Assembly: GCA_964057225.1 (NCBI GenBank)
Contig: OZ059900.1
Location: 14,012,001-14,076,000 of the forward strand
Source of the DNA: Auanema rhodensis
Lineage: Eukaryota > Animalia > Nematoda
Reading direction: 5' to 3'
DNA: 64,000 bases
The position numbers were made by a program, and so were the translations under genes. Below, piece after piece: positions 1 through 64,000 of this stretch (its first letter is position 1; the number at the start of each line of letters is the position of its first letter). A model generated the notes under the pieces. The model saw only the letters and a list, made by a program, of their open reading frames with translations. It was not told where the DNA came from and did no database searches.

Positions 1-1909
1 GAAATAGAGAAGAAAACAGATGAAACAACAAATGAAAAAGCTGAAGTAATAAAAAAAGACAAAGAGTCAGAGGACAGCAATACAGAACTGTTACCTCGTG
101 GACCAGTTCGCAATGCAAGAAACTACGGTCCACATCATCATCCTTATCCATCAGGTAAAAAAGAAGTACTCTCTCTCCAAGCTATTCATATAAATTTTCA
201 GGTGAGCTTCAATATGGAACTGCCGCTTTGACCACAGTACAAGACTTCACAGCACTTTCCAATTTTGGAGGAGGTTATGAATGTGGTATAACATGGGAAG
301 ACTCACCTGACCGTGCTGGGTGAGAAACATAGTTTTAGCTGAAAGATATGGTTAATTTACAGATGCCTTTCACAATCATCCACCCCGGATACAATGTCCG
401 ATCAAGGATACTCTTCTTCGTCTCCAATACTCACATCACCCGGAATTCAAATACGTGAAAAACATGTTGTTACTCAAAGTAAGCGATAATCAGATTTATT
501 CAACTATTCATATCTTTAGAGCTGACAAGAGAATGTAAAGAACTTCCTGATACACTTGTTGACTTCATTCTCACTTTTTCCCGTAAGCAACATTGCCTAA
601 TAGCTGAAACTTTTCTATTCATATTACAGATACCGAAACTGATCGACCAAAATCAAATAACTCTGCTTACAATGAAAGCCCAGAAGGTCCTCTTGGATGT
701 CAAAGGTTGCCGTCTACGTCACCATTTCATTCAAACGCAAATATTTTTATAGTGGTCCTACGACTCCTCATTCTGTTCAAAACCGCAGCGTGAACCAGAA
801 AGGAAATCAACGAACAGCCTGCTTTGCTCTTCGTAGCAGCATACCAAGAGATAAATTCGAAGAAGCGTGGGCTTGGGCTTTGGTTAATCAAGAAGTAATT
901 GAAAAAAAAACTTTTTAATATAAGATTTATTAATATTAGATGATACTGGAAAACAAAGGAGATACAGATGGTGACACCCTGCTTCACATCCTCGTCTCTC
1001 AACAGGATAATGCTAAAGTATATGCTGCTATAGAACACCTGAGAAAGCATGACGTGGGAATTAACAGTCGTCAATACGACAAACCAAATAAGAATAATGA
1101 AACACCATTGTATATTGCAGTTTTACAAGGAAACCTTCATGTAATTCTTTCTGCTAAGTTAAATTCTTAAAGAAATATCTTTTCAGCTTGTCAATTATTT
1201 CTTGGAACTTGGCGTTGACACAAATATTCGCAGCTATCGTGGAGATCAAGATTCACCATTGCATAATGCTGCTGCTCGGGGTAATTTCGAAATTGTGAAG
1301 GTAATTTTAAATTTATTTTTATTACTTATTAGTCATCGATTTATAGAGTCTCTGCAATCATTCAAGCATTGATATCAATAAAGTAAATGCTCGTGGACAA
1401 ACACCGTTGCTTTGTGCTATCCGCAGTCATGGTGCAATAGATGAAGAATCAAGCTGCAAACTTGATAACAGCGATATCATCAAGTTTTTATTGAAAAAGA
1501 ACGCAGATTCTGCTATTGCCGTATGTTTTGAATGTCTAAATACTACATAGTTATTCAAAGAGTTAGTCTTTATTTTATTCATTTAGGATCACAATGGTCG
1601 TACGATTGTGCATTATATAATTGAAACCGGTGAACCAGAACTATTGGATGTAAACAAATATTCTAAAAGATGAAAATGTATTTGATATTTTAGCTTCTTC
1701 GCAGAAACGTTGATGATGGTAAAGTGACAACACTTGTGAACCAAGAAGATTATTCTGGCATTTGCCCAATGAAAATGATTCATAACATTCCTAATGTAAA
1801 AGATAGGTATGATTCAAATAATATATTAAATATTTCATATGTATTTTCAATAATTTTCAGAACAGCAATGGTTCTTCCAATGTTGACATGTGGAGCTGGT
1901 CTTCTCTAA
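1..1909 (+). CDS. IkB-like ankyrin-repeat protein (nfki-1/ikb-1-like), 5'-truncated, multi-exon
   Basis: Spliced exons give ankyrin repeats DGDTLLHILV, NETPLYIAVLQGN, DSPLHNAAARGN, GQTPLLCAIR, GRTIVHYII after an S/P-rich N-terminal part; GT-AG introns of ~45-55 nt; stop TAA at 1907-1909. Confidence 0.75.
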
Positions 1910-2937
1910 CTCCAAGAAGCTTTGCAAAAAAAAGAAAGAGAAACATATTGCAGAATATATAATCTTACAGAAAATATAATCAAAACAACAAATTCATCTA
2001 ATTACCGATCTCGTATAAATTTAAACAAAAGTTATTGTCACAAAAAATAAAGTTATTTGATATAAGGTTTTTATTTCTAATACATAGAAAAACAACTCAA
2101 AAATCCCGTCTGAATCACAAACTAAAAGGAAATTCTGAAGAAATTTTGAAATCATGATATATGTGATATCATTCTTTAATTATTTTTTCTCGAGGGAAGA
2201 GGAATGAAGATCATGCTGAAGGCAGATTCTGTTTTGCATTCAAATGATACTTTCTCTATGTTATAACAACAATTATTTTCTTATAGTCTTGTTTAAATAT
2301 AATTTATATTTTTTCAATCATGATAAAATGAAATTTCTGCTCTTGTATAAAAAATTTGCATAATTAGTTGATGAAACAAAACAAGGTTCAAGAACTGAAT
2401 TCGACAAACAAGAAATGTGAACATATATTCTATGTTTTCAACCTTGGAGAATAAGAAATATGTAGGTTTATCCTGAAGAAAACAGTTAGCATAACGTAGT
2501 TTATTTGGTTTTTATATTTATGTTTGAGCCAAGTTTCAGAAAACATATTGACAGACTGAAAAGATATTTTATAGGAATAGGACTGAAGGATTAAAAATTA
2601 CACGAATGTTTCATTGTAAAACTACAATATATATTCTCAAGCATTATCATGTTACAAGACAACAATGTGCAGTAGTCTGTGACTATATGTATCTCCTATG
2701 TTTGAAATAAATATCGAATAAACATATGTTCAGGTTTAATACTTACAAACAACGTTTTATCTTTGCCTATAGAATACATAATGTTTTTTTCTTTTAAGTT
2801 TTATAGTATTCTTTGATTGTAAAGTCTTGCAATTCATATTAAAACTTTTTATTTTTTGTTTAATTTTATTGATGTTAGCTCAATACGTTCAAGAAATATT
2901 TTGTAATCTAGACAAAAAATTTGCCATATGTGTTGTT

Positions 2938-3834
2938 TTATGAAAAGCTTTGATAATTTTGTTGAAGTGAGATGGAACCCTGAACATTCAAATAGCTGTT
3001 TCCGATTTCTTCGTTAACAACTGCTGTGGTTGGCGTTTGAACAATTGGTACTATTGGATAGTACTCTCGGGTAGGATGGTTTGTTGTACTCATCTATGAA
3101 TAAAAGCATAATAGTTCAATCTTATTAAGGACAAACCTTTGTAAGATTTCGAATAGCATTTTGTTCTGACAGTCGTTTGGCTTTAGTGCAAATGCTTATT
3201 CTTAACACAACACCATATGTGACCACGACGGAGCTTAATGATCCAAACACTGCAACATAATTTTACACAACTCGAATCAAAAACAAGAGAAAGGAAAAGC
3301 GATAAGAAGGTTTATCACTTAAAGTTCTAATTAAAATATATACCTAGCCATGCTGGAACATTGGCGTGTGTATTTTCACAGATTTTCCCATACGAGTTTC
3401 CCAAACAGAAACAAACTATTCCAGTATGATGTTCAGCGCATATACCACGAGAACTACAATTTCCTAATTGTTCAGTACATTTTCTTGGCTGCAGTAGCAT
3501 ATCACCATTCCTGAAGACAAATCAAAACGCAAATTGTTTACTATAGTTGTATAACAAACTCTAAGGTAGGCCAAATTGGATAAAATGCAATGGATGGCTG
3601 AGTTGAATCTTTGTACATTATCTTTCTATTTCCGGTCCCTTGATCCTAAGAGATGTAATTAGCTAATTTCATCCAATTGTTCTTATTTCTCCTTTTTTTG
3701 TTTTTTTTTTCTTTTATTTTTATTCGTAGTAATAAAAGACAGGTTTCTACCTATTATTCAAACTTACTTGCATTGCTGCGTTCAAAAAAAGACAGATGAA
3801 AAAGATATTGAAATAAATTGCCATGAATTGATAA
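2938..3834 (-). CDS. Small type I membrane protein with a single EGF-like domain
   Basis: Five exons splice in frame: signal peptide MAIYFNIFFICLFLNAAMQ, EGF motif CTEQLGNCSSRGICAEHHTGIVCFCLGNSYGKICE, hydrophobic WLVFGSLSSVVVTYGVVL followed by a basic stretch and a ~75-aa tail. Not in the ORF track because the exons are short. Confidence 0.7.
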
Positions 3835-4960
3835 AGAATATTATTGTTCAAAAATAACAGCTGAAACAAATGATTTTTGACATTTTACTCATATTTAATT
3901 TTAATTGATATGAACACATATTCATATATTAACTCATATCAACTTTCAAGAAACTATGAACTTAAGCTTAAAACATTTCAAATTGTAATTTGAAAGCCGA
4001 AAATTTCATACATCAGAAAAATTGCCGTAAGTTTAAGAACCACAACCACTTTTTAAAAACGAAAGCAATTCAGGTAGAATATTGAAAAGGTACTCTATGC
4101 GGGAAGTGGGAGGTGACACATGCCAGATACAATTGTATCCTTTTAAAAAGCTCACTTAGTTGTTATCTATAAAATAGCAGCTGACTTCAAAGAGTTAATA
4201 AGAGCACACAAGCTTTGGGCTACGATTTTGCATTTGATTTGTTTTATGATACTAAATATAATTCGTATTAGTCAAAAAAGAGTATTGAGAACGTTTTTGA
4301 ATTATTTCTTGATAATGATGAAAAGCTTTTTAATTTTATTATCAACTAAAATTTAGAAGGATATATGTAAGAAGGGGTGTTGAAAGTCACAACTATGACT
4401 TGAAGATTAGAAATAGTAGCGTAACATGAGCTTTCAAAGTCTTGCTGGCTAGTATAACTGTTTTGATTCAGTACCATTATGAATCAGTCATGTAGAATCA
4501 AAGACAAAAAAACTATAAGCCCGAAAAATTTTTATAATGATTCGATCTGCCTTGTTTCAAATCTGATGTCTATGATATATATAATATAATATGCTAAACA
4601 GAATGAATATCATCAATAAATCATTTGCTATATTCGAAACGAAAATTAAAATTTGACAAATGTCAATGCATAAGCTGCTTCTGAGCACTGGTTACTAGAG
4701 ATATATTTCATAGTTTCACAAAGTGCCAATACTAGCTCAGCGCTCCAAAATGTACATATATGTATTTGAACTTTTATTAAACACTCAAATTAAAACTAAA
4801 GTCCATTATATTGAAGTTAATGTTAAAAATGAAGCATTATTGTTATAAAGATTATCACGTTACTATCATATAAATAGTAAAAATCAGTTTAAAATGTCAG
4901 AAAAAAAAAACTTAAACAAATCAATCATATGTTATAATTTAAAAATAAATAAAAATATCA

Positions 4961-7900
4961 TTATTGGTTAGATAAGAGTCGTAATTGGCGTAAAATAGTA
5001 TCAAGTAATTTACGACGATCACCTTTGTTTATTCCGAAGAATCCAGTGTTTCGTTTCTCAAATTCAATCATTCTATATTGAAAGTTGTTTTTTACATAGA
5101 ATCTGGTATCTTTGACTCACTTTTCAAGAAATGTTATAGCAACAGAGGCTTTAACTCTGCCATATTTTCCGGTTTCTTGACCATATTCAGCTATGTAAGT
5201 TGTCCAGTCAGAGCTCATTACCAAGTCCAAAAGTTGTCTAAAAATAAATATATATATGGCGAGATTATCGATCAAAATACAACCTCAAATGAACAAATGT
5301 CATAGATAAAGCATTCTTTTCAAAACCTTCAACAGGGCACCGCATTGTAAACATTTCACATTGCATGACATCCAAACTAAATTGTTCTAAAGCTCCAGGT
5401 GAGACCGATCGTACTTCCGGTTGTAATACTAGTTCAGATAAACTATCTGATAAATGCTTACAGGCCTGGCAATAAATCTCAACAGTATATTAAAAATTGA
5501 GAACTTAAACACCTGCATGCAAACATGTCGACCAAGCGAAGCAGGCAAAACAGAAAAAGTAGTAAAAGTGGTAGACAAAAAATTAATAAGATCACTTATG
5601 TGATCCGAAGCTTGTCCTGAAAAAAAACAAAAACAAATTATTTAGCAAAGATAAAAAACCTGAAGATGCAGGCAACTCCCAATCATATTGAGCTAATTCT
5701 AAAAATTCATCAATTTTATCTCGAATACATTCCTCAATCAGTTGCTCAACCTGAAAAGAAAATAATTCAATTTTATAGTTATAATTATGAATAGCTTCAC
5801 TTCAATTCTGGCATCACTCAACACCCTTTCCGAAATTGGAAGTTGATGGCTTGTGGTTGTCATTGTACCTTCTCCACCTGTGGTTAACGCGGTAACATAT
5901 GTTCCTAATGATTTGCATGCTTTTTCCAAGAAACTCAGATTAATCGTTAATTGTATTAGCTGAACTTATATATTTAAAAATTAATATTTTCGAATACATA
6001 CTGTTGCGAGAGACTTCTTTCTGACTGCAAAACCTTTGATACTTCCCGACCAACGAGATAGAAGAACATTAGCATATCTGCAAAAACATGATTTAAAAAT
6101 GCAAAAACAATAACTATGTATATGATATTACCTACGAACTGTGTCATCAATTTCTGATTGGCTTAGTTGCAGATGCTCCATAAACCGCATGCAGCCAACA
6201 AGATAAGATTTTGCCTGGGTATAAACATTAATAACAAAATTAGAAAACGGAAAACGACGTGGGAACGGGCTCTAAAAATAACAATAACAATATCAAAGAA
6301 AAAGAAAACGAATTACTGAGTCCATCATTCTTTTGTTAGTGGGGAATTGTTTAACAATAGTGAAATATTCCTTTTGATTGTTTACGACTATGGGAGTATA
6401 GTTATCAGATTGTAGTTCTTTCTCAAATTGAGCACAATATTCACTCATTAATATTTCATTGTATTGATCTCTGAAAAAAAATTGGATTTTCCTTTTTGAG
6501 TAATAAAAAACTTTTTTTTACCTGAAATTTTGAAGTAGTACATATAATGGAGTAATGATATATGAATAAGACTTCATTGTAAGGGCAAACAACAAAATGA
6601 CTTTCTTAATTCGCAGCATCATTTCAACATCAGGACAACCTCCCTGCAAATTGAAAAAATTAACTTTTGCATGCTGAATTGGATTTTGATTGGATGAATT
6701 GATTTACTTACAAAACGTGTGTTCATTGTATGAATCACTTTTTTCAAAGCTTCATCCCATAGTTGATTTTTATGAGCAGAAGCTGCAAGTGAAGTTTCTG
6801 TCATAGAAATATGATCTTCTACAACGAAGAAACCAATAATTTCGTTCAAGTAGTCAACATAATTTTTAAGTGAAGACATCTGAAAAATCAAAAACCAATG
6901 TTTGGTGTTATACAAGCGATACCTTCGTTGGTGGTTCTATTACAACTTCACATTGTTCTTTGCGTTGCTCTCGGAAATATGATTCAAATTCATCTTTGTT
7001 ACCAAGGACAGTGAAGATTTGGCAGCACCTGATTATAGATCAAAAGTTATATCATGAATACATTGAAAAAATACCTGTGAATTGGGGTATAATCAATCAA
7101 ATCTTGAGCCGAAAGAGCTTCAGAGTCCTAAAAGGCGCGTTAAAGTTAATTTTCATCAAAACGCAGACAAACTTCTATTTTAACTTTGCTGTTTCTGTTT
7201 TTTATCGACTGTTTCTCATTTTTGCGTATAATGCTACCGTCTGCGGAAACTTCAATTTCCACTTCCGGCAAATCATTTCTCATATCAGATTTAGTTTTTT
7301 CAGGTTCACCTCCAAATGAATGTTGACGGGCAATCTAAATGTATTAACTGAAAATAGTTTGTGATGTCAACATATTTACATCGCGACTAGCATGACGTCC
7401 AACACGACCAGCAACTTTTTTTATGTGTTCCAGGAAATCTTTGAATTCTGAGTATGCTTCGTTCTTAATTTGTTTACGAATGGGAACCATGCTGTTAGCC
7501 AAGTTCTGAGTAAATCTATATTTTTCCGAAAGTGCAAAATGAGTATGATCCAACTCTTCTAAAACTTTTAATGCTTGGTAGTATCTAAAAGATATAATTA
7601 TTAAAAATCTCTGTTCGCTTCCAACTTCTTATCTTCCATGAGCTCATATAACTTTGCATAATTTTCTAACATTGGTAAACAGCTCGACACTTGATACATA
7701 GCTGTAGTCGCATTTTTAATAAGTTTTCTAAAAATAAAACTATAGTTATTTTAAAAATAATGAACCGTACCTATATTTTAAAATTTCTTGATTTTTCTTG
7801 AATATTTCTTGACTTTCTTGTTGAATATCATTATCTATAGTAACTGTTTTGCTCTGAAAGTTATTTTAGCAATAAGTAGTCAAGCATTTTTAGTTTTTAC

Positions 7901-8311
7901 TTTAATTTCAGCGCATTGCTCGCGTAAATTCAGTAGCATTTTCATAGAATCCACAAATTCTTTGTAATGAAATGAACAAACTCTCTCAATATTTTTGTTG
8001 TATTGTTGTATTCGATGTTCAAGTGCTCTGGTAAATTTGTTAATGTCTCCACAGTCATAAATAGCCCTTAATACATTATATAGACAAAAATAGAAGATTA
8101 TATTTACCTGAGTACCAAGCCCATGCTGTTAGCATCCGTTGTTTCGAGTTCGTAAAGAAAAAACTCTTGCTCAGCGGTCATTTCAGTATCTTAATACAAT
8201 CATTAATATTTACAATAACTTTGCATACAAACAAGATTGATAACAACTAGAAGCTGTGTCACTACTGCCTTGCATTGTATCAATTCCACTTTCTGTTGAC
8301 TGTTTATCCAT
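4961..8311 (-). CDS. sec-15: Exocyst complex component Sec15/EXOC6
   Basis: Multi-exon; recognisable segments EQEFFLYELETTD, IERVCSFHYKEFVDS, EIIGFFVVEDHI, FPRRFPFSNFV, GQASDHISDLINFL, KKLLDTILRQLR. Confidence 0.93.
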
Positions 8312-9780
8312 ATTTCTAAGATTATAGTTATATCATTATTGTACAAACAGAAAAAATAATAGCAATATTTAATTCAAAAAAAAACTAATACTACTATTTA
8401 CATGTAATTTTGTCAAAGAAACAAAGATTGCGCGCGTATCGTGTGAGAATTGTATTGGTATTACGTACGTCGAAATTGCGTACAATTTATTTATTTTTGT
8501 AAAGCTAGGCCATACCATTCGATTAATCTCAAAGTTAACCCTAGGTATAATGCTCTTTGATTAGAATGTTTTTACTCCAATTGAGATAGCACTGAGTTAT
8601 TGAATAGTCACATTAAATTTCACTTATAACCTTTTCTTAACTGTAATATTTGCATGTTTTTCTTGATTAGCTAAGAAGATAATAGAATTACATTGGCAAA
8701 AGAAATACATCCGTAGAGATTAATATATTGAGATTCGAAGATATTACTTGAGAGATTTGATAACGAGTTCAGTTCTGTAATACCTGATGTCATATTTTGT
8801 TGTGTGGAAATTTTGTCGTTCATAATTTATTATCTTTATTTTTATAAAATCCAAGTAATACAACAAAACATTTTTATTTCGGTTTTATTCCTAGTTTTTT
8901 TTCAATCAATGAAATAACATCAACCCGGAAGAAAGAACCATCCGCTAAACTCAAATACATATCTTCTACTTCTATTAGCTAAAAAGAATTAGCCAAACTA
9001 GCTCTTACTTGGCGAAAATTGAAATAAAATAAGTGATAAAAGAATTTGCTGTATTAAAAAATTAAGAATCAGAATTATCTAAATTTTATCTATCAGTATA
9101 CGACTCTCAAACAATAAAAACCAAACTTTAGTCATCATTTAATTTTCTTCTTTTATCATGATTCTTTCACTATTCTTTCTTATATTAATGATTGGAGTAG
9201 TGCCCTTTCTTGTTTCCTATGTCTTGCCATGTAAATTTTTTTTAAAGTCATAGAATTTGAAAATTCTTTTGAAATAAAGAAGATATTTTATGATAACCAA
9301 GTGAGACAATTGGAAATGGCATCATGCACAGCATTGTTAAAAAAATTGAAGAAAGAAAAGAACAAAACTTGATCACTGTCTGAAAAGCGAAATGATCTTT
9401 TTATAATCTACGACAGGTCTTCCAGTGCAAGTAAATACAATTGAGTACACTAAGCACCCTGAGAATTTAATACAGTTGACTACATATCTATCGTAAAGAT
9501 TGATTTGAGATTCCTTAATTTGAAACATTGATCATATATAATTTGAACTTATTTTCAAGTTCCAGAATCTATTCATTCAAGAGTTATCAAATAGAAGTTT
9601 AACAGCTATACATGAAGGCTAAAGGTGTAAAATCAATAACCCGTTTTATGACTGTTCAATCGGCTACGGACAGCGATAGTTTTGGAGATGTGTAATAAGG
9701 ACCAGAAGAAGGACAGAGAAAGCAATAGAAATTAATGATGAACAGGGTGGAACTATTTGCGAAAGACCTGGAGGTTAACA

Positions 9781-9788
9781 TATATAAA
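9781..9788 (+). promoter_or_regulatory. TATA box of the Gly-rich peptide gene
   Basis: TATATAAA about 49 bp upstream of the ATG at 9830. Confidence 0.55.
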
Positions 9789-9829
9789 GAGAGATGATTT
9801 CATCAAGTATCCACATAACAAACTTCAAT

Positions 9830-10231
9830 ATGAAGCTTACCATTTTTGTTCTTCTCGCTGTGCTCGCACTTGCTAGGTAAATTTAGGGTTCTTACTGTTT
9901 AGAGGTATTCAACCATTGTTTTAGCGCTGGTGTTCTTCCTCGTGTTGCCCGTCAAGCCGTTATTGAGAGAACAGTTATCACCAAGTCTGGACCAGGCTTC
10001 GGAAGACCAGGATTCGGATACGGTCCAGGTTATGGTTCTGGATCTGTCTACGGACCAGGAGGACACTTTGGTGGACCAGGATATGGAGCTGGACCAGGAT
10101 ATGGACCAGGACCAGGATACACCGGATTCAGACCACCAATTGGACCATGTAAAAATTGCTTTAATTAAATATAAATATATAATAATCTTTCAGCTACCGT
10201 CGTCAAGACTACCGTCATCCGTCACGGATAA
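9830..10231 (+). CDS. Glycine-rich secreted peptide precursor (antimicrobial-peptide-like)
   Basis: Three exons: MKLTIFVLLAVLALAS-AGVLPRVAR-QAVIERTVITKS-(GPGFG/GPGYG repeats)-STVVKTTVIRHG*. The ORF-track frame at 9930 is the wrong frame. Confidence 0.85.
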
Positions 10232-10354
10232 GTTTTCAATATCCTAATTGTATTTACTTTGTAATTCTTGTATATCCATATAAATTCCAAATAAGACAAC
10301 ATCATGCTTTTATAGCAGAATAAATATTTTTTTCTCATATTTTTATTTTTTAAC

Positions 10355-12073
10355 TTAACAAACAAAATTGAGAATAGGTTTTAAGATTGGAAAATATTTT
10401 CCGATCATACAATAATTATATGGTATAATAGCATTTGGTGGTAAAGGGTATTTGATATACTCATCTAAGAGAATAGTTGCTAGTTCAAGCCTACTAATAT
10501 TTTCAAAGTAACTCTTTTCGTATCCTCGTGTTTTGACAAGATTTGATGTTAAGTTATCAATAATATCTTCAATCGGAACTACGTTGTCGTGTGTTTTGTA
10601 CCTAAAATATCAGTAATAATTGTTTTTTTTTCTGTTTTCAATTTATGTTTTCATACCACTTTAAGAAGTGATCTTTTTTACTTTCCGTCTCAAAGCATCT
10701 TGCACGGAATATTACTGTCATTCTTAAATCATTTGTCTTATATCTGAAATACATAAATACGTTTAAGCATTGTGGTACATTCATCATCTACCTAGCGATT
10801 TCCTTTCCATCTACTAAAACAGCCCACTCATCATTACCTTGATAAGTTATGCGGTTATTGTTGGCAGTATTCAAAAACGGGGGTTTATGTGTTGGATGAT
10901 AAACGGTAGCTGTATGTACAACCTATAAACAAACTAACTATAGAGTTTTCTTAATTGTATTACTTTTGCTCCATCAATCATTGAACCAGCTTTAGAAAAT
11001 GGTTGTTCCATTCTAGGTTCCATTCCGTTTCTTTAATACACAGTATGAATTATAATAGTAAAAACGTTAAAACTCTACTCCATATGATAGAGGAATTGTC
11101 CACCTCGTTCCGTTGAATTCCAATCGTGGAAGTAAGTGACAACCTGAAAATTAGAAAACAAAATATATTGAAAATACGTTGTTTTACTTGAATTTGATCG
11201 ATAGCTTTATCTTGATATAAACCAGATGACTGCATTACAGCTAAAAGCCATTGTGGATATTGAAACCTTGTAGCATCTTCAAAGTAAACAGCATCAATAT
11301 GATAGGGTATTGTTTGACCAGGAACCTAAATTGGTTTTACTATCCAGTATAGAATGAATTAAATTACCTGTATGAAGATATTAAATTGAAAAGGATCTAA
11401 TACTTGTTTATTATCAGGACATATTTCCATAGCTTCTTTTAAAAGTCTCAAAAAAACATTCTCAATAGAAAAAGAACACGTTTAGTTCAAACCTTGGTGA
11501 TAAGAAAATATTTCTTATTTCTGGATACTGATTTATATCAAAAATGTATCGACCAAACGATTGTATGCGTGAGAATAAGTCTAAGAAACTTTCCTTCATT
11601 CCTTCAATACCTCCATACATCATGTAATGTCGGGCAATATCTACTCTACCAGGTAAAACACATAATGTTCTATTTCTGAAATTAAAAATAGATTAAAATT
11701 AAAGAAAAAATTAATTACTTATTAGGAACTAGAAACTGATTATCACATTTTCCGTTATCACTTATTTTTTCAGCTTCACCTATATGTTCATATACAGTGT
11801 CATAAAACTACAATGTTTGTGTTAGTTAATGCATATGTGGATACTGCTAACCTCTAAATCCTGATTATTAGATGGAAATTCTTTCATAGATTTAGCAGTT
11901 TTTAATAGGAAATCGGCTTCATCTTGGGTAATCATATCATGTATAAATTTAGCTTTATGCCGTAATAAATGATCTTGAATTTCTGTTAGTCTTGAATTTA
12001 TATTCAAATAATATAATAATATGGAAACAAATACAATGAATGATATACTTCTGTATGATAGTAGCACGCCCAT
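10355..12073 (-). CDS. Uncharacterised 2OG-Fe(II) oxygenase-like protein with N-terminal membrane anchor
   Basis: About nine exons splice to one ORF with an N-terminal hydrophobic segment, QVPGQTIPYHIDAVYF (HxD), RGGQFLY, DGAKVVHTA (distal His) and DLRMTVIFR (candidate 2OG-binding Arg). Confidence 0.7.
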
Positions 12074-12565
12074 TTCTTAATATAAAATTATTTAGCTTTT
12101 CCTTGAACAAACATACAACATTTACATATAAAAATGAAGAAAAAAGTAAAATACATTGAAGTCTGGAGAGCTTGATGCTGTTTTAACAGCCGTCTTGAGT
12201 GATAACATAGTAATTCTGAAAATTTATATTAATCATTGCGGAACAACGTAGTCTATTAAGATTAGAAATTTACGGAACTTCATTCATATCATAGCCATAA
12301 TAGAATATCAAATTGATTTCATTTTGGCCAAGCTCCATTATAGCATTGTTATCTATTACATTAGTATCTCAAATAATAATAAATGAAGTTTAAACTGATT
12401 CTTCATGTTAGAACTACTGAATAGATTGTGCATTTATTTATTTTGTTTGCATATCGTTGATCGTTTAAGATTAATAAAACTAGTCTTTGATGTTTTCGCA
12501 ACAATAGTCTTTAAATTTTACGTAATAACTCGTTTATTCCGAAATAAAAATAGTTGAAAATAACA

Positions 12566-13597
12566 TTAACGTCTTGTTCCGTCAGCAAAGAAAACTCCAC
12601 CGTCAACTGCGCAATAGGTGGGGCATATTCCATTTTCTCCTGCGGTGCCATCACATCCTGGTTCTCCTGGATTTCCAGGAGTTCCATCCTCACCAGGTTG
12701 GCCATTAGAACCTTTAGGACCTTTTGGTCCTCGTTTGCCTATATAATAATTACTACCTATATAAAGCATTTGATGAAAATACCTGGAGGTCCTGGACGTC
12801 CAGGACGACCATTTTTACCACTCTGTCCTGGAGGGCCAATTGGTCCTGCTGGTCCTGGTCCACCGGGAATTTCTTCATTGTGACCATTTTCTCCTGGCTG
12901 TCCTGGTGATCCCCGCTGTCCTGGTCTTCCTGGTCTTCCTCGTCTTCCTTTTCTTCCTGGTAATCCAGGTACTGCTTCGCCAGTTCCTGGTTGCCCAGGA
13001 GCTCCTGGTACTCCTGGATCACCTTCTTCTCCTGGAGTTCCAGGAGGTCCTTCTGGTCCAGCTGGACAAGGCTTACATGGAGGAGGTGTGGATGGATGAC
13101 AAGGTTGTCTAGGTGGCCGTCCAGGATTTCCTGGAATTCCATGAGCTCCTGGTTGTCCAGGCTTTCCAGGCTTTCCAGGAGTTCCTACAACACCAGGTGG
13201 ACCAGGTAAACAACATCCAGAACATGTATTAGGCTGTGTTTGATAGAAAGAAAGTGTTTCACTGGTATCATCTTTGGGCAGAACTGGCTCGTCAACATAA
13301 TTTGCTTGGCGAGCAGTACGATTTGAAACTATTTGGCGGATTTGATGAATGTTTGTGAAAATATTATCCGCAGAAGTCTGGAAGAAGTTATTAGATGATA
13401 TAAGTATTCAATTAGAATTTGTAACTTACTTTACAGTATTGGATTTCATGGTTAATAAACTGTTTGGTATGAGCCATATGGTTATATGCCATTGGTAAAG
13501 TGAGGCATATTGAGAGTAAGGCGACAACAGTAAAGGATAAAGTTGCATAAGCAACAACTTTGTATGCTTTTGAACGATTCGAGTTATGAGAATCCAT
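12566..13597 (-). CDS. Nematode cuticle collagen
   Basis: Col_cuticle_N (AYKVVAYATLSF...LPMAYNHM), RTAR furin site, CSGC-CLPGPPG, Gly-X-Y blocks, C-terminal CPTYCAVDGGVFFADGTRR*; two introns. Confidence 0.96.
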
Positions 13598-16336
13598 AGC
13601 AGGAATGGTACCTATTTCTTTTTTGCAAACAGTATATATACTACAAGAAAATGCTGGTAAACTCCAATAAAAAAACTTTATTTAAACTATATTATCTAAG
13701 TATCATTTTAAAACTTGTTTACTAAGTTACTCATTAAAAATTTAGTTCAAATTTCAAAAACTTTGTAGATAAAAAACTTCAAAGTTTATGTTATACAAAT
13801 CTAAGTATTTTTCATTTTACTTCTATTCATCGGTCGAATACTAAAAAAATCGCAAAGTAGGTTTTAATTATAGAATATAAAATGCAGTCAAATCAATTCA
13901 TTAAGAGTTTTAAACCTCCGAATATCTTATAGTCAAGAAATGTTTTTATTGTTTTTTCTAATTTCAATACTTTTTTTCCCAATATCCTGCTGAATTATTT
14001 TGCAGTATTTATTTTTTATAATAATGTTGAAATTTGTCAGCAATATGACAGTTTGTCTAGATTTTTTGATTAATTTAAATAAATCAGTATTTGCTTCCGG
14101 TGGGAAAAGTGGATCAGAAAAAGGGATAGTTTTACGAAGATATCTTTGCAGAGTACACATCTGTCGTCAGATACTCGTCTCTTAAACATGTACTGCCTGA
14201 AAATGACCAGATGTCTTTCGTATTTTATATCACTCCATTCAGCTACTACTACTATTTGATTTTTTTTTTTGTATTTTTTCCTCAGATCTTTTCCCATTTT
14301 ACAAATTGTGCAATATGTTTTATTAAATTTTATATATTTGATATCATCAAATGTTTTGTTGAGTTTTCAATAACTGGTTCATCTTTAAACTATGAGATAA
14401 AATTGAGAAGAAAGAATGAATTCGGATTTTAATATGAGAAAAATCGGATCAATAATTGAAGTGTCAACGGCCAAAACTAAACAAGCAGATGAATTTCGTT
14501 CTGCTCTATAAAAACTAAATATTTAAAATCAGGAATTTCTTGAAAGTTTTTGAAATCATATTTGAAATATAAATTCATTCTTTTGTTTATTTTTTAAATT
14601 TATTAAAATACTTTCATAACCTTTTTACATAATTAGTTTATTTGATGAATTTGAATCATTACATCTATTTAAAGTCACAATATCTTTCAGCTTTTTCTCT
14701 GCCGTTACGTCTGCTATGTCATTCAATACTCAACTGACCATCGAACCTTGCAAACTTAAGAAACTTTCTTTGTGCACTCGTCTTGCTTCACATATTTCAT
14801 CATAGAGAACTTATTAATTAATATATTCTTATTAAACTTAATTCTTCAAAATTATTTAAATATTATTTATAAACATAACAATAACAAATAAATTAATATA
14901 TATTTATTTATTATAGTTTTATGATTTCTTCAATGTTTTATCTATTTTAACATTTCTTTAAATTGTTTCTCATCAATCATCATTTTATAATTTAGAATAT
15001 ATATATTCCTTTGCTCAACGTGTTGCATAAATACAAATAAAACAGTGACAGCAATTTTTCAATAGGCAAATATCTTATTTCTATAATCATTTAATTATGT
15101 TGTCGTTCAAAAACAATGATAAAGTAAGTTGATTTTTACTATTCGGATAACATATTAAGAAAAAGCTGATCGTTATACTAGAAAATGCTTTTTTTTTTGT
15201 TGCTCATTGAAAACGCTAAACTCTTCAATTTCTAATTATTCATCCAATATTCTATAATAGGTACAACGAAATTGCTCGATCACAGTTGCAACGACATGGT
15301 GTAGCAAGAAGAAACATTTTCGAGATACTGAAGAATGGAAATTAAAAAAAGCCCGAATCATAAGGAAATTGAGAGCATTATCAAAAATAAATTTAGCTCT
15401 TGTGCTGTCTCGAATGCCGGTTAGTTTTCTTCAAACTTTTTTGATAAAATAGTCAAGTGGTCATTGAAAAGTCAATTACATTTGAATAACAATATAGCTA
15501 TTAGTAACAATAATAACATTAGTGTTATAATTCAATCTGATGAGGAAATGTGAACTTGAGCATTACTTTGATGAGAACTTATTGAAAAATATCAAAATCC
15601 ACCGTTCATTATAAAGCTATAGTCTTAAAATTGTTATTTATTCGAAATCTGTATCCACTCAGGAAGGGTCTCTTATATCAACATTTGGAGTGCCACTACT
15701 GTTTATTTAATACTTCATCTAAGGTTTAGTGTTGTTCACCCATACGCTAATAACGACAAATAGCTGAACAGACTTAGATAATTCTGATCAATATTGTCAC
15801 TTAATCAGCTTCTATCTTTTATACAACTTGAAAGCATCAAATTTTCAACAACTATGGTAATTTTTTCTTTTTTCAAACTAAGATCTATGTGCATAGTTAT
15901 TGTTTATTAGCGTTTTTCTTTTTTATGCTTTACATATCTGAACAACATGCTGAAACCTAAAAATGATGTAAAAGTCATGAATTGGCTTCTGCTACTTTAC
16001 AATTGAGGCATCCTGAGCCAATCCCGTTGTAAGCTTGAAGAAAATGATAGTGTGTGTTGAAGAGAAAAGAAAAAGAAAGCAGTATTCACTATTTTCTAGT
16101 GCCAGATTGATGCCAGCTGACTCTTTTTCAGAACTTTTCAGCTTCTATGATCTTCAGCTATATTGCCATTCAGCTTAACACATCTAATTCTTTGAGTTTT
16201 TCTCAATATTTTTTCGAATATTTCTATTTAGTTGTTTTTAAAATTGAAACATTTCAGTAGTACATTGTAAAGTAGTATAATTTTTTCAGTTATATTCATA
16301 AAATTGAAAAAAAATTTCAACTGATTGAATATAATC

Positions 16337-18880
16337 ATGACAGCCATTTTTGATATGACACGTCGAGTTACAATGGTCGATGACAGTGACTTCAAAGCAA
16401 AACTTGAGGCAGATGAAAATGAATCTCTTGATACCACCCCTCAATTAGTAAAGCCACAGACTCATGGACCTAAAAAGGCAAGAACAGTCCCTGTTCATTT
16501 CAAAAAAGACAATTTAATGCTAAATATAACAATTATATCTGCTTATTTATATCCTTACGCATTTTTTTCTTTTTAGACTATCGAAAAGCTGCCCGAAAAA
16601 GTACTTCAACAAATTTTTTCATATTTACCATCACAACAAGTAATATTCAGTTGATATATGTATATAACTTTTGTGTGCATTGTCTCTTTTCAAGATTTTA
16701 CAAGTTGGAACTGTGTGTCAGAGATGGCATCAGGTTTCTGTAAATCCCAGTTTGTGGAAATTTGTTTCATTTCGTCCAGCTTATGGAGGAATCTCAGTAA
16801 GTATACAATTTATAAAACAAATAACTATACACATATAAATAACTACAAGTACATATATTTATATTTATTACTTGTGGTTAAAAAAATTTTTTCAACTATG
16901 AAAAGTTATTGACATTTCAATTTAAGGTAAGGTATCCAGAAAATATTCCAAATTTGATAGGCACTGTTTTTCCTGAACTACGAATAGTAGAATTAGCAAC
17001 GGATTTAATTAATCCTAACGTTCTTCATGAACTAGCGAACAAATGTCAGAAATTACAGCATATTACACTGGGTTTGTATGCAATTGTAGCTCATTTTATA
17101 TCCAAATCATGAAATTAACCTTTTTAGACTTTTCAACAGCTATGCAGTTGCATGATTTCACTGATTTGCAATGTTTTCCATCTAGACTCAAATCACTCAC
17201 GCTGTGCCTGTCCGAGAACATTTTTTTGGAAGGCTTTTTACGAAAAGTATATACTTTCATATCATCGGTTCAAGTACTTCATATTATTGGTTAGTTCATT
17301 TTCGATCTTTAGAATTTCGCCATATTTCGTGTAATGATTATTAATAATATAAACGACTCAAATGGAAAAATGGAATGAAGATTACAGATTAATGCAATAA
17401 TCTGCACTGATACGAATGATTTTTATCATATCGTGATATTTAATCTGTTCTCATAAAATTGTTTTGTAGCTTGTCAAATATTCATTAGCTTTTACTATAG
17501 GAACTTACGAAAAAGTTGAAGATGAGGAAGAGGAAGTCTATGAAACAGTTAATATCTATAAGTTAAAGCAATTTCTACCAAATCTGGTTGTTGTTAATCT
17601 ATGGGGGGTATGAACTGAAGTACAAGTAATGGTTTATAACTCAACGTTTTTTTAGGTTCCTTTCATTACCGATGAACATGTAGATGCGATCTCATCAAAT
17701 TGCGCACATTTAGAATGTTTATGTGTTAACTACTGCTGCAAGGTTAATGGCTCATGTTTGAAACTTGTATTACAAAGATGTAGAAAACTGAAAAGCTTAT
17801 TTTTAGCTCATACTAGTGAGTATAATACGCAATTCCTCCAAAAATTTATTCAACTTCTCATCATATTTTCCAGAATTGGATAATAGTGTCATAAAACAAG
17901 TGGAGTGGGAAAAAACACGTTTAGAAGAATTGGATATAAAGGTATACTGACATACCTAACTCTATACCCTCAGCTCATATATCACTTTGTTAAGGGAACA
18001 GAACTATCAACCGATTCTCTTATTTATATATTAACTCGTTTGCCACACCTCGTCATGCTTGACGCAGGATTTTTAGAAAATATGAACGATTCTGTTTGTT
18101 TTACTCAATTTTGAAAGTAATGATGACAAACTACTTTAGGTTCTCGAGAGTTGGATGCAATCTAACGCTATGAGCAATTTGCGTTTCTTGGGTCTTGACA
18201 CTTGTGATTCTTTAAATGAAGCAGCTTTGACCGATTTAATTATGAGATATGGTAAACAATTGGAAGGATTATTGCTTGGTGGTCATCACAAATTGCTAGA
18301 ATATTTTTGGATGAATATGATTCCAGAATTGAATAATATCAAGTTAAATTTGAGTAAATACAGACCTGAGCTAAGCAATTCATTTATAGAGTATTGGTGA
18401 TGGGTATAGCAGAAGACTGCTGCCCAAAAGTTGTAGCTAAGATACACATTGATCAGTTTATTGACTGTATTGCTCAAAATTGTCCCTCACTTACCCGACT
18501 GGAAATAAGATGGGATGATGATACATTACGATTTTCAGATAAATCAAGGTGTTGAAACAACATAAAATAAAAATAAAAATATCAATTTAGCAAATTCATT
18601 GACGTGTTACGGATGAAATGCCTTCGTTTGCATTCAATTGTACTTAGTGATGGTCAATATTATGAACTTGTTCGTTCTAACTTTGAAAGGGCAGATAGGA
18701 TGTCAGTAGTTAGGTGAGTTCCAAAACGACAGTGTGTAGTAGAAATTCAAAAACATAACTTAAGACAAGGCTTGAAATTTGAATCTATACTATTATATAT
18801 TATATTGCAGAACGACAGAAATGTGCCGAACAGGACTCATGCATACTTCCAAGTTTTTCAGTCAATTGCTTTTCAACTAA
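16337..18880 (+). CDS. F-box/leucine-rich-repeat (FBXL-type) protein
   Basis: F-box TIEKLPEKVLQQIFSYL...VCQRWHQVS followed by AMN1-type LRRs (CQKLQHITL, CAHLECLCV, CRKLKSLFL, CPSLTRLEI); C-terminus NFERADRMSVVRTT...LLFN*. Confidence 0.88.
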
Positions 18881-19325
18881 AACCAGAACCGGACTAATAA
18901 TACGACTGATAACGTTATATTTGTCTTGTTACAAATTTTCATAGCTCTTATGAATTTCACTCCATACCCACAGTTCCACTCTGTGTACAGAATACATGTT
19001 CGATAAAGATTTTAGAATTTTTGCTCATTAACTATGTGAATAATGAATGCATTTAATCTTCGGTTTTCTTAAACGATTCAAATCGTGCGGTCACATGATA
19101 ATTAAGCAGATGGCTTTTTCTATTGATTTGTCTGATAAGCTCAAGCTGATTAGCTCACAGTTCCGTATTTAATCACAGCCAGTTAGATATATAATCAGTA
19201 ATGTCGTCTGTGGCAATTTATTTAATTTTTCTAGTTAACGAAGGTATTCAAGACTGATTTTCGTCTCTATTCTGATATTACGCAATTAGTTTATGTTAAA
19301 ATGAGTAATCAAATACTTTTTCAGA

Positions 19326-19676
19326 ATGCGTTCCCTTATTGTTTTGGCTATTGTTGCCGTCGCTGTTTCAGCTATCGCCATCCCATTGGAGCTTTCCAAT
19401 ACCGCTGAATGCCTTATGTGTGAAGTAGGAGTCAAGGTCGCCGACCCAGCCGCTGATAAGGATGCCAAAATTATTGAGAAGGTATTTGATGTTTAGTGAT
19501 TGAAATCTATGCTGTTTCTCTAGGACTTCATTTATGAGTGCGAAAGAGTTATCCCAGGAAAATTAGGAGCCTATGAATGCAAGAAGTACGCTGACAAGGA
19601 ATTGGGAGGCATCATCAAGGAGCTCGAATCTGGAACTGCTCCACAAGACGTATGCAAGAAAATCAAAGCTTGCTAA
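19326..19676 (+). CDS. Saposin-like protein (spp/caenopore family)
   Basis: Signal peptide plus saposin-B six-Cys pattern CLMC...ECE...ECK...VCKKIKAC*; one intron; TTTTCAG acceptor immediately before the ATG. Confidence 0.92.
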
Positions 19677-20331
19677 TTTTCTTTCATCCTTTGTAGTCTA
19701 ATAAAAGTATAACTAAATTCAAGATATTGTTTTTTCAAGTTTAAAGCTTGAAATAATAAATAATTTTGGTAGATTTGAAATGTTTTTGACAATATATTAA
19801 ACTCATTCTTCCATAATATTATAACATTCATTATCACAAAAAAATATAATGGCATACACATAGATCAAAATTTTATTACTATTTAGACTTTCAGAAACAA
19901 TAGGTATATCATATCTTATCATATGAAATATTAATTGCAGTTATGAAATAGTAATGTCGTCAAGATATGACGGACATTATTATTACCAACTGAACATTCT
20001 TGAATATGCTTATGAGCGTAAAGAGCATTATGTTCCAAATCAGAAGGGTAATAAAATTTTTATTGGTTTCCGTGTTCTGCATCGTCTCTTATCGATAAAG
20101 CGTATTTGCTTTACGAGAAAGGGTCATTGTTGAGAAAACAATATAAATTCAGGATAAAATACGTATTGCTCTGTCTTATGCTGACGATCCAATTCTCATT
20201 ACTCAAAAAATATAATAATAGCAATATATAATACTATTAGTTGTTGATATTGTGTTAAAAGTAGAATATTTATTGAAAATAGTAAATTTGTTGAAAAATG
20301 ATATGAATCTAATCATGCCTCCTGGCCCAGA

Positions 20332-21290
20332 TCACCTGGTCTGTGGCGATACACTATCTTGTACACCACGATTTCTGATAACCTGAGTCATTCTAATTCT
20401 TCTTTTCTGAAACAAAAATAGACACAACCACGTGCTTGGAAATACAGTATTTACCTCTTTCTTTCGGTTCTGTTGAGCTTGTTGTTCATGATTGACATAA
20501 ACGAAAAACAAAAACAGAAGAACAAAAGCTGCACCCAGCCCCACAGCTAATGACCAAACCCAATGAGGCAAGTTAGACTCTTAAATTTTTCAAAATATTT
20601 TTGAAATTGCTTAGAATGAAACCAAAATCTTGAAAGACGGAGATATCTGTGACATCGAATAAACCAACTTCAGCGTTGCACATCTTCTTGTTACAGCAAC
20701 AAAACATTGTATCTTTTTGATTATTTTCATCACGAATTTCATAACACTAGAAATATATTTTTTTAGTTTTCATTAACAAAGATACGATGGTTTTACTGTT
20801 TTTCTGTCACAGTAGGGCTGATCAGCTACTCTATATGTCCAACAGCCTTGCTCTAGCATTTCAAATGTGGAATTCTGTGTAATCAATATAATATTGTTGC
20901 TTGAATCAAATTATATAGAATTTAATTATTCGAAAGATTTTAGTTGAATTTTCAAGAAATTTTAAATCTGTAAGTGAAATACAGCAATGTTATTTCAAAT
21001 ATAATAAAATATTTCTTATCATGTTAATTGCATGCAAATATTTACCATGAATTTTCTCGTTTCTCGCTTGAACAAACTGTAACAGCCCGTAATTAGATCA
21101 CTAGAGCCTGTTTTATCCACTGGACATAGAGTTGTCTTCATTTTTGTGTTTGAACTCTGATGAAACTATAAAATACAATGTAATTAGATTTATAAAAGTT
21201 ATAACTCACAGAACAGCTGATATACTTCAAATGCATACTTGTAGTGAGTATATAAACACACAAATAAAGTGTGAAATGCAGAAACAAATT
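20332..21290 (-). CDS. Activin/TGF-beta type II receptor-like ectodomain + TM + short tail, no kinase domain (5' end unresolved)
   Basis: Spliced product ...YISCS-FHQ...TLCPV...TGCYSLFK...EMLEQGCWTY...PYCDRKTCYE...MFCCCNKKMCN...LPHWVWSLAVGLGAAFVLLFLFFVYV, then a ~36-aa basic tail and stop at 20332. Ten Cys occur in ActRII-like order. Confidence 0.75.
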
Positions 21291-21757
21291 AATATTTGGT
21301 TCGTTTTGTGGCTCTTCATGATATTAGTCATTTTACATTGATTAATCATAATAAATGGTCATGATGACTATATATGATAAATATTTGTTAGTGGAATGAA
21401 TGTTTGAGATGAATAATTTCATTGTTTTTTCATGTTTTTTCACTAGTATTAAGTAAGAATGAATTGATTTATGTTTTTATTGATGTCGATCTAAAAATAT
21501 TCACTTTACAACTTCAAATAAAGAATAAATACAAACTTATTTAAATGATGAAATAGCGTTATTTAGAACTTTAAATGCATTGCTCAACTTTATACAATTT
21601 TGTAATGGAAAGAACGGAACAAGCATAGCAAGATGAAAATAAGAAAATACAATAAGAAAAATACACGTTCATAAGGAAATATAATATTATTAGTTTTGTA
21701 GAATAGAATTTTATACAAATCTTTGTTTCAAATGAGGATATATATGTAAACGAATGA

Positions 21758-23178
21758 TCAATTCAACAAACTAGCCTCAATTGGTGTTCTAACAGTTTTC
21801 GTTCTTTTTGTTCTTCGACATTTAGCACAGAAATATGATATGTAATAGCTCCATTGCTTTCTGAAATATGATAGCATTATCGATATATATTTATATATTA
21901 TTTTAAAAAACACCTGTACTGCTTGATGACAACAGCAGTAATAAGTGCATCAAGTAATGGACTACTAGCTAGCCATAACTGCGTTATTGTTATTACATAT
22001 GAGTTTGTAATTGGATCCGTTAAAAGAATAGCTGATGATAAAGTTAAAAATGCAGGCACCTAAGAGAGACAATCATAAAAGTTTGAAGATTTGAAAAAAA
22101 ACCTGACAAATAAGGGGAACAATAGCTTGAGCAAGGGTAGCAAATGCTACTTGCCTTGTTTCTATTAGTCTTGCTTCATCTTGAAGATTTTGAACAACAT
22201 GTATATGACGTGCTAAAATTGGCTGTCAAAATTTGAAATAAAAACAAACAAAAAGCAAAAACATAGTTCAATAATTAGGATAATCTTATTGATATCTTAC
22301 CTACTATTTGGAATACCATATAATTTGAAACAAATGCAATTATATATGCCATAACAGTAGTAAAGCCATAAAGTATGAAAGTAATTTTTGCACTATTATA
22401 ATCTTGAACGCTCATTATCTTAAAATTAAAAAAAAATTTTTAATTGTTATGTTTTGATTTACATAAAGAAGAGAGACGGGAAGAAAATCCGCAAACAGAC
22501 AAAAAATCACTGATATTCCTCCGAGACAAAGCTAAAAGTTGTTATAAGTTGTTATTGTTTAGTTGTTTTATATTCTTATATATTTTTCTTTAAAATACGA
22601 ACCGAACGATATGCTCCAGCATGTGTTAATGCTAACACGCGACTAATCGAAATAGGTAATACAGCCCAGATCATAACGCCGAAAGAACCGTAGAAAGCCA
22701 AAGCAGAATATGTCATCATGCTATGAAAGAATATGAAAGTTTTGAATACAAAGTAAGCGAGATTACCTTATTGAGAACTTTTTTTGTAAATCGGTAATAT
22801 TAATATATCCCATAAAAACATACAATAGCCCACATGCAATATCAACTAAAGCTAAATTTGCAATAAAATGCCTAAAGCCCAAAAAGTTATGTAAAGTTGC
22901 GATTATTGTAGTCAAACCTATAGTTTGTTTTGATCTTAGAATATGATGTAAGAACAATTAAGATATTAGCTATAATACCAAGAACTGAGAAAGTTATTAT
23001 GAAAAGTGCCATCACATTCATCAATTTGTCCTTTGAAAATAAAAGAAAATTATGAAAAAAAAATTAATTGAAGTTGTACCTCTGATGTCATAATGTCAAA
23101 GTTTTCAGGCAACTCCAAATTATCATGGCTGTCATTAAGTTCAGCCCAAATTTCATTTTTTTTATTGAAAATATGCAT
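21758..23178 (-). CDS. Class A-like 7TM GPCR (nematode chemoreceptor-like)
   Basis: Spliced ORF with TM1 FSVLGIIANILIVL, TM2 HFIANLALVDIACG, TM6 FATLAQAIVPLICQVPAFL, TM7 WLASSSTITALITAVVIKQYR. Confidence 0.85.
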
Positions 23179-25480
23179 TCACCTGTATACATAATTTAAA
23201 AAAAACATTTAAGAATGAAAATTACAAAAAATAACTTAAAATAAAACCAAAAATGGAATATAAAAACGGAAAGGAATCATTGAGCTGAAATTGGGGAGCA
23301 ATATTAGTCATTTGAAAATTAAAGACTTCGAGCATAGTATAGGGTTTCAGATGAGGTTTCATATCAAATCTGATGCCTTACAATATATGTAGAAAGTGAA
23401 AATTTTGAGATTTTCGAATGACTTGATTGAAACAATAACTTCAAAATAAAGCAACAAAATAAGAACTCTTGTTAAATATATGTTTTGATTTCTTTGTAAA
23501 AACAATAGAAAATATGGTGCAAGATATATTATTTTGGCATATCAACACCATTGTGATAATACATGAAGCAATTATGCTGTTTTCACCAATGCATGAAATG
23601 TTCTTGCATTTGTTGAGAAAAGTTGTTAAAATCAATTATCTTGAATGCTAGTCAGGATTTTGTACATGAGACATTTGCAATGCGGTTCTGAATATCAAGT
23701 TGCATTAGAAATTTAAAGATTGTGCATTTAATAGAACAATCAATAAAACATGACGGTATAAAGCATTTTTGCAGCAATCATCATATAACAAAAAAGGAAC
23801 ATTGAAAAATATTTTTAGCCAAATTGCAACAACAAATAGGTTTGTTTTATAAAATTTTATATTTAGCAAATTAGTATAATTACGAGAGTATAGGCAAGCA
23901 GCATTTAGTTTTGACGAAAAAAAAAGTATCAAAGTAGAAAGTAGAAAAAGAAGTGTATGTAGAGATATTGAAAAAATTCAGAACTAATATCTCCTAGAAA
24001 ATATCTGTTGGTGATAAATTCCGAGAGACAAGAAAAGAGAGTTCGAAGACATCTGTCTACTATTTCGTCAAACAGAAAAATCTCCATCAACACTGTTAAC
24101 ATAATTGCTTACAATAGAGGAATATAAGGCGATACTATTGTTATAAAACAAACAAACAATTAATAAATTAATTGAGTAATTCAAAGCAAGTCTGTGGTAT
24201 ATTCATGAAAAGTTTAGAAAAGCTGTTTAAGAACATGATTAGCACTAATAATGTGTTGAAGAATAACTTGAAATAAATTGAACATGTCAACGCGTTTTGT
24301 TACAATTGCATTTACAATCACATACAAACAAAATTACCTTTGACGAGAGAAAGCAAATGAAAAGGATGGATAAAGTGACAGTTTGAAGAGAAGCAGAAGA
24401 ACCGAAGTAGAAGAAGTAGTATCAATTTCCGAAAATTTCTCAATGGGCGAAAGGCAAAGCTAAGTCAACAAATCTGATTGAGAACGAAAGTCCGCTCTAG
24501 TTCAATCCTTGTCTTCTGTGTACAGTTTGAAAATAGTCGATATTAGTATTCAAGCAAGAGAAGAAAAAATAGGAGAAAGGTTCACAGTATCGTAGTATCT
24601 CAATTTGTATTCATAGTTTTACTTTACATTTACAATAAATAATTTTCATACATATAGGAAAACATAATAAACGTTGCGAATCAACACTACGAATGAAATA
24701 TCTGTTTTACTTGTTATCCCAAATTCTTATCCACAGAGCACTTGTATTTTTATCTGAACAAATCATCTTTACACTGTCAACAGGAGAAATCATCAAGGGT
24801 TTTGCAAGAAATAAGTTGGAGTCTATAAACATGGAAACATTGGCCAACGAATTGAGAGTCTCTAGTAATACATTCTCAAAGATCAAGGAGTCATCAATGT
24901 TAAAAGAAACCTGTTTTATTTAAATTTACGATGCCTCTTCAATCAGTATTCAATAAAGACAATAATTGTTCTGCGATTTCCAGACGTAGGGCTTCATCGA
25001 GCTAATCATGTCGAATATGAAAAAATTGGAAACCGTATAGTAATTTTGATCATTAATAAAAGAACGTTGTATTTATTAATCTAATCAAACTTGCCAAAAC
25101 AATATTAAACATCTTTATCGTCCAGCCTTTTTCTTGAAATCCCTTTTTTTACATCATAATAATAAAATTTTTGTTTTCTTTATTTTCGAACTTTCATATA
25201 TCATAGGTCTAGGTCATTTCGAACAACCAATTGATATGGTCAGGCTTAAAAGTAAAGCATTACATATGCTAATACTATCTCTTGAGAATAGATACATATG
25301 ATATGATAGAATGGAAAAATGAAAAATCATTTGAGACAAAGAATTTATTGAAATTCAAATTAAGCAATATACAAATCAAATATTAAAAATGAATAGAACA
25401 AAAATTAAAAAAAGTATCTCAAGATAAAAGTGATAATTTCGATACAAGAATCAATATAATAATAACGAATCAAATAAATC

Positions 25481-26200
25481 TCATTTGGAAGCAGATATCG
25501 TGGAGTTTAGAACTTCACTAACACGCGAATCCGTTAAATTGTCCACCGTCGAATCGCATAGTGAAAGATGTGGTGAAGATTGCTGCATAGAATTCGTTGG
25601 TTTAACGATTACAGTGGATGATGTTTGTTGCGATTGGGCACTTCTAATAGCCGTTTGGACTGCTAAACAGATATCAGAATCGCCTAATTCTTCTGAGTAC
25701 ACGGAGCTGCTGTCTTCATCGGCTTCTGCACTTGATTCAAGCGTATTGGACTTAGCACGAGGTAAGGCTATTTTAATAACTGCGTGATCTGTTTGATCAA
25801 TGTTAGAAGCTTCAAGAGTAGGGTCCACTACGTTATCTTTTGATAAACTTTGATTAGTTTTTTCAGAAAGTAATGCAGAAGACGTTGCAACGGTATTAGT
25901 GTTTTCAGATTGAGCAATGTGTTCAGTCAGCAATTTCTTGTCATCCGTGTCCTTCTTGTCGTTTGTGTCCTTTTTGCCTTTCTTGTTCTTTTTCTTTCTG
26001 TCATCTTTTTGCTCTTTACTTTCCATTTTTTCCTTATCACCGTCGTTCTTGTTGTCCTTCTGGCTACCGTTATTTCTTTCTCCCTCATTTGGATCTGTCT
26101 CGTTCTAATGGCACCCTTAATTTTTTTGCTGACTGTCACTTGTTTCCATTGGTTGGATTTCCATTTGACCATCATCCTTTTTATCATCATCTCTCTGATC
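25481..26200 (-). pseudogene. Truncated copy 1 of the last exon of the 34150-44120 gene
   Basis: Near-identical to 34150-34890, but with in-frame stops upstream of MESKE (CAA AAA AAT TAA GGG TGC CAT TAG) and 3- and 18-nt deletions. Confidence 0.85.
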
Positions 26201-26661
26201 GAAAAATTGGAAACCGTATAGTAATTTTGATCATTAATAAAAGAACGTTGTATTTAATAATCTAATCAAACTTGCCAAAACAATATTAAACATCTTTATC
26301 GTCCAGCCTTTTTCTTGAAATCCCTTTTTTTACATCATAATAATAAAATTTTTGTTTTCTTTATTTTCGAACTTTCATATATCATAGGTCTAGGTCATTT
26401 CGAACAACCAATTGATATGGTCAGGCTTAAAAGTAAAGCATTACATATGCTAATACTATCTCTTGAGAATAGATACATATGATATGATAGAATGGAAAAA
26501 TGAAAAATCATTTGAGACAAAGAATTTATTGAAATTCAAATTAAGCAATATACAAATCAAATATTAAAAATGAATAGAACAAAAATTAAAAAAAGTATCT
26601 CAAGATAAAAGTGATAATTTCGATACAAGAATCAATATAATAATAACGAATCAAATAAATC

Positions 26662-27381
26662 TCATTTGGAAGCAGATATCGTGGAGTTTAGAACTTCACT
26701 AACACGCGAATCCGTTAAATTGTCCACCGTCGAATCGCATAGTGAAAGATGTGGTGAAGATTGCTGCATAGAATTCGTTGGTTTAACGATTACAGTGGAT
26801 GATGTTTGTTGCGATTGGGCACTTCTAATAGCCGTTTGGACTGCTAAACAGATATCAGAATCGCCTAATTCTTCTGAGTACACGGAGCTGCTGTCTTCAT
26901 CGGCTTCTGCACTTGATTCAAGCGTATTGGACTTAGCACGAGGTAAGGCTATTTTAATAACTGCGTGATCTGTTTGATCAATGTTAGAAGCTTCAAGAGT
27001 AGGGTCCACTACGTTATCTTTTGATAAACTTTGATTAGTTTTTTCAGAAAGTAATGCAGAAGACGTTGCAACGGTATTAGTGTTTTCAGATTGAGCAATG
27101 TGTTCAGTCAGCAATTTCTTGTCATCCGTGTCCTTCTTGTCGTTTGTGTCCTTTTTGCCTTTCTTGTTCTTTTTCTTTCTGTCATCTTTTTGCTCTTTAC
27201 TTTCCATTTTTTCCTTATCACCGTCGTTCTTGTTGTCCTTCTGGCTACCGTTATTTCTTTCTCCCTCATTTGGATCTGTCTCGTTCTAATGGCACCCTTA
27301 ATTTTTTTGCTGACTGTCACTTGTTTCCATTGGTTGGATTTCCATTTGACCATCATCCTTTTTATCATCATCTCTCTGATC
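26662..27381 (-). pseudogene. Truncated copy 2 of the same last exon
   Basis: Same ORF translation as copy 1, offset by 1181 bp. Confidence 0.85.
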
Positions 27382-27842
27382 GAAAAATTGGAAACCGTAT
27401 AGTAATTTTGATCATTAATAAAAGAACGTTGTATTTAATAATCTAATCAAACTTGCCAAAACAATATTAAACATCTTTATCGTCCAGCCTTTTTCTTGAA
27501 ATCCCTTTTTTTACATCATAATAATAAAATTTTTGTTTTCTTTATTTTCGAACTTTCATATATCATAGGTCTAGGTCATTTCGAACAACCAATTGATATG
27601 GTCAGGCTTAAAAGTAAAGCATTACATATGCTAATACTATCTCTTGAGAATAGATACATATGATATGATAGAATGGAAAAATGAAAAATCATTTGAGACA
27701 AAGAATTTATTGAAATTCAAATTAAGCAATATACAAATCAAATATTAAAAATGAATAGAACAAAAATTAAAAAAAGTATCTCAAGATAAAAGTGATAATT
27801 TCGATACAAGAATCAATATAATAATAACGAATCAAATAAATC

Positions 27843-28562
27843 TCATTTGGAAGCAGATATCGTGGAGTTTAGAACTTCACTAACACGCGAATCCGTTAAA
27901 TTGTCCACCGTCGAATCGCATAGTGAAAGATGTGGTGAAGATTGCTGCATAGAATTCGTTGGTTTAACGATTACAGTGGATGATGTTTGTTGCGATTGGG
28001 CACTTCTAATAGCCGTTTGGACTGCTAAACAGATATCAGAATCGCCTAATTCTTCTGAGTACACGGAGCTGCTGTCTTCATCGGCTTCTGCACTTGATTC
28101 AAGCGTATTGGACTTAGCACGAGGTAAGGCTATTTTAATAACTGCGTGATCTGTTTGATCAATGTTAGAAGCTTCAAGAGTAGGGTCCACTACGTTATCT
28201 TTTGATAAACTTTGATTAGTTTTTTCAGAAAGTAATGCAGAAGACGTTGCAACGGTATTAGTGTTTTCAGATTGAGCAATGTGTTCAGTCAGCAATTTCT
28301 TGTCATCCGTGTCCTTCTTGTCGTTTGTGTCCTTTTTGCCTTTCTTGTTCTTTTTCTTTCTGTCATCTTTTTGCTCTTTACTTTCCATTTTTTCCTTATC
28401 ACCGTCGTTCTTGTTGTCCTTCTGGCTACCGTTATTTCTTTCTCCCTCATTTGGATCTGTCTCGTTCTAATGGCACCCTTAATTTTTTTGCTGACTGTCA
28501 CTTGTTTCCATTGGTTGGATTTCCATTTGACCATCATCCTTTTTATCATCATCTCTCTGATC
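27843..28562 (-). pseudogene. Truncated copy 3 of the same last exon
   Basis: Same ORF translation as copy 1, offset by 2362 bp. Confidence 0.85.
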
Positions 28563-29314
28563 GAAAAATTGGAAACCGTATAGTAATTTTGATCATTAAT
28601 AAAAGAACGTTGTATTTAATAATCTAATCAAACTTGCCAAAACAATATTAAACATCTTTATCGTCCAGCCTTTTTCTTGAAATCCCTTTTTTTACATCAT
28701 AATAATAAACTCTTTGTTTTCTTTATTTTCGAAAGTTCATGAAATCATGGATCTACATCATTTCGAACAACTACTTGATATGGTCAGGCTTAAAAGTAAA
28801 GCATTACATATGCTAATACTATCTCTTGAGAATAGATACATATGATATGATAGAATGGAAAAATGAAAAATCATTTGAGACAAAGAATTTATTGAAATTC
28901 AAATTAAGCAATATACAAATCAAATATTAAAAATGAATAGAACAAAAATTAAAAAAAGTATCTCAAGATAAAAGTGATAATTTCGATACAAGAATCAATA
29001 TAATAATAACGAATCAAATAAATCTCATTTGGAAGCAGATATCGTGGAGTTTAGAAGGCTAGCGCACCTAATCACCCATTTTCCAAAAATTGACACAAAT
29101 AGGAGTTTTTCCAACAAATGTGATCAATTTTCATCAATTTACGCACAATTTCAAGATTTTTTCAATTTGGGTGAATTTCGAGACCAAAAGTCTGACGCAC
29201 CAAACACCCATAGTAGGGTGATTACTTTTTTTCACCGCTCTAACAAGCCGAGGATTTAACCGGACATTTATACACTCATTGCAATATTTTGAAGTGAAAA
29301 GAAATCTTTAAAAA

Positions 29315-30080
29315 TTACTTGATTTTCTTTGCAACTGGCTCAAACGGCTGAAACATAACAATTAAACCAAATCTCTAATTAAATCAACTTGCATCTTGAT
29401 TGACGATTTTTGAAAAAGCAAAAATGATTTGTGCAGGGATGATTTTCGTTTCGGGATAATGATTTGCGACCTCAGCGATTGGCATATTTTCTTGATGAAC
29501 AAATTTGAAGTCTTTCTTTTCGACGGAGATCCCGAGGAAGCGTCCCCAATGGTCGAAGATACCGGAGCCAGAATCCCCACATCTTCCATGAGAAGCTCCA
29601 ACGAAGAAACTGGCTAAATCAAACTGTTAATATTTGTAAAGTTAAAAATTAGACATACTGTACATTTCCGATACAGTTCCTTCTTTCCATTTTGGCATGC
29701 GCTGTTCATTTATGCCCAGTTGTCTGTAGGATTGACCACGAAACATCGAATAAAATCCATTTGGATAACACGGAAACATTTGGTCGACGAGCTCAAACAC
29801 CACAATATCGGTGGTATAAGAAATTGTCTTCACAACTGCCTAAATAGCAACTAGTTTAAAAAAATTGGGAAAGAAAAACCTCGCGTTGAATATCCGAGTC
29901 AGTTACGTTATACAAGATGATCTTCTCGCCTTCTTTGAGTATCGAATGTGGACCGTGGTAAAAAGAAGCAGCATGACGTTTATCGATTGGCACCACGCAC
30001 AAATGCAACTCGGCGTCGGGCTTGGAAGTCGTGAAGAGCGAGGCTTCGAGCTTTTGCGCTGTCAAATATTCCATCGCCAT
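29315..30080 (-). CDS. WOSP-like trypsin-fold serine protease A (apparently intact, no signal peptide)
   Basis: Exons 30080-29880, 29839-29659, 29613-29393, 29347-29315. Triad motifs ASFYH, TDIVVF, RCGDSGSGIFD. The last intron is GC-AG (45 nt) giving PFEPVAKKIK*; without it the ORF stops at 29384. Confidence 0.8.
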
Positions 30081-30633
30081 CTAAACAGACATTTATTAGT
30101 AAATAAGGATTATTATTAGTTAATTAGTTGAACGTTTATAATGAAAATGAATAGATTTACACGATTGAAAAAGAGAGAAAGATGGAAAAGTTGTTAAGCA
30201 AACCGGGGAGTGGGAAATGATGCAAACAAGGGTTTGAGAACATAATTCTCTCATATGCAAATTTTTGGAATTCATATTAAAATCAACTGAAATTCGTCAA
30301 ATGTGATGACTATTGGATTTGTGAGTTTTGATTTTTCTTGGGTAGATTGTTTGGGAAGCAATTTAAAAAAAAGCTAATTGTGGTCGATAGCTGTCACATC
30401 AAAATTAGCATCGATAGTTCTATTTTTGGACAGAAATTCTTTTGCATTCCCGGTTTCTTTCATTTTGTTTCACAACGCGCTAGCGTGTTGCGTCGCGTGT
30501 GTCTAATTTAACTGGGGCAAATGTGTGATTGTGTTTGGTCACAGTGAGGAAGAGAAAAGAAGGTCATACAAAGAGAAAGAGAAATTGCCAGGGCAATTTG
30601 AGCTGACGAACAAATTGAGAAAACATTGACGTA

Positions 30634-31188
30634 TTGTTTACTCATCAAGGAAATCATAAATGGGTTGATATTCTTGATGATTTGGTGAAAGGCTATAACA
30701 ATCATTATCACTCTTCAATAAAAATGACTCCAACACAGGCTTCAAAAATAGAAAATGAATCGATAGTTTATAAAAATCTCTTTCCTTCAAGTGAGGAAGA
30801 AAATACTCCAATCAAAGCGAAATTCAAAATAGGAGACACTGTCAGAATTACAAAATATAAAACTATTTTCGATAAAGGATATCTTCCAAATTGGAGTACT
30901 GAAGAATTTAAGATTTCGGAAGTTTATACTGGTGAACCAATTATGTATTCTATTAAAGATCTTGCAGATGAAGAAATCAAAGGAAAGTTTTATGAAGAAG
31001 AACTCACACTTTACAATAATATCAATGAAGAGTATAAAGTTGAAAAAGTGATAAAACATAGAAAATCTAAAGGAGTAAAAGAAGTGTTTGTTAAGTGGTA
31101 TGGATATCCAGATAAGTTTAATTCATGGATAAAGAAAACGGACTTAAATTTCACAAGTGAATCCGAAGGAGATCCTTTGAAGATCTAA
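30634..31188 (+). pseudogene. Maverick c-integrase C-terminal fragment A with chromodomain
   Basis: KWVDILDDLVKGYNNHYHSSIKMTP...FKIGDTVRI...FDKGYLPNWSTEEF...FYEEEL...YKVEKVIKHR...VFVKWYGYPDKFNSWI. Intronless; the N-terminal DDE core and an ATG start are missing. Confidence 0.88.
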
Positions 31189-31193
31189 GCATT

Positions 31194-31226
31194 TTATACA
31201 CTTACAACCTTAACTCTATTATGCTT
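31194..31226 (-). pseudogene. Last ~10 codons of a Maverick major capsid protein (copy A)
   Basis: Translates to KHNRVKVVSV*, matching the KDNRVKVVSI* end of the capsid fragment at 33282; same convergent position just after an integrase stop. Confidence 0.75.
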
Positions 31227-31238
31227 TCAGTTGATAAA

Positions 31239-32700
31239 ATGGCGGATCAAGAAGTTGTCGAAAAAGTGTGTCAGATCTATGCAGATGACGGCGAAAAGTG
31301 CGCAAAGGTTCTGGAAAATCTTTCAATCGAAGATGCGAAATGTGTTGGAAGAGAAAATTCCGCAATGTGGAAGATGCTGAAAAACCTCATTGCCTTTGAT
31401 CAGGTGAGCTTTTATGCTTTAGCAAAGTTTAAATCTGTGAAATTTGAAGTGCTAATTTGCCAAACGCTAATTTTACTGTTTGTTTTTCAGCAATTCAAGT
31501 ATTATTGCGAGAGGGTCGTTCTATCCCCTGATAAAATGCCGCCCCAACCAACAACTCCTGCTAACGTGGAAGGTTTGTATGATTTTCGATTAAATTCATT
31601 ATCTTTCATTAACAGCTTTAATTTGTATGTTTTTATACGAGAAGGATTTTTACTTAAAATACTTATTTTAGCTCAATTCACAACTCCTTCTCGTCCAGGA
31701 ACACCGATGGAGCAAATTTTGAACGAGCGTTCGATGAGCCCGTATCATCCTGAGTGTGAGATTTAACTCGAATTCATATTGAAAACTTATTATCTCTCTT
31801 TAGTGCCGCACGAACCTGCACCATCAGCAAAATGTTTCACTAAATGGACGTTTTACTTGATGGAACAGACGAAATCGACTGCAATTTGTGTTCATCCAAG
31901 ATTTTTCGTCACATTCAGACATGGATCCCACCGTCGCTTCAACATTGGCAATAATTTGAAATTATATCAGTAAGTTCTTAGCATATTTCTTATATTTTGT
32001 TGTTAATTTATAGTGCAGAAAAAGAGGTGGACGAACAAACCGGCGTTGATGTGTGTGTGGCGAAAATTTTTGAAGCATACGATTTCATCTTGCTGAAAAG
32101 CAGATCCAATGTCGTTGATGTAAGTTCTTGAAACATTTTTTATATTTTGATGTTAATTTGCGTATTTTAGCGAAAGCCTTCAATCGCAAATGCTGAAGAC
32201 TCGATACGATTCACATTAGCCGGGTTCGGGAATGACGTGGGATCTCTTTCATATTTGCCAGGCTTGATCCATTCTGTTCGTCGTCATTATTTTTCTGGAT
32301 TGGGTCCATTTATTCTTGGAACAAGTCGAAGCTCGTGTGGTGACTCAGGTAAATATTTTTTTTTTGGTTAATTAAATTCTGATTGGAACTTTTAGGTGGT
32401 GGAATTTGGGGAGCAAAAGGCCTCATCGGGATGAATTATGGGTACGCCATTGAAGAACCACTAGGAAGCCATATCCGAAGCTGCAATTTTCAGCGCGAAA
32501 AATATCATTTCTCCTGCTCTTGAATTCGAAAAGGCTTATATGGTATGTCAATTCATTACTGCTAATACAAATTTATCTAATAACATTTTGTTTAGGAGGA
32601 ACTCGAAAAAGAGAGAAAAGAAGAAGGATCGCCACCAAATAAGAAATCATGCCTTGTGACTGTCGTCGATGGAAGCACATTATATGGAGCTTTTGTTTAG
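31239..32700 (+). CDS. WOSP-like trypsin-fold serine protease B (probable frameshift/stop downstream of the catalytic Ser)
   Basis: TTTCAG acceptor then ATG at 31239; eight exons; triad FFVTFRH, YDFILLKS, SCGDSGGGIWG. The reading frame ends at TGA 32521-32523, while the frame that splices to the final exon (…SPPNKKSC…*) contains TAG at 32462. Confidence 0.78.
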
Positions 32701-32931
32701 TATGTCTTTGTAATGTGGCTTAATTTATTAAATGTTTAAGAATAAAATTTGTTTTTCAAATTCTGTTAGGCTGTGGGTAAGTGGTTCGCCAGACATATTT
32801 TGATCATTTTTCAAAAATAACACATTTTGGGGAAATTAAATATGATTTTCAATAAAAAAATGTTTTTAAAATGTTAAAAATCTGCAAAAATCGCATTTGG
32901 GCAAAAATAAAGGGTTGCAATAAGTTTGCGT

Positions 32932-33265
32932 TTTTCAAGATTGGTGATACTGTTTGTGTCACAAAATATAAAGTCATCTTTGATAAAGGATATCTGCCTA
33001 ATTGGAGTACTGAACAATTCAAAATTTCTGAAGTTCACCCAAATAAAGAAGGGATTACAATGTATTCTATTAAGAAATTGAAGAAATTAAAGGAAAGTTT
33101 TATGAAGAAGAGCTCATACTTTATGATAATGTTACTCAGGAGTGTAAAATCGAGAAAGTTTTGAAGAAGAGAACGAGAAAAGGTGTCAAAGAGCTACTAG
33201 TCAAGTGGTATGGATATCCAGATAAGTTCAATTCTTGGATTACAGAAATAGATATGAAATCCTAA
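32932..33265 (+). pseudogene. Maverick c-integrase C-terminal fragment B with chromodomain, frameshifted
   Basis: FKIGDTVCVTKYKVIFDKGYLPNWSTEQFKISEV, frameshift near 33075, then KGKFYEEEL...LLVKWYGYPDKFNSWI...*; clearly diverged from fragment A. Confidence 0.85.
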
Positions 33266-33281
33266 ACATAAAGAAGTTATC

Positions 33282-33775
33282 TTAAATACTGACAACTTTA
33301 ACCCTATTATCCTTGACTTTAACAATATTTTCTGAAAGAATCAGACAGTAACATTTAGTACTTTGAGCAATGTTTTTATTAAAGGAAGCTTTCATTGTAA
33401 CATCAGGTCGAGATGCAATAATTCTATCATTCTGTTTAGATACATCGAAAAGTAATAGTAGACATTTTCTTCCATAAATACATAATCTTTGACACTTTCA
33501 TAATAACTAAATTCTTTTGCAAAATTGTATTGTTGGACTGCATTGAATTTATCAAAATCGAATTTTAAGCATTCATATGGATATCTTTCACTATTGAGTT
33601 CAACGTAGATTTCTTCAAGCCCACAGTTATCGAACTTTGCAGCATTTAGATAATTATTATCTCTAGCAGCCTGAAATGCAATGACAAGATATTTTATCTT
33701 ATCATATTTAGTTCCAAGTTTCCAAGTAAATTCTCTGGTGGCATTAGGAATATTATAACTTTCAAATTGACGAAA
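33282..33775 (-). pseudogene. Maverick/Polinton double-jelly-roll major capsid protein, C-terminal fragment B
   Basis: FRQFESYNIPNATREFTWKLG...YLVIAFQ...KFDNCGLEEIYVELNSERYP..., frameshift near 33450, then FDVSKQND...CYCLILSENIVKVKDNRVKVVSI*. These motifs resemble animal Polinton MCPs; intronless; convergent with the integrase. Confidence 0.78.
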
Positions 33776-34149
33776 ACAATATTAAACATTCTTATTTTCC
33801 AGTCTTTTTCATAAAATCCCCTTTTTTACTTTATTGTAATAAACTCTTTGTTTTCTTTATTTTCGAAAGTTCATGAAATCATGGATCTACATCATTTCGA
33901 ACAACTACTTGATATGGTCAAGCTTAAAAGTAAAATATTACATATGCTAATGCTATCTCTCGAGAATAGATACATTATGACAGAATGCAAAAATGAAAAA
34001 TAAGTCAAAGAATTTATTGAAATTCAGATTAAGCAATATACAAATCAAATATTAAAAATGAATAGAACAAAAATAAAAAAAAGTATCTCAAGATAAAAGT
34101 GATAATTTCGATACAAGAATCAATATAATAATAACGAATCAAATAAATC

Positions 34150-37100
34150 TCATTTGGAAGCAGATATCGTGGAGTTTAGAACTTCACTAACACGCGAATC
34201 CGTTAAATTGTCCACCGTCGAATCGCATAGTGAAAGATGTGGTGAAGATTGCTGCATAGAATTCGTTGGTTTAACGATTACAGTGGATGATGTTTGCTGC
34301 GATTGGGCACTTCTAATAGCCGTTTGGACTGCTAAACAGATATCAGAATCGCCTAATTCTTCTGAGTACACGGAGCTGCTGTCTTCATCGGCTTCTGCAC
34401 TTGCTTCAAGTGTATTGGACTTAGCACGAGGTAATGCTATTTTAATAACTGCGTGATCTGTTTGATCAATGTGAGAAGCTTCATGAGTATGGTCCACTAC
34501 GTTATCTTTGGATAAACTTTGATTAGTTTTTTCAGAAAGTAATGCAGAAGACGTTGCAACGGTATTAGTGTTCTCAGATTGAGCAATGTGTTCAGTCAGC
34601 AGCTGCTTCTTGTCATCCGTATCCTTCTTGTCGTTTGTGTCCTTTTTGTTCTTTCTGTCCTTTTTACCTTTTTTGTCCTTCTTCTTTCTGTCATCTTTTT
34701 GCTCTTTACTTTCCATTTTTTCCTTATCATCGCCGTTTTTGTTGTCCTTCTGGCTACCGTCTTTCCTTTCTCCGTCATTTGGATCTGTCTCGTTGTAATG
34801 GCACCCTTCCTTTTTTTGCTGACTGTGACTTGTTTCCATTGGTTGAATTTCCATTTGGCCATCATCTTTTTTATCATCATCTTTCTGATCGTCGTCTCCT
34901 TTACCGTCTTTTCTTTTTTTTTCCTTTTCCTCTTTCTTCTTCTTCTTCTTTTTCTTCTTATCCTTTTTCTTCTTCTTTTTCTTCACTTCCAAATCTTCCT
35001 CGGCAACATTGGTCGTTTTGGAATCATCCGTGTTCTTCTTTTTAATACCTTCAGCAGTCGCTACTTTCGCGTCTGTAGTTGTGACCTTCTTTTTCTTTTT
35101 CGACTTATCTTTCTTTGTGCCGCTCAAAAGATCAGAGTTTTGTTTGGCACTCATAGCTGTAGCAGTATCGATTTTCACAGTCGCAATATCAGAATTGGAT
35201 GTGGAGTTAGAAATCTCAGCACCAACGTTCTTCTTCTTTGATGATTTGGAATCCGTTTTCTTTGAAGTAGTAACCTCGCCTTTCGAGGCAGCTTCCTTTG
35301 CTGCTGCTTTTGCGGCGGCCTTAGCGGCTGTTTTCTCAGCTGCTTGTTCTGCTGCTCTTTTTTGCTTCTCCTCTTCTTGTGCTTTTTTCATTTTTTTCTT
35401 AGCTTCTCGTTCTAGAGCTTTAGCCTCTTTCCGCTTCGCTTTAGCTATGTTAGCTTGACGTCGAGCAGCCATACGCTTCGCACGTTTCTTTATGCGCTGA
35501 GCCATTTTCCTTTCTTGTGCAATACGACGTTTGACTTCACGCGATTTTGCTTCTCGCGCTGCAGCCCTTTCCGCTTTAGTGGGTCTACGACGACCCCAGG
35601 CATTTCGCTTTCGCATAGCTTCTTCAGCTGCTTCACGTTCTTGGCGATATTTCTCATCTAATTGCTTTTGACGCTCATCTTCGAACTTTTCCCAAATAAT
35701 AGCAGGTATGTAGTTCACCGTTTTATCTTTAGCTACTGCTCTCATTATAGCATTTCTGAAAAGTTTTTTTTCCATATTATTGAGGAAAGAGTTGCTTACC
35801 TAGTCTGACACATAATTTCCGTCGTCTCATGTACAGTTTTCACTGTTGTCGCCAACATTTCCCGAATATTCCGTATTTTATCTTTATCTTCTTCACTGAG
35901 TTCTGGTTCAGGCTCCTGATCTAAAGCGGAGAAGAGTTTTATTTGATATTTAATTTGAATGACTTACTTTGCAGTTCAAAATTGACTTTACGAGATCCCA
36001 AACAGACAATCTCACTATCGGGATCATCAAGTTTTTCCGGTGTGAACAATGTAGTGTTGCTGCTAGATCGATCTACATCGTCATTAAGTCTGAAAAAATG
36101 CCTGTTACTTCCAAACATAGTCATCTCAAACTCACATTGCTCGAATTTCCAGTAAAGCTTCATGAATGTCTGGATATTTGAAAGGAATGTGCGTAGGCTC
36201 TTTTTTTCTCTCAATATCCTCTAAGTAATATTCAATATGATCATCATATAAAGGAACATAATCATGTGGTCTGGAAATTTCTTCATGAAACAATGAAAAT
36301 ATATTTGTGATTACTTGAGAACTGTGCGCTCGCCACGACGATTTATGAAAAATCCATGAGGATTAGATGATACTTTTGGTCCAACCCATCCCGGTGAAGC
36401 AAACTGAAATAAGCTATTTATTTCTGTATTGTCATTGTTCACATTACCTTCATCATAGCATTCAGTTGAAGACGATCAGGATTACAAATTAATGAGTCAT
36501 TTTTTTCACCAAAAGGAGGCCGACGCTCAGGAAGAAACTGTATTTGTGGAATCATAAGAGATTGACGGATACGCTTATATCTCTTATGCATGCGATCAAT
36601 GTCTGTATCGTTTTGTTCTAAAAAAAACTATAGTAGAAAAAGGAAATTCAAGCTTTCTACCTTTGTCTAAAGTGATATCTCGACAGATTTTGAAATACTC
36701 AGCAGGCAAATAGCGTTTTGAGAACGCTAAACACATATCTAATAGACTATATTCATATTGTCGTTGTTTATCGAGATCGGTATCAATTTTTGCTAATTTC
36801 AGTCGAGCAAGTCTGAAAAACAATAAATTATTGCAAACTTCAAGTATATAAATACTGACTCCATATCATAATCATCCGTCTTGAAAGAATTTTCGGAAGC
36901 TTTTTCAGAAGATTTTTCAGAAGATTTTTTCAGTTTTTTCTTAACAACAGGCTCTTCATTTATTTGCAAAGCGCATTTGGCTGATTCATCTTCTCCATCG
37001 CTGTCGACAACGTTTTCTCTCATTTTGAACAGGTCATTTCTCATTGATGAAAACTGTCGTGTTGAACAAATTAAATTATTATTGCCCATCGCTGCCTTGT

Positions 37101-40100
37101 GCTTTGAGCTAATTTTTTTCTTCTTTCTTCTCAACATCACGACTCCGTTTGAATTCAGGCGAAGAACATCATTCCTTTTGAAGTTAACTATATCTGTAGC
37201 TTTGAGTTTGCAAGGTTCTCCAATTTTTATAAGGTTTTTCGCTTTACTTCGAACGACAACTTCTTTTTTCGTTTCGATTCCATCTTTTTGAAGTTTAACA
37301 ATTGCAAGATGATAATTGGTGGGGAGTAGACCATATAACTCTTGGTTATTTCGATTTTTAACCTGCTTTGTAACAAGTGCGCTCCTTTTTGCTTTGACAA
37401 CATAATTGCCTTCAACTCTCTGATCAGAACAGCCTAAAGCAAACAAAAAAATAAAAAAACTCTTAGAAAAAAACATACTTTCTTTCGTTTTTTCGCCATT
37501 AGTTAAAACGTTTTTATCTTGTACTGGAGAGAGGCTCGACAATGAATCCATTTGGCAATCAGCGGTTAGTGGAGCTTCAATATTAGCTATAGCATGATCA
37601 GCATTCTTTTCATTCATAGTATCGAGTTTATCAAGTATTGAAACTGATACTGGAAATATAGAATGCTTCGGTGGATTTCCAGGTGGTAATGGTATGTCAC
37701 TCAGAGAAAAAACGGCGTTCACAGAGTCAGTGAATGGAGGATTGTTAGATGATCCTTCCGGGTTTGAAATATGTATTCCATCAACACTATCAAATCCACT
37801 GTGTTTTACTGTTATCTGCTCTTTATCGTTGATATCCCTTGTTAGAGCAGCGCTGCTCGATTTAATTTTCCGAGATTTGCCAGGATTTTCTTTGGTTTCT
37901 TTCTTTGAGCCTGCCTTCATATTTTTTTGTTGACATGAGGTACGCTTTTTTCTCGGTTCACCACAAACAAGAGACCACCATCTGAAATTGAATCAGTTGA
38001 TAAGAATAAAAACATTTTGTATTTAAAAGTTTGCTATTTTCTTACTTGAACTTTTTTGCTTCCTCTGTAACTTCCACACTTGAAAAAACTGATGAGGCAA
38101 TTGGTCTTGGAATGAAGGAATTTTTTGATTGAACAGAATCTAAAAACATATTTAAAAACAAGTTAGAGCTATTATTAAACCTATAAAGGATTTTGCTGCT
38201 CTCTTTCGGGTTTTCAAAATTTGCCGTACTTTAGCAGGTTTTTGATTACTTAGACCAACAGGCATGTTGATCCTATAGCGTTCAACGGTTCTTTTAGATA
38301 AATTGTTCAGCTGAAATACAATAATTGAAAATTATGATTGTTTCAGCAAAAATACATTATTAGCTTCAGTTCCTTCTTTGCTCACTTGAGCAATCATCTC
38401 ATCCATTAATTGCTCCACCTCAACATTATCATCCAAATGCATTCTCGGTGGTTGACCAAGTACAACTTTACGCTTTGTAATCTAAACACATTATATACTT
38501 AATTATCAAAGGTGGACATGAAACTTACATTTTTTTTATGTACGTTCTGAGTACTATCTATTCCAACACCATCTGATAACTCTACAAGAGCATTCATGCA
38601 AACATCAGTTAAGAACAATAAAGGATTTTCTGTTTCTTTTTTAGTTGTTAAAAAGCTACAGTTCTTCAATTCTCCACGATATTCCTTAACTACTTGTGCC
38701 AAATTTTCCATATGAGCTTCACGCGTTGTACTCAATGTATTATCTTTGGCATACAGTTCCATAATTCTAGGAAGCAAAAGCACTGGTTCTTTCGAAATTT
38801 CAAGTTGGCTCTTCTTATCCGTTAAATCAACCATTCGGTCAAATGCTTTTTGCTGTAAGGACATAAGCCTGTTCTCGAATTTTTCTCGTTCTTCCTTTTC
38901 TTTGAGTTTCTTGGTTACGTCAGGCATTTCCTGGAAACAAAATTATCAATAATGTTTATGATATTTACCAATAATAATGCACGCACCTCTGCTAAATCTA
39001 AAAACCGCTTAGCAAAAAATGTTTCATATTTGTTTCCTATCCTAATGCGACGTTCATTTTTCAGTATAGAGGTGGGAGCAATTGTATGAGATTCCGTAGT
39101 ATCAGATTTAGGTAACAAGAAGTTTTCTTCTTTTTCTACAGTTTGCTCCGTTATATCGTTAGTTTCAAAAGTGGGAGGTTTTTTCAATTTAGGAATTTTA
39201 CTTTGTTTCAAATGTTCTCTTCTATAACGAGAATGTTGACCAAATACTGCAGACATTATCTAAAAGAAGAAGCTGAAAATTAATGTTTGAAGAATCGAAC
39301 ATACTTGTTTTGAGTAAGGTACTACAACGGAGTCGGGTTTTTTAGTAGTTGTTCCTTCTACTGTATTTTCTGAAGAATTATGGTATTGAATTTTGCATTT
39401 TCCTCAATAACTTGCCTTTCAATGTTTCTACAAACTTCATCTTATTCGAGACCGACTTTGCTACCTCTTTATATGTATGAGAACCGTTATCGTTAGAAAT
39501 TGTGAGCAACTCATCTATTCCAATATGAGTAACGTCATTAAACATCGAATTTTGCTTTTTCAACTAAAAATTTTGGTTAAGGAATTTGAAGACAGAAATG
39601 AATAATTGTAGAATTATTTAAGAATTACCAATCGCTTCCTATCTCTTTTGATAAAAATGTCAAGAAGAACATTTTCAACTATTTGTCTACCTTCTGGACG
39701 TATCATAGATGGGTCAAACAAAGGACATAATTTACAAAATGATTTCAAATCTTCCTCATCTCTTTTTACCAAAGCCTAAACATTTAATGAAATATTCAAT
39801 TCATTTTCAAATCTTATTGAGCATACCTTAATCATAGGCATTCTTAAGGATCGCTCCATTTTCAATATTCGTTCATGTAACTTATAGACACTGTGGAAGC
39901 TTCTTATGTTTTCCGCAACATTTGTGTTCTAAAAAGAAAATTGTAAGCACGATTGCTTTTATCATTATACCGGATCCCCAAAATACGTATTTGGAAGAAC
40001 ATGATGGTTGGATTGTCGTGGCATTAGCATGGGTCGTTTGCTGTTTTTCATAGATAGTGAAGTCATATTATCCTAAAATTGTTGAACATATAAATGAAAG

Positions 40101-43100
40101 ATTGTTAGACACTCACCGATGGAACACAAGCCAAAGCATTCGAGAACTTATTTTGAATATGCTTGAGTTGCTCATCAACATAAAAACCATGACATGAGAG
40201 AACTTTTCTATGAGCAAGAAATTGTGCAAAATTCATCTGTCTGCGGCGTCTCGCTTTAACTTTCTCGCTTTCCTTTTTATCGTTGTTATTCAACTTTCCC
40301 ATATTTGATGAATCGAACTAAAAACCATTAAATTAAGTTAAAACTTCTCGAAACTTACTATACGAACTGCATCTTCTTCGCACACCGTGTTTTTTAATTT
40401 CAAGTATTTCTTTTCCTCCATTGACTTAGGCACTGGTTTAGTTTGCCCAAAGAAAAAAGGTAAGCGTTTAATATTAACTTTCTTCGTTTTAAATCCTGGA
40501 TTGTGCTTAAGGTTAGCCAGTGACTCTGCCGCAGCTTCTGATGAAATAATTCCCTCACTTTCCTTAGGCGTTGGAACATCTCCCGTAATTTGTGGTATCT
40601 CTGCAGTTATATCCATCGCTGCATTTTTTCTTGTAGTTATTTCATTGTTTTCTCCACTGAATAACACATCAAGAACTTGCTGATTTGACATTATGTCTTT
40701 GTTTGAATGCAGTATTGCAGATTCAAGCTCTGAAGGTGATTTTTCAGACACAATCTTTCTGCTAAAGAACGCTTCATTAGAAGTTGTACGGCTGCTCAAC
40801 TTGAAAACAGCATCCTTTCTCAAAGAGGGTCGGTTCAGTGTTGTAGATGTGGCATGACCAGATAAACTCTTTTTTTTGTCTGCCTCAACAACCATTTTCT
40901 TTGCTTCTCTTCTCAAATCTTGCATCACTCTCATATGCTTGATAATTAACTCTCTATGTTTTTCGAGAGAAATATCCTCACGTTTGGGGACTTTGAAAGG
41001 CGGTTTTAATCCTAAGATAACTTTCTTCTTCTTCAATATCTTAGTCTTCGTTTTAAGCTCCAATTTCTTTTTTGGTGGGTCCTTTCTTGATTTTCCAGAA
41101 GTTTTAGTGGGTTTATTTCCTTTTGCTTTAGTTGGATTTGCAGTATTTGAAGTTACATTAGGAGCCGTGGTTGCTGCTAGTTTTGATTTGGACAAGGCAG
41201 GCTTAGCAGAAGCATTTGTCTTAGCTAGGACCTGTTTACTTGAAGACTGTGGAACAGATTCCCCATTTGCAGCGGCAGCAGCTGCAGCTTGTTGCTTCGC
41301 TTGCAAACGAGCGGCTGTAGTAACTGATTTCTAAAAATAAATAACATTAATGGTATACATTGTGAAAACTTACTGGAGGAGGAACAGTAGCTTTTCTGCT
41401 ATCACCCAAGCCTGGAGGCCCTCTGGGAACATGTGGGAATAATCTGTCTAAAACATCCGAACCCTCACATTTTTCATTTATCTGATAAGTGTGTTTTGGT
41501 GCAGAGGTAGAAACGGAGATCTAAAATGTTCATGACAAATCATTTTTTTATTTATAAAAACCTTTTGTTGTTCTTTATCTTGATCTGCTACTGGAACAGA
41601 ATCTGCAACAAGTGAAGGAGCAGATGAAGACATTTCCCTTCGAATTTCTTCGAGTGGTACGAAAACATGTCTAAATGCGGGTTGAGCTACATATGGTACC
41701 ATATGTGGAGCAGAAATTTCTAAATAGAGTTGCTCATTATAAAGTAAAAATAAAAATCTCACCTTCGTGAGGTCGAATTGTACGGGGACGGCCTCTTTTT
41801 TTTTTCGGTGGCACCAACATTCTGAAAAAATATGGTAATAACCGTGCATTTTCTATATAAACGTACGGTGTTTGGGAATGCGAAGACACGTTGAAGTTTG
41901 TGATAGGTTCAATACCAACAGACATCTATATATATTATGTTAAGTAATTTATTTTCATTATAAAATACTGACCCTAACTTGCTCTTGAGGTTGGTTGAGA
42001 TCAAATTGTTGCTTTCTGAGACGTTTTCTTGGACTGGAATCAATATTGAGGAGCATATTTGGAGTAATTGTAGCAGCTGGCATTGTGACTTGATGATTAG
42101 AAGAAGATGTGTGAGGAGAAGTTGGAGGCAATCTTTCAGCATTTGATATTAAATTGCTCACCCTAAAAATAAACTGATGAATAAGAAGGAAATAGCAGTT
42201 TTCTTACGAAAAGTTCGATTTCTCAGAAATATGAGATGGACTATCTTGTGGTGTTGCGGTAAAAGGTAACTTGCGCTTAGCAGCACTTCCTGGAGTGTTC
42301 TTTCGTAAAATGGAAGGACGAGGTGAAGGTGTGAGAATTGCAGGAGCTCCTTGCGAGTTCGGCGAAGCTGGCAATATAGCAGGACCTGCTGAATATGCTG
42401 AAATAGGAAATTACAGTAATAGTTACAATTTTATTGTACTACATTGCAATTGTAAACGCTGAGAAATCTGCTGTTGCATCTGATGCTGTTGCAAATGATG
42501 TTGCGCAATATTAGTTATTGTTCTTTGCATAGGTGCAAATGTGTTACCCAGACTAAGTGAAGATGGATGAGACTGAAATAATATGTATCAATAGTTCGAA
42601 AATGAACTCTTACCGGCGAGTTCATAGGCAATGATGGCGTTATATTCGACATGTTTGCATAGCGAGGCTGAGGCCGTGATATCTTTAAAAAACATTATGC
42701 TAATTTCAATGTCCGCTTGTTACCGTATTTGTTAACCGAGCAACAGCATGAACTTGCTGTAATTGTTGTAAAGCTTGTTGATCATGAAAATTCGAAACAA
42801 GTCCTCTATACGGCAGCGAAGAATTACCAACACTAATACGTTGTTGCATTTGGTGCTGTTGTAGTTGTTGTTGATGATGTTGTTGTTGTTGTTGCTGTTG
42901 TTGTTGTTGCAAAATACTTGCTATATTGGCAACTCCACTAGGAATAGATGCGTTTGTATTTAAACGGGATTGTTGGAGTCTGAGTAGATAATAAGATTAA
43001 TAAAGTATTAAGAATGAGAATGCTTACCTCATAGTATTAATACACTGTGGGTGTACCTGATTAAGATGCAGAGTATTCATCACCCGTTCTTCTCGAAGAT

Positions 43101-44120
43101 GAAAAGCACTCATTGGCCTATCGTCTCTAACAGCCACTGTGGCCGGGCGTTCCTCTCGTACAGGAGCCACGCTCAGTGGTCGATCTTCCCTGAAGAACAA
43201 AAACATAACTTTAAAAATAAAACATTTTTATCAAAACAACCTTAAGGAATTCCTGTTGATCTGGGAAGATTGTATAAACGCAGAATTAGCTTGTTGGGCA
43301 CCATGTGTTCCAACAGTGTTATTATCAACTAAAAATAAACAATAAAACGAACAATTTAAAAATGATAAGCATACATGTTCTTGCAATTCTAGACTGTTGC
43401 ATTCCATTTTCCGCAACAGAGCCTCTTTGTTGCGCCTAGAACAAGAAAATTACAAAATAGTAAAATTTGATGTTTTATATTATATGATGTATATTATTTG
43501 CTAAAATACTGTTTTAAGATTTAACACCATAAATATAAAAAATTTAGAATTGCAAAGAAACCATACCATAGATGATGAATAAGCATTAGTTGAGTTTGTT
43601 ACTAGACGACTAGGCAGACCTGTATTCGCGATTGTGTATCCACGAGATGCTACTGGCTGAAATCATCTTTTCTATTAACTTTCAAACGTTTCGGTAATCA
43701 ACCAAAAATATGAATCAAAAAATGATGAGTTTATAGAGCAATATGTTAATTCTTGTTTCATATTTCGAAAATTTACATAGGACAAAAAGATTGAAAAAAC
43801 AAAATAGCCGATATGGAAGTTACATGCTGTCAGTACAAATTAACCTACCACAGCAGTGTAACGAGTAGCAGGTGGTTGAGGTGGAGGTGTTGGCTGTGGT
43901 GGATAAGCTACTCGATACGGCCCTTGAAGATTCTGACTAGCAACTTGATATCGACGCACAGGTTGTTCACGAGATTGACCATTTTCAGTACCATCCATTT
44001 CACTGGTTGGAATCCGTTCTCTACAGGTCAAATCTAATTAAAATTAACTTTTACATTTATTGTTTATTGAAAATTAAGATATTAAAAAACCTTATTTTTT
44101 TAATTCGTACCTCTGGACAT
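34150..44120 (-). CDS. Very large multi-exon nuclear-type protein with Q/P-rich N-terminus, AT-hook and K/E/D-rich C-terminus (function unknown)
   Basis: ATG at 44120 (MSR-DLTCRERIP...), run of exons with GT-AG introns, polyQ, PKKKRGRPR AT-hook near 41780-41810, long exons at 40338-41330, 36850-37400 and 34150-35780. Not every junction was checked; it could be two genes. Confidence 0.7.
42841..42910 (-). repeat. CAA/CAG coding microsatellite (polyglutamine)
   Basis: Encodes QQQQQQQQQQHHQQQLQQHQMQQ within the large gene. Confidence 0.8.
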
Positions 44121-45023
44121 TAAAAGAAAGAATTACCACTTAACCTGAGAGACAAAAACTAAACATATGCATTAAAGCCCTAAATGAGAAAATCAGTGAC
44201 GAATTAGCTAACAATAACAAAATGATGAAGTTTCAACAAAAACACATCAACACAATATTAAATAAGAAACGCTTAGGTTCTTTCCGCGCCTTAATGTTTT
44301 GAAAGCGCGACGCGTGCGTGTCGCGTCGCGATGGCGTTTATTAATAGGTCGCTAGATGCGGTTAAAAATCGATTACATACTCATCTATAGCAATAGCAGA
44401 CACCCCCCCCCCACCCCAAATGGAATTGAGCAGATGTTGGTTTATAGGTTGTATCCCAGCAGAATGTGAATACACAAAAGTTAGGTTTGGAAATCTTTGT
44501 TAGAGTTATAAATAGAATAGTAATATTTGTTGTTTGATCAACAAATAAAGTTATTCTTGATTTTATTCTCATTTTCATATATTTTTTCATTTGTAACATA
44601 TTTTGAGAAATATAGAATAAAGTTTAAGAAATTATTGTTTTCATTAACAAATATCAAACAAATTTATTAAACGATGAATTCAACACGCATTCAATACAAA
44701 TATAAAAAGAAAGACTGTTAAATCAACATGATTCATATTACGTGATGTGAATAACTTTCACAATATCTATATGAATAAGATATTCATATTAACAGTGTTT
44801 ATGAGGAGTTGCAAATGTTTTAAATTTAGAGAATTGTAAAAAGTATTGAGGCTATCCTATAAAGATCATTGTATGTTTGTATATATATGTTTAGGATTAA
44901 TTTTCAATTTTTTGTTTTGGAATCCAATTTTTCAAGTCTAGCATGCCGCGTTGAAATTGGTAAAGGTTCGAGAAAAAAAGTATGAGAAATAGTGAGACTT
45001 CGAAGTGAGACTACGTGAAGAAA

Positions 45024-48000
45024 TTAACAATAATTACAAGCAGCTGGGCAATTTTTTTTCATGTAATTCATGAATAAACCTTCACAAAAACCTGCAGCTT
45101 TCCAGTTGTCACAGAAATGCTTCTTATTTTGGCATGATTTGGTTCCTATGGGAGCACTTGGAGTTGAATTGACTTTTGGAGGTAATGTGGATTGACTGAA
45201 AAATTAAAATTTATATTTAAAAAAATTGATATTAGCAGCAGTACTTTGGAGGACGGAATGTAACATAAGGCATGTTTGTCACAATAGCTGGAGCAATTGG
45301 TCGGCTGGTGACCGAAACGTCGGGAACTTCCGTTGGGGGTGGTTTGAAACAGAATCCACAACTTTTTGGACAGAATGTCTTCATGAAATCACTTGAGAGT
45401 TTGCAATATCTGAAACACTTGGTTAACATAACTGAGTTTTTTAGACTTAGAACCTTTGTTTAACAAGTGTAACACAATCAACTCTCAGGTCTTCACAGTC
45501 AGACACTCCTGGATTCACAGTTGTGGTAGGGATAGGTACAGTAGGTAAAATAGTTGAAGTTGGTAAAGTCACAGGAGAACTTGTAGTTGTAACCACTGGT
45601 GCTAAAAGCAAGTACTAAGTAAATTTGAAAATCAAAATCAATTACATGGTTTGCAGAAGCCGCAAGACACTGGACAGTAGTCTTTCATCCATCCTGGATT
45701 TCTAGTACACCAGCCTATGAAAATAAAATGTTAGCTCAACATATAGTAATATGGTACCATTGGCAGCCAAGTTATCGCAGTCTCCACGAGTATTGGAGCA
45801 TGTTTGTGGTTGAGCAGTTGTGTATGGAGGAGGAGTCACAGCAATAGTTGAAGTTATAACTGGTGTAGTGGTTGTTGTTGTTGCTGGAGGCGTGGTTGTT
45901 GTTTGAATTCCAACTTGGTCTACAAAATGAATTGAAGTTATCCCTGTTGAACATCTTTTCTATTGTACCAGTCGGGCACCCATAAAGAGTATTAATCTTG
46001 AACATGTCAGTTTTAGAAAATCCGGATCGTTGACCAATTTGAGCATTGCTTTGTTTTGGTACCATAGTAGGTTGACCATTTTTAGAGAAAGCCTTGAAAT
46101 ATGAATGTTTTACAAAACAAACTTAAAAACGTTTTGTTAACAAACTTTTCCTCCGTAATGCATGATTGAAGTGTAGTCATACTTGGTTCCTAAATCGGAT
46201 ATAGTTCCATGACCATATTTTTCAAATTGGCCTTGCATTCCAGATTGGATATTGTTCCACATGATAGTGATATAGTCATCACGATCAGTTCTACTTTGTT
46301 CATGGAAAAATCCAACAGCATGCATCAATTCGTGAATGATGATGCCTTTTTGAATACATCCGGAGCCAAGAGATAACATTTGCTTTCCACCTAATATAAA
46401 AAGTTAACCCGATTCTTGTAGCTTGCTTGTCTCACCCATACGGCCAACCATAGAATAACAACCACGATCAGGATAAATATGAACGTAATTGTTGTCAGAA
46501 CCTTCTTTTGGAACCCACTTGATACAAGTATGAGTAGAATACTCTTGCATTGATGCCGCAATGAGTGAACGACTGAAAGACAAGATAAATATAAGTTCAG
46601 TTTTCTTAATCTTTTTTTTTTCATATTTAATCTAGCAACTTATCTTATTATATTGTAAAAAGATAAAGACAAATGCTTTAGTTTGAACATTGAGTAATGT
46701 TTTGATGTCTACACTCAAGAGAAGCACTCAAAAAATTACTGAAATTGTCCCTTTCATCTTATTATTTCAACTATCTACAAATCATTTTGTTCTTTTTATG
46801 TAAACAATCTTAAAGCTTTACGTGAAGATATCTGTTGAGTGCGCGTGAGCAAGACTGTCTAAACGTTCAGACAGCTAAGAGTACACATAAATTTATAAGA
46901 CCACGAAACAAAAAGATGAACCTTGCGAGTCAAGCTCAATTGGTCAATAGATTGCGAGATGAGCTTTTTTGTCGGATGAAGAGGCACGCGCTGTCAAAAT
47001 AATAAGATGAAAAGAAAAGAGATGAAATGGGTATGATGGAAATAATAGTGAATAAATATGGATAAGTAGATATAGAAGAGAATTTAAAAAACCGAAAAAA
47101 GAAAAATCGTACTCAGGTTCATCTGCTCACCTGAGTGAGCACTAAAAATGAGTTTGACAAGTTCCATCTTCAATAATAACCTTACTTGTTTTCATGATGA
47201 CCCTCAATTTCACAATTTCATAGTATTTCCTTCAGAAACTCCTACCAGTGTATTCAAAACATTAAGCCCTTATCAATTAAACTTTCGAAATCGTTGTGTT
47301 TAAAAGTTATTTTTTTCAAAGTCATTGTGAAAAAGAGCAAATTAAACCTGTATGAGCTATATTGACTACTGATAGTATATGGGATGCGTCCATTTGGCCA
47401 AAGCTGATGTCTGTTTTTAATAGCATTGTAGAAATTTCCATTTGCAGATTCTTTGGCTCCACCAGTCAAAAAAGCTTCAATCGTGGAAGCACTCAACTAA
47501 AAAAAAATGAAAAAAGTTACTATTTCAGAATATCTATAAAAATGTGATTCAACATCAATTTCATACAATTGTACTCGAATTTCCATTTTTGAGCGAAATT
47601 TGATGCGGTAATTTTGTAGGAAAATAGCACTCAATATTTGATTTTTAAGTGTTGACAAACTAGATATAGATAGACATACACTTGTCTGAGATGAATTGTA
47701 TGTTTTAGATTTCCCTTTGTTATGTCGCTTTTAGAAAGTTCTTTAGCTTGGTCAAGCAATTGTTACTACTAACTGACCAGTAAGAATATTTTAGTGATAT
47801 TAAAAAATAATTTGAAATTCTTGGATTGACATGAAACAGCTAAAGAACATCAGCGCAGACGTTTAGAACTTACATTAGCATTAGCAATATCTCCTTCAAA
47901 GCGATTTCTGTTGTACATGGCGTCTGAATCCCACATGTCTGCTTCAGGAGGAGCAAATTGACTTTCCATTAGAATTTGGCCCCTACGAAAATCCTCTGAT

Positions 48001-48169
48001 GTGAGAAATGTTTCGTAGTCCTCTACACCTCTAACAAATAACTAAAACAATTGATAAAATATAAATTTAAATTCATTTCTGAGCAAACCATATTATCATT
48101 TTGATGAAAAGGATTTCCAGCATAAGCCGATATAGTTAGTATCCCAATCCATGTGATTGCTTTCCTCAT
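45024..48169 (-). CDS. nas-15: Astacin metalloprotease with three ShKT domains (nas-15-like)
   Basis: Signal peptide, NRFEGDI prodomain, HELMHAVGFFHEQSRTDRD zinc motif, SIMHY Met-turn, Thr/Pro-rich linkers, three ShK modules (CPVSCGFC, CPKSCGFC, CPAACNYC*). Confidence 0.85.
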
Positions 48170-49012
48170 CGTTTTATCTTGAAAAACAAACGTCATAGCA
48201 TTTAAATTAAGCAGCTTAACATGAAAGCACTACAAGATATATTGGTGGTAACCCTTTTTTCAAAACAAAACAGTAACGCTGGTAAACAAAAAAGAAAACC
48301 GAGAAAAAAACGATTTAGTTCTTGACTGAGTGAGTAAGGACGAGTTTGAACAAAAGATTGGTCTAGCTGAGGAGGACATTGACGGGTTCGGAGCTGACCG
48401 CTCAAACAGTGAGTCAAATAGAGCCGAATGAGAGCTTTTAAAAAAATCAAAACGAAAAATGACCAATTTCTCAATGAGATTTCCTTTCTTGCTTATATAG
48501 TAGTTGAGAGAAATGGGCGGGTTTTTAAAAAAACGTCGTGTGAGGTCTATATTAAAACTATTCCGTTATCTACAAACTGTTAAAACTATTAGAAATATCT
48601 GTGACTCAGAAAAAAGCTAATGGAACAATATGAAAATGGTTTTTTGTGTTCTTATTTATGTTATGCATAGCATTGAACAGAAAAATAAATGAGCAAGAAT
48701 GTGATAATGGGATATATCGTTAGCAACTGCCTGAATCCACTTTCAAACCATCTCTGCGAGCATGACATGCTCATTGTTCACTTGACAACCGATACCACCT
48801 GCATATACATAGACGACACTTCATGTATGCGTTACGATCGTCAATATTCAAAATTCAAAATAACCTTCTTCTTGTGCTAGTAAAAATGAGAGATATAAAT
48901 ATATAAAAAGATTTCTATAAGAATATGTCATAAAATTAAAAATTAAATAAAACACTTGAAAGGTAAAATTTATAAAAACATTTCAATTAACACAAACGAA
49001 CAGATAAAATAA

Positions 49013-51261
49013 TTAAAAAGGTTTTTTTAAACGAGACATTAGTTCTGCATAGGCATCCGCTCCATCATTTGGCAAGATATTAATTTTTTGTGCTGACTCA
49101 AGAAGAACATCTAATGTTATCTATAAATATATAAACTTGTAAATAACATAAGTTTGATATAACTGACCCTAGAGAAGAAAATCTTGGCGTCTTCGGTAGA
49201 ACGTAGAGTGCATGTTCTAGGCAACTTTTTCTGAAATTACTCAGAAGTAATTTAGTTTTTTTTTTAAACTATCATTTAATCTGTAATTCTACTAATTTTC
49301 CATAAACGTTTTTCAAATAAGTACATGCAAATATACTGTAAGAACAGTAGTTTTACGAGTGTTAAAATGTTTCTTACGACTAAAAATGGATTAAAATTTC
49401 TTTTCGTCTTTCTTCGATATTTCTCCGTTGCACTCCCTTATATTTTTCCCATAAGCAAGCTCTTCTTCAACTCGACTCTGTTTATTTTCTTGTGCGATTA
49501 TTTGACCTCGCGAAGAAACGCACGCATATTGTTGTAGATACTTTTGCGCACAGTCATCGTAATATTTTCTATACCAAAGCATCACAACCAGTGTATGTTC
49601 ATCTCTCACTATCCTGTTTAGCATACACTCTAAAACTGCTGTCTCCATTTCTTTTCTTCTGCTGAATATTTTTGCACTTTCCGTTTTTTTCAGATTTAAG
49701 CTTCTAATAAAGTTTTGAAGATTTTTTTTTCAAGTAGAGTAGTGAGTGCAAACTATATGAGCTATCAGTTAACCACTTGGATATAATGATTTTTGAATAA
49801 AACTTAAATCAGAACTGAAACAGAACGTTAGAATAAAAATATCTAATAAGTGCAAGCGTTCGTTAATGTTTGTGTTTATCATAATTGTTTGCAAGCGCGG
49901 AGAGATTAGGAGGACAAACATAGTTTACTACTTGGCTAAGTTCCCACATTTAATTTTTCTACTTTTCCAAAGATAAGAAGATTTTCGAAATCGACTAGGT
50001 GATTCACTATACAAAGTGCACAAGGTACTTGCTGGACTATTTACCAAATACGATTAGTGAACTCGATTTCAATCATTCTTAAACCGCTTTAATTACATAG
50101 AAAAACTTCTAAAAACACACACAAAAATGCTTGCAATGCGGTATGATTTGATATAGGGAGTTAAGAATAACTCACCTCACGACATACAGCTGCAACATGG
50201 CTGTCATCTACAAAAGATTCTTCAAATATCCATTGGTCTTGTGGTTCATTGTCTTCCTTCAAGGAAGTTTTTGTGATAAAACAGCCTGTAATGATTATAT
50301 GATAAGAGAAAACAAATAAATTTGCTGATTTACCACGTCTATATTTGCTAGTAGTATCAACATTAAAATCTAAACGATCCAAATCTTTTATTATTCCCTT
50401 TCCAGTTGCTTTCAGGACAGCTTCCTTTAAACACTAAATAAAGCATATTTCCAACAAAAGTTATAATAACAACAACAACCCAAATACGATAGAATATAGC
50501 CATTTTCATAACATCAGTTGGCTGTGTTCGCATTAAAACCAATTCATTCGGTGATGCTGATTTCGCCATAGAGTTGATATACTCATCAGCAGTCATGTTA
50601 TTACCTTAAATTTGATATTTTGTTTACAGCTTATACAGCGACTTACGTTCGTTATTTAACTTCATTACGTCAACACCTACTTTAGATGTGCAAGAACTGG
50701 CGAAAACAACGTAATCACCCTTAAATAAGTATTATATTGGGCTTTTTCAAGTAAAAACCTGATGAGATATATTTAACCCGAAATTCGCATTTGCAGGACC
50801 AGCTAAGTATGGTTTACCTTGCTCAGTACGTTTAAAAATAATATCTTTCCATTCTGTACCAGATAACTAAAAATTTGTGAATTACTCAATGAAACAACTA
50901 ACACTAACTTTGCTAGCAGCATGACGAAGAAGAAGTTTGCCAATTAAACCAGCTAGCACATCCTCACTAGAAATGAATAAATGCAATAAAAACTGAAACA
51001 GGATTACCGATGATAATATTTTTTCAGTTGAACGTATTCATCATTAGTAACACACTGTACGCCTTTGCGATAGAGCAGTTCAAACTAAATAAATACGAGA
51101 ATAAGAAAACATGATCAATCTCAACCTTGTCAGATGCTAGACATGATTTCATGCTGATCATCCATCGCTTACAGCAGCAAGAACTATAAATCTTTCATAA
51201 ATTTCGTGAACGATAATAAGAAAGAATAAAAAATTATCTTAATAACTAACTCTTCAGACAT
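49013..51261 (-). CDS. 4'-phosphopantetheinyl transferase (AASDHPPT/Lys5)
   Basis: FKRTEQGKPYL, NFGLNISHQGDYVVFA, VGVDVMK, FYRIWCLKEAVLKATG, FVDDSHVAAVC. Confidence 0.93.
49391..49648 (-). CDS. Possible nested ORF or alternative exon inside a long AASDHPPT intron
   Basis: 85-codon stop-free ORF in a ~940-nt intron, where most introns here are ~45 nt; CG-rich motif near 49895; no recognisable domain. Confidence 0.3.
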   Translation of the reverse strand: METAVLECMLNRIVRDEHTLVVMLWYRKYYDDCAQKYLQQYACVSSRGQIIAQENKQSRVEEELAYGKNIRECNGEISKKDEKKF

Positions 51262-52331
51262 TTAGCTTTATTCCTTTGTTTATGAGTAACGATTAGAAAA
51301 GAAATTTGTTATAAGTTAGATAGTTCTAGTGGGGAACAGAATCTTGATTGAATTCTAGAAGAGAACAATAAATAGTGACCTTGTTCCAGTTGGACGCAAC
51401 TAGTTGTTCCAAACCTATAGTAAAGGTTATCTTGTTCTATAAGAATAGCAATTCTACGACGACAATTCAAGAATAAATATTTAAAAAATACTATTGATTG
51501 TTCAATAGTCTAAAAAATTATTTCGAATTCGAAAGAAAAATATAAATGTTAGATGATTATTAGCAACCCACGAATGAGAATATGTTTATATTACAAAACT
51601 TTTTGTAACATTCGAGAAAAAACTAGTTTTTTCACAACATGAAAAAACCACCCACCATTTATGTTTAGAAAATTTTTGTTGAACTTTTTAATGTTTTTCT
51701 TCAGTTTGTTTTCATTGAATCTCGAAAATTTTATAAAAACCTGTTTGATCCATTGGTATGAAAGCATTACGTTGTTTATTCCATAAGTAAATGAATGAAT
51801 TAGAACAAGTGCCTAATCAAAAACGCAAATTAATTTCTTTATAAAAAATTTTTTATACATTTCGATATGCTTTTAGAATTTTTTTATATTTACAAAATTC
51901 CCACTATTTTTTATGCATAAAAAAATAGCGGTGCTTCATAGATTGTGTAGCTCCATAACATAGCTTGAGTTGTCCTTGGTGTTCAAGGTCAGCTCTATTA
52001 TGATTTTGGTTACTGTCAAATTCGAGTTGGGTCAGATCAAAAGCACAGATATTGTGCGTTATGTCATATTATCGTTGACCTACATATTTGAATTATTTGA
52101 CCATTTCCCGCGATTTAAAGGGATATCGTGTCGGGACCCATCTTCTGAACTGCAAATATTACGGTAGGTTGACATCAAAATGAAAACGAATGCCAGTGCG
52201 TACACACCTTCGGTGTTATGAACAGTGATCACTTTCAATAGAATTAATGAATAAGAATGTGTTTTATTATTCGTATTACTTGACGTTAATTTTTTATTTT
52301 TTGTATTTGTAATGTTTTTAATTTTTAGAGA

Positions 52332-53103
52332 ATGCTGGCTCTTATTATTTTTGGCCTGGTAGCATCTAGCTTTGCCGCTACAGAGAATAAAAATGTAATC
52401 CAGGTAAATTTTTGTTTTTTTTCATGGATTATTTGAAATAAATTATTGACAATAATTAAAATTAATTTTTACAGGATTCCCAAATTTTGGCTAGCAAAGT
52501 ACCACAATCCATGTATGCTGTTGAAAACATGGAATATGTTATAGAATATGGATTGTACAATGTAGGACAAAAATCTGCTGTGAAGGTAATAAAAAAAAAT
52601 ATTTCTTCAGCAACCTTTTTTTCTAGGTTGTTCTTGATGACCGTCATTCATTCCCATCTCAATCATTCGAAGTTGTTAAAGGATTACTCCATGCTCGTTT
52701 CGAAAACATTCCACCACAGAGCAAAGTTATTCACTCTGTTGTTGTAAGTTTGATAAGTGACGATCGTTTGCATGAAATATCATTTTTAGCTGAAGCCAAG
52801 ACAATATGGATACTTGAACTACACATCCGCTCAAGTCACCTATTACACTGAAGGAGAATCTGACGCTCATGTTGGATTAACCAACGCTCCAGGAGAAGGT
52901 AAGAAATGTGTCGAAAATAACAAAAATACTTCTATACTTCAGGATACATCTACCGCCTTAAGGAATACGAGAGAAAATTCTCCATCAAGTACCCATACTG
53001 GATTGTTTTCTTCGTTCTCATTGCTCCATCTACCCTTGGATCCATGATCTTTTACCACAACAGTAAGACCAAATACGAGGAACTCGCCAAGAAGAAGCTC
53101 TAG
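52332..53103 (+). CDS. trap-2: Translocon-associated protein beta (SSR2/TRAP-beta)
   Basis: Signal peptide; ILASK...YGLYNVG...LDDRHSFPSQSFEVVKG...NYTSAQVTY...TNAPGEGYIYRLKEYERKFS; TM segment; SKTKYE...KKL*. Confidence 0.95.
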
Positions 53104-53627
53104 ATTTTCAAAATGTGATTAGAAATAGTTTCATGCTGTTAATTAAATTAAACTAAGGGTTCCCGACCTATAATGTGTCAATTCCATTTTACATTGTTCC
53201 CAATAATTGTTAATTATATATCACGGTTGTTTACTTCATGCCTTTAAACTGGATTTATTTATTTATTTAAAGTAGAAATGAATATATTCACTGGAACACA
53301 GCATATTCTGTATATTGAGCTTGCATGAAAAGATAATTATTATTTTTAAATATTAACTCAATGCAATGGCAATTACAATTATAGAAACACATAATGTTTA
53401 ATCACAATTTCCAATAATCATTGTTGAACAAATTTTTAATTCTAATTCATTATTCAATTAGTTATCTAAAATATTTAAGGCGACGTATGGTTTAAACCGG
53501 TGTTGCAGAACGACCTAGGAAAGATAATGTACTTACATTTTGACATTATAACTAAGTAACACTTAATTATAGAATTATAACCAAATCATCAATAAATGAA
53601 AACTTAAGCAAATAAACAGTACATTTC

Positions 53628-55301
53628 TTAGAAAGTTCCAGTAGCCAATGTCTTAAGTTTTTCATCGCTCGAAAACCTATTGTTCACTGGATGTATTGAA
53701 GATGGAGATGAAATCACTGAAGAATTTGACATCATTCCGCTCCAACTATGACTTTTTGATAAAATTGGCGTAAAGTGATTGGGCGAATCATGAAGCGAAT
53801 TAGAATGTTTGACTTTTTCTTGATTTTCATCTTCAGATTGATGGCTCTGACGTTTCTGAAAAAACATTATTTAGCATCATCATATACATTGCTCATCAAT
53901 CGATAGATAATGTTTTAAAAATCAATAACACATGTGAACAAATACGATGATTTCGTACCTTAATTACAATTTCATCTAAAGCATTTTGATCTGCAGAATC
54001 GAGAAGATCAAAATGTTTGCTAAACTGAGCCATGTGAGCAGCAACCAATAAATATTGAGGATACAGATCGCAAGCACCTGAATGTAGAAAAAAATAACTT
54101 AACAGTATCTTTCAATTACAAAACCTAATGTATCCCAATGACTTTCATACAAGTGACCTAAACAATGCCACAACATACGAAATATGCGACGAACAATATT
54201 TTCGAAATCATCTCCAAATGGTGCAGCTAAATCGATTTGAGTCATATAATGAGATACATGAAAAATATTTACAATATTTAGTCGGAAAAAGTTCTTCATT
54301 TTTTCCAATATCTTCACAGTATGACATAACGGCATCTATGTATTGCATAGCTGGATAATGGCAACGCTTTCCCCGTTCATCAAGAAATGGAACTTTTCTG
54401 AATAAAAAGGCTGATGGATGCACAATGATAATAAGAGATTAGCTAATCTCATAAATAACACTTTCACTCACATATTCCCTGGACAATTCATTGTGGAGCA
54501 TGTTACAGGTGTACATATTTGAGATATGTTACTACACAATGCATTTATGTGGTCAAACAATGAGAAAGCTGAAAAAAATTTTAAGATTCTTTAAGTGTCT
54601 TTCTGTACCATGATGAGCTATCCATTCCTGTTTATCAATACCAGTTGGAAGAGCTGTGAAGCGTACTATCATCTAGAATTTGCAAATGGTAAATGCTAAT
54701 TTAGGCAAATAACCAACCTTTGAACTTATTTTATTGCAAACATTAACTTCTGATAACTCAGCAGCATGATCGTTTGTAGAATCAAGAGGTAGATCGATTG
54801 CTTTTTTCGATTGTTTTGCTGGTTTGCGGCGTGAACGGCTTAAGTTAAATAAGTGATTGAATATGAAAAGCTCTTTAGATAGCGAAATCAGCATTACTTT
54901 GAAATTTTATATTTATAAATAAAAAAAAACTATACGAAAGATGGGATTTTAAAAATTTATAGAAGCTTATAGCTGTTTTTGACCAAAAATTTATAACTAA
55001 ATTCCGTAGTTGTAAGTAATTGAAAATGAAAAAAGAGCAAAACTGAATTCGTGAAGTAATGAACATGAAACCAAAACTTTTTCGTAATCAATAAATAGAA
55101 ATCATCAATCCATTGACTACGTTACAATGGATTGTATTAAAATTATAAAGCAATCAATAGAATAAACATTGAAACACACCTTCTCTCTTTACGGCCTATG
55201 AAGCTGCAACCTTCGAAACGTTGGCGCCACTTACTTAGAACAGTTCGAATAACATCAAGATGACTCTCAGACGTTCCTTCTTCTACAGGATCATTATTCA
55301 T
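53628..55301 (-). CDS. mob-2: MOB kinase activator 2 family protein
   Basis: LPTGIDKQEWIAHH, LFDHINALC...CTPVTCSTM, FLDERGKRCHYPAMQYID, NEELFPTKY, RRIFRMLWHCLGHLYESHW. The ATG directly follows TTTCAG, so upstream exons are possible. Confidence 0.85.
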
Positions 55302-56749
55302 CTGAAACACTAACTGCTCCAGAAAAAAACCATAAAACAATTTGAAAACAAGTACAAAGCAACGAAGAAGTACAACGATAAGTGTTCGATAAAAGGGATT
55401 GCTTTTGACTAAAATATAATGCTCAGGCAGCTTTCATTGAGATATTATTGTTTGTTTGAGATGATGAATATTTAAAATATTGAATTTGCATAAACGAAAG
55501 TGGCTGATTGATTTATGAAATTAGCTATGAGAGCTAATATTCATAACAATAACGAGGGTGGAAACTCTAAAAATCAATGCAATAGCAATCCGGTTTCGTT
55601 TCTGGAGCAAATACAGCAAATGGTGTACAAAGAAAAAATCATGTACGTAAGCAAACAGTCTTCAATTGCCGAATTTGCGTAAACGAAAAAGCACTGTCTT
55701 TGTATTAGATTGATTCATAAAAATAGTTATGATAATGGCTTAATTGAATAATCATAACCATAGTTATCGAGTCGTCACCCATATCACTAATTATAAATTA
55801 GAAGCTAATTTTGTGATTGCACCAATAATAGTACAAAAAGGCATTCACGTGACATAACGAATATACACAAATTGATATTTGAACGCATAATTCTTGCTAT
55901 TCAATTTAATTGGCAGAACAAGATTGAAGCTTTTTAAAAATTATAATGTATTATCATAGATACAATAAAAAACCCATGAGAGTAATCAATAATTTTTAAG
56001 AAAAATAGGAGTCATAAGAGGAAGCATAGCAGGAAATGGTGATATATGCAAGTTGCGTACTGCGTACCAAATACTTTTTAACCGAAATTGTTTCTTTGAA
56101 GATCGAACCAATGAAATATTGTTAATGAGTTTTCATTAGAAAATTATTTCGGGAAAATTATAAGGAGGAATCAAGATTTGATTTGAAATTGAAAAAATAT
56201 ATATCAAACCTGGAGATAATAATAGTAAAATGATGAAAAATTATTTTATTCAGCATGATTAGTAATTTTCATTTACTTTTTTTCAACATTTAGAACTAAA
56301 GAGAGATTTCCAATATAATTTCAGTAATTGCAATAAAAATTTCTTATTTATTTCCCACTTGTATGCTTTTTCTGATCAATTACACATAAGACGTTATGGA
56401 TGAAAGGTGCATATGTTCTATTATAGCACTAATATGTTGATTGCTTTCTTTCATGATCTCTTTGAAGATGAAAAAAATCCCAGATGAATAAGTGTGCTTC
56501 TATTTTTCAGCAAAACGCAATGCGAGACAACTGTTTCTTTGCTGCTGTTGTAATATGTTGTCTTTCAACAGAGAAGAGAATCGAAAGATGCACATTCTAT
56601 TAGTTTTATCTACTAGTGTGAGCTACATACTAATAGTTAAACGGGAAAGCAGATCACAGAAAATAGTTTTTTGAATCAATTTCAAGTTGTTGTATTTTAG
56701 TTCTTTCTCTTATGAGATATCGCATTGTTGTATAATTTAATTTAGTAAT

Positions 56750-57981
56750 ATGATCACAAGTAATTTTCATCCACGATTTCAACTAGCTTTGCGCAGAACT
56801 ATTTTTTTCGCCATTTTTCTCATATTATGGTTTGTGTTAGGAACATGTGTTTTTGGTTTTTTCACAATGTATAGTCAAGTAGGTTTAAAATGAAATATCT
56901 CAAGTTAATCAATATAGTCTAAATGTTGTTAGAATCGACAAAGAAGAACAATTGAAGACAAAATATGTGAAAATAAGCGATTGGAATTGTTGAACGTGTT
57001 GTGGGCAGAATCCGTTTCTCAGTCAGAATCTGATTGGTATGGCATTGCGAATAAGAAAATTGAACTATATGAACAAGTAAATTGTTTTCCTATAATTTTC
57101 AACGTATTAAACTGTTCAATTAGGTGTTATTTTCGCATCCATCGCATCGACAATCCCATTCCGAAAATTATATCACATTAGCTATGAGAAAAGCATTTTT
57201 GCTTGTTTCTCGAATTGGTGAGTTATTCGTTTGAAACGAGTTTTCAAGAGTTTTAGGACCTGAAAATCCCGATAACTTCACAACAGAGGAAAAGTTATTC
57301 TCTGTGTTTTATATACTAATTGGTAACTTTTTCAATTTTGTACAAAAGACGGCTTTTCTTAAGGAGCACCCTTATATCTGATTGTAATTACACAAATAAC
57401 TAAGATGATCTCAACTATCTGGAAGGTTTGGGATGTTGGATTGTAATAACATCATAGTGTATCGTTTTAGAGCTCGGCCATATATCTTCCATTTTTAGGA
57501 TATTTATTCATTTCTTCTGTAATTTATAATATTCAAAGTGGAAATGATGACGAAGTATTTTTAGATAATCTTATTCAGATAATAAACTTTCTTTTTCAGT
57601 CATTTTTAGATTTTGTTTTCTCACTTGGATTAATGTTTGCAGCTGTAGGAAAAACCCGCTTTGATTTTGAGTAAGTTTTTCATAAACTTAACTTAGCTAT
57701 ATTTGTTCTTATAGTGGTTTTGGATTCATCATAATTATAATAGGGTTTTCATTTTTGACAGTTATATTTGCTCATATTCAACACGAAATTGAAAGAGCTG
57801 TTCATGGAATGGAATTAAATTTTAATAGGTTTTTATTTATTTTTTTTTTGGATTGACAATGTGCTTTAGAACCTTTTCGTTATACGAACGATGGATGAGT
57901 GAAAAAGAGGAAACAGCGAACTGTTATAACACGATTATAGAAGAGGATGAAGATGTCGAAGGTGAAGAAGACAGTACCTGA
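56750..57981 (+). CDS. Degenerate two-pore-domain K+ channel-like (TWK) protein
   Basis: Four-TM architecture: TM1 (LILWFVLGTCVFG), cap helix, P1-like AFLLVSRIG, TM2 KLFSVFYILIGAPLYLIVI, TM3 FLGYLFISSVIY, P2-like SFLDFVFSLGLMFAAVG, TM4, acidic tail. Confidence 0.65.
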
Positions 57982-58131
57982 GGAGATTGAAAGATGCGAT
58001 ATTTTTTTGTTAATTGTATTCTCTGTTGAACGTTATCAACATTTTAGTTTAAAAAATAAGTCAGAAATTTTATTTTATTTTAAACAAAAAACTGAAGAAA
58101 ATTATAAAGTCAGCAATGAAAACGTTATTGT

Positions 58132-58704
58132 TTAATAATCATAGTTGGCCCAGAAGTCATAGTCGTTATTTCCATGTTTGTGATGATGACGATGATGATG
58201 ATGGTGTCTGTATTCATCTCCGTGATGGTGGTGTCTGTAGTCATCTCCGTGATGGTGATGTTTGTGGTCGTCATCTCCGCTGTAGAATGGGTTTGAGATT
58301 GGCTTGTCTGAAAATGATAGGTTTGAATTTGTACCAGTCAAATCTACATACAGTCACGGAAGTAAGGAACTCTTGGGTAGAAGCGACGAGTGCTAGATAA
58401 GCTGTCTTCGAAACGTCCATGATCTTTGCCTCTCCATGTGTTAGCATATGCTGGCCTAAACATATTGTAGTTAAGATGATTTCGCGGTTAGGCAATTCTA
58501 CTCGTTGTGATGGGCTCCTTGGTAAACTGGAACTGGTACGATGTTAGTATGGACGACTTCAGGAGCAGTGTAAGCTGGAGCTGAGGCTACAGCTCCGTAA
58601 GTTGGAGCAGCAGCAGCAACACCATAATTTGTTGCATCAGCAGCAGGAGCTCCATATTGAGCCATGGAAACAGCGGCCAAACCGAATAAGATGAAGAATT
58701 TCAT
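58132..58704 (-). CDS. Secreted Ala/Pro-rich plus His-rich protein
   Basis: Three exons: signal peptide, QYGAPAAD...AAAAPTYGA, then DDDHKHHHHGDDYRHHHHGDEYRHHHHHRHHHKHG...YDY*. Confidence 0.85.
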
Positions 58705-59441
58705 AGTTTCTAAAATATTCAGTAAAATTATTGTTACTGATATATTGAAAGAAGAAGCTAAAATGTATCAGAAAATGTGAATATCTGAAAACTGATATCA
58801 AATATGATTTCGCCTTCCGTATATATACTCAAATTTATTTAAAAAATGAGTAATTTACAAAACATTGACGCGTCTATAATAATAATATTGCATACTATTT
58901 CCTCCGTATTTTGCGTTAGCACCTGAGTCAAAGCCTTATTACACATAAAACGAAGACATTTTAAATTGATATTTGACTCATCTCCGAATAAAAATATTAC
59001 ATTTTGCTCTTTATCTGGTTATGTTTGATATTCACAACGAATCTAATTTTATTTAATAAATACACACGTACATGTATGTCATGTGCAGTGATCATTTGGA
59101 TTTTTTGTAGATAATTTTACGAAAAAATGCTACATGAACTGTAATTTAATTAATTAGTTATCAGAAAACTGAAATATCCCACATAGACTATTATCTGAAC
59201 TCTGGACAACAAACTATTTAACTTCAAATTTCAACAAAAAGAAAAAATGTTCAAAACATCATTTTTGTGTTCACACAAAATTTAAAATCATTAAGCTGAA
59301 CGTATGTTACAGAAACTTGATTTCTCTTTCATTAGGTGTTCGTTTAGTTAAGCTTAAACATTTTTATTTTAATATTTATTTTATTATATTATTAAATTAT
59401 TAAATTATTAAGTGGTATGATTTTATGCCTTGGCTCAATTG

Positions 59442-60877
59442 TTATTTTCCTGCTCCAGAAAAGGTTGGAGTGTATTGGCAGGCTTCATAGTCAACAGGTG
59501 AGATCATGTTAAATGCCTTGGTCATGACGTTGATATAGTCTGAAAAAAAAGATATTTGAAAATTGAAAAATTAGAGATTAATACTGTTATCTTCTAAGAA
59601 TTGTAAAACATCTTTCATATGCTTTTCACGGAACCGTTGTGGATCTCTGGCAATAACAAATACAGGGAATCTAACCCATGTTGAAATGATAGCATAGTCA
59701 TACTGATTATACTCGTTAAGTGGACCTTTCTTGATTACCCAAACTGAAATGATATTCTTATAATAATGGCATAGTTCGATTAAAAATACATGGCTCAGCA
59801 TCAGGGGAATTGCTGCTATGAAGAACAAACTGTCCAGTTTCTCCAGATTTGAATCCATATCCAAGAGAATATCTTAAATTAAATATCATTGTATCTAAAT
59901 ATTCATATTGCTTACCTTGGAGGTCCATTGGGGTTACCTTCTCTGTAAAATTTGAGAATGGTAAAGGCTGCTGAATAAGAGCTGTTTGTCAGAGCTCCAA
60001 CTAGAAAAGATTATTATTAAACTTTAATCATTTTTCAAAAGCTTACAGTGGGTAATTGCACAAGCCTCCTTGATCACATGTGGAGATGTAATAACTTGGA
60101 ACCAACGTCCCATCATTCTAGCAACATCTACATTTTCAGCAGCAGGATGAACAGCTCTGAATTACAAATATAACTAACTGAACTAATATAAATTCCTTAC
60201 CTGAACACATCCTTTGCAAGATTTTTGGCTGATTCTTTTGGAAGAATGCGACTAATGGATGATCCCAAAAGTGTGTTTGCAGGTGGAATAATCTGTGGAA
60301 CAAGTTGACCAATCTACAAAATAATGCATAAAGTACATAGACTTGAAATGTGAATCAACTTACCAAATAATTGAAGTTACTTAATCCTGGAATAGTGTTA
60401 ACTCCAGGAATGGCAGGAACATCTTGAGGACCAGGAAATCCTGGGACTGGAATAGGAGCTAATCCAGCAATTTGCCCAGAAGCGATTCCTTGTAAGTCTA
60501 CTCGATTTCCGTTGTTATCATTCATTATAGAGTTGATGTCATCGCTCTATAATTTAATATAATTATGCATTTGTGTTTAAGACTTACTCCGAAAAATGAA
60601 CTGGGTGCTCTTCTGACATCTCCAGTTTCTTCTGGAATTCCTAATCGTTCAAGAATGCCTTCAGCCACCTGTCTAAACTTAGCTAACTCGGCTTTAGCTT
60701 GTTCTTGTTGGACAGAAGACTGAAATCAATTTTAAAGATTTATAACAAAAAAAAATTATATATTCATACCTCTGTTGATGTGGGAATTGTTGCTTCATTC
60801 TTATTTGAATTTTCTTCAATGGAATGAACATGGGCCACTGTAGCTAATATAGCAAAAAGTAAGTACAAACGCCTCAT
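59442..60877 (-). CDS. Lipocalin-related protein (lpr-4/5/6-like)
   Basis: Signal peptide, IPVPGFPG region, VDVARMMGRWFQV lipocalin motif, KKGPLNEYNQYDYAIISTWVRFPVFVIARDP. Confidence 0.88.
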
Positions 60878-61809
60878 TTCAAGTATAAGCTAGCTGAAGG
60901 GCACCGTTGGATTAAACTGACGGTAGTGACCGGTTGCCTCAGGTGTCTGGCTGTTGATTGGGCTATGGAACGACACAACCTACATTCTCAACTTTTCACA
61001 TTCACTCCACCCATATTTCTTTAGTAGATTATACATTCCAGGACCGTCATGGCCTTTCTCGTTGTCTCTCTCCATCTCTTTACACTTTGCGAATTCTATC
61101 TGTCTTCGTATTCAATTCAGTGACAACTATTTTCATCATTCTACCTCACACATCTGATCCGCATTTTCCACTCCGTGAGCGTTTCTGTCATGAAATAGGG
61201 TGCCCTACTTAATGAGAACAGTCATCTGAACGGAACGAATCATGATACACGACCGCTGATTCAAACAGCAGAAGGCCATGTTATCTACCTGTAGATAGAT
61301 GATATAGTTATACATGTTTAAATTATAATCAAAAAAATATTCCGAATCATGAAATTAAAAAAAGAAATGAATAAGAGAATTGGAAAAGTATTTCGAGAAT
61401 AGATTCTTCAATAAAGAGAAATTCTGATTTCAGAATATATTTGAATACGAAACTATGGATGAGATATTATGATGAAACCAACAACTTTTTAATGTTTTCT
61501 TTCATTAAAATCATCAAACTAATTTCTTTTTTAGTTTTTAGAATTAATATTCAAATATATTTTGTTGAATAAAGTATCTTTTCCTTTTTTTGTTTATTAT
61601 TTTAACAACTTTTTCAATATTTCTGGCTAAAATGTATAGCCAACCTTCATTATTAGGACAAAAAGACTGATATCATACAAAAGGTCAAGAACAAGGAGTG
61701 CTACATTGTTCTCTCTTTTTTCTCTTTAGCGATTAGCATTTCTCATTTTACCACGAATATCTTCTTTTGTTACCTTTCATGGTCATTCTATTTGTTATTC
61801 CGCATCCAC

Positions 61810-61832
61810 TGACCCATTTTTTGACCTATTTT
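61810..61832 (-). promoter_or_regulatory. Tandem ROR response elements (candidate NHR-23 sites)
   Basis: Minus strand reads AAAATAGGTCA and AAAATGGGTCA, both exact WAWNTRGGTCA matches, between the divergent lpr genes. Confidence 0.55.
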
Positions 61833-62538
61833 TCATGAACTATCTCATCCCTATTGAAATTTGAACATATATGAAGAAAACTATAGATAGACTTCAAAGG
61901 GTCTAATGTTATGCATTTTACTTTAAATATTAAAATTATATTTTGTGTGTTTATTAGTCTTATATTTAAAATTGATACAGAGCATAAATTCAGAGAAGAG
62001 CGCGCTATTCTTGATGAGTAGAATAGAGATTTTCCAATAGTTTTGCGATGTCTTTAAACTGTTTAAAAACCTAAATTAAATGATAATCTGCTCAGATTAG
62101 TTGATAAACGTTTGAGAGACAAAATGTGTTTAATATGGATATACTCTTAGAAGAATATCATTTAATCGGGATTTGCGGAATGGAAGTTTTTTTGAGTACA
62201 AAAATGTGTGATACATGTATTCATGTTAAACATTAAACAAGTTCAATAGATATTGGAATATTATTTTAGAATAGATAGATAATTGATTGATGGGTGGAGT
62301 GATGCGACAATTAATGACGAAGGTTGAATAATATAGGTTGAATATTGTTGCGCTAGATCTCTCTTTTCTAGTTCTCTTCTTCTGACTATCTTTTATTTCT
62401 CTTACCTGTATTCTGCATTTTTGATCCTATAGGAAAGGTCGCTCTAACAGGCACGGTCAAGAACGCCACCTAGTAGATCTTCATATTACTGTGACAGACC
62501 TTCGAACTACATACCTGTCGATTAGCTCTCTTGTGTAA

Positions 62539-64000
62539 ATGCGATCCATTCAGATAGTAGTATTGGTATGCTGCTTTTTGGGCCTTGTGAGTTTCAAATT
62601 AATTAAAGTTTTTAATAAAATTAGATGTTGTAGCATGCTCAAGGAAACTTTGAACTTGGCAAGTTCAGTCAAGTTGCTGAAAATATTTTGGATCGAAGAG
62701 CTTATGCTCCAAAACCAACAGTGCCTCCTGAGCTTCGCAAATTTTTTGAACTCGATGGACATGCTCGTCAATTAGTAGACAGCCTCTTAGGACCACGTCC
62801 AGGAGGATTTTTCCCAGAAAAAACTTATGAAATCGGCACTTCCTCATCTTCATCTTCTGGTTCATCTGGATCACCTCATCAAGTTTCAAATCTGGAGCGA
62901 ACTCTTGAATCTTTTTTCACTGCACCTGAATCATCCGGTCCAGCATTCCCAAGCAGTTTCGGAGGAAACGGAGGAGGTTTTTCGCTTTCTAATGAAAACA
63001 AAAACTTAGCTCAGTTCGGAAGCACTGTTAGAAGAGCACCACAAGTAGTTTTTCATCATTTCTTTCTTTAAACTGTTATCCATCTTTACAGAAACAAGAA
63101 TCCGAATCTGAAGAAGTTGAAGGTTCAGGCGATGGTTCAGTCAGCTCAATCTCAGGAATTCCAAAGGTTTCACTCTTACATAAAGACTACCATAATTAAA
63201 CTTACCTTTTTGAGGTTTTCCCTAAAATACCATTATCTCCTTTTGTAAGCCCTAACAAGCAAGAAATCAAGCAACAAGTGCCTATTTTGGCAAATGATGA
63301 TCAGTCCCTTCCTGTTATTGCTACCATGCCTGAGGTAATTTTTGTGGAGTTTCAAATCTAATATCACATTTTTCATTTTGGGTACCTGAAGGAGGATTTT
63401 TACCCACAACAGAAATTCGTCGTGCTCCACAAAACTTAATGACTGCTCCATCTACTCCAGAAGAAACAGAGAGTGGTGAAGAGGTTTGTTGAGCAAAATA
63501 ATAAATAATCTAAATATTGTTGAAGGATTTATCGGAGAGAGCCAACAAGTCCGGTGGTTTGATAGGAACTATCTTCAAGTTGATTGGCATGAGTAACAAA
63601 ACCAACAAAAATGCAACAGAGAATGCTGATGACAAAAACGCACTAGGAAGAGCTGTATCTAATCTGATTGGCGGTGAGGATAGTCCTTTACCTGCTAAAG
63701 GCATGATTTCCAACGTATTGTACAACGCTCTCACTTCTTCACAGGTAGGATGAAAAATAATTTTTTTAAACTAAAATGAAACTTTTAGAACACAACCTCC
63801 GAGAAGGGCAATGGTACTCTTGTTTTAACTGATGCTCAGTCCGCTGCCATCGGAGAAAACTTAGAAATGGTCAAGAATCTTATTATTCAACCATCTTCTC
63901 CACTTTGTACTTCTAAACCAGATCCCGTTGATTTTGTGCTCGATTCATTCATGGGTCAGTGGTATCAGGTATGATAGCTTCAGTAGATTGAAAAGAAACT
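62539..64000 (+). CDS. lpr-3: Lipocalin-related protein lpr-3-like (3'-truncated)
   Basis: Signal peptide, RAYAPKPTVPPELRKFFELDGHARQLVDSLLGPRPGGFF, and start of the lipocalin domain (LDSFMGQWYQ) at the window end. Confidence 0.82.

Follow-up and report, generated by a model that had tools for sequence, protein, structure and literature searches.

In nematodes, spliced cargo genes sit next to the integrase of Mavericks, and MSFT-1, a protease of the WOSP superfamily, is the toxin of the msft-1/tlpr-1 element of C. briggsae, with tlpr-1 as its partner (Widen et al.). A block behind a host gene of Auanema rhodensis holds two spliced protease genes, termed gene A and gene B, among remnants of viral genes (Table 1). 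This raises the question whether the locus is a selfish, possibly toxin-like system, as suggested in the initial annotation, or whether the proteases are cargo that stayed behind while the mobile element decayed. In our view the block is quite probably a decayed Maverick/Polinton scrap with two likely active cargo proteases, which would be retained by the host and would not be toxic. All positions refer to the window, the whole stretch of 64,000 nucleotides that was analysed.

Table 1. Features of the Maverick-derived block and its host context (positions within the window).
Feature	Position	Strand	Description
Host tandem array (context)	25021–29056	−	three full 1181-bp units and a 509-bp partial unit
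Maverick-derived block	29057–33761	.	about 4.7 kb; interrupts the host-gene-derived tandem array
Gene B	29315–30080	−	HtrA-like serine protease gene, protease-only, 211 codons
Gene B exons	30080–29880, 29839–29659, 29613–29393, 29347–29315	−	stop in the last exon
Gene B upstream region	30081–30300	−	TATA-like stretch; acceptor-like site directly before the ATG
Integrase remnant 1	30580–31188	+	C-terminal part only, chromodomain, natural stop
Gene A	31221–32700	+	spliced: N-terminal module, linker, divergent HtrA-like protease part
Integrase remnant 2	32835–33262	+	inner and C-terminal piece, chromodomain; both ends cut; one frameshift
Major-capsid remnant	33395–33781	−	double jelly roll-like domain PF21738 (Pfam, 2.4e-10)
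Host gene and its 3′ flank (context)	33762–35775	−	ORF 34150–35775, 541 codons, Lys/Glu-rich

The edges of the block are defined by the host sequence that it interrupts. The units of the tandem array are 99.9–100% identical to one another, and each is a copy of the C-terminal coding part of the host gene together with the 3′ flank. At the left edge the match to the 1181-bp array ends exactly at 29056, and at the right edge array-like sequence is back at 33762–33775, which places the earlier boundaries (29057–33775) right to within about 15 bases. The block lies amid the array on the 3′ side of the host gene, about 390 bp behind its stop codon, in line with the insertion 3′ of a host gene in a rearranged region that had been described before. 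Host array sequence flanks the block on both sides as a duplication of about 430 bp. No inverted repeats were found at the block edges, inverted repeats elsewhere reached at most 31 nt at 71% complementarity, and neither junction has a target-site duplication of a few bases. An Rfam search of the window gave no match.

Besides the two spliced protease genes, the block contains two chromodomain integrase tails and one piece of a double-jelly-roll capsid gene. Each integrase remnant has one Pfam Chromo match (5.9e-10 and 6e-9). Remnant 1 is truncated at its 5′ end and is without the catalytic core; its last 189 codons form one open frame, and upstream of this frame is a short decayed stretch with up to two stops. 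The relatives of both remnants are stand-alone proteins with rve and Chromo domains, of which a median of about 124 N-terminal residues have no counterpart in the block, and one C. angaria protein is 95–98% identical. Mavericks can be near-identical between species. The capsid remnant is a single open piece of 129 codons, which corresponds to profile positions 153–254 of 316. Both of its ends are truncated, and the right junction of the block runs through it. Within the block there is no complete integrase, capsid, polymerase, ATPase or maturation protease, and no further Pfam match. The chromodomain integrase tails beside the double-jelly-roll capsid piece support a Maverick origin of the block; an LTR-retrotransposon integrase was rejected in view of this adjoining capsid piece and of the stand-alone rve and Chromo relatives. 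The initial annotation had read the locus as integrase and capsid remnants interleaved with two proteases, and the Chromo matches, the PF21738 match and the mapping of the two spliced genes bear this out.

Lacking terminal repeats, an integrase core and a polymerase, the block is immobile. The two integrase remnants share about 75% DNA identity, and since they differ by about 25% the block is probably a remnant of at least two Maverick copies or of one copy with an old internal duplication. A later rearrangement would have cut the capsid gene and duplicated the host sequence around the block.

The protease exons were detected with profiles of the family that had been derived from relatives. 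When all six frames of the whole window (2728 pieces) were scanned with the family profile, the six best pieces were the three of gene B and three exon pieces of gene A, each set in collinear order. The two genes lie on opposite strands and are only distantly alike. A Pfam scan of the single exon pieces, which are too short, gave no protease match. The relatives all have sub-threshold matches to Pfam Trypsin_2. No PDZ domain was matched in any piece of the two genes or in any relative. Read directly, the N-termini of both genes are hydrophilic, with no signal peptide. Together with the catalytic triads, which are kept in both genes, and the Trypsin_2 likeness of the relatives, this agrees with the earlier description of two spliced, signal-less proteases of trypsin fold.

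Searches with the window's own genes used separate exon pieces, and the fold assignment is taken from the model of a gene B relative (pLDDT 81). In a Foldseek search this model matched DegS, HtrA1, Rv3671c and MamO at a TM score of about 0.65; the model of the MSFT-like clade, with a pLDDT of 49, was left out of the fold search. By this model, DegS and HtrA1 have the protease-domain fold in common with the proteases of the block, and they also share the catalytic triad; the proteases of the block lack a PDZ domain and a signal peptide, and sequence identity is only 12–17%. The profile of the gene B clade also matched alphavirus capsid proteases (E 4.5e-5), accompanied by sub-threshold Pfam Peptidase_S3 matches. 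A special kinship with these viral enzymes was rejected, since searches by fold favour DegS/HtrA and bring up no particular viral match, and the likeness is treated as a general one of the trypsin fold.

Several comparisons connect the two genes to the proteases described by Widen et al. The profile A1 retrieved a 90%-identity cluster with the C. briggsae protein P0052 and a C. auriculariae protein (E 3e-51). P0052 has 325 amino acids and carries K8, K12, K25, K29, H148, D184 and S256, the residues that are numbered for MSFT-1 (Widen et al.), and by its sequence it fits the published description of MSFT-1. The whole sequence of C. bovis P0002 is 59% identical to this MSFT-1-like protein. The gene B clade, a candidate for the published orthogroup, shares only 21–29% identity with the MSFT-like clade (BLASTP E 1e-6 to 1e-10). 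Both genes lie within 1–4 kb of the integrase and capsid remnants; the distance from Maverick core genes taken for spliced WOSP/WASP genes is 6 kb (Widen et al.). These sequence comparisons support kinship of genes A and B to the WOSP superfamily, and we propose that gene A is a divergent member and that gene B, compact and protease-only, belongs to a sister clade. Of the earlier WOSP assignment, the kinship of gene A held, by its collinear profile matches and the retrieval of the MSFT-1-like P0052 with a profile of relatives. The ubiquitin-like N-terminal domain that is part of the family description (Widen et al.) did not hold for gene B: its catalytic His is residue 42, it aligns from residue 1 with relatives of 205–216 amino acids, and no room is left for such a domain before this His.

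Gene B appears readable throughout. Its exons are free of stops, the introns measure 40, 45 and 45 nt (the last with a GC donor), and the His/Asp/Ser triad stands in the invariant columns of the family. Its pieces match positions 1–68, 67–125 and 127–199 of the 210-position family profile at 81, 67 and 101 bits. Protease-only relatives of about 200–220 amino acids are found in C. japonica (A0A8R1EQ79) and C. bovis (CAB3406282/84/86), others in C. nigoni, C. auriculariae, C. angaria, Auanema, Mesorhabditis and Aphelenchoides besseyi. Over its full extent gene B aligns with these relatives, and it has in common with them the length, the three intron positions (those of the relatives from C. bovis, C. 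auriculariae, Auanema, Aphelenchoides and C. angaria), similar short introns and a similar upstream region, but protein identity to any full-length member does not exceed 47%. Intron positions of the gene B kind were also seen in an insect genome record.

For gene B a dN of 0.33 was determined; the synonymous sites are saturated, and third-position identity is 34%. By these values the gene looks constrained rather than fast-evolving. Venom-style accelerated evolution, at which introns with more likeness than the exons could hint, was rejected because the silent sites are saturated and dN is only 0.33. In front of the gene, the sequence is conserved in the relatives from C. bovis, C. auriculariae and Auanema. 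Across Caenorhabditis, Auanema and Aphelenchoides the two 45-nt introns and some 110 nt preceding the ATG are 70–85% identical, and the introns of gene B are more alike than the exons. No RNA structure was predicted in the conserved introns. That short introns and upstream sequence are conserved across genera despite saturated synonymous sites is an unexplained oddity. On the sequence comparisons, the exons of gene B are old and look constrained, and the unusual feature of the gene is the conservation of its introns.

Gene A starts 36 bases past the stop of integrase remnant 1. Its introns are canonical (GT-AG, 44–99 nt), its six upstream exons are in phase and stop-free with canonical splice sites, and an AATAAA signal is present at 32741–32746. 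One spot calls for either an additional intron or a single frameshift. Gene A has retained the His/Asp/Ser triad, again in the family's invariant columns. The exon pieces match the family profile collinearly (E 1e-6, 3e-3 and 0.2), and two protease exon pieces match the profile of the MSFT-like clade, likewise collinearly (E 1e-4 and 5e-3). Pairwise searches with MSFT-like proteins missed the very divergent protease exons. The claim that the viral genes are decayed and protease A is intact stands as to the decay. It does not stand as to a sole intact protease: both genes look readable, and it is gene A that has one doubtful spot.

In its N-terminal module gene A closely resembles proteins of C. 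bovis and C. auriculariae, with 67% protein and 79% DNA identity to C. bovis P0002 and a dS of 0.83. This type of module, which is also present in C. bovis and C. auriculariae, has no sequence relation in the alignment to the module that P0052 and P0048 carry and that is labelled TDP-43 N-terminal-like in UniRef. For the gene A type helices are predicted, in a model with a pLDDT below 50. Gene A and MSFT-1 share the superfamily, the triad and the general plan, in which an N-terminal module and a Pro-rich linker precede a protease without a PDZ domain. They differ in the N-terminal part, which is a ubiquitin-like domain in MSFT-1 and a different, probably helical, module in gene A, and in their setting, since MSFT-1 lies in a MULE together with an antidote gene; gene B shares superfamily and triad and has no module at all, and the block offers no candidate for a MULE or an antidote. 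Within gene A the N-terminal module is close to C. bovis while the protease part is almost unalignable. This discordance of the modules fits the recombination between Mavericks that was proposed by Widen et al.

Could one of the proteases nevertheless be a maternal or zygotic toxin, with an unrecognised antidote nearby, as in msft-1/tlpr-1? The family includes a proven toxin (Widen et al.), the cargo is readable after decay of its vector, and next to the block the rearranged region has a very young tandem array. Against this, neither an antidote candidate nor a MULE was found, and no Pfam transposase match was obtained for the surrounding ORFs. The search for a linked antidote or MULE gave no such Pfam match among ORFs of at least 110 amino acids within about 8 kb, a search that an antidote with no recognised domain would escape; inside the block all sizeable open pieces are accounted for, and none is left as a candidate. 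That no antidote is identifiable from sequence, as stated in the initial annotation, was thus found again for the ORFs around and inside the block. Moreover, dN and the saturated synonymous sites of gene B form the pattern of a constrained enzyme, and the majority of the 235 family members that have been published are no toxins (Widen et al.). With no antidote candidate, no MULE and a gene B that looks constrained, the selfish, toxin-like system that had been suggested finds no support here, and we regard a toxin–antidote locus as highly improbable.

The decay of the neighbourhood also raises the possibility that one or both proteases are dead relics, unexpressed pseudogenes without obvious breaks yet. 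The doubtful spot of gene A may be a frameshift, the gene has diverged far more in its protease part than in its N-terminal module, and the adjoining viral genes are wrecked. However, gene B is unbroken over its 211 codons and has kept three pairs of splice sites, the triad and a conserved upstream region, and in gene A the upstream introns are all canonical at their splice sites and triad and polyadenylation signal are kept, so that we consider relics unlikely. An origin as host proteases that were present first, with Maverick fragments landing later, would mean that the genes are no cargo. Only 20% of the published family members lie near Maverick genes (Widen et al.), and the C. bovis relatives are found in tandem clusters on large chromosomal contigs. 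Yet the block that splits the host array encloses both genes, with host sequence found again only beyond them; the short distance of gene A from integrase remnant 1 and the orientation of gene B, with its 3′ end toward the left edge, both fit the published layout of cargo. This order of events is extremely improbable.

We return to two host-retained cargo proteases in a decayed Maverick as the favoured reading. By their adjacency to the viral remnants and the published pattern, the proteases would have arrived as Maverick cargo. Each gene would use its own promoter and, judged by sequence, most likely encodes an active cytosolic (signal-less) HtrA-like protease, which would work as an ordinary, non-toxic enzyme retained by the host. 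Most nematode Mavericks are decayed (Widen et al.). Published Mavericks with protease cargo resemble the block in having a spliced HtrA-like gene beside the integrase, intronless and mostly decayed viral genes, and readable cargo; the block differs from them by two very different proteases, two integrase tails, and the lack of terminal repeats and polymerase. Recent transfers show more than 95% protein identity (Widen et al.), whereas the nearest relatives here reach 47% for gene B and 67% for gene A, the latter for the N-terminal module only. The dS of the gene A module relative to C. bovis belongs to the same comparison. The proteases may have been acquired horizontally, which is suggested and plausible.

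Nothing in the block gives reason to think that a new toxin was found. It is rather one more case in which nematode Mavericks ferry spliced protease genes and the cargo outlives its vector, here with two very different proteases in one scrap. A more speculative idea, to which we give a limited chance, is that protease-only genes of the gene B kind are a separate mobile cargo cassette with a functional non-coding scaffold of introns and upstream sequence. If this is true, the scaffold could consist of signals for expression in many different hosts, or it could provide homology joints for the exchange of cargo modules between Mavericks. The conserved short introns and upstream sequence of the protease-only clade bear on how cargo that has been moved stays expressible in new hosts.

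We identified the stretch between 29057 and 33775 as a Maverick remnant, decayed and immobile, that carries two protease genes (A and B) of the WOSP superfamily. The surrounding window is AT-rich (GC content about 0.32) and contains genes of nematode type, among them a cuticle collagen and an astacin, as well as short introns with TTTCAG or TTTTAG at the 3′ end.

Positions of the block's genes and remnants, and of neighbouring features, in the window
Feature	Position	Strand	Remarks
Cuticle collagen exon (host gene)	12760-13407	minus	
Tandem array of 1181-bp units	25021-29056		three full units and one partial
Gene B	30080-29315	minus	protease-only, 211 codons
Conserved non-coding parts of gene B	29348-29392, 29614-29658, 30081-30300	minus	compared with relatives' loci L001, L004, L005, L006
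Integrase remnant 1	30580-31188	plus	chromodomain, Pfam 5.9e-10
Gene A	31221-32700	plus	N-terminal module and divergent protease part
Integrase remnant 2	32835-33262	plus	chromodomain, 6e-9
Capsid remnant	33395-33781	minus	double-jelly-roll profile PF21738, 2.4e-10
Host ORF	34150-35775	minus	541 codons, Lys/Glu-rich
Astacin metalloprotease exons (host gene)	45705-46403	minus	zinc-binding motif present

Two integrase tails with chromodomain and a double-jelly-roll capsid piece support the Maverick origin proposed in the initial annotation, and the decay of the viral genes that it reported is seen in truncations of all three remnants. Integrase remnant 1 is closest to a C. angaria protein of 234 aa, annotated as "Chromo domain-containing protein" (95-98% identity), and further relatives with rve and Chromo domains are 61-73% identical. 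At the N-terminus, about 124 residues (median) of these relatives have no counterpart in the block, so the catalytic core is gone. Breaks in this remnant are one truncation and, within a short decayed upstream stretch, up to two stops; its last 189 codons form a single open frame up to the natural stop (30619-31185, plus strand). Remnant 2 carries two truncations, one at each end, and a single frameshift. Since the two remnants share only about 75% DNA identity, the block must draw on two or more copies or on an old duplication. The capsid remnant is a single open piece matching positions 153-254 of the 316-position PF21738 profile, with two truncations and no stop. Polymerase, ATPase and maturation protease were not found in the block. 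At 6763-6894 on the minus strand there is a weak integrase-like match (E 0.004, 34% over 44 residues), which could be a further old remnant or a chance hit.

The coordinates first proposed for the block were correct: array identity ends exactly at 29056, and array-like sequence is back at 33762-33775. Each array unit is a copy of the C-terminal coding part of the host ORF with its 3′ flank, and the three full units are 99.9-100% identical to each other, which points either to very recent amplification or to an artefact of assembly. Each of these units bears an open copy (181-207 codons) of the C-terminal part, and the native host copy is 91% identical to the units. About 430 bp of host sequence occur on both flanks of the block, far exceeding the size of a target-site duplication, and no terminal inverted repeats of the block exist. 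The right junction runs through the capsid piece; therefore at least this edge arose by later rearrangement rather than by integration.

Window genes were searched exon by exon, by reference, or with natural relatives as queries, and seven gene-only loci of protease relatives (L001-L007), some of which contain long introns, were taken with 200-base flanks. Three open pieces of gene B match the relatives' profile of 210 positions collinearly and without loss (positions 1-68, 67-125 and 127-199; 81, 67 and 101 bits). They are separated by GT-AG gaps of 40 and 45 nt with matching phases, and a third gap of 45 nt with a GC donor precedes a last exon of 10 codons with the C-terminal motif of the family. 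All three intron positions are common to genes of C. bovis, C. auriculariae, Auanema, Aphelenchoides and C. angaria, and the GC donor is also found in Auanema. The frame is unbroken, the catalytic His, Asp and Ser are all present, and there is no N-terminal domain. In locus L005 (882-929, Auanema sp. JU1783) the annotated protein P0015 ends at the relatives' last-intron position, and the following sequence resembles their last intron, with GC donor, which suggests that the deposited model probably lacks the last exon.

The closest full-length relatives of gene B are C. japonica and C. bovis proteins (47% identity). The predicted model of a C. bovis relative (pLDDT 81) matches DegS, HtrA1, Rv3671c and MamO with TM of about 0.65; by fold, judged from this modelled relative, DegS/HtrA is the best match for the protease-only clade. 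The solved structures nearest by sequence profile (A3, the alignment of this clade) belong to alphavirus capsid proteases (E 4.5e-5); matches to Pfam Peptidase_S3 are sub-threshold.

When gene B is compared with its C. bovis relative, identity is 85% and 80% in the two short introns but 62-63% in the exons; shuffled and unrelated introns, used as controls, reach a mean of 54-57% and a maximum of 69%. For the last intron, identity to the C. auriculariae and Aphelenchoides counterparts likewise lies at 78-84%, and about 110 nt 5′ of the ATG are conserved in C. bovis, C. auriculariae and Auanema, so that short intron and upstream conservation spans Caenorhabditis, Auanema and Aphelenchoides. Silent sites are nevertheless saturated (third-position identity 34%, pS 0.93) with a dN of 0.33, which argues that the exons are old and constrained and that, judged from these alignments, the non-coding parts appear to be conserved for a separate reason. 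No RNA structure was predicted for the conserved introns and upstream region.

Protease A had been described as looking intact. Exons 1-6 of gene A are indeed stop-free and in phase, with canonical GT-AG introns of 44-99 nt, one of which interrupts the Ser motif, and the triad is retained; but to reach the conserved C-terminal part and the polyadenylation signal one must assume, at one spot, either another short intron with canonical splice sites or one frameshift, and family loop lengths and splice signals favour opposite readings. The N-terminal module (exons 1-2) shares 79% DNA and 67% protein identity with the C. bovis protein P0002 (dS 0.83, dN 0.17), and the first intron position is the same. 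The protease exons are very divergent; their hits to the family profile are collinear (E 1e-6, 3e-3 and 0.2).

In A2, a second alignment of relatives, protease parts that are 59-85% identical are joined to either of two unrelated N-terminal modules, the gene A type or the type of P0052 and P0048 (UniRef: TDP-43 N-terminal-like). Modularity of this kind was described by Widen et al. (2023). P0052, a C. briggsae protein of 325 aa in a 90%-identity cluster with a C. auriculariae protein, has all residues numbered for MSFT-1 by these authors (K8, K12, K25, K29, H148, D184, S256), and by this correspondence would be MSFT-1 or a nearly identical allele. The WOSP-like kinship first assigned to the window proteases holds at profile level, their relatives' profile recovering P0052 with E 3e-51; for gene B, a candidate member of the published orthogroup, it is distant, its clade being 21-29% identical to the MSFT-1-like clade.

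Nothing supports a toxin-antidote system at the block. Genes A and B are probably still working, as far as their sequences tell, and a horizontal origin of the cargo is plausible, given the published pattern and the moderate dS of the gene A N-terminal module. A further protease-only relative, P0012, is encoded in a fungus-gnat assembly (Bradysia odoriphaga JAFDOW010000101.1, L007). Its gene has the same three intron positions, but introns of 0.6-3 kb, and seems to be resident in the insect genome, not a nematode contaminant. This hints that the range of the cargo family may extend beyond nematodes.
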